DNA of 64,000 bases from Macrostomum lignano (lineage: Eukaryota), in NCBI GenBank assembly GCA_002269645.1, contig NIVC01000928.1, positions 186,001 to 250,000 of the forward strand. Reading direction: 5' to 3'. Position numbers and translations under genes: made by a program. Below are positions 1-64,000 of the stretch, piece by piece. Numbering within the stretch: the first letter of the stretch is position 1; every line of letters starts with the position of its first letter. The notes under the pieces are model-generated. The model made no database searches. It saw nothing but the letters and a program-made list of their open reading frames with translations, and had not been told where the DNA came from.

Positions 1-300
1 AGATGCAGTGTGTGAGATGATTGAGATTAGATGCAATGTGGGAGATGATTGAGATTAGATGCAGTGTGTGAGATGATTGAGATTAGATGCAGTGTGTGAG
101 ATGATTGAGATTAGATGCAGTGTGTGAGATGATTGAGATTAGATGCAGTGTGGGAGATGATTGAGATTAGATGCAGTGTGTGAGATGATTGAGATTAGAT
201 GCAGTGTGTGAGATGATTGAGATTAGATGCAGTGTGTGAGATGATTGAGATTAGATGCAGTGTGGGAGATGATTGAGATTAGATGCAGTGTGGGAGATGA
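1..300. repeat. 28-bp tandem repeat (AGATGCAGTGTGTGAGATGATTGAGATT)n, truncated by the window start
   Basis: About 10 near-identical units read directly. Confidence 0.95.
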
Positions 301-613
301 TGTAGATGTGCAAGAAAAGCGTGACCAGCAGGAGCGGAACGAATCTCATTGGCTAAGAGCTGCACAGCCAATGGGAAGGCCGCCCACGTAATTGACGGCG
401 TTGCTACTTATTTTTGACAAAGTCAAGCAATGTGGGGTTGAACCAGTTCAAAGAGAAGTCTGTCCTGCACTGCAACACAGGAGCGGCTATTTCTAAGAAT
501 CGCCTAACAGTGGGATAATTATCCCCACATCAAATGCCAGTGGATCTGATAGTGCCTGGGCGAACTTCTATCGCCAAATAAGCTATCTCTGCTAGTTCAA
601 GTATATTAAAAGC

Positions 614-6717
<6,104 letters not shown>

Positions 6718-6779
6718 GGGACTGGCTGGAGTGCCGAGCCGAGGGTCCGCCTGACTCACCTTTTTGAGCTTGTTGACCC

Positions 6780-7690
6780 GGATGCTAAGGGATGTTGACC
6801 CAGTTACTGAGGTGATGTTGACCCAGTTATTGAGGGATTTTTTACCCAGATATTGAGGGGATGTTGACCCAGTTATTGAGGGGATGTTGACCCAGTTATT
6901 GAGGGGATGTTGACCCAGTTATTGAGGGGATGTTGACCCAGTTATTGAGGGGATGTTGACCCAGATATTGAGGGGATGTTGACCCAGTTATTTAGAGGAT
7001 GTTGGCCCAGATATTGAGGGGATGTTGACCCAGTTATTGAGGGGATGTTTATCCAGATGCTGGGGGGATTTTGACCCAGATATTCAGAGAATGTTGACCC
7101 AGATATTCAGAGGATTTTGACCCAGTTATTGAGGGGATGTTGACCCAGTTATTGAGGGGATATTGACCCAGTTATTGAGAGGATGTTTATCCAGATGCTC
7201 AGGGGATTTTGACCCAGATATTCAGAGGATGTTGACCCAGTTATTGAGGGGATTTTTTACCCAGTTATTGAGGAGATGTTGACCCAGTTATTGACGGGAT
7301 GTTGACCCAGTTATTGAGGGGATGTTGACCCAGTTATTGAGGGATTTTTTACCCAGATATTGAGGGGATGTTGACCCAGTTATTGAGGAGATGTTGACCC
7401 AGTTATTGAGGAGATGTTGACCCAGTTATTGACGGGATGCTGACCCAGATATTGAGGGGATGTTGACCGAGTTATTGAGGGGATGCTGACCCAGTTATTG
7501 AGGGGATGTTTATCCAGTTGTTAAGGAGGTATTGACCCAGATATCGAAGGGATGTTGATCCAGTAATTGAGGAGGTATTGACCCAGATATCGAAGGGATG
7601 TTGATCCAGTAATTGAGGAGGTATTGACCCAGATATCGAGGGGATGTTGATCCAGTTATTGAGGAGGTATTGACCCAGATGTTAAGGGGA
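6780..7690. repeat. 23-bp minisatellite (GTTGACCCAGTTATTGAGGGGAT)n downstream of the Wnt stop
   Basis: Direct reading. Confidence 0.95.
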
Positions 7691-8404
7691 TGTTGCAAGG
7701 GTTTCAACCTTGGTATCCAGACACTGGAGAGGCCTCATCCTAGTCTCGAGGGGAAATGCCCTGCACGTCATGCAGAGTCGCAAGGTTTCGAGCAGTCAGT
7801 CGGCCCCGCCTCTCACCAGCTCATCTCCGAACTCGTATTATTGACATTTTCCTCAAAATCTGTGCACCGAACTTCGAATGCTGCAAAATTTTTATTAATA
7901 TTTTATTTTTCTGCTTCGCACCTGATCGACAATATTCGAACCGAAATTGCCTCTGATCGATTCAGCATCTGAGCTACCTCGAGAGCAAAGGTGGTTATTA
8001 ACTTCTACATGAGATCACCCGCTAAACCCCAGCAACTGTGTACATTTGCCTCAGTGAGTGGACTTGTAATCGCTTATATCGAATCAGACTCTGCAAAGCT
8101 TCTGTACTGTACGGCTCTGTACATCCTGGAACTTGCTTTGCACTTTTAGCCCCCCCCCCCCTGATCGTCTGTCTATACCAGTAATTCAGTAAAATTGCTT
8201 GTTGAATTTGTCTGTCGCTGTCTCTGTCAAGCTGGGCTCTTGTGGGCACGCTTTGCCAACAGGCCCAACAATTGGCATTGATCTGTACTGCTGTTGGAAA
8301 TACACCCGGAAAGTAAAGTCAACTTTCGAGTTTTTGCCTGCAAACTGTCATCGACTCCGGGTCTGCTCGCGATGGATCTGACCTTGTCTTCCTTGTTATG
8401 ACCT

Positions 8405-8870
8405 TTGGGGCGACCCCTGCACACCCCATGGCACCTCTGTACACCCCATAGCACCCCTGCACACCCCATGGTTGCACCCCTGCACACCCCATGGTTGCAC
8501 CCTGCACACCCCATGTCGCTCCTGCACACCCCATGGCGACCCCTGCACACCCCATGGCGACCCCTGCACACCCCATGGCACCTCTGTACACCCCATAGCA
8601 CCCCTGCACACCTCATGGTTGTACCCTGCACACCTCATGGTTGCACCCTGCACACCTCATGGTTGTACCCTGCACACCCCCTGCACACTCCATGGCGCCC
8701 CCTGCACACCCCCTGCACACTCCATGGCGCCCCCTGCACACCCCCTGCACACTCCATGGCGCCCCCTGCACACCCCATAGCGCCCCCTGCACACCCCCTG
8801 CACACTCCATGGCGCCCCCTGCACACCCCCTGCACACTCCATGGCGCCCTTAGCCCACCCCATGGCGCCC
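8405..8870. repeat. ~20-bp C-rich minisatellite (CACCCCATGGCGCCCCTGCA-like)
   Basis: Direct reading. Explains the overlapping ORFs at 8227-8947. Confidence 0.92.
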
Positions 8871-9193
8871 CTGCCCAACTTCTTTAGCCTCTCCAGTTTA
8901 GATTTTCCGCATATTTTGTTGTAAAAGATATCAATAACCGTATGCACTACTAATTATAGAAGTAGTGAAAAGACTTTCAAGTACATACAGAATAACGAGG
9001 ATCTAAGGCACATCAGATCGAACTGTCTATGGTAAACTCTGATAAAAAATGCTGTAGCTGCTAAAGTACTCTTATTTTCTATGAGGGACTGACGGATCAA
9101 AATAATTTTTCTCAGGGAATTGCAGCGCTTGAATAAATGGCAGTGAAGCCTGACTGATTGACAGGTCAACGACCTGATTAAAGCTGTAAAGGC

Positions 9194-12100
9194 ATGCGGA
9201 GAAGCTGCGACCAAATTCTGATAATTGTCGCACTAATAATTTGTAAGTCTCTATACATGTAAATGATCATTTGCTTTGCCCTTTAATTTAATAAGGGTAA
9301 TAACACTAGTACACTGCTGTGCACCCTGTGTGAGCGCTGACTGCGTTTCAACTGCCGTAACAAACCAACAATTTCGTTGGTCTCCAAATTGATGCTCGCA
9401 GACACATCGCCGCAGGTGGCATCCGGGCTGCTGTGCCGCAACCACTCCGAAGGCTTCCTGTTCAGCAACCTGGCTGCTCAGAGACAGCACGCCAAGCCGA
9501 CCTCCGTGAACTGCAAGTCGGTGAAAGCTGGAGGCGGCTCGGTAGCTTGCTTTGAGCTTGCGAGGCGTCAGGGATCGGGACCCATGGTGAGCTCAGCTAA
9601 AACTGTATCTAGCTCAGCTAAAACTGTATCTAGCTCAGCTAAAACTGTATCTAGTAGCTCAGCTAAAACTGTATCTAGTAGCTTAGCTAAACCTGTATCT
9701 AGCTCAGCTAAAACTGTATCTAGCTCAGCTAAAACTGTATCTAGATCAGCTAAAACTGTATCTAGCTCAGCTAAAACTGTATCTAGCTCAGCTAAAACTG
9801 TAACTAGCTCAGCTAAAACTGTAACTAGCTCAGCTAAAATTGTATCTAGTAGCTCAGCTAAAACTGTAACTAGCTCAGCTAAAACTTTATCTAGCTCAGC
9901 TAAAATTGTAACTAGCTCAGCTAAAACTGTATCTAGTAGCTCAGCTAAAACTGTATCTAGTAGCTCAGCTAAAACTGTATCTAGTAGCTCAGCTAAAACT
10001 GTAACTAGCTCAGCTAAAACTGTATCTAGTAGCTCAGCTAAAACTGTATCTAGTAGCTCAGCTAAAACTGTATCTAGCTCAGCTAAAATTGTAACTAGCT
10101 CAGCTAAAACTGTATCTAGTAGCTCAGCTAAAACTGTATCTAGCTCAGCTAAAACTGTATCTAGATCAGCTAAAACTGTATCTAGTAGCTCAGCTAAAAC
10201 TGTATCTAGCTCAGCTAAAACTGTAACTAGCTCAGCTTTTAGCTCAGCTAAAACTGTATCTAGCTCAGCTAAAACTGTATCTAGATCAGCTAAAACTGTA
10301 TCTAGTAGCTCAGCTAAAACTGTATCTAGCTCAGCTAAAACTGTAACTAGCTCAGCTTTTAGCTCAGCTAAAACTGTATCTAGTAGCTCAGCTAAAATTG
10401 TATCTAGTAGCTCAGCTAAAACTGTATCTAGTAGCTCAGCTAAAACTGTATCTAGTAGCTCAGCTAAAACTGTAACTAGCTCAGCTAAAACTGTATCTAG
10501 TAGCTCAGCTAAAACTGTATCTAGCTCAGCTAAAACTGTATCTAGCTCAGCTAAAACTGTATCTAGCTCAGCTAAAACTGTAACTAGCTCAGCTAAAACT
10601 GTATCAGGCTCAGCTAAAACTGTATCTAGCTCAGCTAAAACTGTATCAGGCTCAGCTAAAACTGTATCTAGTAGCTCAGCTAAAACTGAATCTAATAGCT
10701 CAGCTAAAACTGAATCTAATAGCTCAGCTAAAACTGTATCTAGCTCAGCTAAAACTGTATCTAGCTCAGCTAAAACTGTAACTAGCTCAGCTAAAACTGT
10801 ATCAGGCTCAGCTAAAACTGTATCTAGCTCAGCTAAAACTGTAACTAGCTCAGCTAAAACTGAATCTAATAGCTCAGCTAAAACTGTATCTAGCTCAGCT
10901 AAAACTGTATCTAGCTCAGCTAAAACTGTATCTAGTAGCTCAGCTAAAACTGTATCTAGCTCAGCTAAAACTGTATCTAGCTCAGCTAAAACTGTATCTA
11001 GCTCAGCTAAAACTGTATCTAGCTCAGCTAAAACTGTAACTAATAGCTCAGCTAAAACTGTATCTAGCTCAGCTAAAACTGTAACTAATAGCTCAGCTAA
11101 AACTGTATCTAGCTCAGCTAAACTTAACAATTACTTGTTTAACCAGTTCTACAAAGCCGGCTGCAGCTCGGGCTGTCCCAAGCGCGGCAACGCCACGATC
11201 TGCCGGCTGTGCCACACGGACCTCTGCAACACCGCCATCGCAGATGAGGTTCGCAAGAACAACCTGGTCTGCTACACCGGCCCGTTTATAAAAGGCGCCA
11301 TGACTTTGAAAAGGCGCAGGAAAATTTACTGCTCAGACGATGAGAAGAATTGCTACACTCTTCGATGGATTACCGATGTGAGTCCCGGTCTGGGGTGTCA
11401 GGCATTTCATACCCTGGGGTGTCAGGCATTCCATACTCTGGGTGTCAGGCATTCCATACTCTGGGGTGTCAGGCATTCCATTTTCTGGGGTGTCAGGCAT
11501 TCCATTTTATGGGATGTCAGGCATTCCATACTCTGGGGTGTCAGGCATTCCATACTCTGGGGTGTCAGGCATTCCATTTTCTGGGGTGTCAGGCATTCCA
11601 TACTCTGGGGTGTCAGGCATTCCATACTCTGGGGTGTCAGGCATTTCATATTCTGGGGTGTCAGGCAGTCCATACTCTGGGGTGTCAGGCATTCCATACT
11701 CTGGGTGTCAGGCATTCCATACTCTGGGGTGTCAGGCATTCCATACTCTGGGTGTCAGGCATTCCATACTCTGGGGTGTCAGGCACTCCATTTTCTGGGG
11801 TGTCAGGCATTCCATACTCTGGGGTGTCAGGCATTCCATTTTCTGGGGTGTCAGGCATTCCATACTCTGTGGTGTCAGGCATTCCATACTCTGGGGTGTC
11901 AGGCATTCCATATTCTGGGGTGTCAGGCATTCCATTTTCTGGGGTGTCAGGCATTCCATACTCTGGGGTGTCAGGCATTTCATATTCTGGGGTGTCAGGC
12001 ATTCCATATTCTGGGGTGTCAGGCATTCCATACTCTGGGGTGTCAGGCACTCCATACTCTGGGTGTCAGGCATTCCATATTCTGGGGTGTCAGGCATTCC

Positions 12101-12965
12101 ATACTCTGGGGTGTCAGGCATTCCATATTCTGGGGTGTCAGGCATTCCATACCCTGGGGTGTCAGGCATTCCATACCCTGGGGTGTCAGGCATTCCATAC
12201 TCTGAGGTGTCAGGCATTCCATATTGTCAGGTAATAGTTGTGCACACATGGAAATGTACTCAGGCACATATTGAAGCCTAGTGGTTAGAGCGTCAGACTA
12301 GCAACTGAAAGGTCGGGGGTTCGATTCTCGGTCCACTCGGAACGATTTGTGTCCTGAAGCAAGACATTTAATATTGCATTGCTTCAGTTCACCCAGCCGT
12401 AAAATAGGTGGTTATTGAGGGTGTGCATAGCGACCCCCCAGTCCTTGACTGAACAGCCGTACGGGGTGTACAGCGGCCCCCGACTTTATCATCCAGTTGA
12501 GCCTCTTGGGCTTGAATCGCACACGACAAACCCCCGGGGGTTTCTCGTAGGCTCGATTCGGACGAGTTACCGCTGAGCCCCTCTGCCTGCCCCTCCATCA
12601 ACTGGTCGTCCAGGGAGGGCCTGGGGTTCGATTCTAGTTACGCTCGTATCTCAACGTTCCCAGTCAAGGTCCGGCAATTAAAGTACTATCAACATCACTC
12701 CCGACATTCGCAGAAACTACGCGCCCCGAAGTACTTCGGAGGCTGCGGCCACCAGCCCTGTCCACCAAAGAAGAAGGGCGTCGCCTGCAGGCTGACGAAC
12801 TGCACGAAGAGCCTCTGCAACGCGCCGCCGGCAAAGCGGCGCAAATCTTGCCCAGCAACCGGCTGCAACGGAGCGGACAGGTTTCTAGGAAATTCCGTCT
12901 GGGCGGCGCCAAGGATTCTGGCTGCGGTCCTGCTGGGGCGACTGGCAGGTGCCATCTTTGCTTAG
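9194..12965 (+). CDS. Secreted/GPI-anchored protein with two Ly6/uPAR (three-finger) domains; exons 9194-9242, 9402-9586, 11147-11377, 12714-12965
   Basis: Signal peptide MRRSCDQILIIVALIIYTSPQVASG. Two 8-Cys domains ending CHTDLCN and CTKSLCN. Hydrophobic C-terminal tail (RILAAVLLGRLAGAIFA*). Splice phases 1,0,0 match. Confidence 0.85.
9590..11120. repeat. 21/24-bp minisatellite (AGCTCAGCTAAAACTGTATCT[AGT])n filling Ly6 intron 2
   Basis: Direct reading. Source of the SSAKTV and LAELDTV ORFs. Confidence 0.97.
11390..12230. repeat. 23/24-bp minisatellite (GGGGTGTCAGGCATTCCATACTCT)n in Ly6 intron 3
   Basis: Direct reading. Confidence 0.96.
12270..12660 (+). mobile_element. tRNA-derived SINE, copy 1
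   Basis: A-box-like TAGTGGTTAGAGC and B-box GGTTCGATTC, then a body (GTGTCCTGAAGCAAGACA..CATTGCTTCAGTTCACCCAG..GTAAAAT) resembling CORE/Meta-type SINE central domains. A second copy lies at ~39770-39995. The 3' limit is uncertain. Confidence 0.8.
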
Positions 12966-14115
12966 TTACTCCACTAAAATTTCTAAATGTTTAAAACCTG
13001 GTCCTTCTTGCGTTTTTTAAATTCACCGAGCATTTCTTTAATAAATACATGTAAACTAAAAAGCTCAACTTCAATTTCCAAGTGTTGTTGGGGTCATGGG
13101 GGTCGTGATCCCCTCCAGACTAGAGGCCGGATGACTTGGAAGTTTAAAATCATCTAGTAGGGGCACTGAAGCTATACATAATAAAAGTGCACATTTCAGT
13201 GCCCCTTTACATTGATCTTGGCCTTTTAATTTTAAAATGCATTATGGACGACCTGTCACTTGTTACTTGTTATGCAACCAGTCCACTGCGCTTTCTTGCC
13301 ATAGATCTTATATTCCCTAGATAGGCCACTTAGCTTAGGGACATAGACGCTATTTTTTGAGAATTTAATAGACCTTCTCGTGAATTATATCAAAAGCTAC
13401 TCAATCAAACTAAGAATGACGCGTGCACTGCAGATACTACTGACGAAATTGAGTTCAAGTAGTTAATTTTCGCGCTGTCGCGAGTTGCAAAATTTTTCAC
13501 AGTGGCTTCTATGGCCACATAAAGTGGTTAATGAGTGGCCTATCTTGTGTATATATGATCATTGTAATTATACTTTTACCCAGACGCAATGAAACAATAT
13601 TTTGGCCATTATTCCACAGTTTTGATGTGTACCATAGACATTTGGATTGAAAAAATCCATCGCTCAGTATTTTTGTTAATAAATACATAACAGCAAGGAG
13701 TAAATGATCAAAAAGGAAAAAATCATTAAAACTAAAGTACCAGCTACACGAAGAGTTCATAATAAATGTCACAGCTAGAGCAGGTCATCAGTTTGTAGTC
13801 GAAATTTGACAATGTAAAAATCAATTTGTCACCCAAAGTGAAACATGCAGTTCTCAAAGCCGCAGTTTCCAAAGATGCTCGACACTTTAGCCTGATGATT
13901 TGGCACTGCAAAAGGAGTTTAACTATTTTGAATGTTTTCTATAAAAGAGAAATACAGGTGCTCAAGTATAGTTGCCGAACTTACCATTTGAAAGATGCAC
14001 GTCTTGGTTGGCTTGCGACTGATGAGCTTCGTCTGATGAGCTTCTTTGGTACCGCAGTATCCAAGCTGGGATTCTTTGGGACTGTCGGTTGCTCGACTGA
14101 ATCGATTGGCCGCTT

Positions 14116-14363
14116 TCAGGCATCGTTTATAGCCGTCGAGGCGTTGAAGACTGCATGGTCGCGTTTTCTTCCTAGGTAGCGCCGCACGGTTCGTTCAGTC
14201 GTCGACAGGAAGATTTTTCCAATTAATAAGCGCGGCTGTTTGACGAGATGCACTATAGCCATAGTTGTTTGACAAGACAAATAGCTTTTTCTCCCACTAC
14301 TCGCTTTCCTGATTTCTTGCAAGACTCAAGCAAAATCAGCACTCATCACAGTGTTGTCTATGG
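14116..14363 (-). mobile_element. Degenerate Crypton-like tyrosine-recombinase remnant 2
   Basis: GTTGTCTATGG site 95 bp from an ATG (14262). Broken frames give INWKNLPVDD and ERTVRRYL, paralogous to remnant 1. Confidence 0.5.
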
Positions 14364-14640
14364 TCAATCTAAGCCACACAACTCAGTCGTCTATGGGTAA
14401 AACAACTCTTAAAACAGCCAATTGAAGCATGATAAAAAGTGTAAAATAATGACAGCGACAAAAGTGTGGAATAATGGCCGCAAAATTGTAGAATAATGAC
14501 TGGGCGCTGAGTGAAAGTATGAATACAATGGACACCTATTTTTAGAACAAAACAGCAAACACCAACAACAAAAGATTAGCGCTATGGAAAGTTAATTGTG
14601 CAGTATCAATATGGCGCAATTGTCATAGTGCCGAAGACCA

Positions 14641-15222
14641 TTACAGATTGCAATTGTTGAAAGTGCAGTTGTTCATAATAAAGATATTCCGACCGTTCAT
14701 CTGACGACCATCAGACACGCTCACTGCTTCTTGCACGATGGAACTTTGGATGCTGATGTCAGCAGGCATTGTTACTTGACCGTGGGTCGCGGCGCTTTGT
14801 CCCATGTTCAACGCACGCGACACTGCATCGCTGCATTGTTGCAGGGACTTGTCCCGTTTAACTGCCACTGCCAGGTAGCGCCGGACCGTGCTCTCGGACT
14901 TTTGACCCGTGATAGCCATGATCTCGCTCATCGAATGCCCAGCCGATTCCAGGTCTCAAGAAAGTGCAAGAAGTTCAAAAAGTCTTCGTTATCCTTCATG
15001 TCCTTCTGAGATGTGGAAAGTCTTGAGATCCAATTGAGTTCGCTGCTAGATACGTTGGCTAAACTTTCGACAGGCAGATTGCCCCAGTTGATCGGATATG
15101 ACGTCTGGTTCTCCATGGCCAAGCGAATGTAGCTATTTACGTTTTATTCTCTCTTTCTCTCCACATCTCCTTCCTTTCCACCCTCTTAACCCCCAGCCTG
15201 TTTGCAACTTCGTTGTCTATGG
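14641..15222 (-). mobile_element. Internally deleted Crypton-like tyrosine-recombinase remnant 1
   Basis: ATG 15116: MENQTSYPINWGNLPVES..RLGI, frameshift near 14930, then MSEIMAITGQKSESTVRRYL (YR box II, usually ITGH..S...Y) and a C-terminal NNCTFNNC typical of Crypton/DUF3504 proteins. GTTGTCTATGG site 100 bp upstream of the ATG. Confidence 0.65.
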
Positions 15223-15688
15223 CCCAAAATCCAGTAAACCACCTCAGTCTTTATGTCTCTCTCTCCTCGGTAACCCCTCTCTCCTTTCGATGCCCTTTTT
15301 GTCTATGGCCCCACTGAAATTCGACAATGCGGTTATTCGTAAGTGAGACTCATGAGCGCACTCATGAGCATAGGACTATTATCCTAAAGTCTCACTTACG
15401 AATAACCAACCATTATCCCGAGTTTGAAATCATTATCCTGAAGTTTAAGTGAAAAAATAAATAAAAGTGCTCATGGTTTAACTATAGACGATTGCATTAT
15501 CCTAAAGGCTGATTTTTGACAATGCACTTGTATAGTATGCAACTGAGTTGAATAATGGCCAAAACTCGAGTGCGCGTAGCTACGCCAAAACTCGAGTGCG
15601 CGTAGCGCACGAGTGTCTATGGCCATTATTCAACTCAGTTGCACACTATACAATCTACCATTGTCTTGTGCCAACTCTAACCAAAAGT

Positions 15689-15890
15689 GCGCGCTTATGC
15701 AAGTGCGACTTCATGACACTGCGCGCTTATGCAAGTACGACTTCATGACACAGCGCGCTTATGCAAGTACGACTTCATGACACTGCGCGCTTATGCAAGT
15801 GCGACTTCATGACACTGCGCGCTTATGCAAGTGCGAGCTCGTGACACTGCGCGCTTATGCAAGTACGACTTCATGACACTGCGCGCTTAT
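15689..15890. repeat. 32-bp tandem repeat (GCGCGCTTATGCAAGTACGACTTCATGACACT), ~6 copies
   Basis: Units start at 15689, 15721, 15753 and so on. Confidence 0.95.
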
Positions 15891-15973
15891 CCAAGGTTAA
15901 TCTTTGTGAAACGGAGGACTAGTGGACTTGTGGACTATAATATTCGAGGCGAACCCCGCTTCGAGTAGTTAAG

Positions 15974-16215
15974 CCATAGATTCTATATTCTCTATATAGA
16001 TGGCCATACTGAGCGAATACTGTGCAAAGTCGTAGAATCCAACGCAGCAATGAAAAACATCCGCGACATCAAAAACTTTTCATGTCTGATTTCGCTTATT
16101 CAACTTTAAGCCCAAAGACAGCTGTGCAGAAAATAACGTCTGTGTCCCAAAAAACTACTGAAAAGTAATTCCTTCGCGTCGTAGTCGCCTTCTAGAGAAT
16201 ATATAGGATCTATGG
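15974..16215. mobile_element. 242-bp MITE-like element with imperfect TIRs beginning CCATAGAT
   Basis: Left end CCATAGATTCTATATTCTCTA; reverse complement of right end CCATAGATCCTATATATTCTCTA. A similar end occurs at 13299 (CCATAGATCTTATATTCCCTA). Confidence 0.75.
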
Positions 16216-17179
16216 GTTGAACCGCCTGGAAATACATTACCGTGGAAAAAGATGCGAAAGTACAACAAGCAGAAATTTATTCTATTTTAATAGGTTGGAG
16301 TTTTAAATATTGTTGTCTTTATATATTTATGACGAGTAATACGAGTCGTACTTTGGAAGTTTTAATGCAATAATAAACAGGTAGTTTCATCATAGTGAAT
16401 TTATATAGTAAACATAAATCGGTAAATGTATTTTTGGTCGTTGAAATACATAAAAATGTATGATTTGTACTTTTGAGTATGATTATACTGCGTACTTAGT
16501 TGCTACGTAAATGGGTACACGTATCCTGCTAAAAGCTGATCCCTTTAGCCGAAGTACAAGCCATTACCTTTTTAGCTGAATTACTTTATTAACTAAATTA
16601 ATAAATTTGTGATTTACGACGTGATAAAATATTATTATAAGTACTTGTCGTAAGACACACGCGCAGAATTTTGAAACTCCAAGAAAGTAAAAATGAGTAT
16701 CGTTTTATCCTACGCAACTTCGACTCATAGAGACAACTGAGCTGGATACCGGCAGTAAGGAACGCATGTCTCGTATTTTGTCGTCTTTAGAGAATGGCAT
16801 AGTGCTGAATTGGGTTTCGCCATAGACAAGTTTGATTCAATCAAGGACCACTCAAGTAGGACCGGAAACTACGTTTCTTGGAACGCTTTAGGCGGCAGTT
16901 TTTGCCGCAGTTTTTACCCTTTTTGTTACACCAGTCATTAAACAAAGAATGATAAAATTATTAACGTAGAAATGTAGTTTCCAGTCCTTCTACTTAAGTA
17001 GTCCTTGGTTTGGTCGAGAAAAATCTGCGCTAGAAGAATCCAATTGCCTGAGAGCATAGAAATTTATGAGAGCCTAATATACGTAACATTCCTAACGACC
17101 CCAGCTCATTTCTAAGAACATCCTGTGTGACGTGACGTCCTTCTACTTCAGTTTTCCATGCTTCAGCCATGCTGCGATG

Positions 17180-19565
17180 TTAATCTTTGTTGTCCTCTTT
17201 GTCCTTAATTGGCAGCAGCGAATTTGCAGCGGCTTCGGCCAGCGGCTTCATCAAATACGAGTCTAAGTCTAACTTTGGCAAATGGGTAAAAAAACTCGCA
17301 TTTCGGGTCACAAGCGAAACCAGCAGGGGCAGTCCTCGGATGCTCCACTTCAGTCCGAGACGAAGAACCGTTCGCAGGATCTGATTGGATGCGCCCTTCG
17401 GGATGCTCACCAGCTCTAGTAGTTCAGTTCGCAGGTCTTGAACAATGTCTACCGCCATGCCGACTCTTTTCTTGCCGGATCCCAGCTTACCGATCCCATT
17501 GAGAATCGCATCCAAAATTGGGCTTTCCAATGCGTCCTTCATTTTCTTTTTGAAGCTGTCGACTTGGCGCGAGAGATCGAGTCCGGACTTTGCCCAGATG
17601 CAGAAGTGCTCACAGTTGCACTGCCCAACGTGGTACGCGGTCTCTTTCTCGCGTCCGAAAGCTCGTTTGAGCACAACCTTTGGACTGAAGCAGTCGAGGC
17701 TGTGGTATTGAACCAGTCGGCCATCCTTCTCGACATCTGCAAAGGGGTACAGAGTCTTTTGAATCGTACCCTTCGCCGCAAAAGCCAAGGCAGCCGATGC
17801 TGTCCTTGCGTCAATCTCGCCAGTGTACTCAATCAATGCCACCTGTTGTGTGTCCTCTAAAACCTCCACAACAATCGCATGGTGACAGTAGAATCTTCGC
17901 TTAAAATCCAAGTGATCTCCGGGCTTCAGATCTGCGGCACTTTTCAATTTAGCAATCTGAAAAGGCAGCCCCATCTCGCTGCTGGAATGACGGGGCAGAG
18001 CGCGTCTGAGTTCGGGTACAGTTTTTGGAATTCTCGAGTCCCGGCAATTGTCCAAGCAGATGGGGCTGGATTTGCCGCAGGCGCACTCAAGCAAATTATT
18101 GCCACTGTCACCCTCAACAGGATGCAGGTGCGACAAGCCGCAACAATGCGATTCCAGCTCCTCGAAGCCGTCGGGTACCTCTGCGGGAGCTGGCGTCTGC
18201 GCGGGCTCGATGTCGCAAATCGACTCACAATTGCCGCATGCGCTGCAGTGCTGCACTAGCCACGTGCTTCCTTCCCGGTCTTCGAACCCGATTTCTGCTG
18301 CGGGTTTGCCACAACGCTCACAGTCGGTTTGCTTTACGTGGTCGTTGTTCAACTGTCGCTGAACTTCGTGCTTAGCATTGGAGCAGAGCTCGTCGATTCG
18401 ACGTTTCGACATTTTTCCGTCACAGTTGTGGCAAAGAACGACTTCTTCGCCAGCAGAGATTTCGTCCGTCTCGACTCGACCGCTTTCGCACTTGGGACAA
18501 TGCTCTCCGGAGATTTCGAATTGGAAAATGTACCTTGAATACGGTAGCTGACAGTCTGGGCAGTAGAAGGACACCATCAGTGAGTCTGCCTTATCTAGGT
18601 CGAACAGTAGCGGCTCGTTGTTTTGGCATGAACAACCAACGAAACGCCACAACTCCTCCGAATAATTCATCGAGCACGGAGGCTGGGGAATGGAGAGGTA
18701 GGTATAAGGTAGACTTGAACCAGTTGTACCTCTTCATCGAATCTTGAGTGAATGTAACCTCGACCCTCCACTATCACAATCACGCAGTAAAACTTAGTCT
18801 CACCTGTTCTGTGCTCGGCTCTGAAGCTTTTTTACTCAAAGAAACCTCTGCTATCTCTCCGTTTAGCTCTTCAAAGTGGTCCGCTTCTTGACCGCACTTC
18901 GGGCAACTCGCCAACTCATCCGTGGGTTTGTACTTGTTGTTGCACCGTCTGCAGCAGGCGATCAGACACGGGTCTCTGACGGGGGCGTCTTTCTGTTAAT
19001 TTAATAAGGTGCAATTGTTATCACCGAAAAAGGGCAGGTTTTCTTGATTAAATACGCTCGTAAGACACTAAGACAGCGCATCTCTTACGGTTCCTGGCGA
19101 CGAAACGCTGCGATGAAGCGCTGGGGCCTCCGGTTGAGCGAGCTTGCAATCTTCTTTCGTATGCAAACTGTTTGGCAAGCTTGGTGAGTCAGTCTGTCAG
19201 GGGGTTTATGTGCGTTGTGATTAATATTTTCCTTGTAAACTATAACGAAAATTTTGCTAAAGAATGAACTCTTCTACCGAAAGGTCTTCTAAATGGTTTC
19301 TGAACCATCTCCTAACAGAGTCACTCACCGAGGCGGCACTCAAGCAGTACTTGCACAAAATGTTTGTATTATCCGGCACGGCATCAACACTAGAGCTTTC
19401 ACACTTTGGACAGCACAGTGAGTCTTCGACTGCGAATTCCCTGTCAAAGAGTTCGTCACAGTCTCCGCAGTAGATCGAGCCGCACTTGCTGATGTCTCGC
19501 TCGCAGCTCTCGCATCTGTTGAGTCCGGCTTCGGCCATGTCACACAGAGATCTGAGAGGATTCAT
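17180..19565 (-). CDS. Multi zinc-ribbon (CxxC) + LRAT/PLAAT (permuted NlpC/P60) domain protein, ~694 aa; exons 19565-19278, 19193-19089, 18992-18804, 18682-17180
   Basis: H-box FYCHHAIVV and catalytic NCEHF motif. Many CxxC pairs. Three phase-0 GT-AG introns (84, 96, 121 bp) join ORFs 19257-19574 and 17180-18670 in frame. Confidence 0.88.
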
Positions 19566-20029
19566 TTTGATCAAAAAACAAAAGCAGTTATTTAAAAACT
19601 ACTTGCAGTAGGAAGGAATAATCTAAAAAAACGTTTTCACAACACTAAAATGCTTAAGGATTCGATTACCCCTTATCTTGTCTCTGCGCCATGGCATAGA
19701 GACCTTAGAGACGTCTCAAAGTCGTAGCATTTTACAAACCCGCTGCGATTATCTATGGCAGACTTCAAAAGTAAAAAACTCGTATGCACATAAGTATCTA
19801 GTTAATGTTTCTACAACTTGTAGATTTTGAAAGTAAAGCTTAGAACTGCTAAATAATGCTTAGTATCAGTTACTTTTTTCAATTCGCAAAATAAGGAGTT
19901 TTGGCCATAGATATTTTTTTAGATTTCGTTCTTTCTTTCTTTGTCTAGAGTGCTGGGGTGCAAATGTGGGGGCTACCTCAGCGCCCCCTTGACCCCGCTT
20001 TCTTTTGACTTTGCCATAGAAATTTTACC

Positions 20030-20325
20030 GGCCGTGAAACCGACTGAATGCATTGGAGTAAATGGGATTTTACCATAGACAGAATCAGCGGGCCGTGAAA
20101 CCAACTGAATGCATTGGAGTAAATGGGATTTTACCATAGACAGTCTCAGCGGGCCGTGAAACCAACTGAATGCATTGGAGTAAATGGGATTTTACCATAG
20201 ACGGAATCAGCGGGCCGTGAAACCAACTGAAAGCATTGGAGTAAATGGGATTTTACCATAGACAGTCTCAGCGGGCCGTGAAACCAACTGAATGCATTGG
20301 AGTAAATGGGATTTTACCATAGACA
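20030..20325. repeat. 61-bp tandem repeat, ~5 copies, each carrying CCATAGAC
   Basis: Cores at 20073, 20134, 20195, 20256, 20317. Confidence 0.95.
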
Positions 20326-21589
20326 CGACCGCTAACTATAACACTAATATGGATGGGCCGCATCGGGCAGAAACGAGCCAACATTCCTCGGCGCTACGCG
20401 GCTCGGCGTTATAGCTCATTTCTGCCCTCTGCAGCCCATCAATATTGGTATAATATAGAATCTGAGGTCTTGAACGTGCTCTACTTGTGTAGGTGTGAAA
20501 TTGGAAAAATATCATTGCCACATTAGCATAGAAATGGGTAATGCTTTCTCTAGCTTCCAATCCACCTGTGCTATTTCCATAAGTCATTCGTAAAGTGAAC
20601 CGAACAAAGAGGCTTCCCTGACAGGAGGATTTGGAAATTTGGGGATTATGAACAGGCCTTTTTTCTGATATAGCAATCACAGACTCACAGTCAGGCATTA
20701 AAGACACTTACAAAAGCAAAAATGGAAAAACTAGAAAAAACTTACGCTATTCTTATCAGCGTTGGTACAAAAAACGCAGACCTCTTTGGTTGTCTGCTTT
20801 CTTCAGGCTCTTCAATTTCTTTGAGGGTTTACACTAGTACACCGCAGTACGGACGGTACATGGAACTAAACCCAGGCCGTCTCCATTTGGTTCTTAAATA
20901 CAATCTCTGCTATTACGAGCGTACGGCTATTCCCAAAAAGGTCGAGACGCGTACGCCGTACAGTGCTTCTGCGTGAGCACAGGGTGCGTACAATCAACAT
21001 TGATTGAGATAGTTCCCTTTTGTTTGAGTGTATAATTGTTTTCAGTTTTGTGAACAAATGTACATTTGCACAAACGAGCGTACTTTCCATGCGCACGACA
21101 GCTTGCGGTTGGCTGCTTTCAAGGTCAAGGTCAGACAGACCAGAAGGGGGGAGGGTGGATCCCGAGGTGAAGACCCGAAATTGACACCTCGCCCCCCTGG
21201 TTGCACCACTGAGATAGACAGAACTTTTCGTATTCTGTCCCCTCTTCAAATTATTATTGAAGAAATCCTAGAGTTTTTTATTTCGAATTTTCGCGTTTTT
21301 TGGCGTTTGATGTTTCACGTTTTTTTAAATGTTGTGTCGTGTCCACTGTCCAGTTTGTTATTCATGAAATGTTTTACATCTATTGCAAAAAACAAGTGAC
21401 AAAGACCGATTTAGCAGAGTTGGCATTCCGAACGGAAAAGCGGGGGCTGATTTCTTTGTTTCTGTTTGGCTCTGCGACTGTATTGATCAAGATAATCTTT
21501 GCAACTTTCCATCTTAACTTCTCAGTCTCACCCTCTAATGAGAGAGGAATCTCACCTAAATCCTTGTTGACTTTGGCGCCTCACGATTT

Positions 21590-22710
21590 CTTGAGAGCCC
21601 CTGAATCCCCATTGGCGCCCCTCAATCCCCTTTGGTGCCTCTCAATCCCCTTTGGCACCTCTCAATCCACTTTGGGGCCTCTCAATCCACTTTGGCGCCT
21701 CCCAATCCCCTTTGGCGCCTCTCAATTCCTGTGTTGGCACCCCTCGATCCCCTTTGGCGCCTCTCAATCCACTTTGGCGCCTCTCAATCCACTTTGGCGC
21801 CTCTCAATCCACTTTGGGGCCTCTCAATCCACTTTGGCGCCTCTCAATCCACTTTGGCGCCCCTCAATCCCCTTTGGCGCCTCTCAATTCCTGTTGGCAC
21901 CCCTCGATCCCCTTTGGCGCCTCTCAATCCACTTTGGGGCCTCTCAATCCACTTTGGCGCCTCTCAATCCACTTTGGCGCCCCTCAATCCCCTTTGGCGC
22001 CTCTCAATTCCTGTTGGCACCCCTCGATCCCCTTTGGCGCCTCTCAATCCACTTTGGGGCCTCTCAATCCACTTTGGCGCCTCTCAATCCACTTTGGCGC
22101 CCCTCAATCCCCTTTGGCGCCTCTCAATTCCTGTGTTGGCACCCCTCGATCCCCTTTGGCGCCTCTCAATCCACTTTGGCGCCCCTCAATCCCCTTTGGC
22201 GCCTCTCAATTCCTGTTGGCACCCCTCGATCCCCTTTGGCGCCTCTCAATCCACTTTGGCGCCTCTCAATCCACTTTGGCGCCTCTCAATCCACTTTGGC
22301 GCCCCTCAATCTCCATTGGCGCCTCTCAATCCTCTTTGGCGCCCCTCAATCCCCATTGGCGCCTCTCAATCCACTTTGGTGCCTCTCAATCCACTTTGGC
22401 GCCTCTCAATCCACTTTGGCGCCTCTCAATCCACTTTGGCGCCCCTCAATCCCCTCTGGCGCCTCTCAATTCCTGTTGGCACCCCTCGATCCCCTTTGGC
22501 GCCTCTCAATCCTCTTTGGCGCCTCTCAATCCACTTTGGCGCCTCTCAATCCACTTTGGCGCTTCTCAATCCTCTTTGGCGCCTCTCAATCCTCTTTGGC
22601 GCCTCTCAATCCTCTTTGGCGCCTCTCAATCCACTTTGGCGCTCCTCAATCTCCATTGGCGCCTCTCAATCCCCGTTGGCGCTCGTCAATCCCCGTTGGC
22701 GCTCCTCAAT
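21590..22710. repeat. 20-bp minisatellite (CTCTCAATCCACTTTGGCGC)n
   Basis: Direct reading. Explains three long overlapping ORFs. Confidence 0.96.
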
Positions 22711-23509
22711 CCCGGGGATTTTACAAAGCCCCCTTCGAATTCTTTTCAGCAGCACCAAAAAATTGCTAAAGAAGCATACATACTACGAGTCCATATTTTC
22801 AAATCGCTATGAGATGGTTTTTGCTATCCTGTCTACTTCTGACCCCGCTGCCACGCAAGAACAGAGGAACTTAAACACAGGGGCAGAGACTGAAAAAATA
22901 AAACGAAGATGGGAGGTGGAGGCAGAGCCAGAAAAATGAGATGATGTGACGTTGAGTTACTCCGCTGAGTTGAGTTACTCCGACTGCATTTTCAGAGGCA
23001 TCATATTATAATTAGCCACTTCTCAAACCCCGCGCCGTTTCTGTTTTAACTAAATTTAACTGTGGGGTTGGGTTGGGTAGAGGTTTCGGCCTGTGGACCA
23101 GCAGATGGAGGGCTGTGTTGAATGGCTGTCTACCTGTCCGTGGGTACCGCAATTTCTAACCATTCACCCCTGCGCTCTCTCCGTCTCTCTCTCCATCTCG
23201 GGCGACTCCATAAGCACTCTTTAAGTAAGCGCTGGCTGATGGTTGATGAAGTCTGAGTTACGCGTTGGTTGGCCAGGTAGGAGGGCCTGTGGTGGGAGGA
23301 GGGTCTTTAACCTGCGTGCAGAAATTTCATAGGGCTTGTCTATCTATAGGACCTGAGTACGGTCCTGCTAGACTCAAAATTTAAACAGAAATTCCTGTCA
23401 CAAAGCAAGAAGAATCTTACTTACACAAAAAACTTGCTTTCACGTTTTCTCTCGAAGGGCACGTCGGGAGGTTTTTGATGTAGGTTATTTCCGTTTCTTC
23501 CCGAGCTAG

Positions 23510-26500
23510 ATGGCTCCACTTCAGAATGCAGGCCGGTGCTGGTACCAAGCGTGGAACAGCTGGTTGGCCCTGCTTCCTCTAACGGCATTGCTACTGCTGA
23601 GTGGTGCTGTTAAACCCACAGGTGAGTCTCAGAGACGTTTTCTGCATGCCTAAGTTTTGGCTGAGAGGATTACCAAATACTTTAAGCCAGTTTACCAGAA
23701 CGTCATCTCTTTCACATCTGGCACACAGCATGCGATGTGGACCCGGCCCTCGACCAGCTGTACCGACGGTTCTACACCAATCGTGAGGGCTATAAGTACG
23801 CTCGTCCCGTTGCCAATGTGTCGGAGCCCGTCATAATGTACATGAATCTCAGCCTAGTCCAGCTCATGAACGTGGACGAGAAGAACCAGATCATCTCGCT
23901 CAACTTGTGGGTCTATCAGGAGTGGCACGATCCGTTTTTCCGCTGGGACCCCGGCGAATACGGCGGCATCAGCAAGATCATCCTACCGTCGGACGGTCTG
24001 TGGACGCCGGACGTGGTACTGTACTCGAAGTGAGTTCCTCGATGAATCAAAATATAAATGTCTATTAATATTTCGATCTATAGCAACATCAGTCATATTT
24101 GATTTTATCGACTCTGGATTTTATAATCGTCTTTCGTCGTTCTTTCGACGCAGTAAAGATAAAACGATTGCTGCGGTTCGGTAAATATGGATGTACAAAA
24201 TTTAATACATTATTCCCCCCAACAGCACCGGCACCAACTGGGACCTGAGCGCCACTTCCACCCGCGTCAAAGTGAACAACAAAGGCCTGGTGGTCTGGAA
24301 GCCGCCGATCACGTACGACAGCTCCTGCGACATCAACGTCGAATTCTTCCCGTTCGACACCCAGGATTGCAAGCTGAAGATGGGCACCTGGACCTATCAC
24401 GGCCTGCACATTGACATGCGCCACGTAGCTCAGAAAGTGGACGACAATGGCCGAAACAGGCGCAACTTTGACAACTGCGAATCGGATATTGATTACGCTA
24501 TCGATCTGGCCGACTATGTGGAGAGTGCCGAGTGGGATCTCATGCGAGTGTCGGCCACTAGGAATATCGTTAAATATGCCTGCTGCGTTGAGCCTTACCT
24601 CGATATCACGTTCCTGTGAGTACATGTAGAAACGGATAGTTTAAATGCTGCTGATTTTCGCCACTCTGTGCTCTGGTGCTCAGGCTTACTGGAGTTCTGT
24701 TTGATCGATTTTATGCTCGTAATGTATAAAATTTGATGGACAGCAACGTTTAAGCAGCAAGGCTGCAAAATTTTTCTAATGAACTTTGAATTAATTTTGA
24801 ACCTCTTCTCATTCTCGCGTTTTAACCAAAACTTTTACATTTGGTTGAATGCTCGTTTTCTTATAAACTACGACTCGTAATTAAAAAGTTTAAGCGAAAC
24901 GCTTACAAATATTAAGCAAATTAGCTCTGGCTTGATTGCTAGGTAGCTCAGCAGTTGCTCGAGCAATAGAGCTGGTTCGCGAGCTTGAGTTCTAAAGAAG
25001 TCGAAATGGCGTACGCAGGAACTCTAAAAGGGTGCTATAATACTTGGTGTCTTGGCTGGCGCCCCTATCGCCTAGCTGGGCGCCCCTGTCTCTAGGGGGC
25101 ACCCCTACACTTGTCTCCTAGGTCGATGGATTGCCACGTTCAAGACCTCGGGTTTCATATCTCCGAAATTTCACATCTCCGACACTTAATGTCTCCGACC
25201 CTTCATTTCTCTGACCCTTCATTTCTCTGACCCTTCATTTCTCTGACCCTTCATTTCTCTGACCCTTCATTTCTCTGACCCTTCATTTCTCCGACCCTTC
25301 ATATCTCCGACACTTCATATCTCCGACCCTTCATTTCTCTGACCCTTCATTTCTCTGACCCTTCATATCTCCAACCCTTCATTTCTCTGACCCTTCATTT
25401 CTCTGACCCTTCATTTCTCCGACACTTCATATCTCCGACCCTTCATTTCTCTGACCCTTCATTTCTCTGACCCTTCATATCTCCGACACTTCATATCTCC
25501 GACCCTTCATTTCTCTGACCCTTCATTTCTCTGACCCTTCATTTCTCTGACCCTTCATTTCTCTGACCCTTCATTTCTCTGACCCTTCATTTCTCTGACC
25601 CTTCATTTCTCTGACCCTTCATTTCTCTGACCCTTCATTTCTCTGACCCTTCATATCTCCGACACTTCATATCTCCGACCCTTCATATCTCCGACACTTC
25701 ATATCTCCGACCCTTCATATCTCCGACACTTAATTTCTCCGACACTTCATATCTTCGACACTTCATATCTCCAACACTTCATATCTCCAACACTTCATAT
25801 CTCCAACACTTCATATCTCCGACACTTAATTTCTCCGACACTTAATTTCTCCGATACTTCATATCTCCGACACTTAATTTCTCCGACACTTCATATCTTC
25901 GACACTTCATATCTCCAACACTTCATATCTCCGACCCTTCATATCTCCGACACTTAATTTCTCCGACACTTCATATCTCCGACAATTCATATAGCTATCC
26001 ATACAGCTATGCGATTCGATTGCTAAGAAGACTTGAATTCAGGACTTTGGATTGAAGAACTTTACTGACAAGACACATTTAATAACTCACCTCTCTTCAG
26101 AGTGACATTCCGTCGCCAGCCGCTTTTCTACGGCACGAACCTGATCGCGCCGTGCATTGCCATCAGCTGCCTAACCAGCTTCGTGTTTCTCCTACCCTCC
26201 GACACTCAAGAGAAAATGACTCTGAGCACTTTTATCCTACTCGCCTTGACTGTGTTCCTACTGCTGGTGTTCGATTTAACTCCTACCACGTCGCTAGTGG
26301 TGCCACTAATTACCAAATACCTGCTGTTCACTATGATACTCATCAGTCTGTCACTGTTCGTTTCCACCGTGGTGCTGAATGTTCGCTACAGCCCACCTGA
26401 CATCTACCGGGTGCCGCCCTGGGCTAAGCGACTCTTTCTACAGGTGCTACCTGGACCTCTGATGATGGACCGGCCAAACGTCGATGACGGGGATGGCTGC

Positions 26501-28590
26501 GAAGCTGAGGACTCTTCTGAGACTGCTCTGTTTCAAGGCGTTCACGACGATGAAGGTAAATATTGTAGTATCATCGGGTCTTTTCAGAAACTCTTTTATA
26601 GATAGTTAAAAGCTAATAGTCGCCATATTCCTCCATAACGGCTCCCACCCCAAAAAAGGGCAAAAATAGAATCTTGTGATGAAAACATGCTCAACATTTG
26701 GGCATCAAAATTTAATATGCTTCAATTTTAATTGTACTGACTCGCTTATCGCGACAAATCCCAAAATATTTCATTTGCCAAGTCGCCTGATTGACGATCC
26801 CTGAGTCTCAATTCTCCCAATTTTGCATGCGAGCTCTTACACAGTCCTCAAAACGTTTGCAATGCATGGTATCGATCCAGAATTTTCGGTCGCCGCGCAA
26901 GAACTTTTTTGATGGGCAAGTAAAAGACCGACCGCATAAAGACAGGTAATGGTAAGGCTTAGGGATTCTGAAATTTTATGCTCGGACGTCCATGGGTGGT
27001 ATAATTTGAAACGCTCCGGTAGACGCTATAAGTAGAAGTTTACTCGTACAAGTATTGTAAACCGATTGCTTCTCCAAGGAGGCGACAGCGACAGCGATGC
27101 GGGCTCCAGCGGCAGCTGCAGCAGCCTCAGCAGGCGCATCCACCGCTACAGTCAGCCCGGAGCCAGTCGGGCCGATCGCGAGTGCCTCGCCAGCATTCTG
27201 TCCGCTCTGCGGGGTGTCCGGTCCATTGCTAAACGAATTCGCGATAGCGAGTCGGTGGCCAACACCGAGGAGGAGTGGAAGTACATCGCGCTGATCTTGG
27301 ATCGCATTTTCTTGTATTGCTTCGGTCTATCGAGCGTTGTTGGCATGCTCGGCATCTTTTTGCAGGTGAATTTTTCATCTACATTTAGTAGGAATCGCTC
27401 GAGCACAAAACTCAATTTTATTTTTTTGAGAACCGTCACAAGAATATCGACTATTTAGGGTCTTGTCCTTTTGACGTTGCCTTAGAATCTCGCCCAAAAA
27501 TCTCAGCCCCTTCTATTGATAATCTCATCCCCTCCAGAAACGTGTCTTTTAGAATCTCACCCCAAGAAGCTAATTATACTCATGATAATCTCATCCCCTC
27601 CAGAAACGTGTCTTTTAGAATCTCACCCCAAGAAGCTAATTATACTCATGATAATCTCATCCCCTCCAGAAATGTGTCTTTTAGAATCTCACCCCAAGAA
27701 GCTCCAAATATGTGTCTTTTAGAATCTCACCCCAAGAAGCTAATTATACTCATGAGAATCTCATCCCCTCCAGATATGTGTCTTTTAGAATCTCACCCCA
27801 AGAAGCTAATTATACTCATGAGAATCTCCTCCTCTCCAGAAATGTGTCTTTTAGAATCTCACCCCAAGAAGCTAATTATACTCCTGAGAATCTCATCCCC
27901 TCCAGATATGTGTCTTTTAGAATCTCACCCCAAGAAGCTAATTATACTCCTGAGAATCTCATCCCCTCCAGATATGTGTCTTTTAGAATCTCACCCCAAG
28001 AAGCTAATTATACTCATGATAATCTCATCCCCTGCAGAAATGTGTTTTTTAGAATCTCACCCCAAGAAGCTCCAGATATGTGTCTTTTAGAATCTCACCC
28101 CAAGAAGCTAATTATACTCCTGATAATCTCATCCCCTCCAGATATGTGTCTTTTAGAATCTCACCCCAAGAAGCTAATTATACTCATGAGAATCTCATCC
28201 CTCCAGAAACGTGTCTTTTAGAATCTCACCCCAAGAAGCTAATTATACTCATGAGAATCTCATCCCTCCAGAAACGTGTCTTTTAGAATCTCACCACCAG
28301 AAGATTACCTCTGATAAATCTCTTACATAGAATCTCATCCCTCAGAAAGATCCCCCCAGAGTAAAGAATTGCAGTTAAACCAATTGGCATATGCAATAGA
28401 ATTGCAACATTGAAACTTATTATCTCAATCAATGGCGCTAGCAATGCTTCGAATATACACAACACCCACTTCACAGGCTCCGACACTCACTGACAACAAA
28501 GACCCATTGCGAGCTTCCAAATTTCTCGAGTACGAGAGCAACATCAACTTTACCAGACGCTGCGGTGTTGGCTACCAAGCTACTAGCTAA
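23510..28590 (+). CDS. Nicotinic acetylcholine receptor alpha subunit (cation-type); exons 23510-23621, 23729-24029, 24226-24615, 26101-26555, 27079-27365, 28477-28590
   Basis: Signal peptide; RPV, WxPDxVLY, Cys-loop CDINVEFFPFDTQDC, GTWTY, loop C YACC (alpha signature), M1-M3, EK ring, M4 EEWKYIALILDRIFL..FLQAP. Splice phases 1,2,2,1,0 match. Confidence 0.95.
25150..25990. repeat. 16-bp minisatellite (CTGACCCTTCATTTCT)n in nAChR intron 3
   Basis: Direct reading. Confidence 0.95.
27490..28340. repeat. 66-bp minisatellite with shorter variants in nAChR intron 5
   Basis: TAGAATCTCACCCCAAGAAGC recurs at 27550, 27616 and onward. Confidence 0.93.
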
Positions 28591-31500
28591 ATCTTCTAAT
28601 GCCGCGTTTACATTCTCATAATTACCTGTACATACTTGTATCATGTATGCTTCAGTACTTATGGTCAGTCTTTAAACAAGAAGCGCTGCGGTCTTAAAAT
28701 TGGCAATTTTTTAAAGCAAAGTCTACTACCAGTACTATACTGACGGGGACAGATTAGGCCGCAGTTTTAAGCAACCCTACGTGTATTGGAATGGAATGCA
28801 ATTGAATAAAATGAAACAGGGCGTCGCCACTGGGGGAGGACAGGGGGGGGGGCATGTCCCCTTGTAAAAGCTATGGGGGACATGCCAATCGTCCCAAAAA
28901 CATGCAAAAAACATGCCAATGTTTTGCCCACCCCACCCCACCTTATGACCCGTTGTGGAAATCAATAATTTTTCTACAGGGTGCCAATATATAGCGCCTT
29001 CGGCGTCAAAATTTGTGCTTGATGCGCTGAAAGGAGTTAGTGCTGTACGAGTATTTTACATTATTTAACTATATTATTAAAATAATGTATTTAAATTTAC
29101 ATTATTTAAATGTAGAATAAGGTCAGCCTTCGGTAGCCGGTTTAGAGTGCAGCGCTGTATAACTTAGTGGTCCTTGGCTTGTCCGTATTTGTGAATGGAT
29201 GCTGCTTACAACTTCCTAATAAAATTGTAACATTTTTCATCAGCCAAAATTTATGCTTAACTCTGCTATATACAGCTGCAAGTAGAACTACAAGCGTGCG
29301 ATTGTTTATTTTCTATTTTAAAAAACAAACGATGCATGGAGAATTAATATTTTGAAAAAATGGCTCTGCATACAAATATTTATTACGACTATTAGGAAAT
29401 CAGAGTTTATCAGAAAATCATTCCTAAACGCCTTTTACATTTCTAATAAACAGATTGGTTGATAAACTATTTTTCTGACAAAAAGTATAGCATTAACAAT
29501 CAAGACACCAGTTATCAGTACAGTAGCTTGACTACAGAGACAGGAAAGGATTGATGGATGGAGGAAGTCTAAGCCTATAGGCCGGCATAGCAGTAATAGC
29601 AGCACAGCAGGCTTTACACAGCGCTCATCTGGAACTGGACACAAAGTTTTATTTGTTTGTTGAACGCGACGCGAGAGACCAAAGAGTGAGAGAGAGAGAG
29701 AAAGGAAGGAATAGAGAAGGAAAGCCAAGAGAGGACGTTGATGGTGAGGCTGTGGGTTTTAGCGGTCTGCCAACTAATTCAAGCCCAACCAACCTCCCGT
29801 TGTTTGTTTAGCTCGCCCGCCATGTGAGAGAGGCGGGGGCAGGGGTGCATGCAGGTTGGGGGCTGTTTGGTCCGTTTTCCGCGATCAATAATAAACGCCA
29901 AGGCCTAACACAACAGTCTAAAAACTAAATAAGCCCCGAAAACGCGCCCAGCCCAGCCAGCCAGCAGCCCCGCCACCCCAAAACCGCGCGCACAAACACA
30001 AAACTGGGGGCCCCGCAAATAAGGGAGTGAAAACTGAGGGCGGGGTAGGCTGAGAGGCGCTGAGGCAGGAAAGTTATTGATTACTCAGGCATTCAGCGCC
30101 TTCCACCCCCCCCCCCCCCCGAGGCCGTCGGACCCCCGTGGTGGCCTCCCTCTCTCCTCTGTCTCATTTTGTTTACCTTGTTGACTCACAACACAAACCC
30201 CGGCCAGGGTACGCACGCGCACAACATAAGCGCCGGAGCGGCCGGACTAATTTCTACCGCAAGTCCCCTCCCTTTCCATTCCACACAAATTCCAACTGTT
30301 ATTATTCAAGTTCATATGGAATTCATATAAGCTGCCCGCAACTAATATTGCAAATACTTATTATAGCAATATTATTTGCCTCGGCCCTGGAGCCTGTGGA
30401 GGCTGAGCTGAACGAGAATTAACAATATAATACTACTGCGGACTGACTGAAGCACTTTGTGTTTGTGTGCATGTGTATCTTGTGCTGTTTGCTTATGTTC
30501 CTAGTCCTACCTTTACATTCCCTTCCTTCCTTTTCTACATCTCCCATTCCCTGTATTATTAATACAGCCCATGCCAACAAACAGCCTAAACAAGCAACCA
30601 CTGTAGTACTGTACACAAGCAACCCCACCACCTTGCCTCCCTCTGCATAAAAACTGTCATTGTCTAGGGGGGGGGGGTCAGGACTTTTTTCATAAGCTAA
30701 AAAGCAACACTTCCTTTTCTTCTCTACTTCCTTCAGCTTTAGTTAGGCCTTGTCCCAAATTCACAATATCACCTATGCTGTGGATGTGGAGTAGCAACGT
30801 GTAAGGATTGTCCCGTCGTTGACCCGTTGTCTATTGTCATGTCAGCATAAGCCATAAGCCATAAAGCCGTAGGCAACATGTTGTATATGCGCAACTTAGC
30901 GTCACACTTTCTTGAATAAAGCGTTGTTGCTTCAGCAAAAAATAGGGTCTAAGTCAAAGAAGAAGACACTCAAGTCTCAACGCTTGTACTCAGTCCTACA
31001 GTTGTGACTCACTGTTCAGCCTTAGCAGTCAGTGTATCAATTGATTCAACATAGAGATCACTGCTCACGGCATTGACGGCAAATACACGAATTGGTGTCG
31101 GTGATTAAATACATCAAGCAAAGTGAAAGTCATTTCATCAAACTGTAAACTATCGCGAGATTCTCGATTCTCACGAGATTCAGTTGACCTTGACCCCCTG
31201 AATTCGCCTAACGATTGGCTTTGTCGCTTTAGTGACTCTCTTTTCAAGTGGGCGTTGTCCCCTCATGTGATGGTCGACTTGTCACTGTCAGTTGTCAACG
31301 TTGTGTTGGGGAGACAAACGCGTGCATGACATTAGCGCGCAGTCGCTACGGTCAGTGCTTTAAATCTACGGTCAGTGCTTTAGGCGCGAACTGGCACAAG
31401 TGCCGCTATGAGGAGTTAATGTTAATGTTAAGTTGTAGTTCCAAAGCTTCAAAGCTCGTCCCATTTCATCGTACGAGCGTACGTATGATATGATAAATAA

Positions 31501-32727
31501 TGATAGTGATAGTTGAAAGTTTTCACTGTCTAGTCTACTAATGTCTAGTGTCTGAAGTCTGAAAAAGTTTCTGAAGTTTAAAAAGGATGCATCTGAATCT
31601 GAAACAAAGAAAATTCGATCCATCATAATAGATCATTGGACTATTCAAAAGCATTGAAAAGAAGGAACAAACCAGAGAAGGGAAATCTCTCCGAAGCTCT
31701 ACTCCAATATATATTCTACACTACAATACACACAGTCAACACAGACCCAGGCAGTTGACGACCGCATACAAACACATTGGATTTGGAAAAAGGGGGACAG
31801 CTTTTAGAAGGCCTCCTCTCTTCTCCCTCGGGCCTGCTGCTGTGTGTGTGTTAGTTTAGTTTTGGGGACTAAACTAAAGCAAAGGCAAAACTGCCTTCAG
31901 CTTTGCCTGGCCTGCTTGGCGTTCTCTCCCCCCAACAGCCGCTGTTTGTGTTGTTTATTCAGCGCGTGAGGGGTGGGCGCGGGGTGGGGCGAGCGAAGGC
32001 TTGAGCGCGCGAGATAAGCATTTATCGGGCGGGGAGGCCCTCCCACAGTGTAAATACCAATCCATATGCTGTTTACCCAGTTATTTACCGTGGCCTCAGC
32101 CCCAACTGTTTACCCAGAAAACAGGCAACTGAACCAACCCAACCTCCGCTCTCTTCCGAGGCCCTCCACCCCCACCGCAATACACAAGGCCTCCAAAAAG
32201 CGTTTTCGCGTCCACCCCCACCCCCTGCTTCTCCCCTTGCAGCCAAACACTGCAGCGCTCCAATCTTGATCTCTCCCCAAACCACCAACAACCCCTGGCT
32301 GCTTGCGCTCTCTGCCTCCCCTATTGGCGAGTCCTGTGTGGACGAAACAACACACACAACCCCTCCAACACACAACATATACAAACACTAAACTGAGAGC
32401 GCATTTAAAATATTCCGTTGATCAATTAAAAGCAGCAAGAGAGAAAAGGGGGAAGACACAAGAGGACGTCCGGAGGAGGCAGGTTACAACGATCAGCTAG
32501 GAGAAGGCTTTCCCGATACACGTACTTCTCAAGCTATTGCTTCTCCAAGCTAAGCGGCTGAGGTGAAATCCCCTTTATCAGAGGTTGCTCTTTAACTGTC
32601 GATCAAAAGGCAGCAAGCATTTTATTCATTGCTGCAGGTGCTGCTTACCGTCAAACAATTTTTATTAGGCTAGAGAAATTGGATAGCTCAGGCTTTGAAA
32701 ATTGTCAAAGCATCCAACGGGATCCAA

Positions 32728-33146
32728 ATGCAACTGGTCATGGACCTCAGTCAGCCTCATCACCAGCAGCAGCAGCAGCACTCTGTGAGCCTGTCAAACA
32801 AGTCGCCGACCTCGAGTTCGGCTAGTCCAGATTGCGCTCAGGTAAAAAGAAAAGTTCTCTAAACATAATTACGTTCCTAGGTGGCCGCGTCACGCCAGTC
32901 TATTAATAGCTTGCGGCGTACCGCCCACCTAAAGTTTGAACCCTAGAATGCAAACCTACTCAGTGCGAGCTAGACTCTCTGCGAGCGAAATGGTAGATAA
33001 TCACAAGCAAAATGTGAAGAATCGAAATCTCTAAACTTTTATATTTCAGGTACCAAAGCAACAGCAGCAGCAGCAACAGCAACAGCAGCAGCTGCAGGCT
33101 GCAGCAAATCAGCAGGAACTGCAGCGACATGTAATTCAGCTTTGGC

Positions 33147-33177
<31 letters not shown>

Positions 33178-36100
33178 GCCTCAGCCCCAGCATTTAGGCC
33201 TGACGGAGCTGCCGACTGACCTGTCCTCCGCTGCTGCCACTGCGCTGCTACTAAGCCAGGGTGGCTGGGGCTGCCTGTACGACCCCGAGGCTCTATGGAA
33301 GCTGCGCAGCTTGCAGATGATGCAGGCGAATGCAGCCAGTTTGCAGGAATCGGCTGCGGCCGCACTTCAGGAGGCCTCCGGACTGGTGCGAAACGCCTGC
33401 CCGGCTGATTCGCTGACCACCGGTGGCACCGGGCAGTGTCGCTGGCCCTGCTGTGCCTACAGGAGTGTCTCCCAGGTAATTAGTTATGCAGGCAGTTCAC
33501 TGGGCAAAAGACGTTCGGATTAGGGATTGGATTTGAATTTGCTGACTTCTATTGCTAAAATCCTGAGCCTTTTTGCTGCCTTCTGCCAGTCGGACCTCGC
33601 CTTGCACATGTCCCGCGAGCACCCGCTTGACAGCGCAGCGGTGGGTCAACTGCGCGCCCAGTCAGCCTGCGTGCGCGCCCTCGAAGCTGCACTCGGGGAC
33701 GAACGATCGCGGCTGGCTGCTATGACGAAGCATGTCCGAGAAGCCGCCGCCACCGCTGCCACCACCGCCGCCGCAGCTGCAAGCGTCGCCTGTCAGCAGC
33801 CGACAACAACAACAACGCGAGACCAAAGTTTGCATCACAACAACCATCAGCAGCAGCAGCAACAGCAAATCTATTTTAACTCTGCTCTGCTTGCGGCTGC
33901 TTCCTCTCCGATGGGTGGCCTGGTTCAGAATGGCGCCTCAGCGGCTGCGGCTGCGGCTGCAGCGGCGGCGGTTGCAGCGGCGGCTGCGTCTGTCTCCGTC
34001 ACATCTTCCGCAGCGCCATCCTCTGCCATCTCGGCGATGGCCTCCGGGGCAGCTACAGCGACTCCAACGACAGGGATGTCTTCGAATGCAGCAGCTGCTG
34101 CTGCGGCGTCGAGGCGGGGCCGACTGCCGGACAAAGCCGGTCTGCCGCTAGGAGGAGGTTGGAAAGCTGAAATTCTGTTAAACTGAAAAATGTCATTTCA
34201 AAATTGAAACACTTCAAACACCAGACTCTAATTTTCAAAACTTCAGACTTTCACAAGAATCGTGATTTCTACAACAAAAACGACATCCGACCGCCGTTTA
34301 CATACGCATCATTGATTCGGCAGGTAAGCTGATGGTCTATCTTGCAAGCGATGGCGATAATCTTTTTTATAGTTTTTATTTACGAGCCCAATGCAAGAAT
34401 TTCTGCACATTTTGACACTGCCGCAGGCAATAATCGAATCGCCCAATCGACAACTCACGCTGAACGAGATCTACATTTGGTTTCAGCGCAGTTTCGCGTT
34501 CTTCCGACGAAACGAGGCCACTTGGAAGGTGAGAATTTTCTGTAGCGCTGTACATTCGTGTTTTTGTACAGCAACCGAAACATTCGATTGCTTGCCCCGT
34601 ACAAAGTCATAGTCTTTGTTCTTGGGCAAAGCTAAAATTACGAGTAGAAAAACATCATCTTCGAATGGATTCCCAAGTAAAGTAAATTCTGGTTTGAATT
34701 TGAATAATCTATTGGATTTCAATTTCTTAAGGCCTATGACTCAGTTTTTGTGTTGTAAAATAAGTAAATTGTCCTGCCGAAACTTTCATATCAAGCGCTG
34801 CAGTTATAGCAGCACAATATCAACCTTGGTTGATTGCATTGCATTGCTGCTTTCTGCCTCAAGTGGGTCAGCCGTCTGGACTGACGGGGTTCTTCCTTGT
34901 CCTTCCGTCCATGGCTGCCCCCTCCCCTCTCCTTCTGTCTTTCGTATTCCTTATGTTCCGCCTGCTAAGAAACAAGGGGCTTTCGGGTCGGTCATAACTG
35001 AATTTTGCAACTTTTCCCTTTCTTCTTTATTTTTCTCTTTCTTTCTTCTGCAGACCCCCCCCCCGCGCATGCGATTGCAGCAATGTGCGCGCCTGCGTGT
35101 GTTCCACTTCCAACTAACAAGACTGAACTGAATGCACCGTCCTCCGCTCTCTGCTCCCATTCCTATTCCCGCATGCGCTTGTTTGGGCACGACAAACAAA
35201 CAGGGGGCCTCGGGGCTCAGTTTAGCCAAGGGAAGGAAACACACGTCGGGGAGAAGGGATAGGAAAAGGGCTGCAGCGGCAGCAAAGAGGGCTGCATCCC
35301 CTCCCCGTGTTGGTTGTTTACTCTGCCAGCGCGCGGCCTGGTGGAGTGCGGGATGACGGCTTTGTTGATTCTCCAGACATTCAAACCCTTGCGCACAGGG
35401 GAACGCTGGGTTCCGGTTTTGCAAAGGAGGAACAAGGAGAGCTTTCGTGTGGGGGGAGTAAGCGAGGGGAAGGCGGGCAGTCGAGAGGCGGAGTTCAGTG
35501 CTTCAAGCTAAAGCTTGATCGTGGAACTAAAGTGTTTCAGCAAGCCCAAGCCAAACGGGATAAACTCTCATTTAATCAATTCGATGCTGTATCAATTCGT
35601 AGATCCAGTTTGACAGTTGACAGAAGAATTTGTTTGATTGAACATGCAACGAAACTGGCTCTGGCCTGTGATAGCCCAAGTTGGTGTTTGTTTTCTTTGT
35701 GCGTCAGCGAGTGGCGCTGGCGTTGCATGATTGGATCGATCTGGTCGGTAAATGTTGTGTATATTTATCTTAACCATTCCGTATGCAAACCCAACCTGGA
35801 GGCGAGGTAAATAGAGAGTGAAGCCATGGTCGTTTGCTGTCAGTTTATGCTAAAATTCTGGGCAAGCAAACAATTTGCGAATGCTATTTTTAGAGGGAGA
35901 GGTTGAAATTTTCCTGTGTCGTAAATTTTTACAGAGAACCATTAAGATAGAGAGAAAGAAACAAAGATTAGACTGACTACAAAGACTAGGCGGAGGAAGG
36001 ACAGGGGGGAGCCGCGCGGGATTGCCGGCAGTCGAGGGCGATACTTCCTCGAAATGGGGTTGGGGAGCCACAGGCAGGGGACCAGTAAAAGAGCCTTCCC

Positions 36101-37826
36101 AGAAAAGATGGACCCAGACTGTGAAGTCAAACGAATCCCACCACAAACGCTTCTCAACAGAATGCGGTCAGGCACAACCTATCTCTGCACAAATGCTTTA
36201 TGCGAGTCGAAAACGTCAAAGGCGCCGTCTGGACGGTGGACGAAGCGGAGTTCTACAGGCGCCGGCTGCAGCGAGGAGCCAGCGGTGGTAGCGTCGGAGT
36301 CGGAAGCACTTTGTGAGTCAGCCGTGGTGCAAGGCCAAGCCAATCAGCTTAATATTCATTCCAATACATGAGGTTAACATTTTTAAGCTTCTGTAATAGA
36401 ATGAGGTTATTGTGAACCCTAAGCCCGCCCTGAGTAGGCTACTGCTTTGAGCTGTTTGCGAGTATATATTATTTATGTACTTTGTACTTTAGGTTACAGT
36501 CGGTTTTTCAGTGTGTCTATTACACTACTTTACCCTACTCCTCAGCTTGGCAACTAAGCTGAAGTAAAAGAAACACGAACAGCTAAAAAGCCAGCCGACA
36601 CACAGACACAAACGCACTGGGCCAAGCTAAGTAGGTAAACTAAGTAAGGCACTGTGCTGTACACATTTGCAGCAGCAAAGTATGCGCTTGTACTGCGATA
36701 TAAGGGCCAAGGGAGGCGTGTTGTTGACTGGGAAAACACAAACACGGGGGCGGCGGGAAGGGGATGAGAGGAGCAAAAAGGAGTGGGGATATAGAGAGCG
36801 AGCCACGGGATGGGGACAGAGGAGCAAGATGGGAGACGGCGGGGGAGTTGAAACCCAGGCCAGAAAACAAGGTAAAGAAATGTCGCTTTGGGGCGTGTAA
36901 AGTACAACTGGGCTGGGTCGCAAACAACACGGCCACCCCTCCTTACCCCCTTAGTCGAAAAACAACTCCCCAACATCTATCCAATTCCTCCTTGACCGCA
37001 GGGCGTCCGTGAAGGCGGAGCTGGCAGGATTTGGATCGCCTGGGAGCGCCGATGCTACTGATGTAAGCAACTTGACCCTAAAAATAAACAGCAACATTCT
37101 ACTTTTTCTACTGTTAGTAGCTCTGCCTACACAATTATTCTGGCTAATGAAGCCCAAACCTATTTATGCTTCTATATGCAATATAAAAATATCGTTCGCA
37201 GGACGGCAGCGTTCTTGGCAAAGAGGAGCTGGCGATGCAGTACAAAGAAGACGAGCTTCGGTAAGTGCGGCGGATTCTTGGCTGTTTTGGGTTGAATTGG
37301 AAGACAATTGCATGGCATTGTTATTGCAGGTGTAAGTTTGGTGGTCAACCATTGAAATTAGGTCAATGGAACTTTTTCAATGCGGCCAAAGTGGGGGTCA
37401 ATGCGGCCGAAATGGGGGTCAATGCATCCAAAACAAAGTTATATTACTAAAACGGATTGCGACAGGGGCCTCGCCCCCAGCCAGTAGTAGTAACACTAAA
37501 ATGGGCGGCAACTCATGAACCTCATCTTCAGAGACGACTCCGATCTGCTGCCAGCTAGCACAGCCGACTGGGGCATTCCAGCTGGAGCTGCGAAGCGCCT
37601 TCGACTCACCGATCTCGAGCCAGACGAGGCCGCGGAGCAATCGAACCACTCGATTGGCAGCAGTGGCCACGATTGCGGAGCTCTCCGACTGGTGTCGGCT
37701 GCCGCTGACGCCACCGATGATGCCGACGGCTTCGCAGACGGAGCCGTTGGCGAGGCCTCTATGGCCGATGAGGATGGCCACTACACTGGCGCTGAGAATG
37801 GAGTCGACGAGGAGACCGTCTTGTGA
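32728..37826 (+). CDS. foxP: FoxP transcription factor; exons 32728-32841, 33050-33475, 33590-34157, 34247-34323, 34427-34528, 36161-36312, 37002-37062, 37202-37260, 37532-37826
   Basis: Poly-Q, C2H2 finger CRWPCC..HMSREH, leucine zipper ([26 protein letters not shown]) and forkhead [43 protein letters not shown]. All splice phases match. Further 5' exons are possible. Confidence 0.95.
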
Positions 37827-37989
37827 AATGATTTTTTGGGAAACGGCAGTTTCACTTGAGGCTTGAAATCAACCTCGTCATTCGAATATGGACTAGAAAC
37901 CCTCCCTGACTCTTGCGATTAACCTGTCAAACAGATTGGTTCTCAGTTTTCATTTTCTCGATCTCTTTTGCCAGCCCCCCCCCCACATC

Positions 37990-38500
37990 TTTGGCTGCTG
38001 TGCCAGCCTCCCAGATCCTCAGTTGCTGGGCCAGCCTACCAGATCCTCAGTTAATTTTCCAGCCTCTCAGATCCTCAGTTGATTTTCGAGCCTCCCAGAT
38101 CCTCAGTTGCTGGGCCAGCCTCCCAGATCCTCAGTTGCTGAGCCAGCCACCCAGATCCTCAGTTGCTGGGCCAGCCTCCCAGATCCTCAGTTTCTGGGCC
38201 AGCCTCCCAGATCCTCAGTTGCTGGGCCACCTCAGATACTCAGTTTCTGGGCCAGCCTCCCAGATCCTCAGTTGCTGGGCCAGCCTCCCAGATCCTCAGG
38301 TGCTGGGCCAGCCTCCCAGATCCCCAGTTGCTGGGCTAGCCTCCCAGATCCCCAGTTGCTGGGCCACTAAACTCCCAGATCCTCAGTTTCTGGGCCAGCC
38401 TTCCAGATCCTCAGTAGCTGGGCCAGCCTCCCAGATCCTCAGTAGCTGGGCCAGCCTCCCAGATCCTCAGTTGCTGGGCCAGCCTTCCAGATCCTCAGAT
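37990..38500. repeat. 28-bp minisatellite (CCTCCCAGATCCTCAGTTGCTGGGCCAG)n
   Basis: Direct reading. Confidence 0.94.
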
Positions 38501-39769
38501 TTATCTTTCACACTCGCAGACATTCACCCGAGAGTTGCTTTAGCAAATCATCCAATGAGAATGCTGAAACGCATAAAAAATTTCTAGTGTCTGACCCCAC
38601 AGCTTCTCTCCTCAACCGTCAACTGTCAGTTTTGATGTTAATCATTCCTAAATCCTGCTCGATATTATATTAATTATCCCTGGGCCTGCCATGATTTGAC
38701 TTGTAATTTTTTGCGCTGTTGCAGTCCCAGGCCAGATTGAAAATCCCTAGCAACAGAATTTCTTGACAGAATACTCGTAAGTCACCTGCATTCTGCACTG
38801 GCCTGTTTTGCGTTGCTTTATTGTTGCCAGCAGTTCTTTAATTTGAATCTTGCAATGCGGCAGTAATCTCTATCCCACCTGATGCATATTTGTCTCAAAT
38901 GACCGATTGATTTGCTTGACTTGCTACTGCAATCAAGTAGCAAGATTGGAATGTCTTCTGCTTTTTTCATGCCTTTATTGCTGTCTCTCTAAGTCTTGCA
39001 TCCACGAAGACAAATTATGAATTCTACGTTCCTTACAGACTACTGACAGTACAGTTCGTGTTATAAAATCTAATCTGTTCTTGAACTATTAATAAATTTC
39101 TACATTTTGCGGTTCTTCCTGTCTAGTTTTGCTGTTGTTTAAATAGTTTTTCAGTATGACCACCTTGAACATGTCTGGCTGGCTGAAAACTCACGCTATA
39201 GCACTAAGCGTTAGTAAAATTACCTTGATGCTTCAATTCTTAAGGATTAATAATACGCGTTTTATTACACAATGCAATCTATTGAATATCTGAAATCTGT
39301 CTAATTTAAGCTTACATAAACCTGTACAGCACTATACGGCCTCAGCGCCCATCCAATGGCAAAGCTCAATCAATCAAAGTTTGTTGCCTTTACATGCATT
39401 TCGTATCAATTTTTCTATTATTAAAAGGCGTCTTCCTACAGTACATGTAAAAGTTCTTCGAGATACTAAAACGAGAGTGGTGTAAAGGTATTGTTAAAAC
39501 GAATAGAATGAGGCTAAAAAGTTGCAAAAGAAACCGGTTAGTTTACTTCGTGTAATTCGGGGCTAAACCATAATTTTAATTGGTTTACTCATACATCATA
39601 AATAAACCATAAACTACTTTTAAAGCTGGATCTTTTTGCAACTGAGAGATCGGGATTGTAACAGAGCGTAAAAACATTACCGATAGCATAGTTAAATTCC
39701 TTTGATAAATAATTAATAAAAATTGATTACACCTGCCCTTAATTGGGCCAAGTGTGCAACCGACAGCTC

Positions 39770-39995
39770 AGCTTGTACGGTTGTTCAGTCCATGGACTCA
39801 ATTACACCCTCAATTACCCCAGCTAATGCTGGTACATGTACGAGTACATACCAATTTTACAGATGGGTGAACTGAAGCAATGCAGAGTTAACTGTCTTGC
39901 TTATAAAGGACACAAATTGTTCTATAGTGTTTTTGGGAATCGAACCCCCGATCTTCAAGCTAGTCCGTGAGGCCGACGTTAGAGTCCTAAGAAAT
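39770..39995 (-). mobile_element. tRNA-derived SINE, copy 2
   Basis: Reverse complement shares GGGGGTTCGATTC, TTTGTGTCCT..AGCAAGACA and GCATTGCTTCAGTTCACCCA..GTAAAAT with 12270-12460. Confidence 0.8.
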
Positions 39996-40385
39996 TTCTC
40001 CAGATATCCTCAGCCATTAGGTACCACTGAATGCCGCCGAGAAGTTCATGGTATTCGCAATTCGGATGGGTGCCAAAACACATACATGCAGCATACAGAA
40101 TGCTTCTTTGTAAGCATTGGCAGTTTCCCGGATTTATGTGGTTGTCAGAATCTCGAGTCGTAAATTGCTGCTCATTAGTTTTTTAGAAATCAGCGAGTCG
40201 CGGAGCCAGACTGTACTAGAGAAGCCTCAGCCGGTAGTTGTGAGACCCGTAACCTACGGAGAAGCTGAAGTACTTTAGCACCGCTCTCCGCGTCATTCTA
40301 AAGCCTCATCAGAATTTTCAGCTTGCGGCTTTCAGACGATGTCATTTCGTGCAGTTTGTTTAAGCCTAAAAGCAAACGACGAAGC

Positions 40386-40826
40386 TCAGACTTTTAGAGT
40401 TTTAGATGTTTTCAGTGGTACTATAGTGGTACTTTTTTTATAAAAGAAAAAGTAGAAGAACAGGTAGAAGCTGGCGTTGAACGCCTGCACCAGCTGCACA
40501 ACGGAGTAGATGATGGCAGCGGCTGAGCACTCGAATTCAAATTTACTCAAATAAGGTTTCGTACGCTCATAGTCGAAGACGCTCTCGCGGCTGGACCCGC
40601 CTGAGTGCTGCTCAGTCGAAGATGATTCCAACCTCTGAGCCGCAGCAATAAGCAGGAACACGACCACTCCGAAGAAATTTCACATTCTCACTCAACGCAA
40701 CGATTGACCGAATGGACAGACGGCTTATAATTTGAAAGTTTCTTTGTAGTAAAATCTGCTTGCCTTCAGCAAATATTTCACAGACCTTGAAAGAAGTAAA
40801 CAACACAATAATTTAAGTTTTTAATC
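40386..40826 (-). pseudogene. Possible degenerate GPCR TM6-TM7 fragment
   Basis: FGVVVFLLIAAA and SVVQLVQAFNASFYLFFYFFFYKK loosely resemble TM6/TM7 of peptide GPCRs, and a frameshift is needed. Weak. Confidence 0.22.
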
Positions 40827-41533
40827 CGAAGCAGTTGAGAACTATCATTTTGTGTCACTTTGCATCTATTTTTATTTCATTCATCATAGAGGAACTTGGG
40901 TGTGAATTTGTGTCATGTACGCTCCCTATAAGGTGACGCTGGATTGTGACTGAGTCGTTTTGATTTGAGCAGAATGAGCAGTTGGATTGTAATTGTGTTC
41001 GGTTTAAGCGCTTTTCTAGTTACAAACGGTTTCATATGAAGTGATATAAAGGAGGAATTTCTGTTTTATTTGCAACTTTCACATAGCAAAGCAATTTAAA
41101 GCCTTGTGTTTCCCCATGCAGGTATTGTTAATTTTATTCATGCACGGTTTGCCTGAAGAAATGATACCTGGTTACTCAGTCAATCTTATGCCAAGTCCAC
41201 CAACTGACTGTTTGATAACTTATCAGTAGCTGACCAAAATTTTCTTCTATAGACTGAAAGACGCTTTCTTCTGTAGGCCTAGAAAATCTCTGAGACGGCT
41301 TGATTTATCTTATCGCAGAACAGACTCCCTACTTTCTTGGCTATGAAGATTTTGACTCGACCAGTCTTTCGAGAAGGCGACAGTGCAAAGTCCTTCTCAC
41401 AAGCATAAACTTGACTGTAACTGACTTAACCAGACACCCCGATAGTATAATAGGTGGTGCCAGGGGCTCAATTTGTTGACGCAGAAATTTGAGTTCCATT
41501 TTGTTCTTGCTACTAGAGGACGCAGTTGGCAGA

Positions 41534-44500
41534 ATGTGGCTCACAACCCTGATCTTCTACCTGTTCATTCTCATCGGCGGGGCGCACCTGCTTCGGAAGA
41601 ACTTGCGCAATCGCCAGACAGCAAAGCTGAAGCACTGCGGCTTCTATTCAATCGGAGGAGAGTTCTTCAGCCTGAAGAAGTGGCTCATGTACTGCCTGCT
41701 CTGGTTGGGGGTTGGCGTCAGAGGCAAAAGCCGATTCGAGTCTGGGACCGCGAGCTCCTGCAGCAATGGGAAGAGTCCGAGAAACCGCAGCAGCTTGACC
41801 AGAACGACAAGGATGTAAGTTGACGATAGACATCCGCCCATTCTGTCGCGAATGGCAGGATGTCATGGTGACGACATGACGCGCTTTTTAATTTTGTGTG
41901 GGTGCCTGGCAAGCCTCTTAAGGGTGTCACCGCCAGTCAGCACGTTTCAGTACCTAAAAAACTGGGCCCAATTCCAGAGGTTCCATTACGAGACAATCTC
42001 TAGATTTTGTTCACCCTTTGTTCAATCTATCGTACAGGTATAAGCAAATGGTACTTGGTATATAATCGTAATTCCTCTAATGCTATCAAGTAAGGTCTAA
42101 GTAAGGTCTGCCAACTACATTCGCGTATCATTTTTGGCATGTGGCATGTGGTTTTAACACAAAGCAAAAACTGGTTCCAGTTGCAACTAGTCCAAAGACC
42201 CACCTTATTCTACTAATTAGTTCTTTTTAATCGGCGAAATCTCATCAAGCAGCTCGCGTAGTCTAAGCAAAGCAGTTCATAAACCCGATATCTTGGTATA
42301 GTTCTTGTCATTCGAGTAATTTCTTTGTTCCCCCAGTCCATCGATTCTGTCTATTTCTACGGAGGCGAGCTGGAATCGGACAAGCCGGCCATAGTTATCC
42401 GAATGGCCAGGCGGCCCGACCGAGTGGCCGAGCTCTGGTTTCTGGTGCGCATGCCGGACGGTACCATCCTGGAGCACCCGGTGCAGCCCAATACTCACGT
42501 GACCAACTGCAGTCCGGACACCTTCTCCGCCGGCGGATTTACTATTACTTGCGACGAGCCGATGAACTACTGGAGCCTGCGCTACCACGGCCTGATGAAG
42601 CGCGGCATCGCCGACCAGCTGGAGCCGCAGGCCACGTCGCACAACCTGGATGACTACGTGACTGTCAATCTGCGCGCAAAATTCCGCGCCTCCGTCAATC
42701 CGTTCGACGCTAAGACGGATCTCAGTCCGAAAATCGTGGCCGAGTTTCTCGCCCGCGAGCCCTGGAGCTCTGCATTCTTTGCCAAGCTGAAGCGAAACGA
42801 GGAACAAGTCCACCTGGAGCAGTGGGGAATGCTGACTGGAGAGATGACAGTTGGAACTCAGCGCTACGATCTCAATATGAGCGCTTATAGGGACCACTCC
42901 TACGGTATGGCTCAATTAAGAATTTGATTTAAAATTAATGAGTAACTTACGAGCGTATATACGACAGTTCGTGTATGCCAATTTTGTTGCAGGACTGCGC
43001 AATTGGCGTCAATACTATCGCTACGCGGCCCACTTTGGCTACCTGGAGAATGGGAGCTTCTTCAGCTTCGGCTCGGTGTCGATTCCACAGACGACAACGC
43101 ACGTGAAGTACGGCTATATCTACCTGCCCTACGGCAAGAAGTGCGCCATCGATGGCCACGACTTGAACCTGTGGGAGAAAGGTGAAATAACGGAGCCGCC
43201 GAAGAACTACCAGGTGCGACTGATTGCCAACGGCAAGGACTACAAAGTTGAGGTTCGGGCCGGTGAGAACATCCCGCTGTACGTGCAATCGGCCAGTTGC
43301 GTTCTATTCGAAAGGTTCACCGAATTCACCGTGAATGGCATTCGCGGATGGGGCATAACGGAGTACTGCTACTGGCATCACAGTCCTCTGGAAGGTACAC
43401 CGGAGGGTTCCTTGCCAATGCCTATTGTTCCGGGTGCTCTGAGCAATGAAGACACCCTTGTCGTTGACTTGGACCAACAAGACTGCTGTGTGAGGTCTCT
43501 GACTGGCGGCAAAGGGTCGCAGCTGGCTGTGGCTACTAAAATCTTTAATGAGAGCGGCAGAAGCGACGTCCGAGTGCCGAAGGGGTTCGTAGTGACCACT
43601 AATGCGTACCGAGAGTTTATCCAAGCCAACACCGTGTTGTGGGAGGGCATTAACGAGCTGCGAGCGGCTGCCACCTCCGGAAAGGGCGGGTCTCTGGAAC
43701 CTGCTTGTAAATCCTTGATCAAAGCTTTCGCCTCGGCGACTCTGCCAGCCTCTGTGACCGAGGTAGTGATGAATTCATTGGATCGGATTTTTAGCGGCGA
43801 ATCCGAAATTCGGTTCGCTGTGCGCTCGTCCGGCGTTAGCGAGGATGGCTCCAGCGCGTCCAGCGCAGGTCAGATGGAGACGTTCCTGGGCGTGAATCGG
43901 GACGAGCTGCCGGTAAAAATTGTTGAGTGCTGGGCGTCGCTTTTTTGCCATCGGGCCGTGCAGTACAGGCACAGCGTAGGCCAGGGCATCGATGCCAGCA
44001 TGGCGGTGGTGGTGCAGGGGATGGTCCCAGCCACAGCGGCTGGAGTTCTCTTCAGCCAGGATCCGATAAGCGGCTGCTCGAGCCTGATGAAGATTGAAGC
44101 GAACTTCGGCCTCGGCGAGAGTGTCGTGTCCGGCTTAGTGACGCCTGACTCGTTCACCGTTCGACGATTTCCGGACGGCTACAAGACCATTGAGGATCGC
44201 CAGCTGGGCGAGAAGTCCGAAGTCATGCAGGTGGGCGAGTCAGGCGGCCTGGAGACCAGGCACAGTGATGAGAAGGTCAGCTCCCTGAGCGACAAGCGAG
44301 TGCTGGCTCTGGCAGAGCTTGGCGAGGAGCTCGAGAAACGCTACGGAGCTGCCGTCGACGTTGAATTTGCACTGGTCGACGACACAATCCACCTGCTCCA
44401 GGTGCGCCCTGTTACTGCGATGGGACCAGAGACTTTGGATGATGTGATGCACGAGTTCGACAGCTCGTTCAGCTACAAGGAGGGCTGGCTGACAACGGCC

Positions 44501-46382
44501 AACATTGGCGAAATGAGTCCCGGTGCGATGACACCGCTGACTCTGAGCACGTTTGGCCGAGCGGTTGACTGGAGCATGATAAAGTACAAGGCGACCAAGT
44601 CTGGCATTGTCCCAGAGATCAGCAGGCCGATGTCTGGCTTAGCCTGCAGCGCCAATCACCTGCTAATAAACATGATGGAGCTGGGCCTGGGCTCCGAGGT
44701 CATGTCGCTGTTCGGCAAGTTCGACATGGCCTGCATCGCGCTGCTCGGTCGGACGCTGGACGAACCAACTCGCGACGATCTACGACGCTACACGGACGGT
44801 GAGGCGAACCTGCTAGACAAGATTTGGAACGCCGTCTGTGACATTCTGACCATCTACCAGTCGACCAAGCTCACAGAGGCCTGGGAAAAGAAGTTCCAAG
44901 ACGGCTACCACGTGATGCCGCAGTACACAGCTAAGGAGCAGTACATGGAGCTGGACTCTCGCATGCCGGACTATGCTCAGTGCTGGTGCGACACCATCAT
45001 CAACACGGGCAAGTCCGCCGTCAACAGCATGGTGCTGGTGAGCATCTTCAACGAGCAATTCGGCTTGAATGAGCAGACGTTCAGCAAGCTGGCTCTGTGC
45101 CTGTCCAACTGCGAAAACGTCTACAGTGCCGATGTGCCGACCGCTCTGCACAACCTGGCCGTCGATCTGTCGAACTCTCCGAACTGCAGCGCCTTCCTGG
45201 CTTTGTCGCCAAAGGATGCCGCCAACTGGCTTCTGTCGTACGAAAGCGGCAAGGCCGGTGAGAGCTTTCGCAGCTTCATCAACCGGCATGGCTTCCGCTG
45301 CATCCGGGAGGCCGAGTTCCGTGAGGTGTCCTGGCGAGCCGCTCCAGAAAAAATCGTGGCCATAATGCAGGCCACCATTTCGGCTGGCCTGGTGCGGCGC
45401 GAGGCCAAGGAGACGCTGACTATTGATGAGATCGTGGAGCAGTTGGAGCTGCGCAACCCACTGACGAGGCGACTCGTCAAGGCGCTGATTCCGTTGGCCA
45501 GACGCGGTGTCGCAAGCCGCGAATGGGGTAAGGCCATCTCCATTCGAATGGTGGACGCCATCAAGGAGGGTTACAAGCACCTCGGCCAGCTAATGGTTAA
45601 AGAAGAGTTGGCGCCGGACACCGACTTGGTGTACTTCTTCACTCACCGGGAGCTCGGCCTGCTCGTTGATCGCAAGGACACCTCTTCATTGATCAAGAAG
45701 GTGAGCAAGCAGCTTCTTGAATGTGCACATTAATAGCACGAGAAACACGCAGACTCATTAATTATTGTACCTGGTAGGTTTGAGTAAAAGTCTGAAGTCT
45801 GAGGATAAGTATAATAATCGATACGATTTTTTTAAAGATTAAATACTTAAAAAGTTTTCATGCGTAAGCACAGCCCGCAATTCCGCCATTCCGTCCCTCG
45901 CACAGGCCCTGAAGCGACGCGCTGCTCTGCCGCGCCAGAACGCCCTGCAGCTTCCCGAGCTGATCAAAGGCAACCCCCGGTTCGACCTGCTCGCCGAGCA
46001 GGAGCGGCCGCGATCTCCTCCCGGTGCCAGACGCGGCAGCGGCGAGCAGCTGAGCGTCGCCGGCATGCCGGTGAGCCGCGGCTCGGTGACCGGGCGCGCT
46101 CGGGTCATTCGCAACCTGCAGGACGCGGCCGAAATCGAGAAGGACGACGTGCTGATCGTGCCGTACACCGACGTGGGCTGGACGCCCTACTTCCCACTGA
46201 TCAGCGGCCTCGCCACGGAGAAGGGAGGCCTGCTGTCGCACGGAGCCGTGGTGGCCCGCGAGTTCGGCATCCCCTGCATCGTCGGGGCCAAGCAGGCGAC
46301 CTCGCTGTTCAAGACTGGCGACTTTGTCGATCTGGACGGCGAGCGCGGCCTGCTGAGGCTGGCGGAGCAGCAGCAGGAGTGA
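41534..46382 (+). CDS. PEP-synthase/PPDK-family enzyme (rifampicin phosphotransferase/PigC-like) with an N-terminal extra domain; exons 41534-41814 (apparent frameshift near 41707-41711), 42337-42904, 42993-45700, 45906-46382
   Basis: ATP-grasp motifs GGKGSQL, VPKGFVVTT, AVRSS..EDG..SSAGQMETFLG, IEANFGLGESVVSG, DVEFA, LLQVRPVT. C-terminal swivel phospho-His motif GGLLSHGAVVAREFGIPCIVG. Domain order ATP-grasp, substrate domain, His domain matches RPH-type enzymes. Confidence 0.9.
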
Positions 46383-46474
46383 CACCCAAGAGAGCCTTGG
46401 CACCGCTGTTGCGAACATGCAGAATCACTGGCTAGGAAATTGCTGAATCACGTATAGCAAAGACTCTTGCTGAA

Positions 46475-46700
46475 AAACAGAATGGGGCATTGTATCCTAC
46501 AGAATGGGGAATTTTATCCTACAGAATGGGGCATTGTATCCTACAGAATGGGGCATTGTATCCTACAGAATGGGGCATTCTATCTTACAGAATGGGGCAT
46601 TGTATCCTACAGAATGGGGCATTGTATCCTACAGAATGGGGCATCCTATCCTACAGAATGGGGCATTTTATCCTACAGAATGGGGCATTTTATCCAATAT
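46475..46700. repeat. 22-bp minisatellite (ATCCTACAGAATGGGGCATTGT)n
   Basis: Direct reading. Confidence 0.94.
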
Positions 46701-47124
46701 AAGCCTATAGGATATGACTTTAAGCTTGAGTTAATTCTTCTCAATTCTCAATTCTTAAAATATTTAAATTTTTCTTAAACGTCATGTTTACCTATGAGTT
46801 ATACTCAGCTCCTTTCCTAAATTTAGACTGACACTAAAGACGACTAACATTAGAACAAAAATACGCGCGATTTTTATCTTTTAAAATGTACTTTTATTAA
46901 CTGACAGTTAAAAGTTGTCTATTAGGTCTGTTTATTTCCTAAATTCATTAAGTAATTACCATCAATTATAGCAGAAGTAGCTCTTACTACTACTGCTCGT
47001 AAGTAGTAGTAGTAACGAATCAATAATTCTACTAACTAGCAAGGAAATTGCGAACTCTTGATTCACTGCTTCAAAGACTAGAAAAAGCTTCAAGTCCCAG
47101 TTCGAGTCCCTGCAGCTTCTGCAG

Positions 47125-50100
47125 TCAGCCCCATTTCTGTCTCTCGCCGGAGCCGAAGATGGCGAAGAACAGCACGTTTGCAGCGTGCAGCAGAGCGGCC
47201 AGGAGGAACACCCGAGACCACGACTGCGCGCTCTGCAAGTTTGGAAGGCCACTTTCTGGCGTTCGATTACATCACATTTTATTGTCGTAGTGAAGAATAA
47301 ATTATAGACTCTTAGCGAAGTCTCTTATACAACATTTCGCTATATTCTTAGGATAGCCATCCGCGTATTTTAATATTTTATTTCTCATCACTCACTCTCC
47401 TCTCTCCACCCCTCTTTCTTCCCCCATCTCACTCCATGCCCTAACTCTACCCATACCCCGTACTCTCCTCCTCACCGCATACTCTCCTCTCCCCCACACT
47501 CTCCCCCTCTCGCTCATACTCTCCCTCTCTCCCCCACACTCTCCCCCTCTCCCCCACACTCTCCCCTCTCCCCCACACTCTCCCTCTCTCCCCCATACTC
47601 TCCCCCTCTCCCCCACACTCTCCCCCTCTCCCCCACACTCTCCCTCTCTCCCCCATACTCTCCACCTCTACCCCACACTCTCCCCCTCTCCCCCACACTC
47701 TCCACCTCTACCCCATACTCTCCCTGTCTACCCATACTCTCCCCTCTCGCTCATACTCTCCCTCTCTCCCCCACACTCTCCCCCTCTCCCCCACACTCTC
47801 CCCCTCTCCCCACACTCTCCACCTCTACCCCATACTCTCCCCTCTACCCCATACTCTCCCTGTCTACCCTATACTCTCCCCTCTCCCCCATACTCTCCTC
47901 CTTTCTCCATAGTATTCCCCAATATCTGCCCACCCTCTCTCCAATCAGTCTTTTCCCATTCTCTCTCTTACCCAACTCACTTCCCACCCCCCTCTCACTC
48001 CGGCACTCACGTGATCCTCCGCCATGTAGGCGGTGGCCACCGGTAGGAAGATTCCGGCCATAGAGCCGACCCCATTGGCCAGGCCCATCAGGATGCCGGC
48101 ATATCGGGGCGCCAGATCCAGCAGGTTCACGTTGAAGCCTGCGGGCGGGGCAGGTTTGAACAGGAATTTGGGAAGAGAGGGGGTTATGACCGGGATGGGA
48201 GAAGTGCCCCAGCTACCTGACAGAGCGATCGCGCTGAAGCCGACAGCCAGGGTCAGGCAGACGACAGCCACTCTGGCATCGGATGAGTAACCAGCGACCA
48301 GAAGAAATATTGCCTCCATGCCGAAGCCTGCGATGGTTGGTTTGAAGGCGTGGTGATCAGGTGTGGGGTTGATCGGTGTGGGATTGATCGGGTGTGGGAT
48401 TGATCGGGTGTGGGATTGATCGGGTGTGGGATTGATCGGGTGTGGGGTTGATCGGTGTGGGATTGATCGGGTGTAGGGTTGATCGGGTGTGGGATTGATT
48501 GGGTGTGGGAATGATCGAGTATGCGATTGATCGGGTGTGGGATTGATCATGTGTGGGATTGATCAGGTGTAGGATTGATCGGGTGTGGGATTGATCATGT
48601 GTGGGAATGATCGAGTATGCGATTGATCGGGTGTGGGATTGATCATGTGAGGGATTGATCAGGTATGCGATTGATCGGGTGTGGGATTGATCATGTGTGG
48701 GATTGATCAGGTGTAGGATTGATCGGGTGTGGGATTGATTGGGTGTGGGAATGATCGAGTATGCGATTGATCGGGTGTGGGATTGATCATGTGTGGGATT
48801 GATCAGGTGTAGGGTTGATCGGGTGTGGGATTGATTGGGTGTGGGAATGATCGAGTATGCGATTGATCGGGTGTGGGATTGATCAGGTGAGGGATTGTTC
48901 AGGTATGCGATTGATCAGGTGTGGGATTGTTCAGGTTTGGGATTGATCAGGTGTGGTATTGATCAGGTGTGGTATCATTACCAAAGCAGATGTACAGCTT
49001 TCTAACCGCCGTAGTTGCCAGGCGCCCATTGTTGAGGAAGTCGGCAGTGCAGCCTCCGATGGGGACGATGACGGAGGTCAGCAGGTGCGGCATCGCCGAC
49101 ACGAAGCCGCTCTGCAAGACGATTGACGCGTTGCCATGGAAACAGGGCCCAAATGAATTTAGCGAAATCAATCTCACCTGCGTCAAATCGAACTGAAAGA
49201 CGTCGCAAAAAAACTTGGTGGGCTCCACAATGAGCAGGTAGAATGCCCAGCCGTGAGCAATCTCCATCACGATAACAGCCAGCACTGGCAGTGAGGTGAA
49301 GATCGACTTCCAGGGCGTGTCGCAGCTCTGGGGGGGGGGGTAATTTATTGCCCTAGTTTCAGATTGACATCAACCAGGTAAAAAATTCTTGATTAAAACC
49401 TGTGCATCCACGTCCGTATGGTCACCGATCGAGTCAACAATGTAATTTCGCTCAGCCTCCGAGATGCAGGGGTGCTCGGCCGGCTTCTCGGATACGTACA
49501 GAAACCACAAGGCAAACCAGAGTATGCCAATGCCTCCTGGGATGGGGTGGGTCTGGTGTAACAGCATAGACACCCTGTCTAACAGCATAGACACCCTGTC
49601 TAACAGCATAGATACCATGTCTAACAGCATAGACACCCTGTCTAACAGCATAGACACCCTGTCTAACAGCATAGACACCCTGTCTAACAGCATAGACACC
49701 CTGTCTAACAGCATAGACACCCTGTCTAACAGCATAGATATTCTGTCTAACAGCATAGACACCCTGTCTAACAGCATAGACACCCTGTCTAACAGCATAG
49801 ACACCCTGTCTAACAGCATAGACACCCTGTCTAACAGCATAGACACCCTGTCTAACAGCATAGACACCCTGTCTAACAGCATAGATACCCTGTCTAACAG
49901 CATAGATACCCTGTCTAACATCATAGATACCCTGTCTAACATCATAGATACCCTGTCTAACAGCATAGACACCCTGTCTAACAGCATAGACACCCTGTCT
50001 AACAGCATAGACACCCTGTCTAACAGCATAGACACCCTGTCTAACAGCATAGATACCCTGTCTAACAGCATAGATACCCTGTCTAACATCATAGATACCC

Positions 50101-52484
50101 TGTCTAACAGCATAGATACCCTGTCTAACAGCATAGATACCCTGTCTAACAGCATAGATACCATGTCTAACAGCATAGACACCCTGTCTAACAGCATAGA
50201 CACCCTGTCTAACAGCATAGACACCCTGTCTAACAGCATAGACACCCTGTCTAACAGCATAGACACCCTGTCTAACAGCATAGATATTCTGTCTAACAGC
50301 ATAGACACCCTGTCTAACAGCATAGACACCCTGTCTAACAGCATAGACACCCTGTCTAACAGCATAGACACCCTGTCTAACAGCATAGACACCCTGTCTA
50401 ACAGCATGGACACCCTGTCTAACAGCATAGACACCCTGTCTAACAGCATAGACACCCTGTCTAACAGCATAGACACCCTGTCTAACAGCATAGACACCCT
50501 GTCTAACAGCATAGACACCCTGTCTAACAGCATAGACACCCTGTCTAACAGCATAGACACCCTGTCTAACAGCATAGACACCCTGTCTAACAGCATAGAC
50601 ACCCTGTCTAACAGCATGGACACCCTGTCTAACAGCATGGATGCCTCACCATAGATATAGAACGGAGCGGGCCAGCCAATGGATTCGGTCAGCGCCCCGG
50701 ACAGCAATAGGCTGAAAAGCACCCCAACGTTGGAGCCGCAGAAGGCGATGTTGGCGAGCTGCGAGAGCTCATGCGGTGGCGCCCAATAGCGCCAAATTCC
50801 GAGACAGGCGGGATAGGTGCAGCCCTGCGGGGGAGGGGTGGTCAGACATCAGTCATACAATGGTGGCAACTTACTTAGAAAAAGATCATTTAAAATCGTC
50901 ATGCAATGCTCGCAGTTGGTCCCATACTTTACTGCTAAAATGACCATTATAAACACCTGGTCCCAATCCTCACCTCGGCCAGACCCTGCAGAAACCGGAT
51001 CAAAATGGTGAATCCGTAGCTCGCACTCATGGCCAGTGGGAGCAGCATGTTGAGCGCAGACGAGATCACCGTGGCCAGACCGAAGGCTCGAGTTGCCGAC
51101 AGCTTGTTGGCGATGATGCCACCTGGAAGCTGGGTGATCAGGTAGCCCCAGAAGTATGAGCTCTCCACCGCGCCCACCACGGATGCCGGCCACGGCTCCG
51201 CGAGGTGCTGAAGGCGGTTGAGCAGAATGGGCTTTTCAGTGACTGCTGTCAGGGTTTCTGAGACCTTCCGTGGCCTACGGTGGTGCACGAAGACAAACAC
51301 CCTCTAGAAACACCGGTGCATGAAGACACCCTCTAGAAACACCGGTGCATGAAGACAGACAACCTCTAGAAACACCGGTGCATGAAGACCGACAACCTCT
51401 AGAAACACCGGTGTATGAAGACCGACAACCTCTAGAAACACCGGTGCATGAAGACCGACAACCTCTAGAAACACCGGTGTATGAAAACAGACAACCTATA
51501 GAAACACCGGTGCATGAAGACACCCTCTAGAAACACCGGTGCATGAAGACAGAAAACCTCTAGAAACACCGGTGTATGAAAACAGACAACCTCTAGAAAC
51601 ACCGGTGCATGAAGACACCCTCTGGAAACACCGGTGCATGAAGACACCCTCTGGAAACACCGGTGTATGAAGACGCACTCTAGAAATACCGGTGCATGAA
51701 GACACCCTCTGGAAACACCGGTGCATGAAGACACCCTCTGGAAACACCGGTGCATGAAGACACCCTCTGGAAACACCGGTGCATGAAGACACCCTCTAGA
51801 AACACCGGTGTATGAAGACGCCCTCTAGAAACACCGGTGTATGAAGACGCCCTCTAGAAACACCAGTGCATGAAGACACCCTCTAGAAAATCCGGTGCAT
51901 GAAGACGCCCTCTAGAAACACCGGTGTATGAAGACACCCTCTAGAAACACCGGTGCATGAAGACAGACAACCTCTAGAAACACCGGTGCATGAAGACAGA
52001 CAACCTCTAGAAACACCGGTGTATGAAGAAACCCTCTAGAAACACCGGTGTATGAAGACGCACTCTAGAAACACCGGTGCATGAAGACGCACTCTAGAAA
52101 CACCGGTGCATGAAGACGCACTCTAGAAACACCGGTGTATGAAGACGCACTCTAGAAACACCGGTGTATGAAGACGCACTCTAGAAACACCGGTGCATGA
52201 AGACGCCATCCAGAAGACAGCAAAGCCATCGAGCGCACCTCGGTAGTGTTGTCGGCCTCTCCGCGGGCACCTGAGGCATTGAACCTGCTCCTGAAGTAGC
52301 CGCAAGCCACTCCAATGCTGCATCGAAAGCTGAACGTGATGGCCAGACCCAGTGAGCACAGGATCGCTAAAAGCATTCTCTGCTTAACACACGCTTTTCC
52401 GCACAAGTTCACTCCGCTTTTCTCAAGCAGCAACCCTTTCGGATTGTCGGCGACTTCATTTGTCGAACCGTCTGTTTCCTGCAT
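47125..52484 (-). CDS. SLC17 family, vesicular glutamate transporter-like; exons 52484-52239, 51207-50974, 50824-50650, 49536-49400, 49327-49178, 49111-48982, 48327-48217, 48138-48011, 47232-47125
   Basis: FRCSIGVA, SSYFWGYLITQLPGG, RFLQGLAEGCTYPAC..WAPP, GWPAPFYIYG, HPCISEAERNYI, TPWKSIFTSLPV, FNVNLLDLAPRYAGILMG, GSGERQKW. All splice phases match. Confidence 0.93.
47390..47910. repeat. Pyrimidine-rich ~19-20-bp array (CCCCACACTCTCCCCTCTC-like) in the last SLC17 intron
   Basis: Direct reading. Confidence 0.9.
48352..48972. repeat. 16-bp minisatellite (GATTGATCGGGTGTGG)n in SLC17 intron 6
   Basis: Direct reading. Confidence 0.94.
49557..50640. repeat. 21-bp minisatellite (AACAGCATAGACACCCTGTCT)n in SLC17 intron 3
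   Basis: Direct reading. Confidence 0.97.
51295..52210. repeat. 29-33-bp minisatellite (CTCTAGAAACACCGGTGCATGAAGACAC..)n in SLC17 intron 1
   Basis: Direct reading. Confidence 0.95.
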
Positions 52485-52764
52485 GGCGTGACCATAAAAC
52501 CCTTCGAGAGGGTTGCGAGCCACTTTTTATTGCCATTGATTTGAGCAGGAAGCTCTCCATATTTGGATTTAAGCCATTTGTTCTGCAGCAGTCCGCAAAA
52601 ATATTTTTTTCAATTTAAAATAAACTTTTCCACCTTGGACAAGCACCTTTTTCCGAGGCAGGAAAGGCAGCCCGTTTGGAGCCGTGGAAATTCTATTTGC
52701 TTTGCTATTGTTTAACTAGAACACGGACTCTTGTGCTGCAAGCCTATTAACCACCTGTCTAAAA

Positions 52765-53105
52765 TCCACATATCTAACACCCACATATCTACGAGCTAAC
52801 AACCACATATCTAACACCCACACGTCTAACACCCACATATCTAACACCCACATATCTAACACCCACATATCTAACACCCACATATCTAACACCCACATAT
52901 CTCATACCCACATATAGCAGCCATTTTAGAAATCGGGGGCGCCATATTAGAAATCGGGGGCGCCATATTAGAAATCGGGGGCGCCATATTAGAAATCAGG
53001 GGCGCCATATTAGAAATCGGGGGCGCCATTTAGAAACCGGAGGGCGCCACATTATAAATCAGGGGAGGGCGCCATATTAGAAATCGGGGGCGCCATATTA
53101 GAAAC
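52765..53105. repeat. Two short intergenic arrays: 15-bp (ACCCACATATCTAAC)n then ~21-bp (GCCATATTAGAAATCGGGGGC)n
   Basis: Direct reading. Confidence 0.92.
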
Positions 53106-53597
53106 CGCAGATCATCAAGATCATTGACATTCAATAACTATTCGCTTTGACAAAGACAAGTCAGAATCGAGTTTATATTTTGAGTTTATATTCAGAATTT
53201 CGAATCGAACCAAGTTCCTCAAGTCAGAGCCATTGGGATCAAAACTTTGATTCGGGATCTCGGGACCCGTGAGCACGGTCACTCCAGCTCGAAGTCCCGA
53301 AGAAGGACGCTCTGGAACTCGATGGGGCCCTGCTTCATCCCCCGCCTGTACGGCAGCGCCAACCGCAGCTCCTGCACCGAGGGCTGCTCCGCCACGGTGA
53401 TCCCCTTGGCGGCCTGCTGGATGGCGCTCAGCGCGAGCTGCAGCTCCGGGACAACCAGCTGGGAGACATCGAACTCCCCGGTGAGGCAGCTGAACAGGTG
53501 TTCCTGCTCTGCGGTCAGGCTGCCGCACAGCGCCATCAGGATGAGCACCAGCAACATCAGCGCCTTCCAGGTCCACTCCTGCGGGAGAGGCGTGCGC

Positions 53598-53990
53598 TGG
53601 GATCTGGGATCTGCGATCTGGGATCTGCGATCTGGGATCTGCGATCTGGGATCTGCGATCTGGGATCTGCGATCTGGGATCTGCGATCTGGGATCTGCGA
53701 TCTGGGATCTGCGATCTGGGATCTGCGATCTGGGATCTGCGATCTGGGATCTGCGATCTGGGATCTGCGATCTGGGATCTGCGATCTGGGATCTGCGATC
53801 TGGGATCTGCGATCTGGGATCTGCGATCTGGGATCTGCGATCTGGGATCTGCGATCTGGGATCTGCGATCTGGGATCTGCGATCTGGGATCTGCGATCTG
53901 GGATCTGCGATCTGGGATCTGCGATCTGGGATCTGCGATCTGGGATCTGCGATCTGGGATCTGCGATCTGGGATCTGCGATCTGGGATCA
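53598..53990. repeat. Perfect 14-bp array (GGGATCTGCGATCT)n filling an intron
   Basis: Direct reading. Confidence 0.97.
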
Positions 53991-54310
53991 GACTCTCACC
54001 TTAGTCGAGTGGCAGCTCCGCAGCAGGTTGTGTCCCACGGGGCGAATGAGGTGCAGGGCCTGCCGGATGTTCCCGCAGTTCCCGGCTTCTCTCCTGGAGG
54101 CGGCAGCCCGATGTCCCGCACGGAGGCCAGCAGGGGGTCCAGAAAATCGTCGATCAGCCGGTTGTGGTTTCCAAGAAACATGCAGGCCGCCAGCTGGTTG
54201 GGAGCGACGTCCAGCAACCGGACCTTCTTCAGCGGCTCGGCTGTGATGATCTGCAGGATTTCGAGGCGTTCTGGGATGCTTGAGAATGCCTTGACAGCAT
54301 TGAAATCCAC

Positions 54311-54575
54311 CTGTGTCCCCACCTGTCACAGACAGTGTCCCCACCTGTGTCCCCACCTGTCACAGACAGTGTCCCCACCTGTGTCCCCGACCTGTCACAG
54401 ACAGGTACCCACCTGTCACAGACAGTGTCCCCAGCTGTCACAGACAGTGTCCCCAGCTGTCACAGACAGTGTCCCTACCTGTCACAGACAGTGTCCCCAG
54501 CTGTCACAGACAGTGTCCCCACCTGTCACAGGCAGTGTCCCCACCTGTCACAGGCACACCTGTCGCAGCCTGTCA
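54311..54575. repeat. 22-bp array (GGGGACACTGTCTGTGACAGGT on minus strand) filling an intron
   Basis: Direct reading. Confidence 0.9.
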
Positions 54576-54799
54576 AGACAGCCCTCACCTCGAAGATGTT
54601 CCCAGCCTCATTTCTCCCAACCGCGGCCGGCAGGCAGTGGTCGATGAGGCAGTTCACAATGTCCAGCAGCACCTCGCCACTGGCCAGGGTGCTCATCCAG
54701 TTCCCGAAGCCCGGGCTGAGCATCTTCGGGCTCAGAGTTGAGATCTCAAAGTCGTACAGCTCACCTTTGGGAGGAGGGATATATGAAGGTCATAGAGTC

Positions 54800-55030
54800 G
54801 ATCCACACTCTCCACACTCAGCCCTCACTATCCAGTCCACAATCACCCCTCACTATCCAGTCCACACTCAGCCCTCACTATCCAGTCCACACACAGCCCT
54901 CACTATCCAGTCCACAATCAGCCCTCACTATCCAGTCCTCACTCAGCCCTCACTATCCAGTCCTCACTCAGCCCTCACTATCCAGTCCACACTCAGCCCT
55001 CACTATCCAGTCCTCACTCAGCCCTCACTA
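54800..55030. repeat. Intronic array (CAGCCCTCACTATCCAGTCCACACT-like)
   Basis: Direct reading. Confidence 0.9.
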
Positions 55031-55313
55031 CTCATTTCAGCGGCTCACAAGCCAGGGTTCCACGGCAGGACTCACCCAGCGGATCGAAGATCACCTTGCC
55101 GTAGAGTCTGGATTCATCATCCAGCAGCTTCATCTGGGCAGCTGTGGTCTGCAGCCAGTTGCACACAACTCCCTCAGCCTGCTGAGGTGCCAACACGGTG
55201 GTCTCAGGGAACACATTCCAGTCTGCCAGGGTGAGTCTGAGAGGCTTGAGCTGGCCTCGGGTTCTACTCTCCTCTGATTGACTCTCTTGCTGCTGCTGCT
55301 GCTGCTGCTGCTG

Positions 55314-55562
55314 TTGTTGTTGTTGTTTTGGTGGTACGCGCCCAGGCAGAGCTAAGGGCAGTGTCTGGCCAGCGCTATCAACCCGAGGGGGTCGGCGGAA
55401 ATGCTGCTGATGTCTGTCGTGGGTCCTCCAAGAAGGCGGAGCCTGGTGCCGGCGAGAGCTGGGCAGTCAAGCCAGTGTTCCAGGTCATCGCAGGGATGGC
55501 CGCAGCGGTGACATGCTGGGTCGACGGCCGGGTCGACAATGCTGCGATACGCGTTGAAAAGG
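55314..55562 (-). mobile_element. 5'-truncated non-LTR retrotransposon 3' end with a (CAA)n tail, flanked by (CAG)7-8
   Basis: Encodes DPACHRCGHPCDDLEHWLDCPALAGTRLRLLG, the C-terminal CCHC-type knuckle of LINE ORF2. Stop, short 3' UTR, then CAAAACAACAACAACAA. CAG tracts on both sides act as a target-site duplication. Confidence 0.8.
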
Positions 55563-55859
55563 CTGCTGCTGCTGCTGCTGCTGCCCGGGATTTTTGCCCT
55601 GCAGCTCAAATGTCCCTGTCTGAACAGTGAACTGCCTGCCACAGGGGCGGCAGGTGCGGGTCACAACGGCCTGCTGCATGGGAAGCTGCGGTGGCCTTAA
55701 AATGCTGCTTTTGATTGGCTTTTGTCTGCTTTTGCATATGCTTGAAGGAGATTGAGATCGGGGCTGCTTGAATGAAGTTGAGCTTTTTATGCTGCTCTGT
55801 CTGTGCGAACTCGGGTTTAGTTTATGGCTGAGGGTCTCTGATGGCCGCTGCTTGCAGTG

Positions 55860-56200
55860 GGATGGAGTGGGACAGATGGGACAGATGGGACAGATGGGGA
55901 AGATGGGGTAGATGGGGTAGATGGGGTAGATAGGGTAGACGGGGTAGATGGGGTAGACGGGGTAGATGGGGTAGATGGGGTAGATGGGGCAGATGGGGTA
56001 GATGGGGTAGATGGGGTAGATGGGATAGATGGGATAGATGGGGTAGATGGGGTAGATGGGGTAGATGGGGTAGATGGGGTAGATGGGGTAGATGGGGTAG
56101 ATGGGGCAGATGGGGTAGATGGGGTAGATGGGGTAGATGGGGCAGATGGGATAGATGGGATAGATGGGGTAGATGGGATAGATGGGGTAGATGGGACAGA
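55860..56200. repeat. 9-bp G-rich array (GGGGTAGAT)n
   Basis: Direct reading. Confidence 0.96.
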
Positions 56201-57061
56201 CGTTAATTATGTGAATTTAAAAGTGAGAGGTGAATGTGAAGTGGGGCAAAAAGCACAAAGACAGTAACACCAGCTAAAACTTGTTGTTTTTTTGTTTTTT
56301 GTGGTTGAACTTTAGCAATTTATCAAGTCGCGGTTAAGATGCTCCACACAGCAAATTAAATATTATATCAATGGGTAATGCTTTGAGTAATCATAATTTG
56401 TTTTTAAAGTTATCTAAAGGCTTTTAGGAAAATAAAAAACTTTACTCCTAAACATAAAGCTAAAATGGCTTGTTAAAATGATTTCAAACCTGTGGTTGAG
56501 GTTCGAAGATATTTCAGATTGCAGAATCTACTATTAGTAGTGTTGAATATAGGGACAACAGAAAACGATGAGAAATTTGCCAGCTACCAGTAACTGTGCC
56601 AGCATGGCATCGATAAACCGATTTTTTCAGGTTAAATTCATGGCAAGCAGCGGTATAACAAATGAACAACGTTAGGAGTACAGAGAGGACAGAGGGGTTC
56701 GCAGATGACTCTAAACAAAGGAAATGAAAAAAATCATCAGAAATACTGACTTTCGTTAAATTGTGGTTGCTTGTATTTGTGGGTCTCGAGAGGGGAGACG
56801 GCTATTGATGCCTAAATTGCTATTGCGAGTTCATTTTTTCAGAATATTTTTCAACCTGTTTGGGTTAAATTACTCGTAATTCTCAAGTAGTATAAGTAGC
56901 GTTTAACGTTCTTTAATGCTTTTCAATGTTTAAATCGATAATCGATATGTATCGAAAAAACAGTTTGAATAAAAACTTGAAAAACTTTTACACTACTGCT
57001 TGAGAATTTTAGTAGTCTAATGCGACTTTCATATTCTATTTCTTGATGGCGGTTTAATTTT

Positions 57062-63268
<6,207 letters not shown>

Positions 63269-63599
63269 CTGCAAGAATCCGAGATCAAAAGCTACTTCAG
63301 TAAATGCGGATTCGTCAGGGGCATGACAACATCCGTCTATTTGTAAGATAAAAACACACAGAGCTCGCAACCGGGATCAGTTATTCGGCTCATTCCATGC
63401 CGATTTGCGTGACAAATAGATTTGCTACTGTGAGTTGATAGAAACATAGAAGCCTCCGAAAAACCCCATCTGGATGATGAAGCTGAATCAGTTTCTTTTT
63501 AATGCACCATAAATTTTCATTCATTTAGTGACCCGAATTGCGTGACATCAACTGGGGATTATGGAATAATAAATGCAATATTGTGAAAGCGAAGGATAA

Positions 63600-64000
63600 G
63601 AAGGCAGAGTGGGGAAGAGGGAGGCAGGGTGAGGTCGGGTGAGGCAGAGTGAGGTAGAGTGAGGTAGGGTGAGGTAGAGTGAGGTAGAGTGAGGTAGAGT
63701 GAGGTAAAGTGAGGTAGGGTGAGGTAGAGTGAGGTAGGGTGAGGTCGGGTGAGGCAGAGTGAGGTAGAGTGAGGTAGGGTGAGGTAGAGTGAGGCAGAGT
63801 GAGGTAGAGTGAGGTAGAGTGAGGTAGAGTAAGATAGGGTGAGGTAGAGTGAGGTAGGGTGAGGTAGGGTGAGGTAGGGTGAGGCAGGGTGAGGCAGAGG
63901 GAGGCAGAGTGAGGTAGAGTGAGGTGGAGTGAGGTAGGGTGAGGTAGAGTGAGGCAGAGTGAGGTAGAGTGAGGTAGAGTGAGGTAGAGTGAGGTAGAGT
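63600..64000. repeat. 10-bp array (GAGGTAGAGT)n running off the window end
   Basis: Direct reading. Confidence 0.95.

What the first reader, a model, noticed from the sequence alone, without database searches (positions are those of the whole stretch)
13299..20323. Dense field of CCATAGA/TCTATGG sites: candidate tyrosine-recombinase cassette cluster
Seen: the 7-mer occurs 19 times in 7 kb (13299, 13508, 13632, 14357, 14390, 15216, 15302, 15616, 15974, 16209, 16820, 19752, 19905, 20014, plus five in a tandem at 20073-20317). Uniform composition predicts under 1, and I noticed only about four in the other 57 kb. The sites bound discrete modules in inverted and direct orientation (13299-13514, 13632-14363, 14390-15222, 15974-16215, 16820-19758), and I saw none inside the LRAT exons. 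Knowledge: Cryptons are YR-based DNA elements with short terminal repeats and no classical TSD. I recall TATGG-type termini for some Crypton families, which needs verifying. Inference: a YR repeatedly integrates modules at this core, building an integron-like array that includes a host-type gene.
Basis: partly seen in the sequence, partly recalled or inferred. Interest (0 to 1): 0.85.

Follow-up and report, generated by a model that had tools for sequence, protein, structure and literature searches.

The report
Crypton transposon debris field in flatworm
The dense CCATAGA sites mark the edges of broken copies and tiny derivatives of a tyrosine-recombinase ("Crypton") transposon family of the flatworm Macrostomum lignano; this gives an animal Crypton family a defined boundary motif, but there is no evidence that the neighbouring LRAT gene is a mobile cassette.

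Summary
In detail: 19 of the window's 24 CCATAGA/TCTATGG sites lie in 13299-20323. Shuffles give a mean of 8.5 for the whole 64 kb.

The window is Macrostomum lignano contig NIVC01000928.1.

- X (14397-15214, minus strand) joins the first ~60 residues of the YR to its last ~100. It is 95-97% identical to M. lignano "Tyr recombinase" proteins and is flanked by direct CCATAGAC.
- Y (13640-14355, minus strand) is a stronger deletion, flanked by inverted copies.

Homology between copies stops at the 8-mer. A full-length relative from another sample has the same 8-mer 93 nt before its start codon. The other pieces are non-coding mini-units of 25-306 bp, foldback elements and a 61-bp tandem array, each carrying the motif.

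A ~98.5% identical paralogous locus lacks 2099 bp (13566-15664) holding six sites. That indel ends at direct CATTGT repeats, not at CCATAGA.

An unrelated locus of the same genome has another such cluster.

The Crypton/YR reading is therefore largely right. The LRAT gene as a cassette is unsupported. Whether the motif is the strand-exchange site is inferred, not shown.

The parts
13299..13565 (.). M1: a 267-bp foldback (TIR) non-autonomous element. The left end is CCATAGATCTTATATTCCCTAGATAGGCCACT. The right arm (13534-13560) is its inverted copy, with a degenerate terminus GATCATTGT. It is flanked by CTTG on both sides in the empty allele.
   Evidence: Inverted repeat I4, 27 nt at 85%. Alignment with M2. 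The flanks read CTTG|...|CTTG in L001. Both of its CCATAGA sites are mutated in L001.
13566..15664 (.). INS: a 2099-bp composite block present in the window and absent from the paralogous locus L001. It is bounded by direct CATTGT repeats (13560-13565 and 15659-15664) and holds six CCATAGAC sites.
   Evidence: L001 reads ...TATATATGATCATTGT|CTTGTGCC... across the site.
13566..13631 (+). Z: a 66-nt fragment of a Crypton 3' untranslated end, with one GGCCATTATTCCACA subterminal repeat. It ends at the core at 13632-13639.
   Evidence: It aligns with the 3' end of X from CATTGT up to the core, and similarity stops after the core (inverted repeat I1).
13640..14355 (-). Y: a strongly deleted, decayed Crypton copy. 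The N-terminal peptide ALINWKNLPVDD (14198-14233) abuts the C-terminal ERTVRRYLGRKRD...INDA (14119-14196). An intron-like stretch follows (13906-13984), then the last exon ..SIFGNCGFENCMFHFG* (13832-13879). The 5' core is at 14356-14363 and an inverted core at 13632-13639.
   Evidence: Translations and coordinates. tblastn hits of P0009, P0011, P0012 and P0008 at 14059-14202. The N-terminus and last exon match P0009/L003.
14364..14388 (-). S: a 25-nt unit between two direct cores. It is homologous to the last 27 nt of V (GACTGAG.TG...GATT..), so it is a solo '3' arm'.
   Evidence: Read from the sequence and the alignment of arms.
14397..15214 (-). X: an internally deleted Crypton copy. It has a 98-nt 5' leader, then YR residues 1-~55 (MENQTSYPINWGNLPVESL...NFLHFLE, 14955-15116). 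These are joined with a frameshift to the YR C-terminus (DLESAGHSMSEIMAITGQKSESTVRRYL...NNCTFNNCNL*, 14644-14955). A 3' UTR follows with three ~22-nt subterminal repeats (14435-14500). Direct CCATAGAC cores flank it at 15215-15222 and 14389-14396.
   Evidence: HMMER hits P0004, P0005 and P0006 at 96-100% identity. tblastn: P0016 residues 270-331 match 15131-14946 (95%) and residues 650-691 match 14955-14824 (95%), so about 320 residues are missing. Tandem Repeats Finder row 14435-14500.
15223..15300 (-). V: a 78-nt mini-unit between direct cores. It has a purine-rich 5'-leader-like half and a 3' arm (GACTGAGGTGGTTTACTGGATTTTGGG).
   Evidence: Sequence.
15309..15614 (-). W: a 306-nt non-coding unit between direct cores. 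It contains hairpins (15331-15407; 15528-15653) and GGCCATTATTCAAC repeats.
   Evidence: Inverted repeats I3 and I7 and direct repeats D8 and D13. No protein homology.
15974..16215 (.). M2: a 242-bp foldback element with ~27-nt inverted ends, CCATAGATYCTATATWCTCTA... It is related to M1 only in the ends.
   Evidence: (D10, I14). Present in L001 as well.
16216..16819 (.). U: a 604-bp AT-rich segment. Both of its ends carry arm-plus-core facing outward (core 16209-16215 on the minus strand, core 16820-16826 on the plus strand).
   Evidence: D3 family: 16797-16828 resembles the 61-bp unit.
16820..19758 (.). The segment bracketed by inverted cores that holds the LRAT-domain gene (CDS 17180-19538, minus strand, three exons). 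It is best read as host DNA between two core-bearing blocks and is listed only because the finding names it.
   Evidence: Pfam LRAT 7.3e-12. Matches BOX15_Mlig018064g1/g2. Same arrangement in L001.
19759..20013 (.). E: a 255-bp unit with inverted arm-plus-core ends facing outward (TCTATGGCAGACTTCAAA / TTTTGACTTTGCCATAGA). It has an extra core at 19905.
   Evidence: Inverted repeat I20 and site list.
20030..20325 (+). A 61-bp tandem array of 4.9 copies. Each unit is a core plus 53 nt that include a 3'-arm-like AACTGAATGC...GGGATTTTA. L001 has one unit fewer.
   Evidence: Tandem Repeats Finder, D2/D3, site positions in L001 and L002.

Best explanation
The region is a local pile-up of dead and miniature derivatives of a CryptonA-like DNA transposon family of Macrostomum lignano. 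These elements encode only a tyrosine recombinase.

Anatomy (shown). The 8-mer CCATAGAC, which contains the TATGG known from CryptonS termini, sits at the junctions of the units. On its T-rich side lies an element's 3' end, with an RCTGAR motif and further in three GGCCATT... subterminal repeats. On its A-rich side a 5' leader begins, about 95-120 nt before the recombinase start codon.

Mechanism (inferred). The recombinase recognises this junction. A circular copy carrying one core recombines with a core, or with a core-like site, already in the genome. Each resident copy then offers new targets, so insertions accumulate at one place and give head-to-tail runs: core-W-core-V-core-X-core-S-core-Y on the minus strand. 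Recombination between inverted cores flips the DNA between them. This would explain inverted pairs, foldback units (M1, M2, U, E) and a leader that abuts an inverted core, as in L004. Recombination between direct cores, or ordinary slippage, changes unit number, as in the 61-bp array.

The 2099-bp block absent from the paralogous locus is either a composite that went in or out by recombination at a variant core (CATTGT/ACAATG), or a microhomology deletion.

Shown: the enrichment, the Crypton identity of X and Y, homology ending at the core, the same core next to a distant full-length relative, the indel, and a second cluster elsewhere. Inferred: that the 8-mer is the recombination site, and that self-targeting built the cluster.
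For: 1. Enrichment: 19 of 24 sites in 7 kb.
2. Organism and locus: M. lignano NIVC01000928.1.
3. A HMMER search of 1.84 billion representative proteins with window:14644-14955(-) finds M. lignano proteins at 96-100% identity, plus the full-length relative P0009. UniRef names P0005, P0012, P0013, P0014 and P0015 'Tyr recombinase domain-containing protein' of M. lignano.
4. P0009, P0005 and P0012 match CryptonA recombinases from the Kojima & Jurka 2011 supplement best. CryA2_SP scores 71 bits at 29% identity over 172 residues. There is no hit to the DIRS1 recombinase and only an insignificant one to XerD (E 0.34). The motifs ERG, NH[CS]IRV and RRY are conserved. Pfam Phage_integrase is below threshold (1.6e-5). 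The top PDB hit of the family profile is XerA, not significant (E 0.075), and it aligns over the HxxR...Y region.
5. tblastn maps the N- and C-terminal parts of the recombinase next to each other in X and in Y, which is the pattern of deletion derivatives.
6. X lies between direct CCATAGAC copies. The Z and X 3' ends align up to the core and not beyond it. X and Y resemble each other at the 5' end only from the core onward.
7. L004, a full-length relative from another sample whose C-terminal ORF is about 39-45% identical to X's, has two GTCTATGG sites. One ends 93 nt before the ATG, and 13 nt are identical to window 13630-13642.
8. GGCCATT subterminal repeats occur in the 3' regions of X, L004 and L006.
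9. The empty site in L001 has a single CATTGT.
10. The unrelated locus L008 has 13 sites against 2.8 expected, 12 of them in 4.3 kb, including a 26-bp array that carries the core.
Against: - No intact recombinase gene is in the window, and no full-length M. lignano copy with both ends could be fetched. The termini of an autonomous element are therefore not directly defined.
- About half of the neighbouring core pairs are inverted. In L004 the core is antisense to the gene, whereas in X and Y it is sense. Simple circle integration with an asymmetric crossover predicts direct repeats only.
- The one presence/absence polymorphism ends at CATTGT, not at CCATAGAC.
- Kojima & Jurka 2011 found no terminal repeats in animal Cryptons.
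- M1 has a 4-bp flanking repeat (CTTG) that could be a target-site duplication made by a DDE transposase.
- The conserved 'H' before the catalytic tyrosine is Q in most members of this family (ITGQKS).
- Self-targeting rests on two loci, and M. lignano is generally very rich in repeats.
Confidence: 0.65

Rival explanations
1. The CCATAGA-ended units are ordinary terminal-inverted-repeat MITEs moved by a DDE transposase encoded elsewhere. They nested here by chance or by insertion preference, and the Crypton fragments are passengers or neighbours.
For: M1 and M2 have 27-30-nt inverted ends that start with CCATAGAT. M1 is flanked by CTTG on both sides in the empty allele. Many site pairs are inverted. 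CCATAGA differs by one base from the piggyBac end CCCTAGA, which I recall from memory and did not test.
Against: M2, Y, U, E and the LRAT segment have no target-site duplication, and no TTAA flanks occur. Three independent recombinase-bearing copies (X, Y, L004) have the 8-mer 93-119 nt before the recombinase start, although their leaders are otherwise unrelated. X is bounded by direct copies, not inverted ones. No transposase-like ORF turned up in the module translations.
Confidence: 0.15
2. The field arose mainly by local duplication, slippage and rearrangement of one or two ancestral Crypton insertions, with no site-specific re-insertion. The core is simply inherited with each duplicated piece, and the 2099-bp difference is a microhomology (CATTGT) deletion in the other paralog.
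For: The genome is extremely rich in minisatellites (73 Tandem Repeats Finder rows). Five of the 19 sites come from a 61-bp array whose copy number differs between the paralogs. The left edge of INS cuts inside a sequence that is internal to the 3' UTR of X, which fits a deletion or truncation point rather than a natural element end.
Against: The units are not similar to each other outside the core and its short arms (self-BLAST). X and Y derive from recombinase genes whose remnants best match different relatives: X is 95-97% identical to P0005 and P0016, while Y is about 59% identical to P0009. They are therefore separate insertions. M1's CTTG flanks are adjacent only in the allele that lacks INS, which favours insertion.
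Confidence: 0.15
3. TTTnRG-CCATAGAC-A is a host protein-binding site (promoter, insulator or small-RNA-cluster element) kept by selection around genes such as LRAT.
For: Inverted sites lie about 215 nt upstream of the LRAT start codon and 354 nt downstream of its stop codon. The motif extends beyond 7 nt. Eight of ten shared sites are identical in the paralog.
Against: Two of ten shared sites are mutated at about 1.5-4% overall divergence, which is what neutrality predicts. A homologous site is degenerate in L009. The sites coincide with transposon ends, tandem arrays and an indel. No RNA family or tRNA was detected in the region.
Confidence: 0.05

Closest known systems
CryptonA elements of animals (Kojima & Jurka 2011, Mob DNA 2:12, PMC3212892)
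   Same: They encode a single tyrosine-recombinase protein, and this group gives the best sequence matches (CryA2_SP, CryA1_SP, CryA1_OL). The motifs RG.E, NH.(I/L)R and (H/Q)..S......Y are shared. No extra C-terminal DNA-binding domain was detected. Internally deleted non-autonomous derivatives outnumber autonomous copies, as that paper reports for medaka and Rhodnius.
   Different: The paper found no terminal repeats in animal Cryptons. Here a conserved 8-mer with short conserved arms marks the junctions. There are mini-units of 25-86 bp and foldback derivatives, and the copies cluster. The residue before the catalytic tyrosine motif is Q, not H, in most members.
CryptonS elements of oomycetes and diatoms
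   Same: They have 5-6-bp terminal direct repeats, mostly TATGG. The flatworm core (G)TCTATGG contains TATGG, and X is flanked by direct copies of it.
   Different: The recombinases are only distantly related. The CryptonS fragment tested was a partial core of 84 residues and gave no significant BLAST match. Whether the shared pentamer reflects common descent or chance is unknown. CryptonS elements are not reported as arrays or with inverted cores.
Integrons and other site-specific integration hot spots such as tandem prophage or ICE integration at one att site
   Same: Repeated recombinase-mediated insertion at one short core would give head-to-tail units separated by the core, as in core-W-core-V-core-X-core-S-core-Y.
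   Different: There is no resident integrase gene next to the array, no attI/attC distinction and no promoter-driven gene cassettes. The units are transposon debris and the orientations are mixed.
DIRS and Ngaro retrotransposons, which also use a tyrosine recombinase
   Same: They use a tyrosine recombinase, and DIRS1-type elements have inverted terminal repeats.
   Different: The 1.8-2.0-kb full-length relatives L003 and L004 contain no reverse transcriptase or RNase H. There is no BLAST match to the DIRS1 recombinase.

Membership tests
Crypton (CryptonA group) | Encodes a tyrosine recombinase with the catalytic R...HxxR...Y residues | tested here: met
   The family members P0009, P0016(275-690), P0013 and the L004 product keep ERG, NH[CS]IRV and RRY. 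Pfam Phage_integrase is sub-threshold, and the PDB profile's top hit is XerA, not significant (E 0.075), aligning over HxxR..Y. In the window itself only the C-terminal (tyrosine) part and the N-terminus survive, in X and Y.
Crypton (CryptonA group) | Recombinase sequence groups with published CryptonA recombinases rather than with DIRS, CryptonI or prokaryotic ones | tested here: met
   BLASTP against sequences copied from Additional file 4 of PMC3212892. The CryptonA entries score 42-71 bits. CryI1_TC, DIRS1 and XerD give no hit or an insignificant one. The reference panel was small and no tree was built.
Crypton (CryptonA group) | The recombinase is the only enzyme of the element, with no reverse transcriptase and no DDE transposase | tested here: met
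   The contigs L003 (1770 bp) and L004 (1963 bp) hold only the recombinase gene with one intron. Pfam finds nothing else. The contigs may not reach both element ends.
Crypton (general) | [quoted passage not shown] | tested here: inconclusive
   X, V, W and S lie between direct CCATAGAC copies. Y, M1, M2, U and E lie between inverted copies. INS is flanked by direct CATTGT with one copy in the empty allele.
Crypton (general) | Moves through an excised circular intermediate by site-specific recombination | not testable with these tools
   This needs junction reads, PCR or a recombination assay.
Integron-like cassette array | A resident integrase gene with an adjacent primary attachment site, and cassettes that carry genes | tested here: not met
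   No intact recombinase gene is in the 64-kb window: tblastn finds only the X and Y remnants. The units have no protein homologues. The LRAT gene shows no sign of mobility.
piggyBac-type MITE (considered because CCATAGA resembles CCCTAGA) | TTAA target-site duplication directly flanking the ends | tested here: not met
   None of the 25 non-redundant sites is directly flanked by TTAA. The flank consensus is TTTnRG, with G at position -1.
DDE-type TIR MITE (general) | Terminal inverted repeats plus a target-site duplication of fixed length | tested here: inconclusive
   M1 has inverted ends and CTTG on both sides. M2 has inverted ends but no duplication. Copies elsewhere could not be examined.

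The most novel reading that the evidence does not exclude
This flatworm Crypton family has a true att-like core, CCATAGAC, sharing TATGG with stramenopile CryptonS. The recombinase uses the core for integration, excision and inversion. The elements therefore target each other and build arrays of full, deleted and 25-86-bp 'mini-Crypton' units. Host segments caught between two cores, such as the LRAT gene between the inverted cores at 16820 and 19752, then become invertible or mobilisable. That would be the first defined recombination site, and the first integron-like behaviour, for an animal Crypton.
Probability: 0.25. Interest if true: 0.7.

Novelty: new member of a known kind. Interest (0 to 1): 0.5.

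Why it matters
Cryptons are the least understood class of eukaryotic DNA transposons. Their ends are hard to find, animal Cryptons were reported to lack terminal repeats, and no recombination site has been defined experimentally. This family offers several handles for study:
- a conserved 8-mer junction with short arms;
- several near-identical recombinase genes (five proteins in one 90%-identity cluster);
- deletion derivatives down to a few tens of bases;
- a precise filled/empty pair of sites;
- a host animal, M. lignano, that can be made transgenic.

Together these make the mechanism directly testable. For genome annotation, the result explains one class of unclassified repeats in M. lignano. 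It also explains gene models that have swallowed Crypton exons (P0004, P0006).

Tried and rejected
- Word-indexed protein searches with the recombinase-like fragment and with a chimera of all module ORFs found nothing. Only the exhaustive HMMER search worked.
- Pfam on the window fragments gave no recombinase hit.
- Rfam and tRNA scans were empty. This rules out a small-RNA gene as a target, as in Dada-type elements.
- Self-BLAST showed that the modules are not copies of each other.
- The piggyBac idea (CCCTAGA ends with TTAA flanks) was rejected on the flank composition.
- A Helitron reading (TC...CTRR, inserted after A) was rejected because most sites are preceded by G.
- A resemblance to 5S rRNA (GGCCATAC) got no support from Rfam.
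- Attempts to fetch other M. lignano copies of X failed. P0004, P0005, P0006 and P0012 are not on record. The loci of the NACHT-gene paralogs P0017 and P0019 contain no X copy. They did reveal a second core cluster.
- The L008 and L009 comparison gave no clean core-bounded indel, only a degenerate core, a hAT-like MITE insertion and array-length changes.
- No paper in the library treats Cryptons in Macrostomum.

Full report
**1. Observation**

CCATAGA/TCTATGG occurs 24 times in the window, 19 of them in 13299-20323 at exactly the positions listed. Dinucleotide-preserving shuffles of the whole 64 kb give a mean of 8.5 and at most 17. Five sites come from a 61-bp tandem array at 20030-20325. Counting that array once still leaves 15 sites where about 0.94 are expected (P about 1e-13). 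It is the most over-represented 7-mer of the region.

Oriented the same way, the sites share a longer pattern, TTTnRG|CCATAGAC|Aa. A second motif, GAATAATGGCC, occurs four times here and nowhere else in the window.

**2. Where the window comes from**

The 496-residue ORF at 17180-18670 (minus strand) has an LRAT domain. It matches the Macrostomum lignano protein BOX15_Mlig018064g1.

Its sister copy g2 lies on contig NIVC01000928.1 of assembly GCA_002269645.1. Locus L002 from that contig is 100% identical to window 7180-29538. The g1 copy lies on NIVC01000393.1 (locus L001). L001 is collinear and about 98.5% identical, so it is an allelic or recently duplicated locus.

**3. A filled/empty pair**

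L001 lacks window 13566-15664 (2099 bp, called INS here). It reads ...TATATATGATCATTGT|CTTGTGCC... across the site. In the window, INS lies between direct CATTGT copies at 13560-13565 and 15659-15664. INS contains six of the sites: 13632+, 14357-, 14390-, 15216-, 15302- and 15616-.

It also ends at CATTGT, not at CCATAGA.

All other large blocks are present in both loci: M1, M2, the LRAT gene and the right-hand sites. The 32-bp and 61-bp arrays differ in copy number between the loci.

**4. What the modules are**

On the minus strand, 14644-14955 reads DLESAGHSMSEIMAITGQKSESTVRRYL.... The word-indexed protein searches found nothing.

An exhaustive HMMER search of 1.84 billion representative proteins found nine hits. 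Three are 96-100% identical (P0004, P0005, P0006), and one is a full-length 456-residue relative (P0009). UniRef names P0005, its cluster mates P0013-P0015, and P0012 'Tyr recombinase domain-containing protein' of M. lignano.

P0009, P0005 and P0012 match the CryptonA recombinases of Kojima & Jurka 2011 best. CryA2_SP scores 71 bits at 29% identity over 172 residues spanning the catalytic core. There is no hit to DIRS1 and only an insignificant one to XerD (E 0.34). The motifs ERG, NH[CS]IRV and RRY are conserved across the family. Pfam Phage_integrase is just below threshold. The top PDB hit of the family profile is the tyrosine recombinase XerA, not significant (E 0.075), and it aligns over HxxR...Y.

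tblastn then shows what X and Y are.

- **X (14397-15214, minus strand).** P0016 residues 270-331 match window 15131-14946 at 95%. Residues 650-691 match 14955-14824 at 95%. About 320 residues (roughly 960 bp) of the recombinase are missing between ...NFLHFLE and DLESAGHS....
- **Y (13640-14355, minus strand).** ALINWKNLPVDD (14198-14233) directly abuts ERTVRRYLGRKRD... (14119-14196). An intron-like stretch follows, then the last exon ...SIFGNCGFENCMFHFG*. This mirrors the gene structure of P0009 in contig L003.

Both are internally deleted, non-autonomous Crypton copies. Their remnants best match different relatives, so they come from two different subfamilies.

**5. The 8-mer is at the unit boundaries**

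X starts with CCATAGAC (15222-15215 on the minus strand), 98 nt before its start codon. It ends ...GTTGTTTTAC|CCATAGAC at 14396-14389. Y starts with CCATAGAC (14363-14356), about 119 nt before the position of its lost start codon. X and Y share only the core plus AAC at their 5' ends.

At the 3' end, the 66-nt fragment Z (13566-13631, plus strand) aligns with the 3' UTR of X. The alignment includes a GGCCATTATTCCACA repeat, runs up to the core and stops there.

Read on the minus strand, INS is: 3' arm - core - W (306 nt) - core - V (78) - core - X (818) - core - S (25) - core - Y (716) - inverted core - inverted Z. V looks like a leader fragment joined to a 3' arm. S resembles the last 27 nt of V. 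The 61-bp tandem unit is a core plus 53 nt that carry a similar arm (RCTGAR...TTTTR).

M1 (13299-13565) and M2 (15974-16215) are foldback units. Their 27-30-nt inverted ends begin with the core.

**6. Evidence from outside the window**

- L004 is a 1963-bp Logan contig from another sample. It encodes a full-length relative whose C-terminal ORF is about 39-45% identical to X's. It has GTCTATGG at 60-67 and at 150-157. The second site ends 93 nt before the ATG. Thirteen nucleotides, TACCATAGACATT, are identical to window 13630-13642. About 0.06 chance matches of the 8-mer are expected in such a contig.
- L004, L006 (a metagenome contig) and X all have three GGCCATT... repeats in their 3' regions.
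- An unrelated M. lignano locus was fetched for another reason (L008, NIVC01001957.1). It has 13 sites against 2.8 expected, and 12 of them lie in 4.3 kb. They show the same extended context, include a 26-bp array that carries the core, and come with no recombinase coding sequence.
- Its paralog L009 has fewer sites, and one of them is degenerate.

**7. Interpretation**

The field is Crypton debris, and the 8-mer marks Crypton unit junctions. I infer that the 8-mer is, or lies within, the recombinase's site. I also infer that resident cores attract further insertions, which would give the head-to-tail runs.

Recombination between inverted cores would flip the intervening DNA without destroying either core. 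That would account for the inverted pairs and the foldback units. It would also account for L004, where the leader abuts a core in the opposite orientation at the same distance.

These steps are not shown. The mixed orientations are a real difficulty for a simple integration model.

INS may be a composite that moved through a variant core. M1's right end and the INS ends read ACAATG. The 3' arm of L006 is followed by AGCAATGAC where M. lignano has CCATAGAC. In favour of insertion, M1's CTTG flanks are adjacent only in the empty allele. Alternatively, INS may mark a 6-bp microhomology deletion. In favour of that, its left edge lies inside what is internal UTR sequence in X. I cannot decide between the two.

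**8. The LRAT gene**

The inverted cores at 16820 and 19752 bracket the gene. On both sides, however, the arm-like T-rich sequences lie outside the gene segment. The gene is spliced. The search found only its two near-identical M. lignano copies, and both copies have the same surroundings. Nothing indicates that it is a cassette. It could in principle be inverted if the cores are active.

**9. Comparison with what is known**

The family is a member of the CryptonA group by sequence and by gene content. Kojima & Jurka found no terminal repeats in animal Cryptons, whereas CryptonS elements mostly share TATGG termini. The flatworm core contains TATGG.

I found no paper on Cryptons in Macrostomum in the library.

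I file this as a new member of a known kind with unusually clear junctions. The integron-like, self-targeting reading is the more novel possibility that remains open.

**10. Limits**

No eukaryotic genome collection could be searched by DNA. The copy-boundary evidence therefore rests on comparisons within the window, one paralogous locus, two short contigs from other samples and one further genomic locus. E-values refer to a panel of 11 sequences.

Noticed in passing
window 16843-17010; L008 about 15985-16135: A multi-copy MITE of about 170 bp with inverted ends CCAAGGACTACTTAAGTAG... lies in the 3' flank of the LRAT gene and again in the unrelated locus L008. It is unrelated to the CCATAGA core (I6, 65, 67).
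   Followed up: partly
window 15688-15895: A 32-bp minisatellite (TGCGCGCTTATGCAAGTRCGACTTCATGACAC) has 6.5 copies here but only about 1.5 in the paralogous locus L001, right next to the INS site.
   Followed up: partly
whole window: The minisatellite load is extreme: 73 Tandem Repeats Finder rows and dozens of arrays with 10-66-bp units, many 0.3-1.5 kb long. They create long spurious ORFs on both strands.
   Followed up: no
window 17180-19538 (minus strand): The LRAT-domain protein (668 residues, three exons) has a long N-terminal half full of CxxC pairs, like zinc ribbons. The word-indexed search found only the two M. lignano copies at E <= 0.001.
   Followed up: partly
window 42938-45733 (plus strand): An uninterrupted 931-residue ORF has a pyruvate phosphate dikinase / PEP-utilising N-terminal domain (PPDK_N, 2e-70). 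This is an intron-less reading frame in an animal genome.
   Followed up: no
proteins P0004/P0020 and P0006 (M. lignano UniRef gene models): Gene models for a NACHT-WD40 protein and a polycystin-like channel include 45-80 residues that are 96-98% identical to the C-terminus of the Crypton recombinase. Crypton copies appear to have been annotated, or perhaps used, as exons.
   Followed up: partly
L009 about 19372-19525: A hairpin MITE of about 155 bp (ends AGGAGTTCTATAATTAGCATC) is inserted in L009 but not in its paralog L008. It is flanked by GCTGAAA on both sides, which looks like a hAT-type 7-8-bp duplication.
   Followed up: no
L008 19717-19853: A 26-bp minisatellite in which every unit carries the core (CCATAGAYAATGTATGTATGTCTCGG). 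The paralog L009 has only two or three units.
   Followed up: partly
window 20337-20455: A 42-nt inverted repeat (81% complementary, 35-nt loop) lies directly after the 61-bp array. Its nature is unknown (I2).
   Followed up: no
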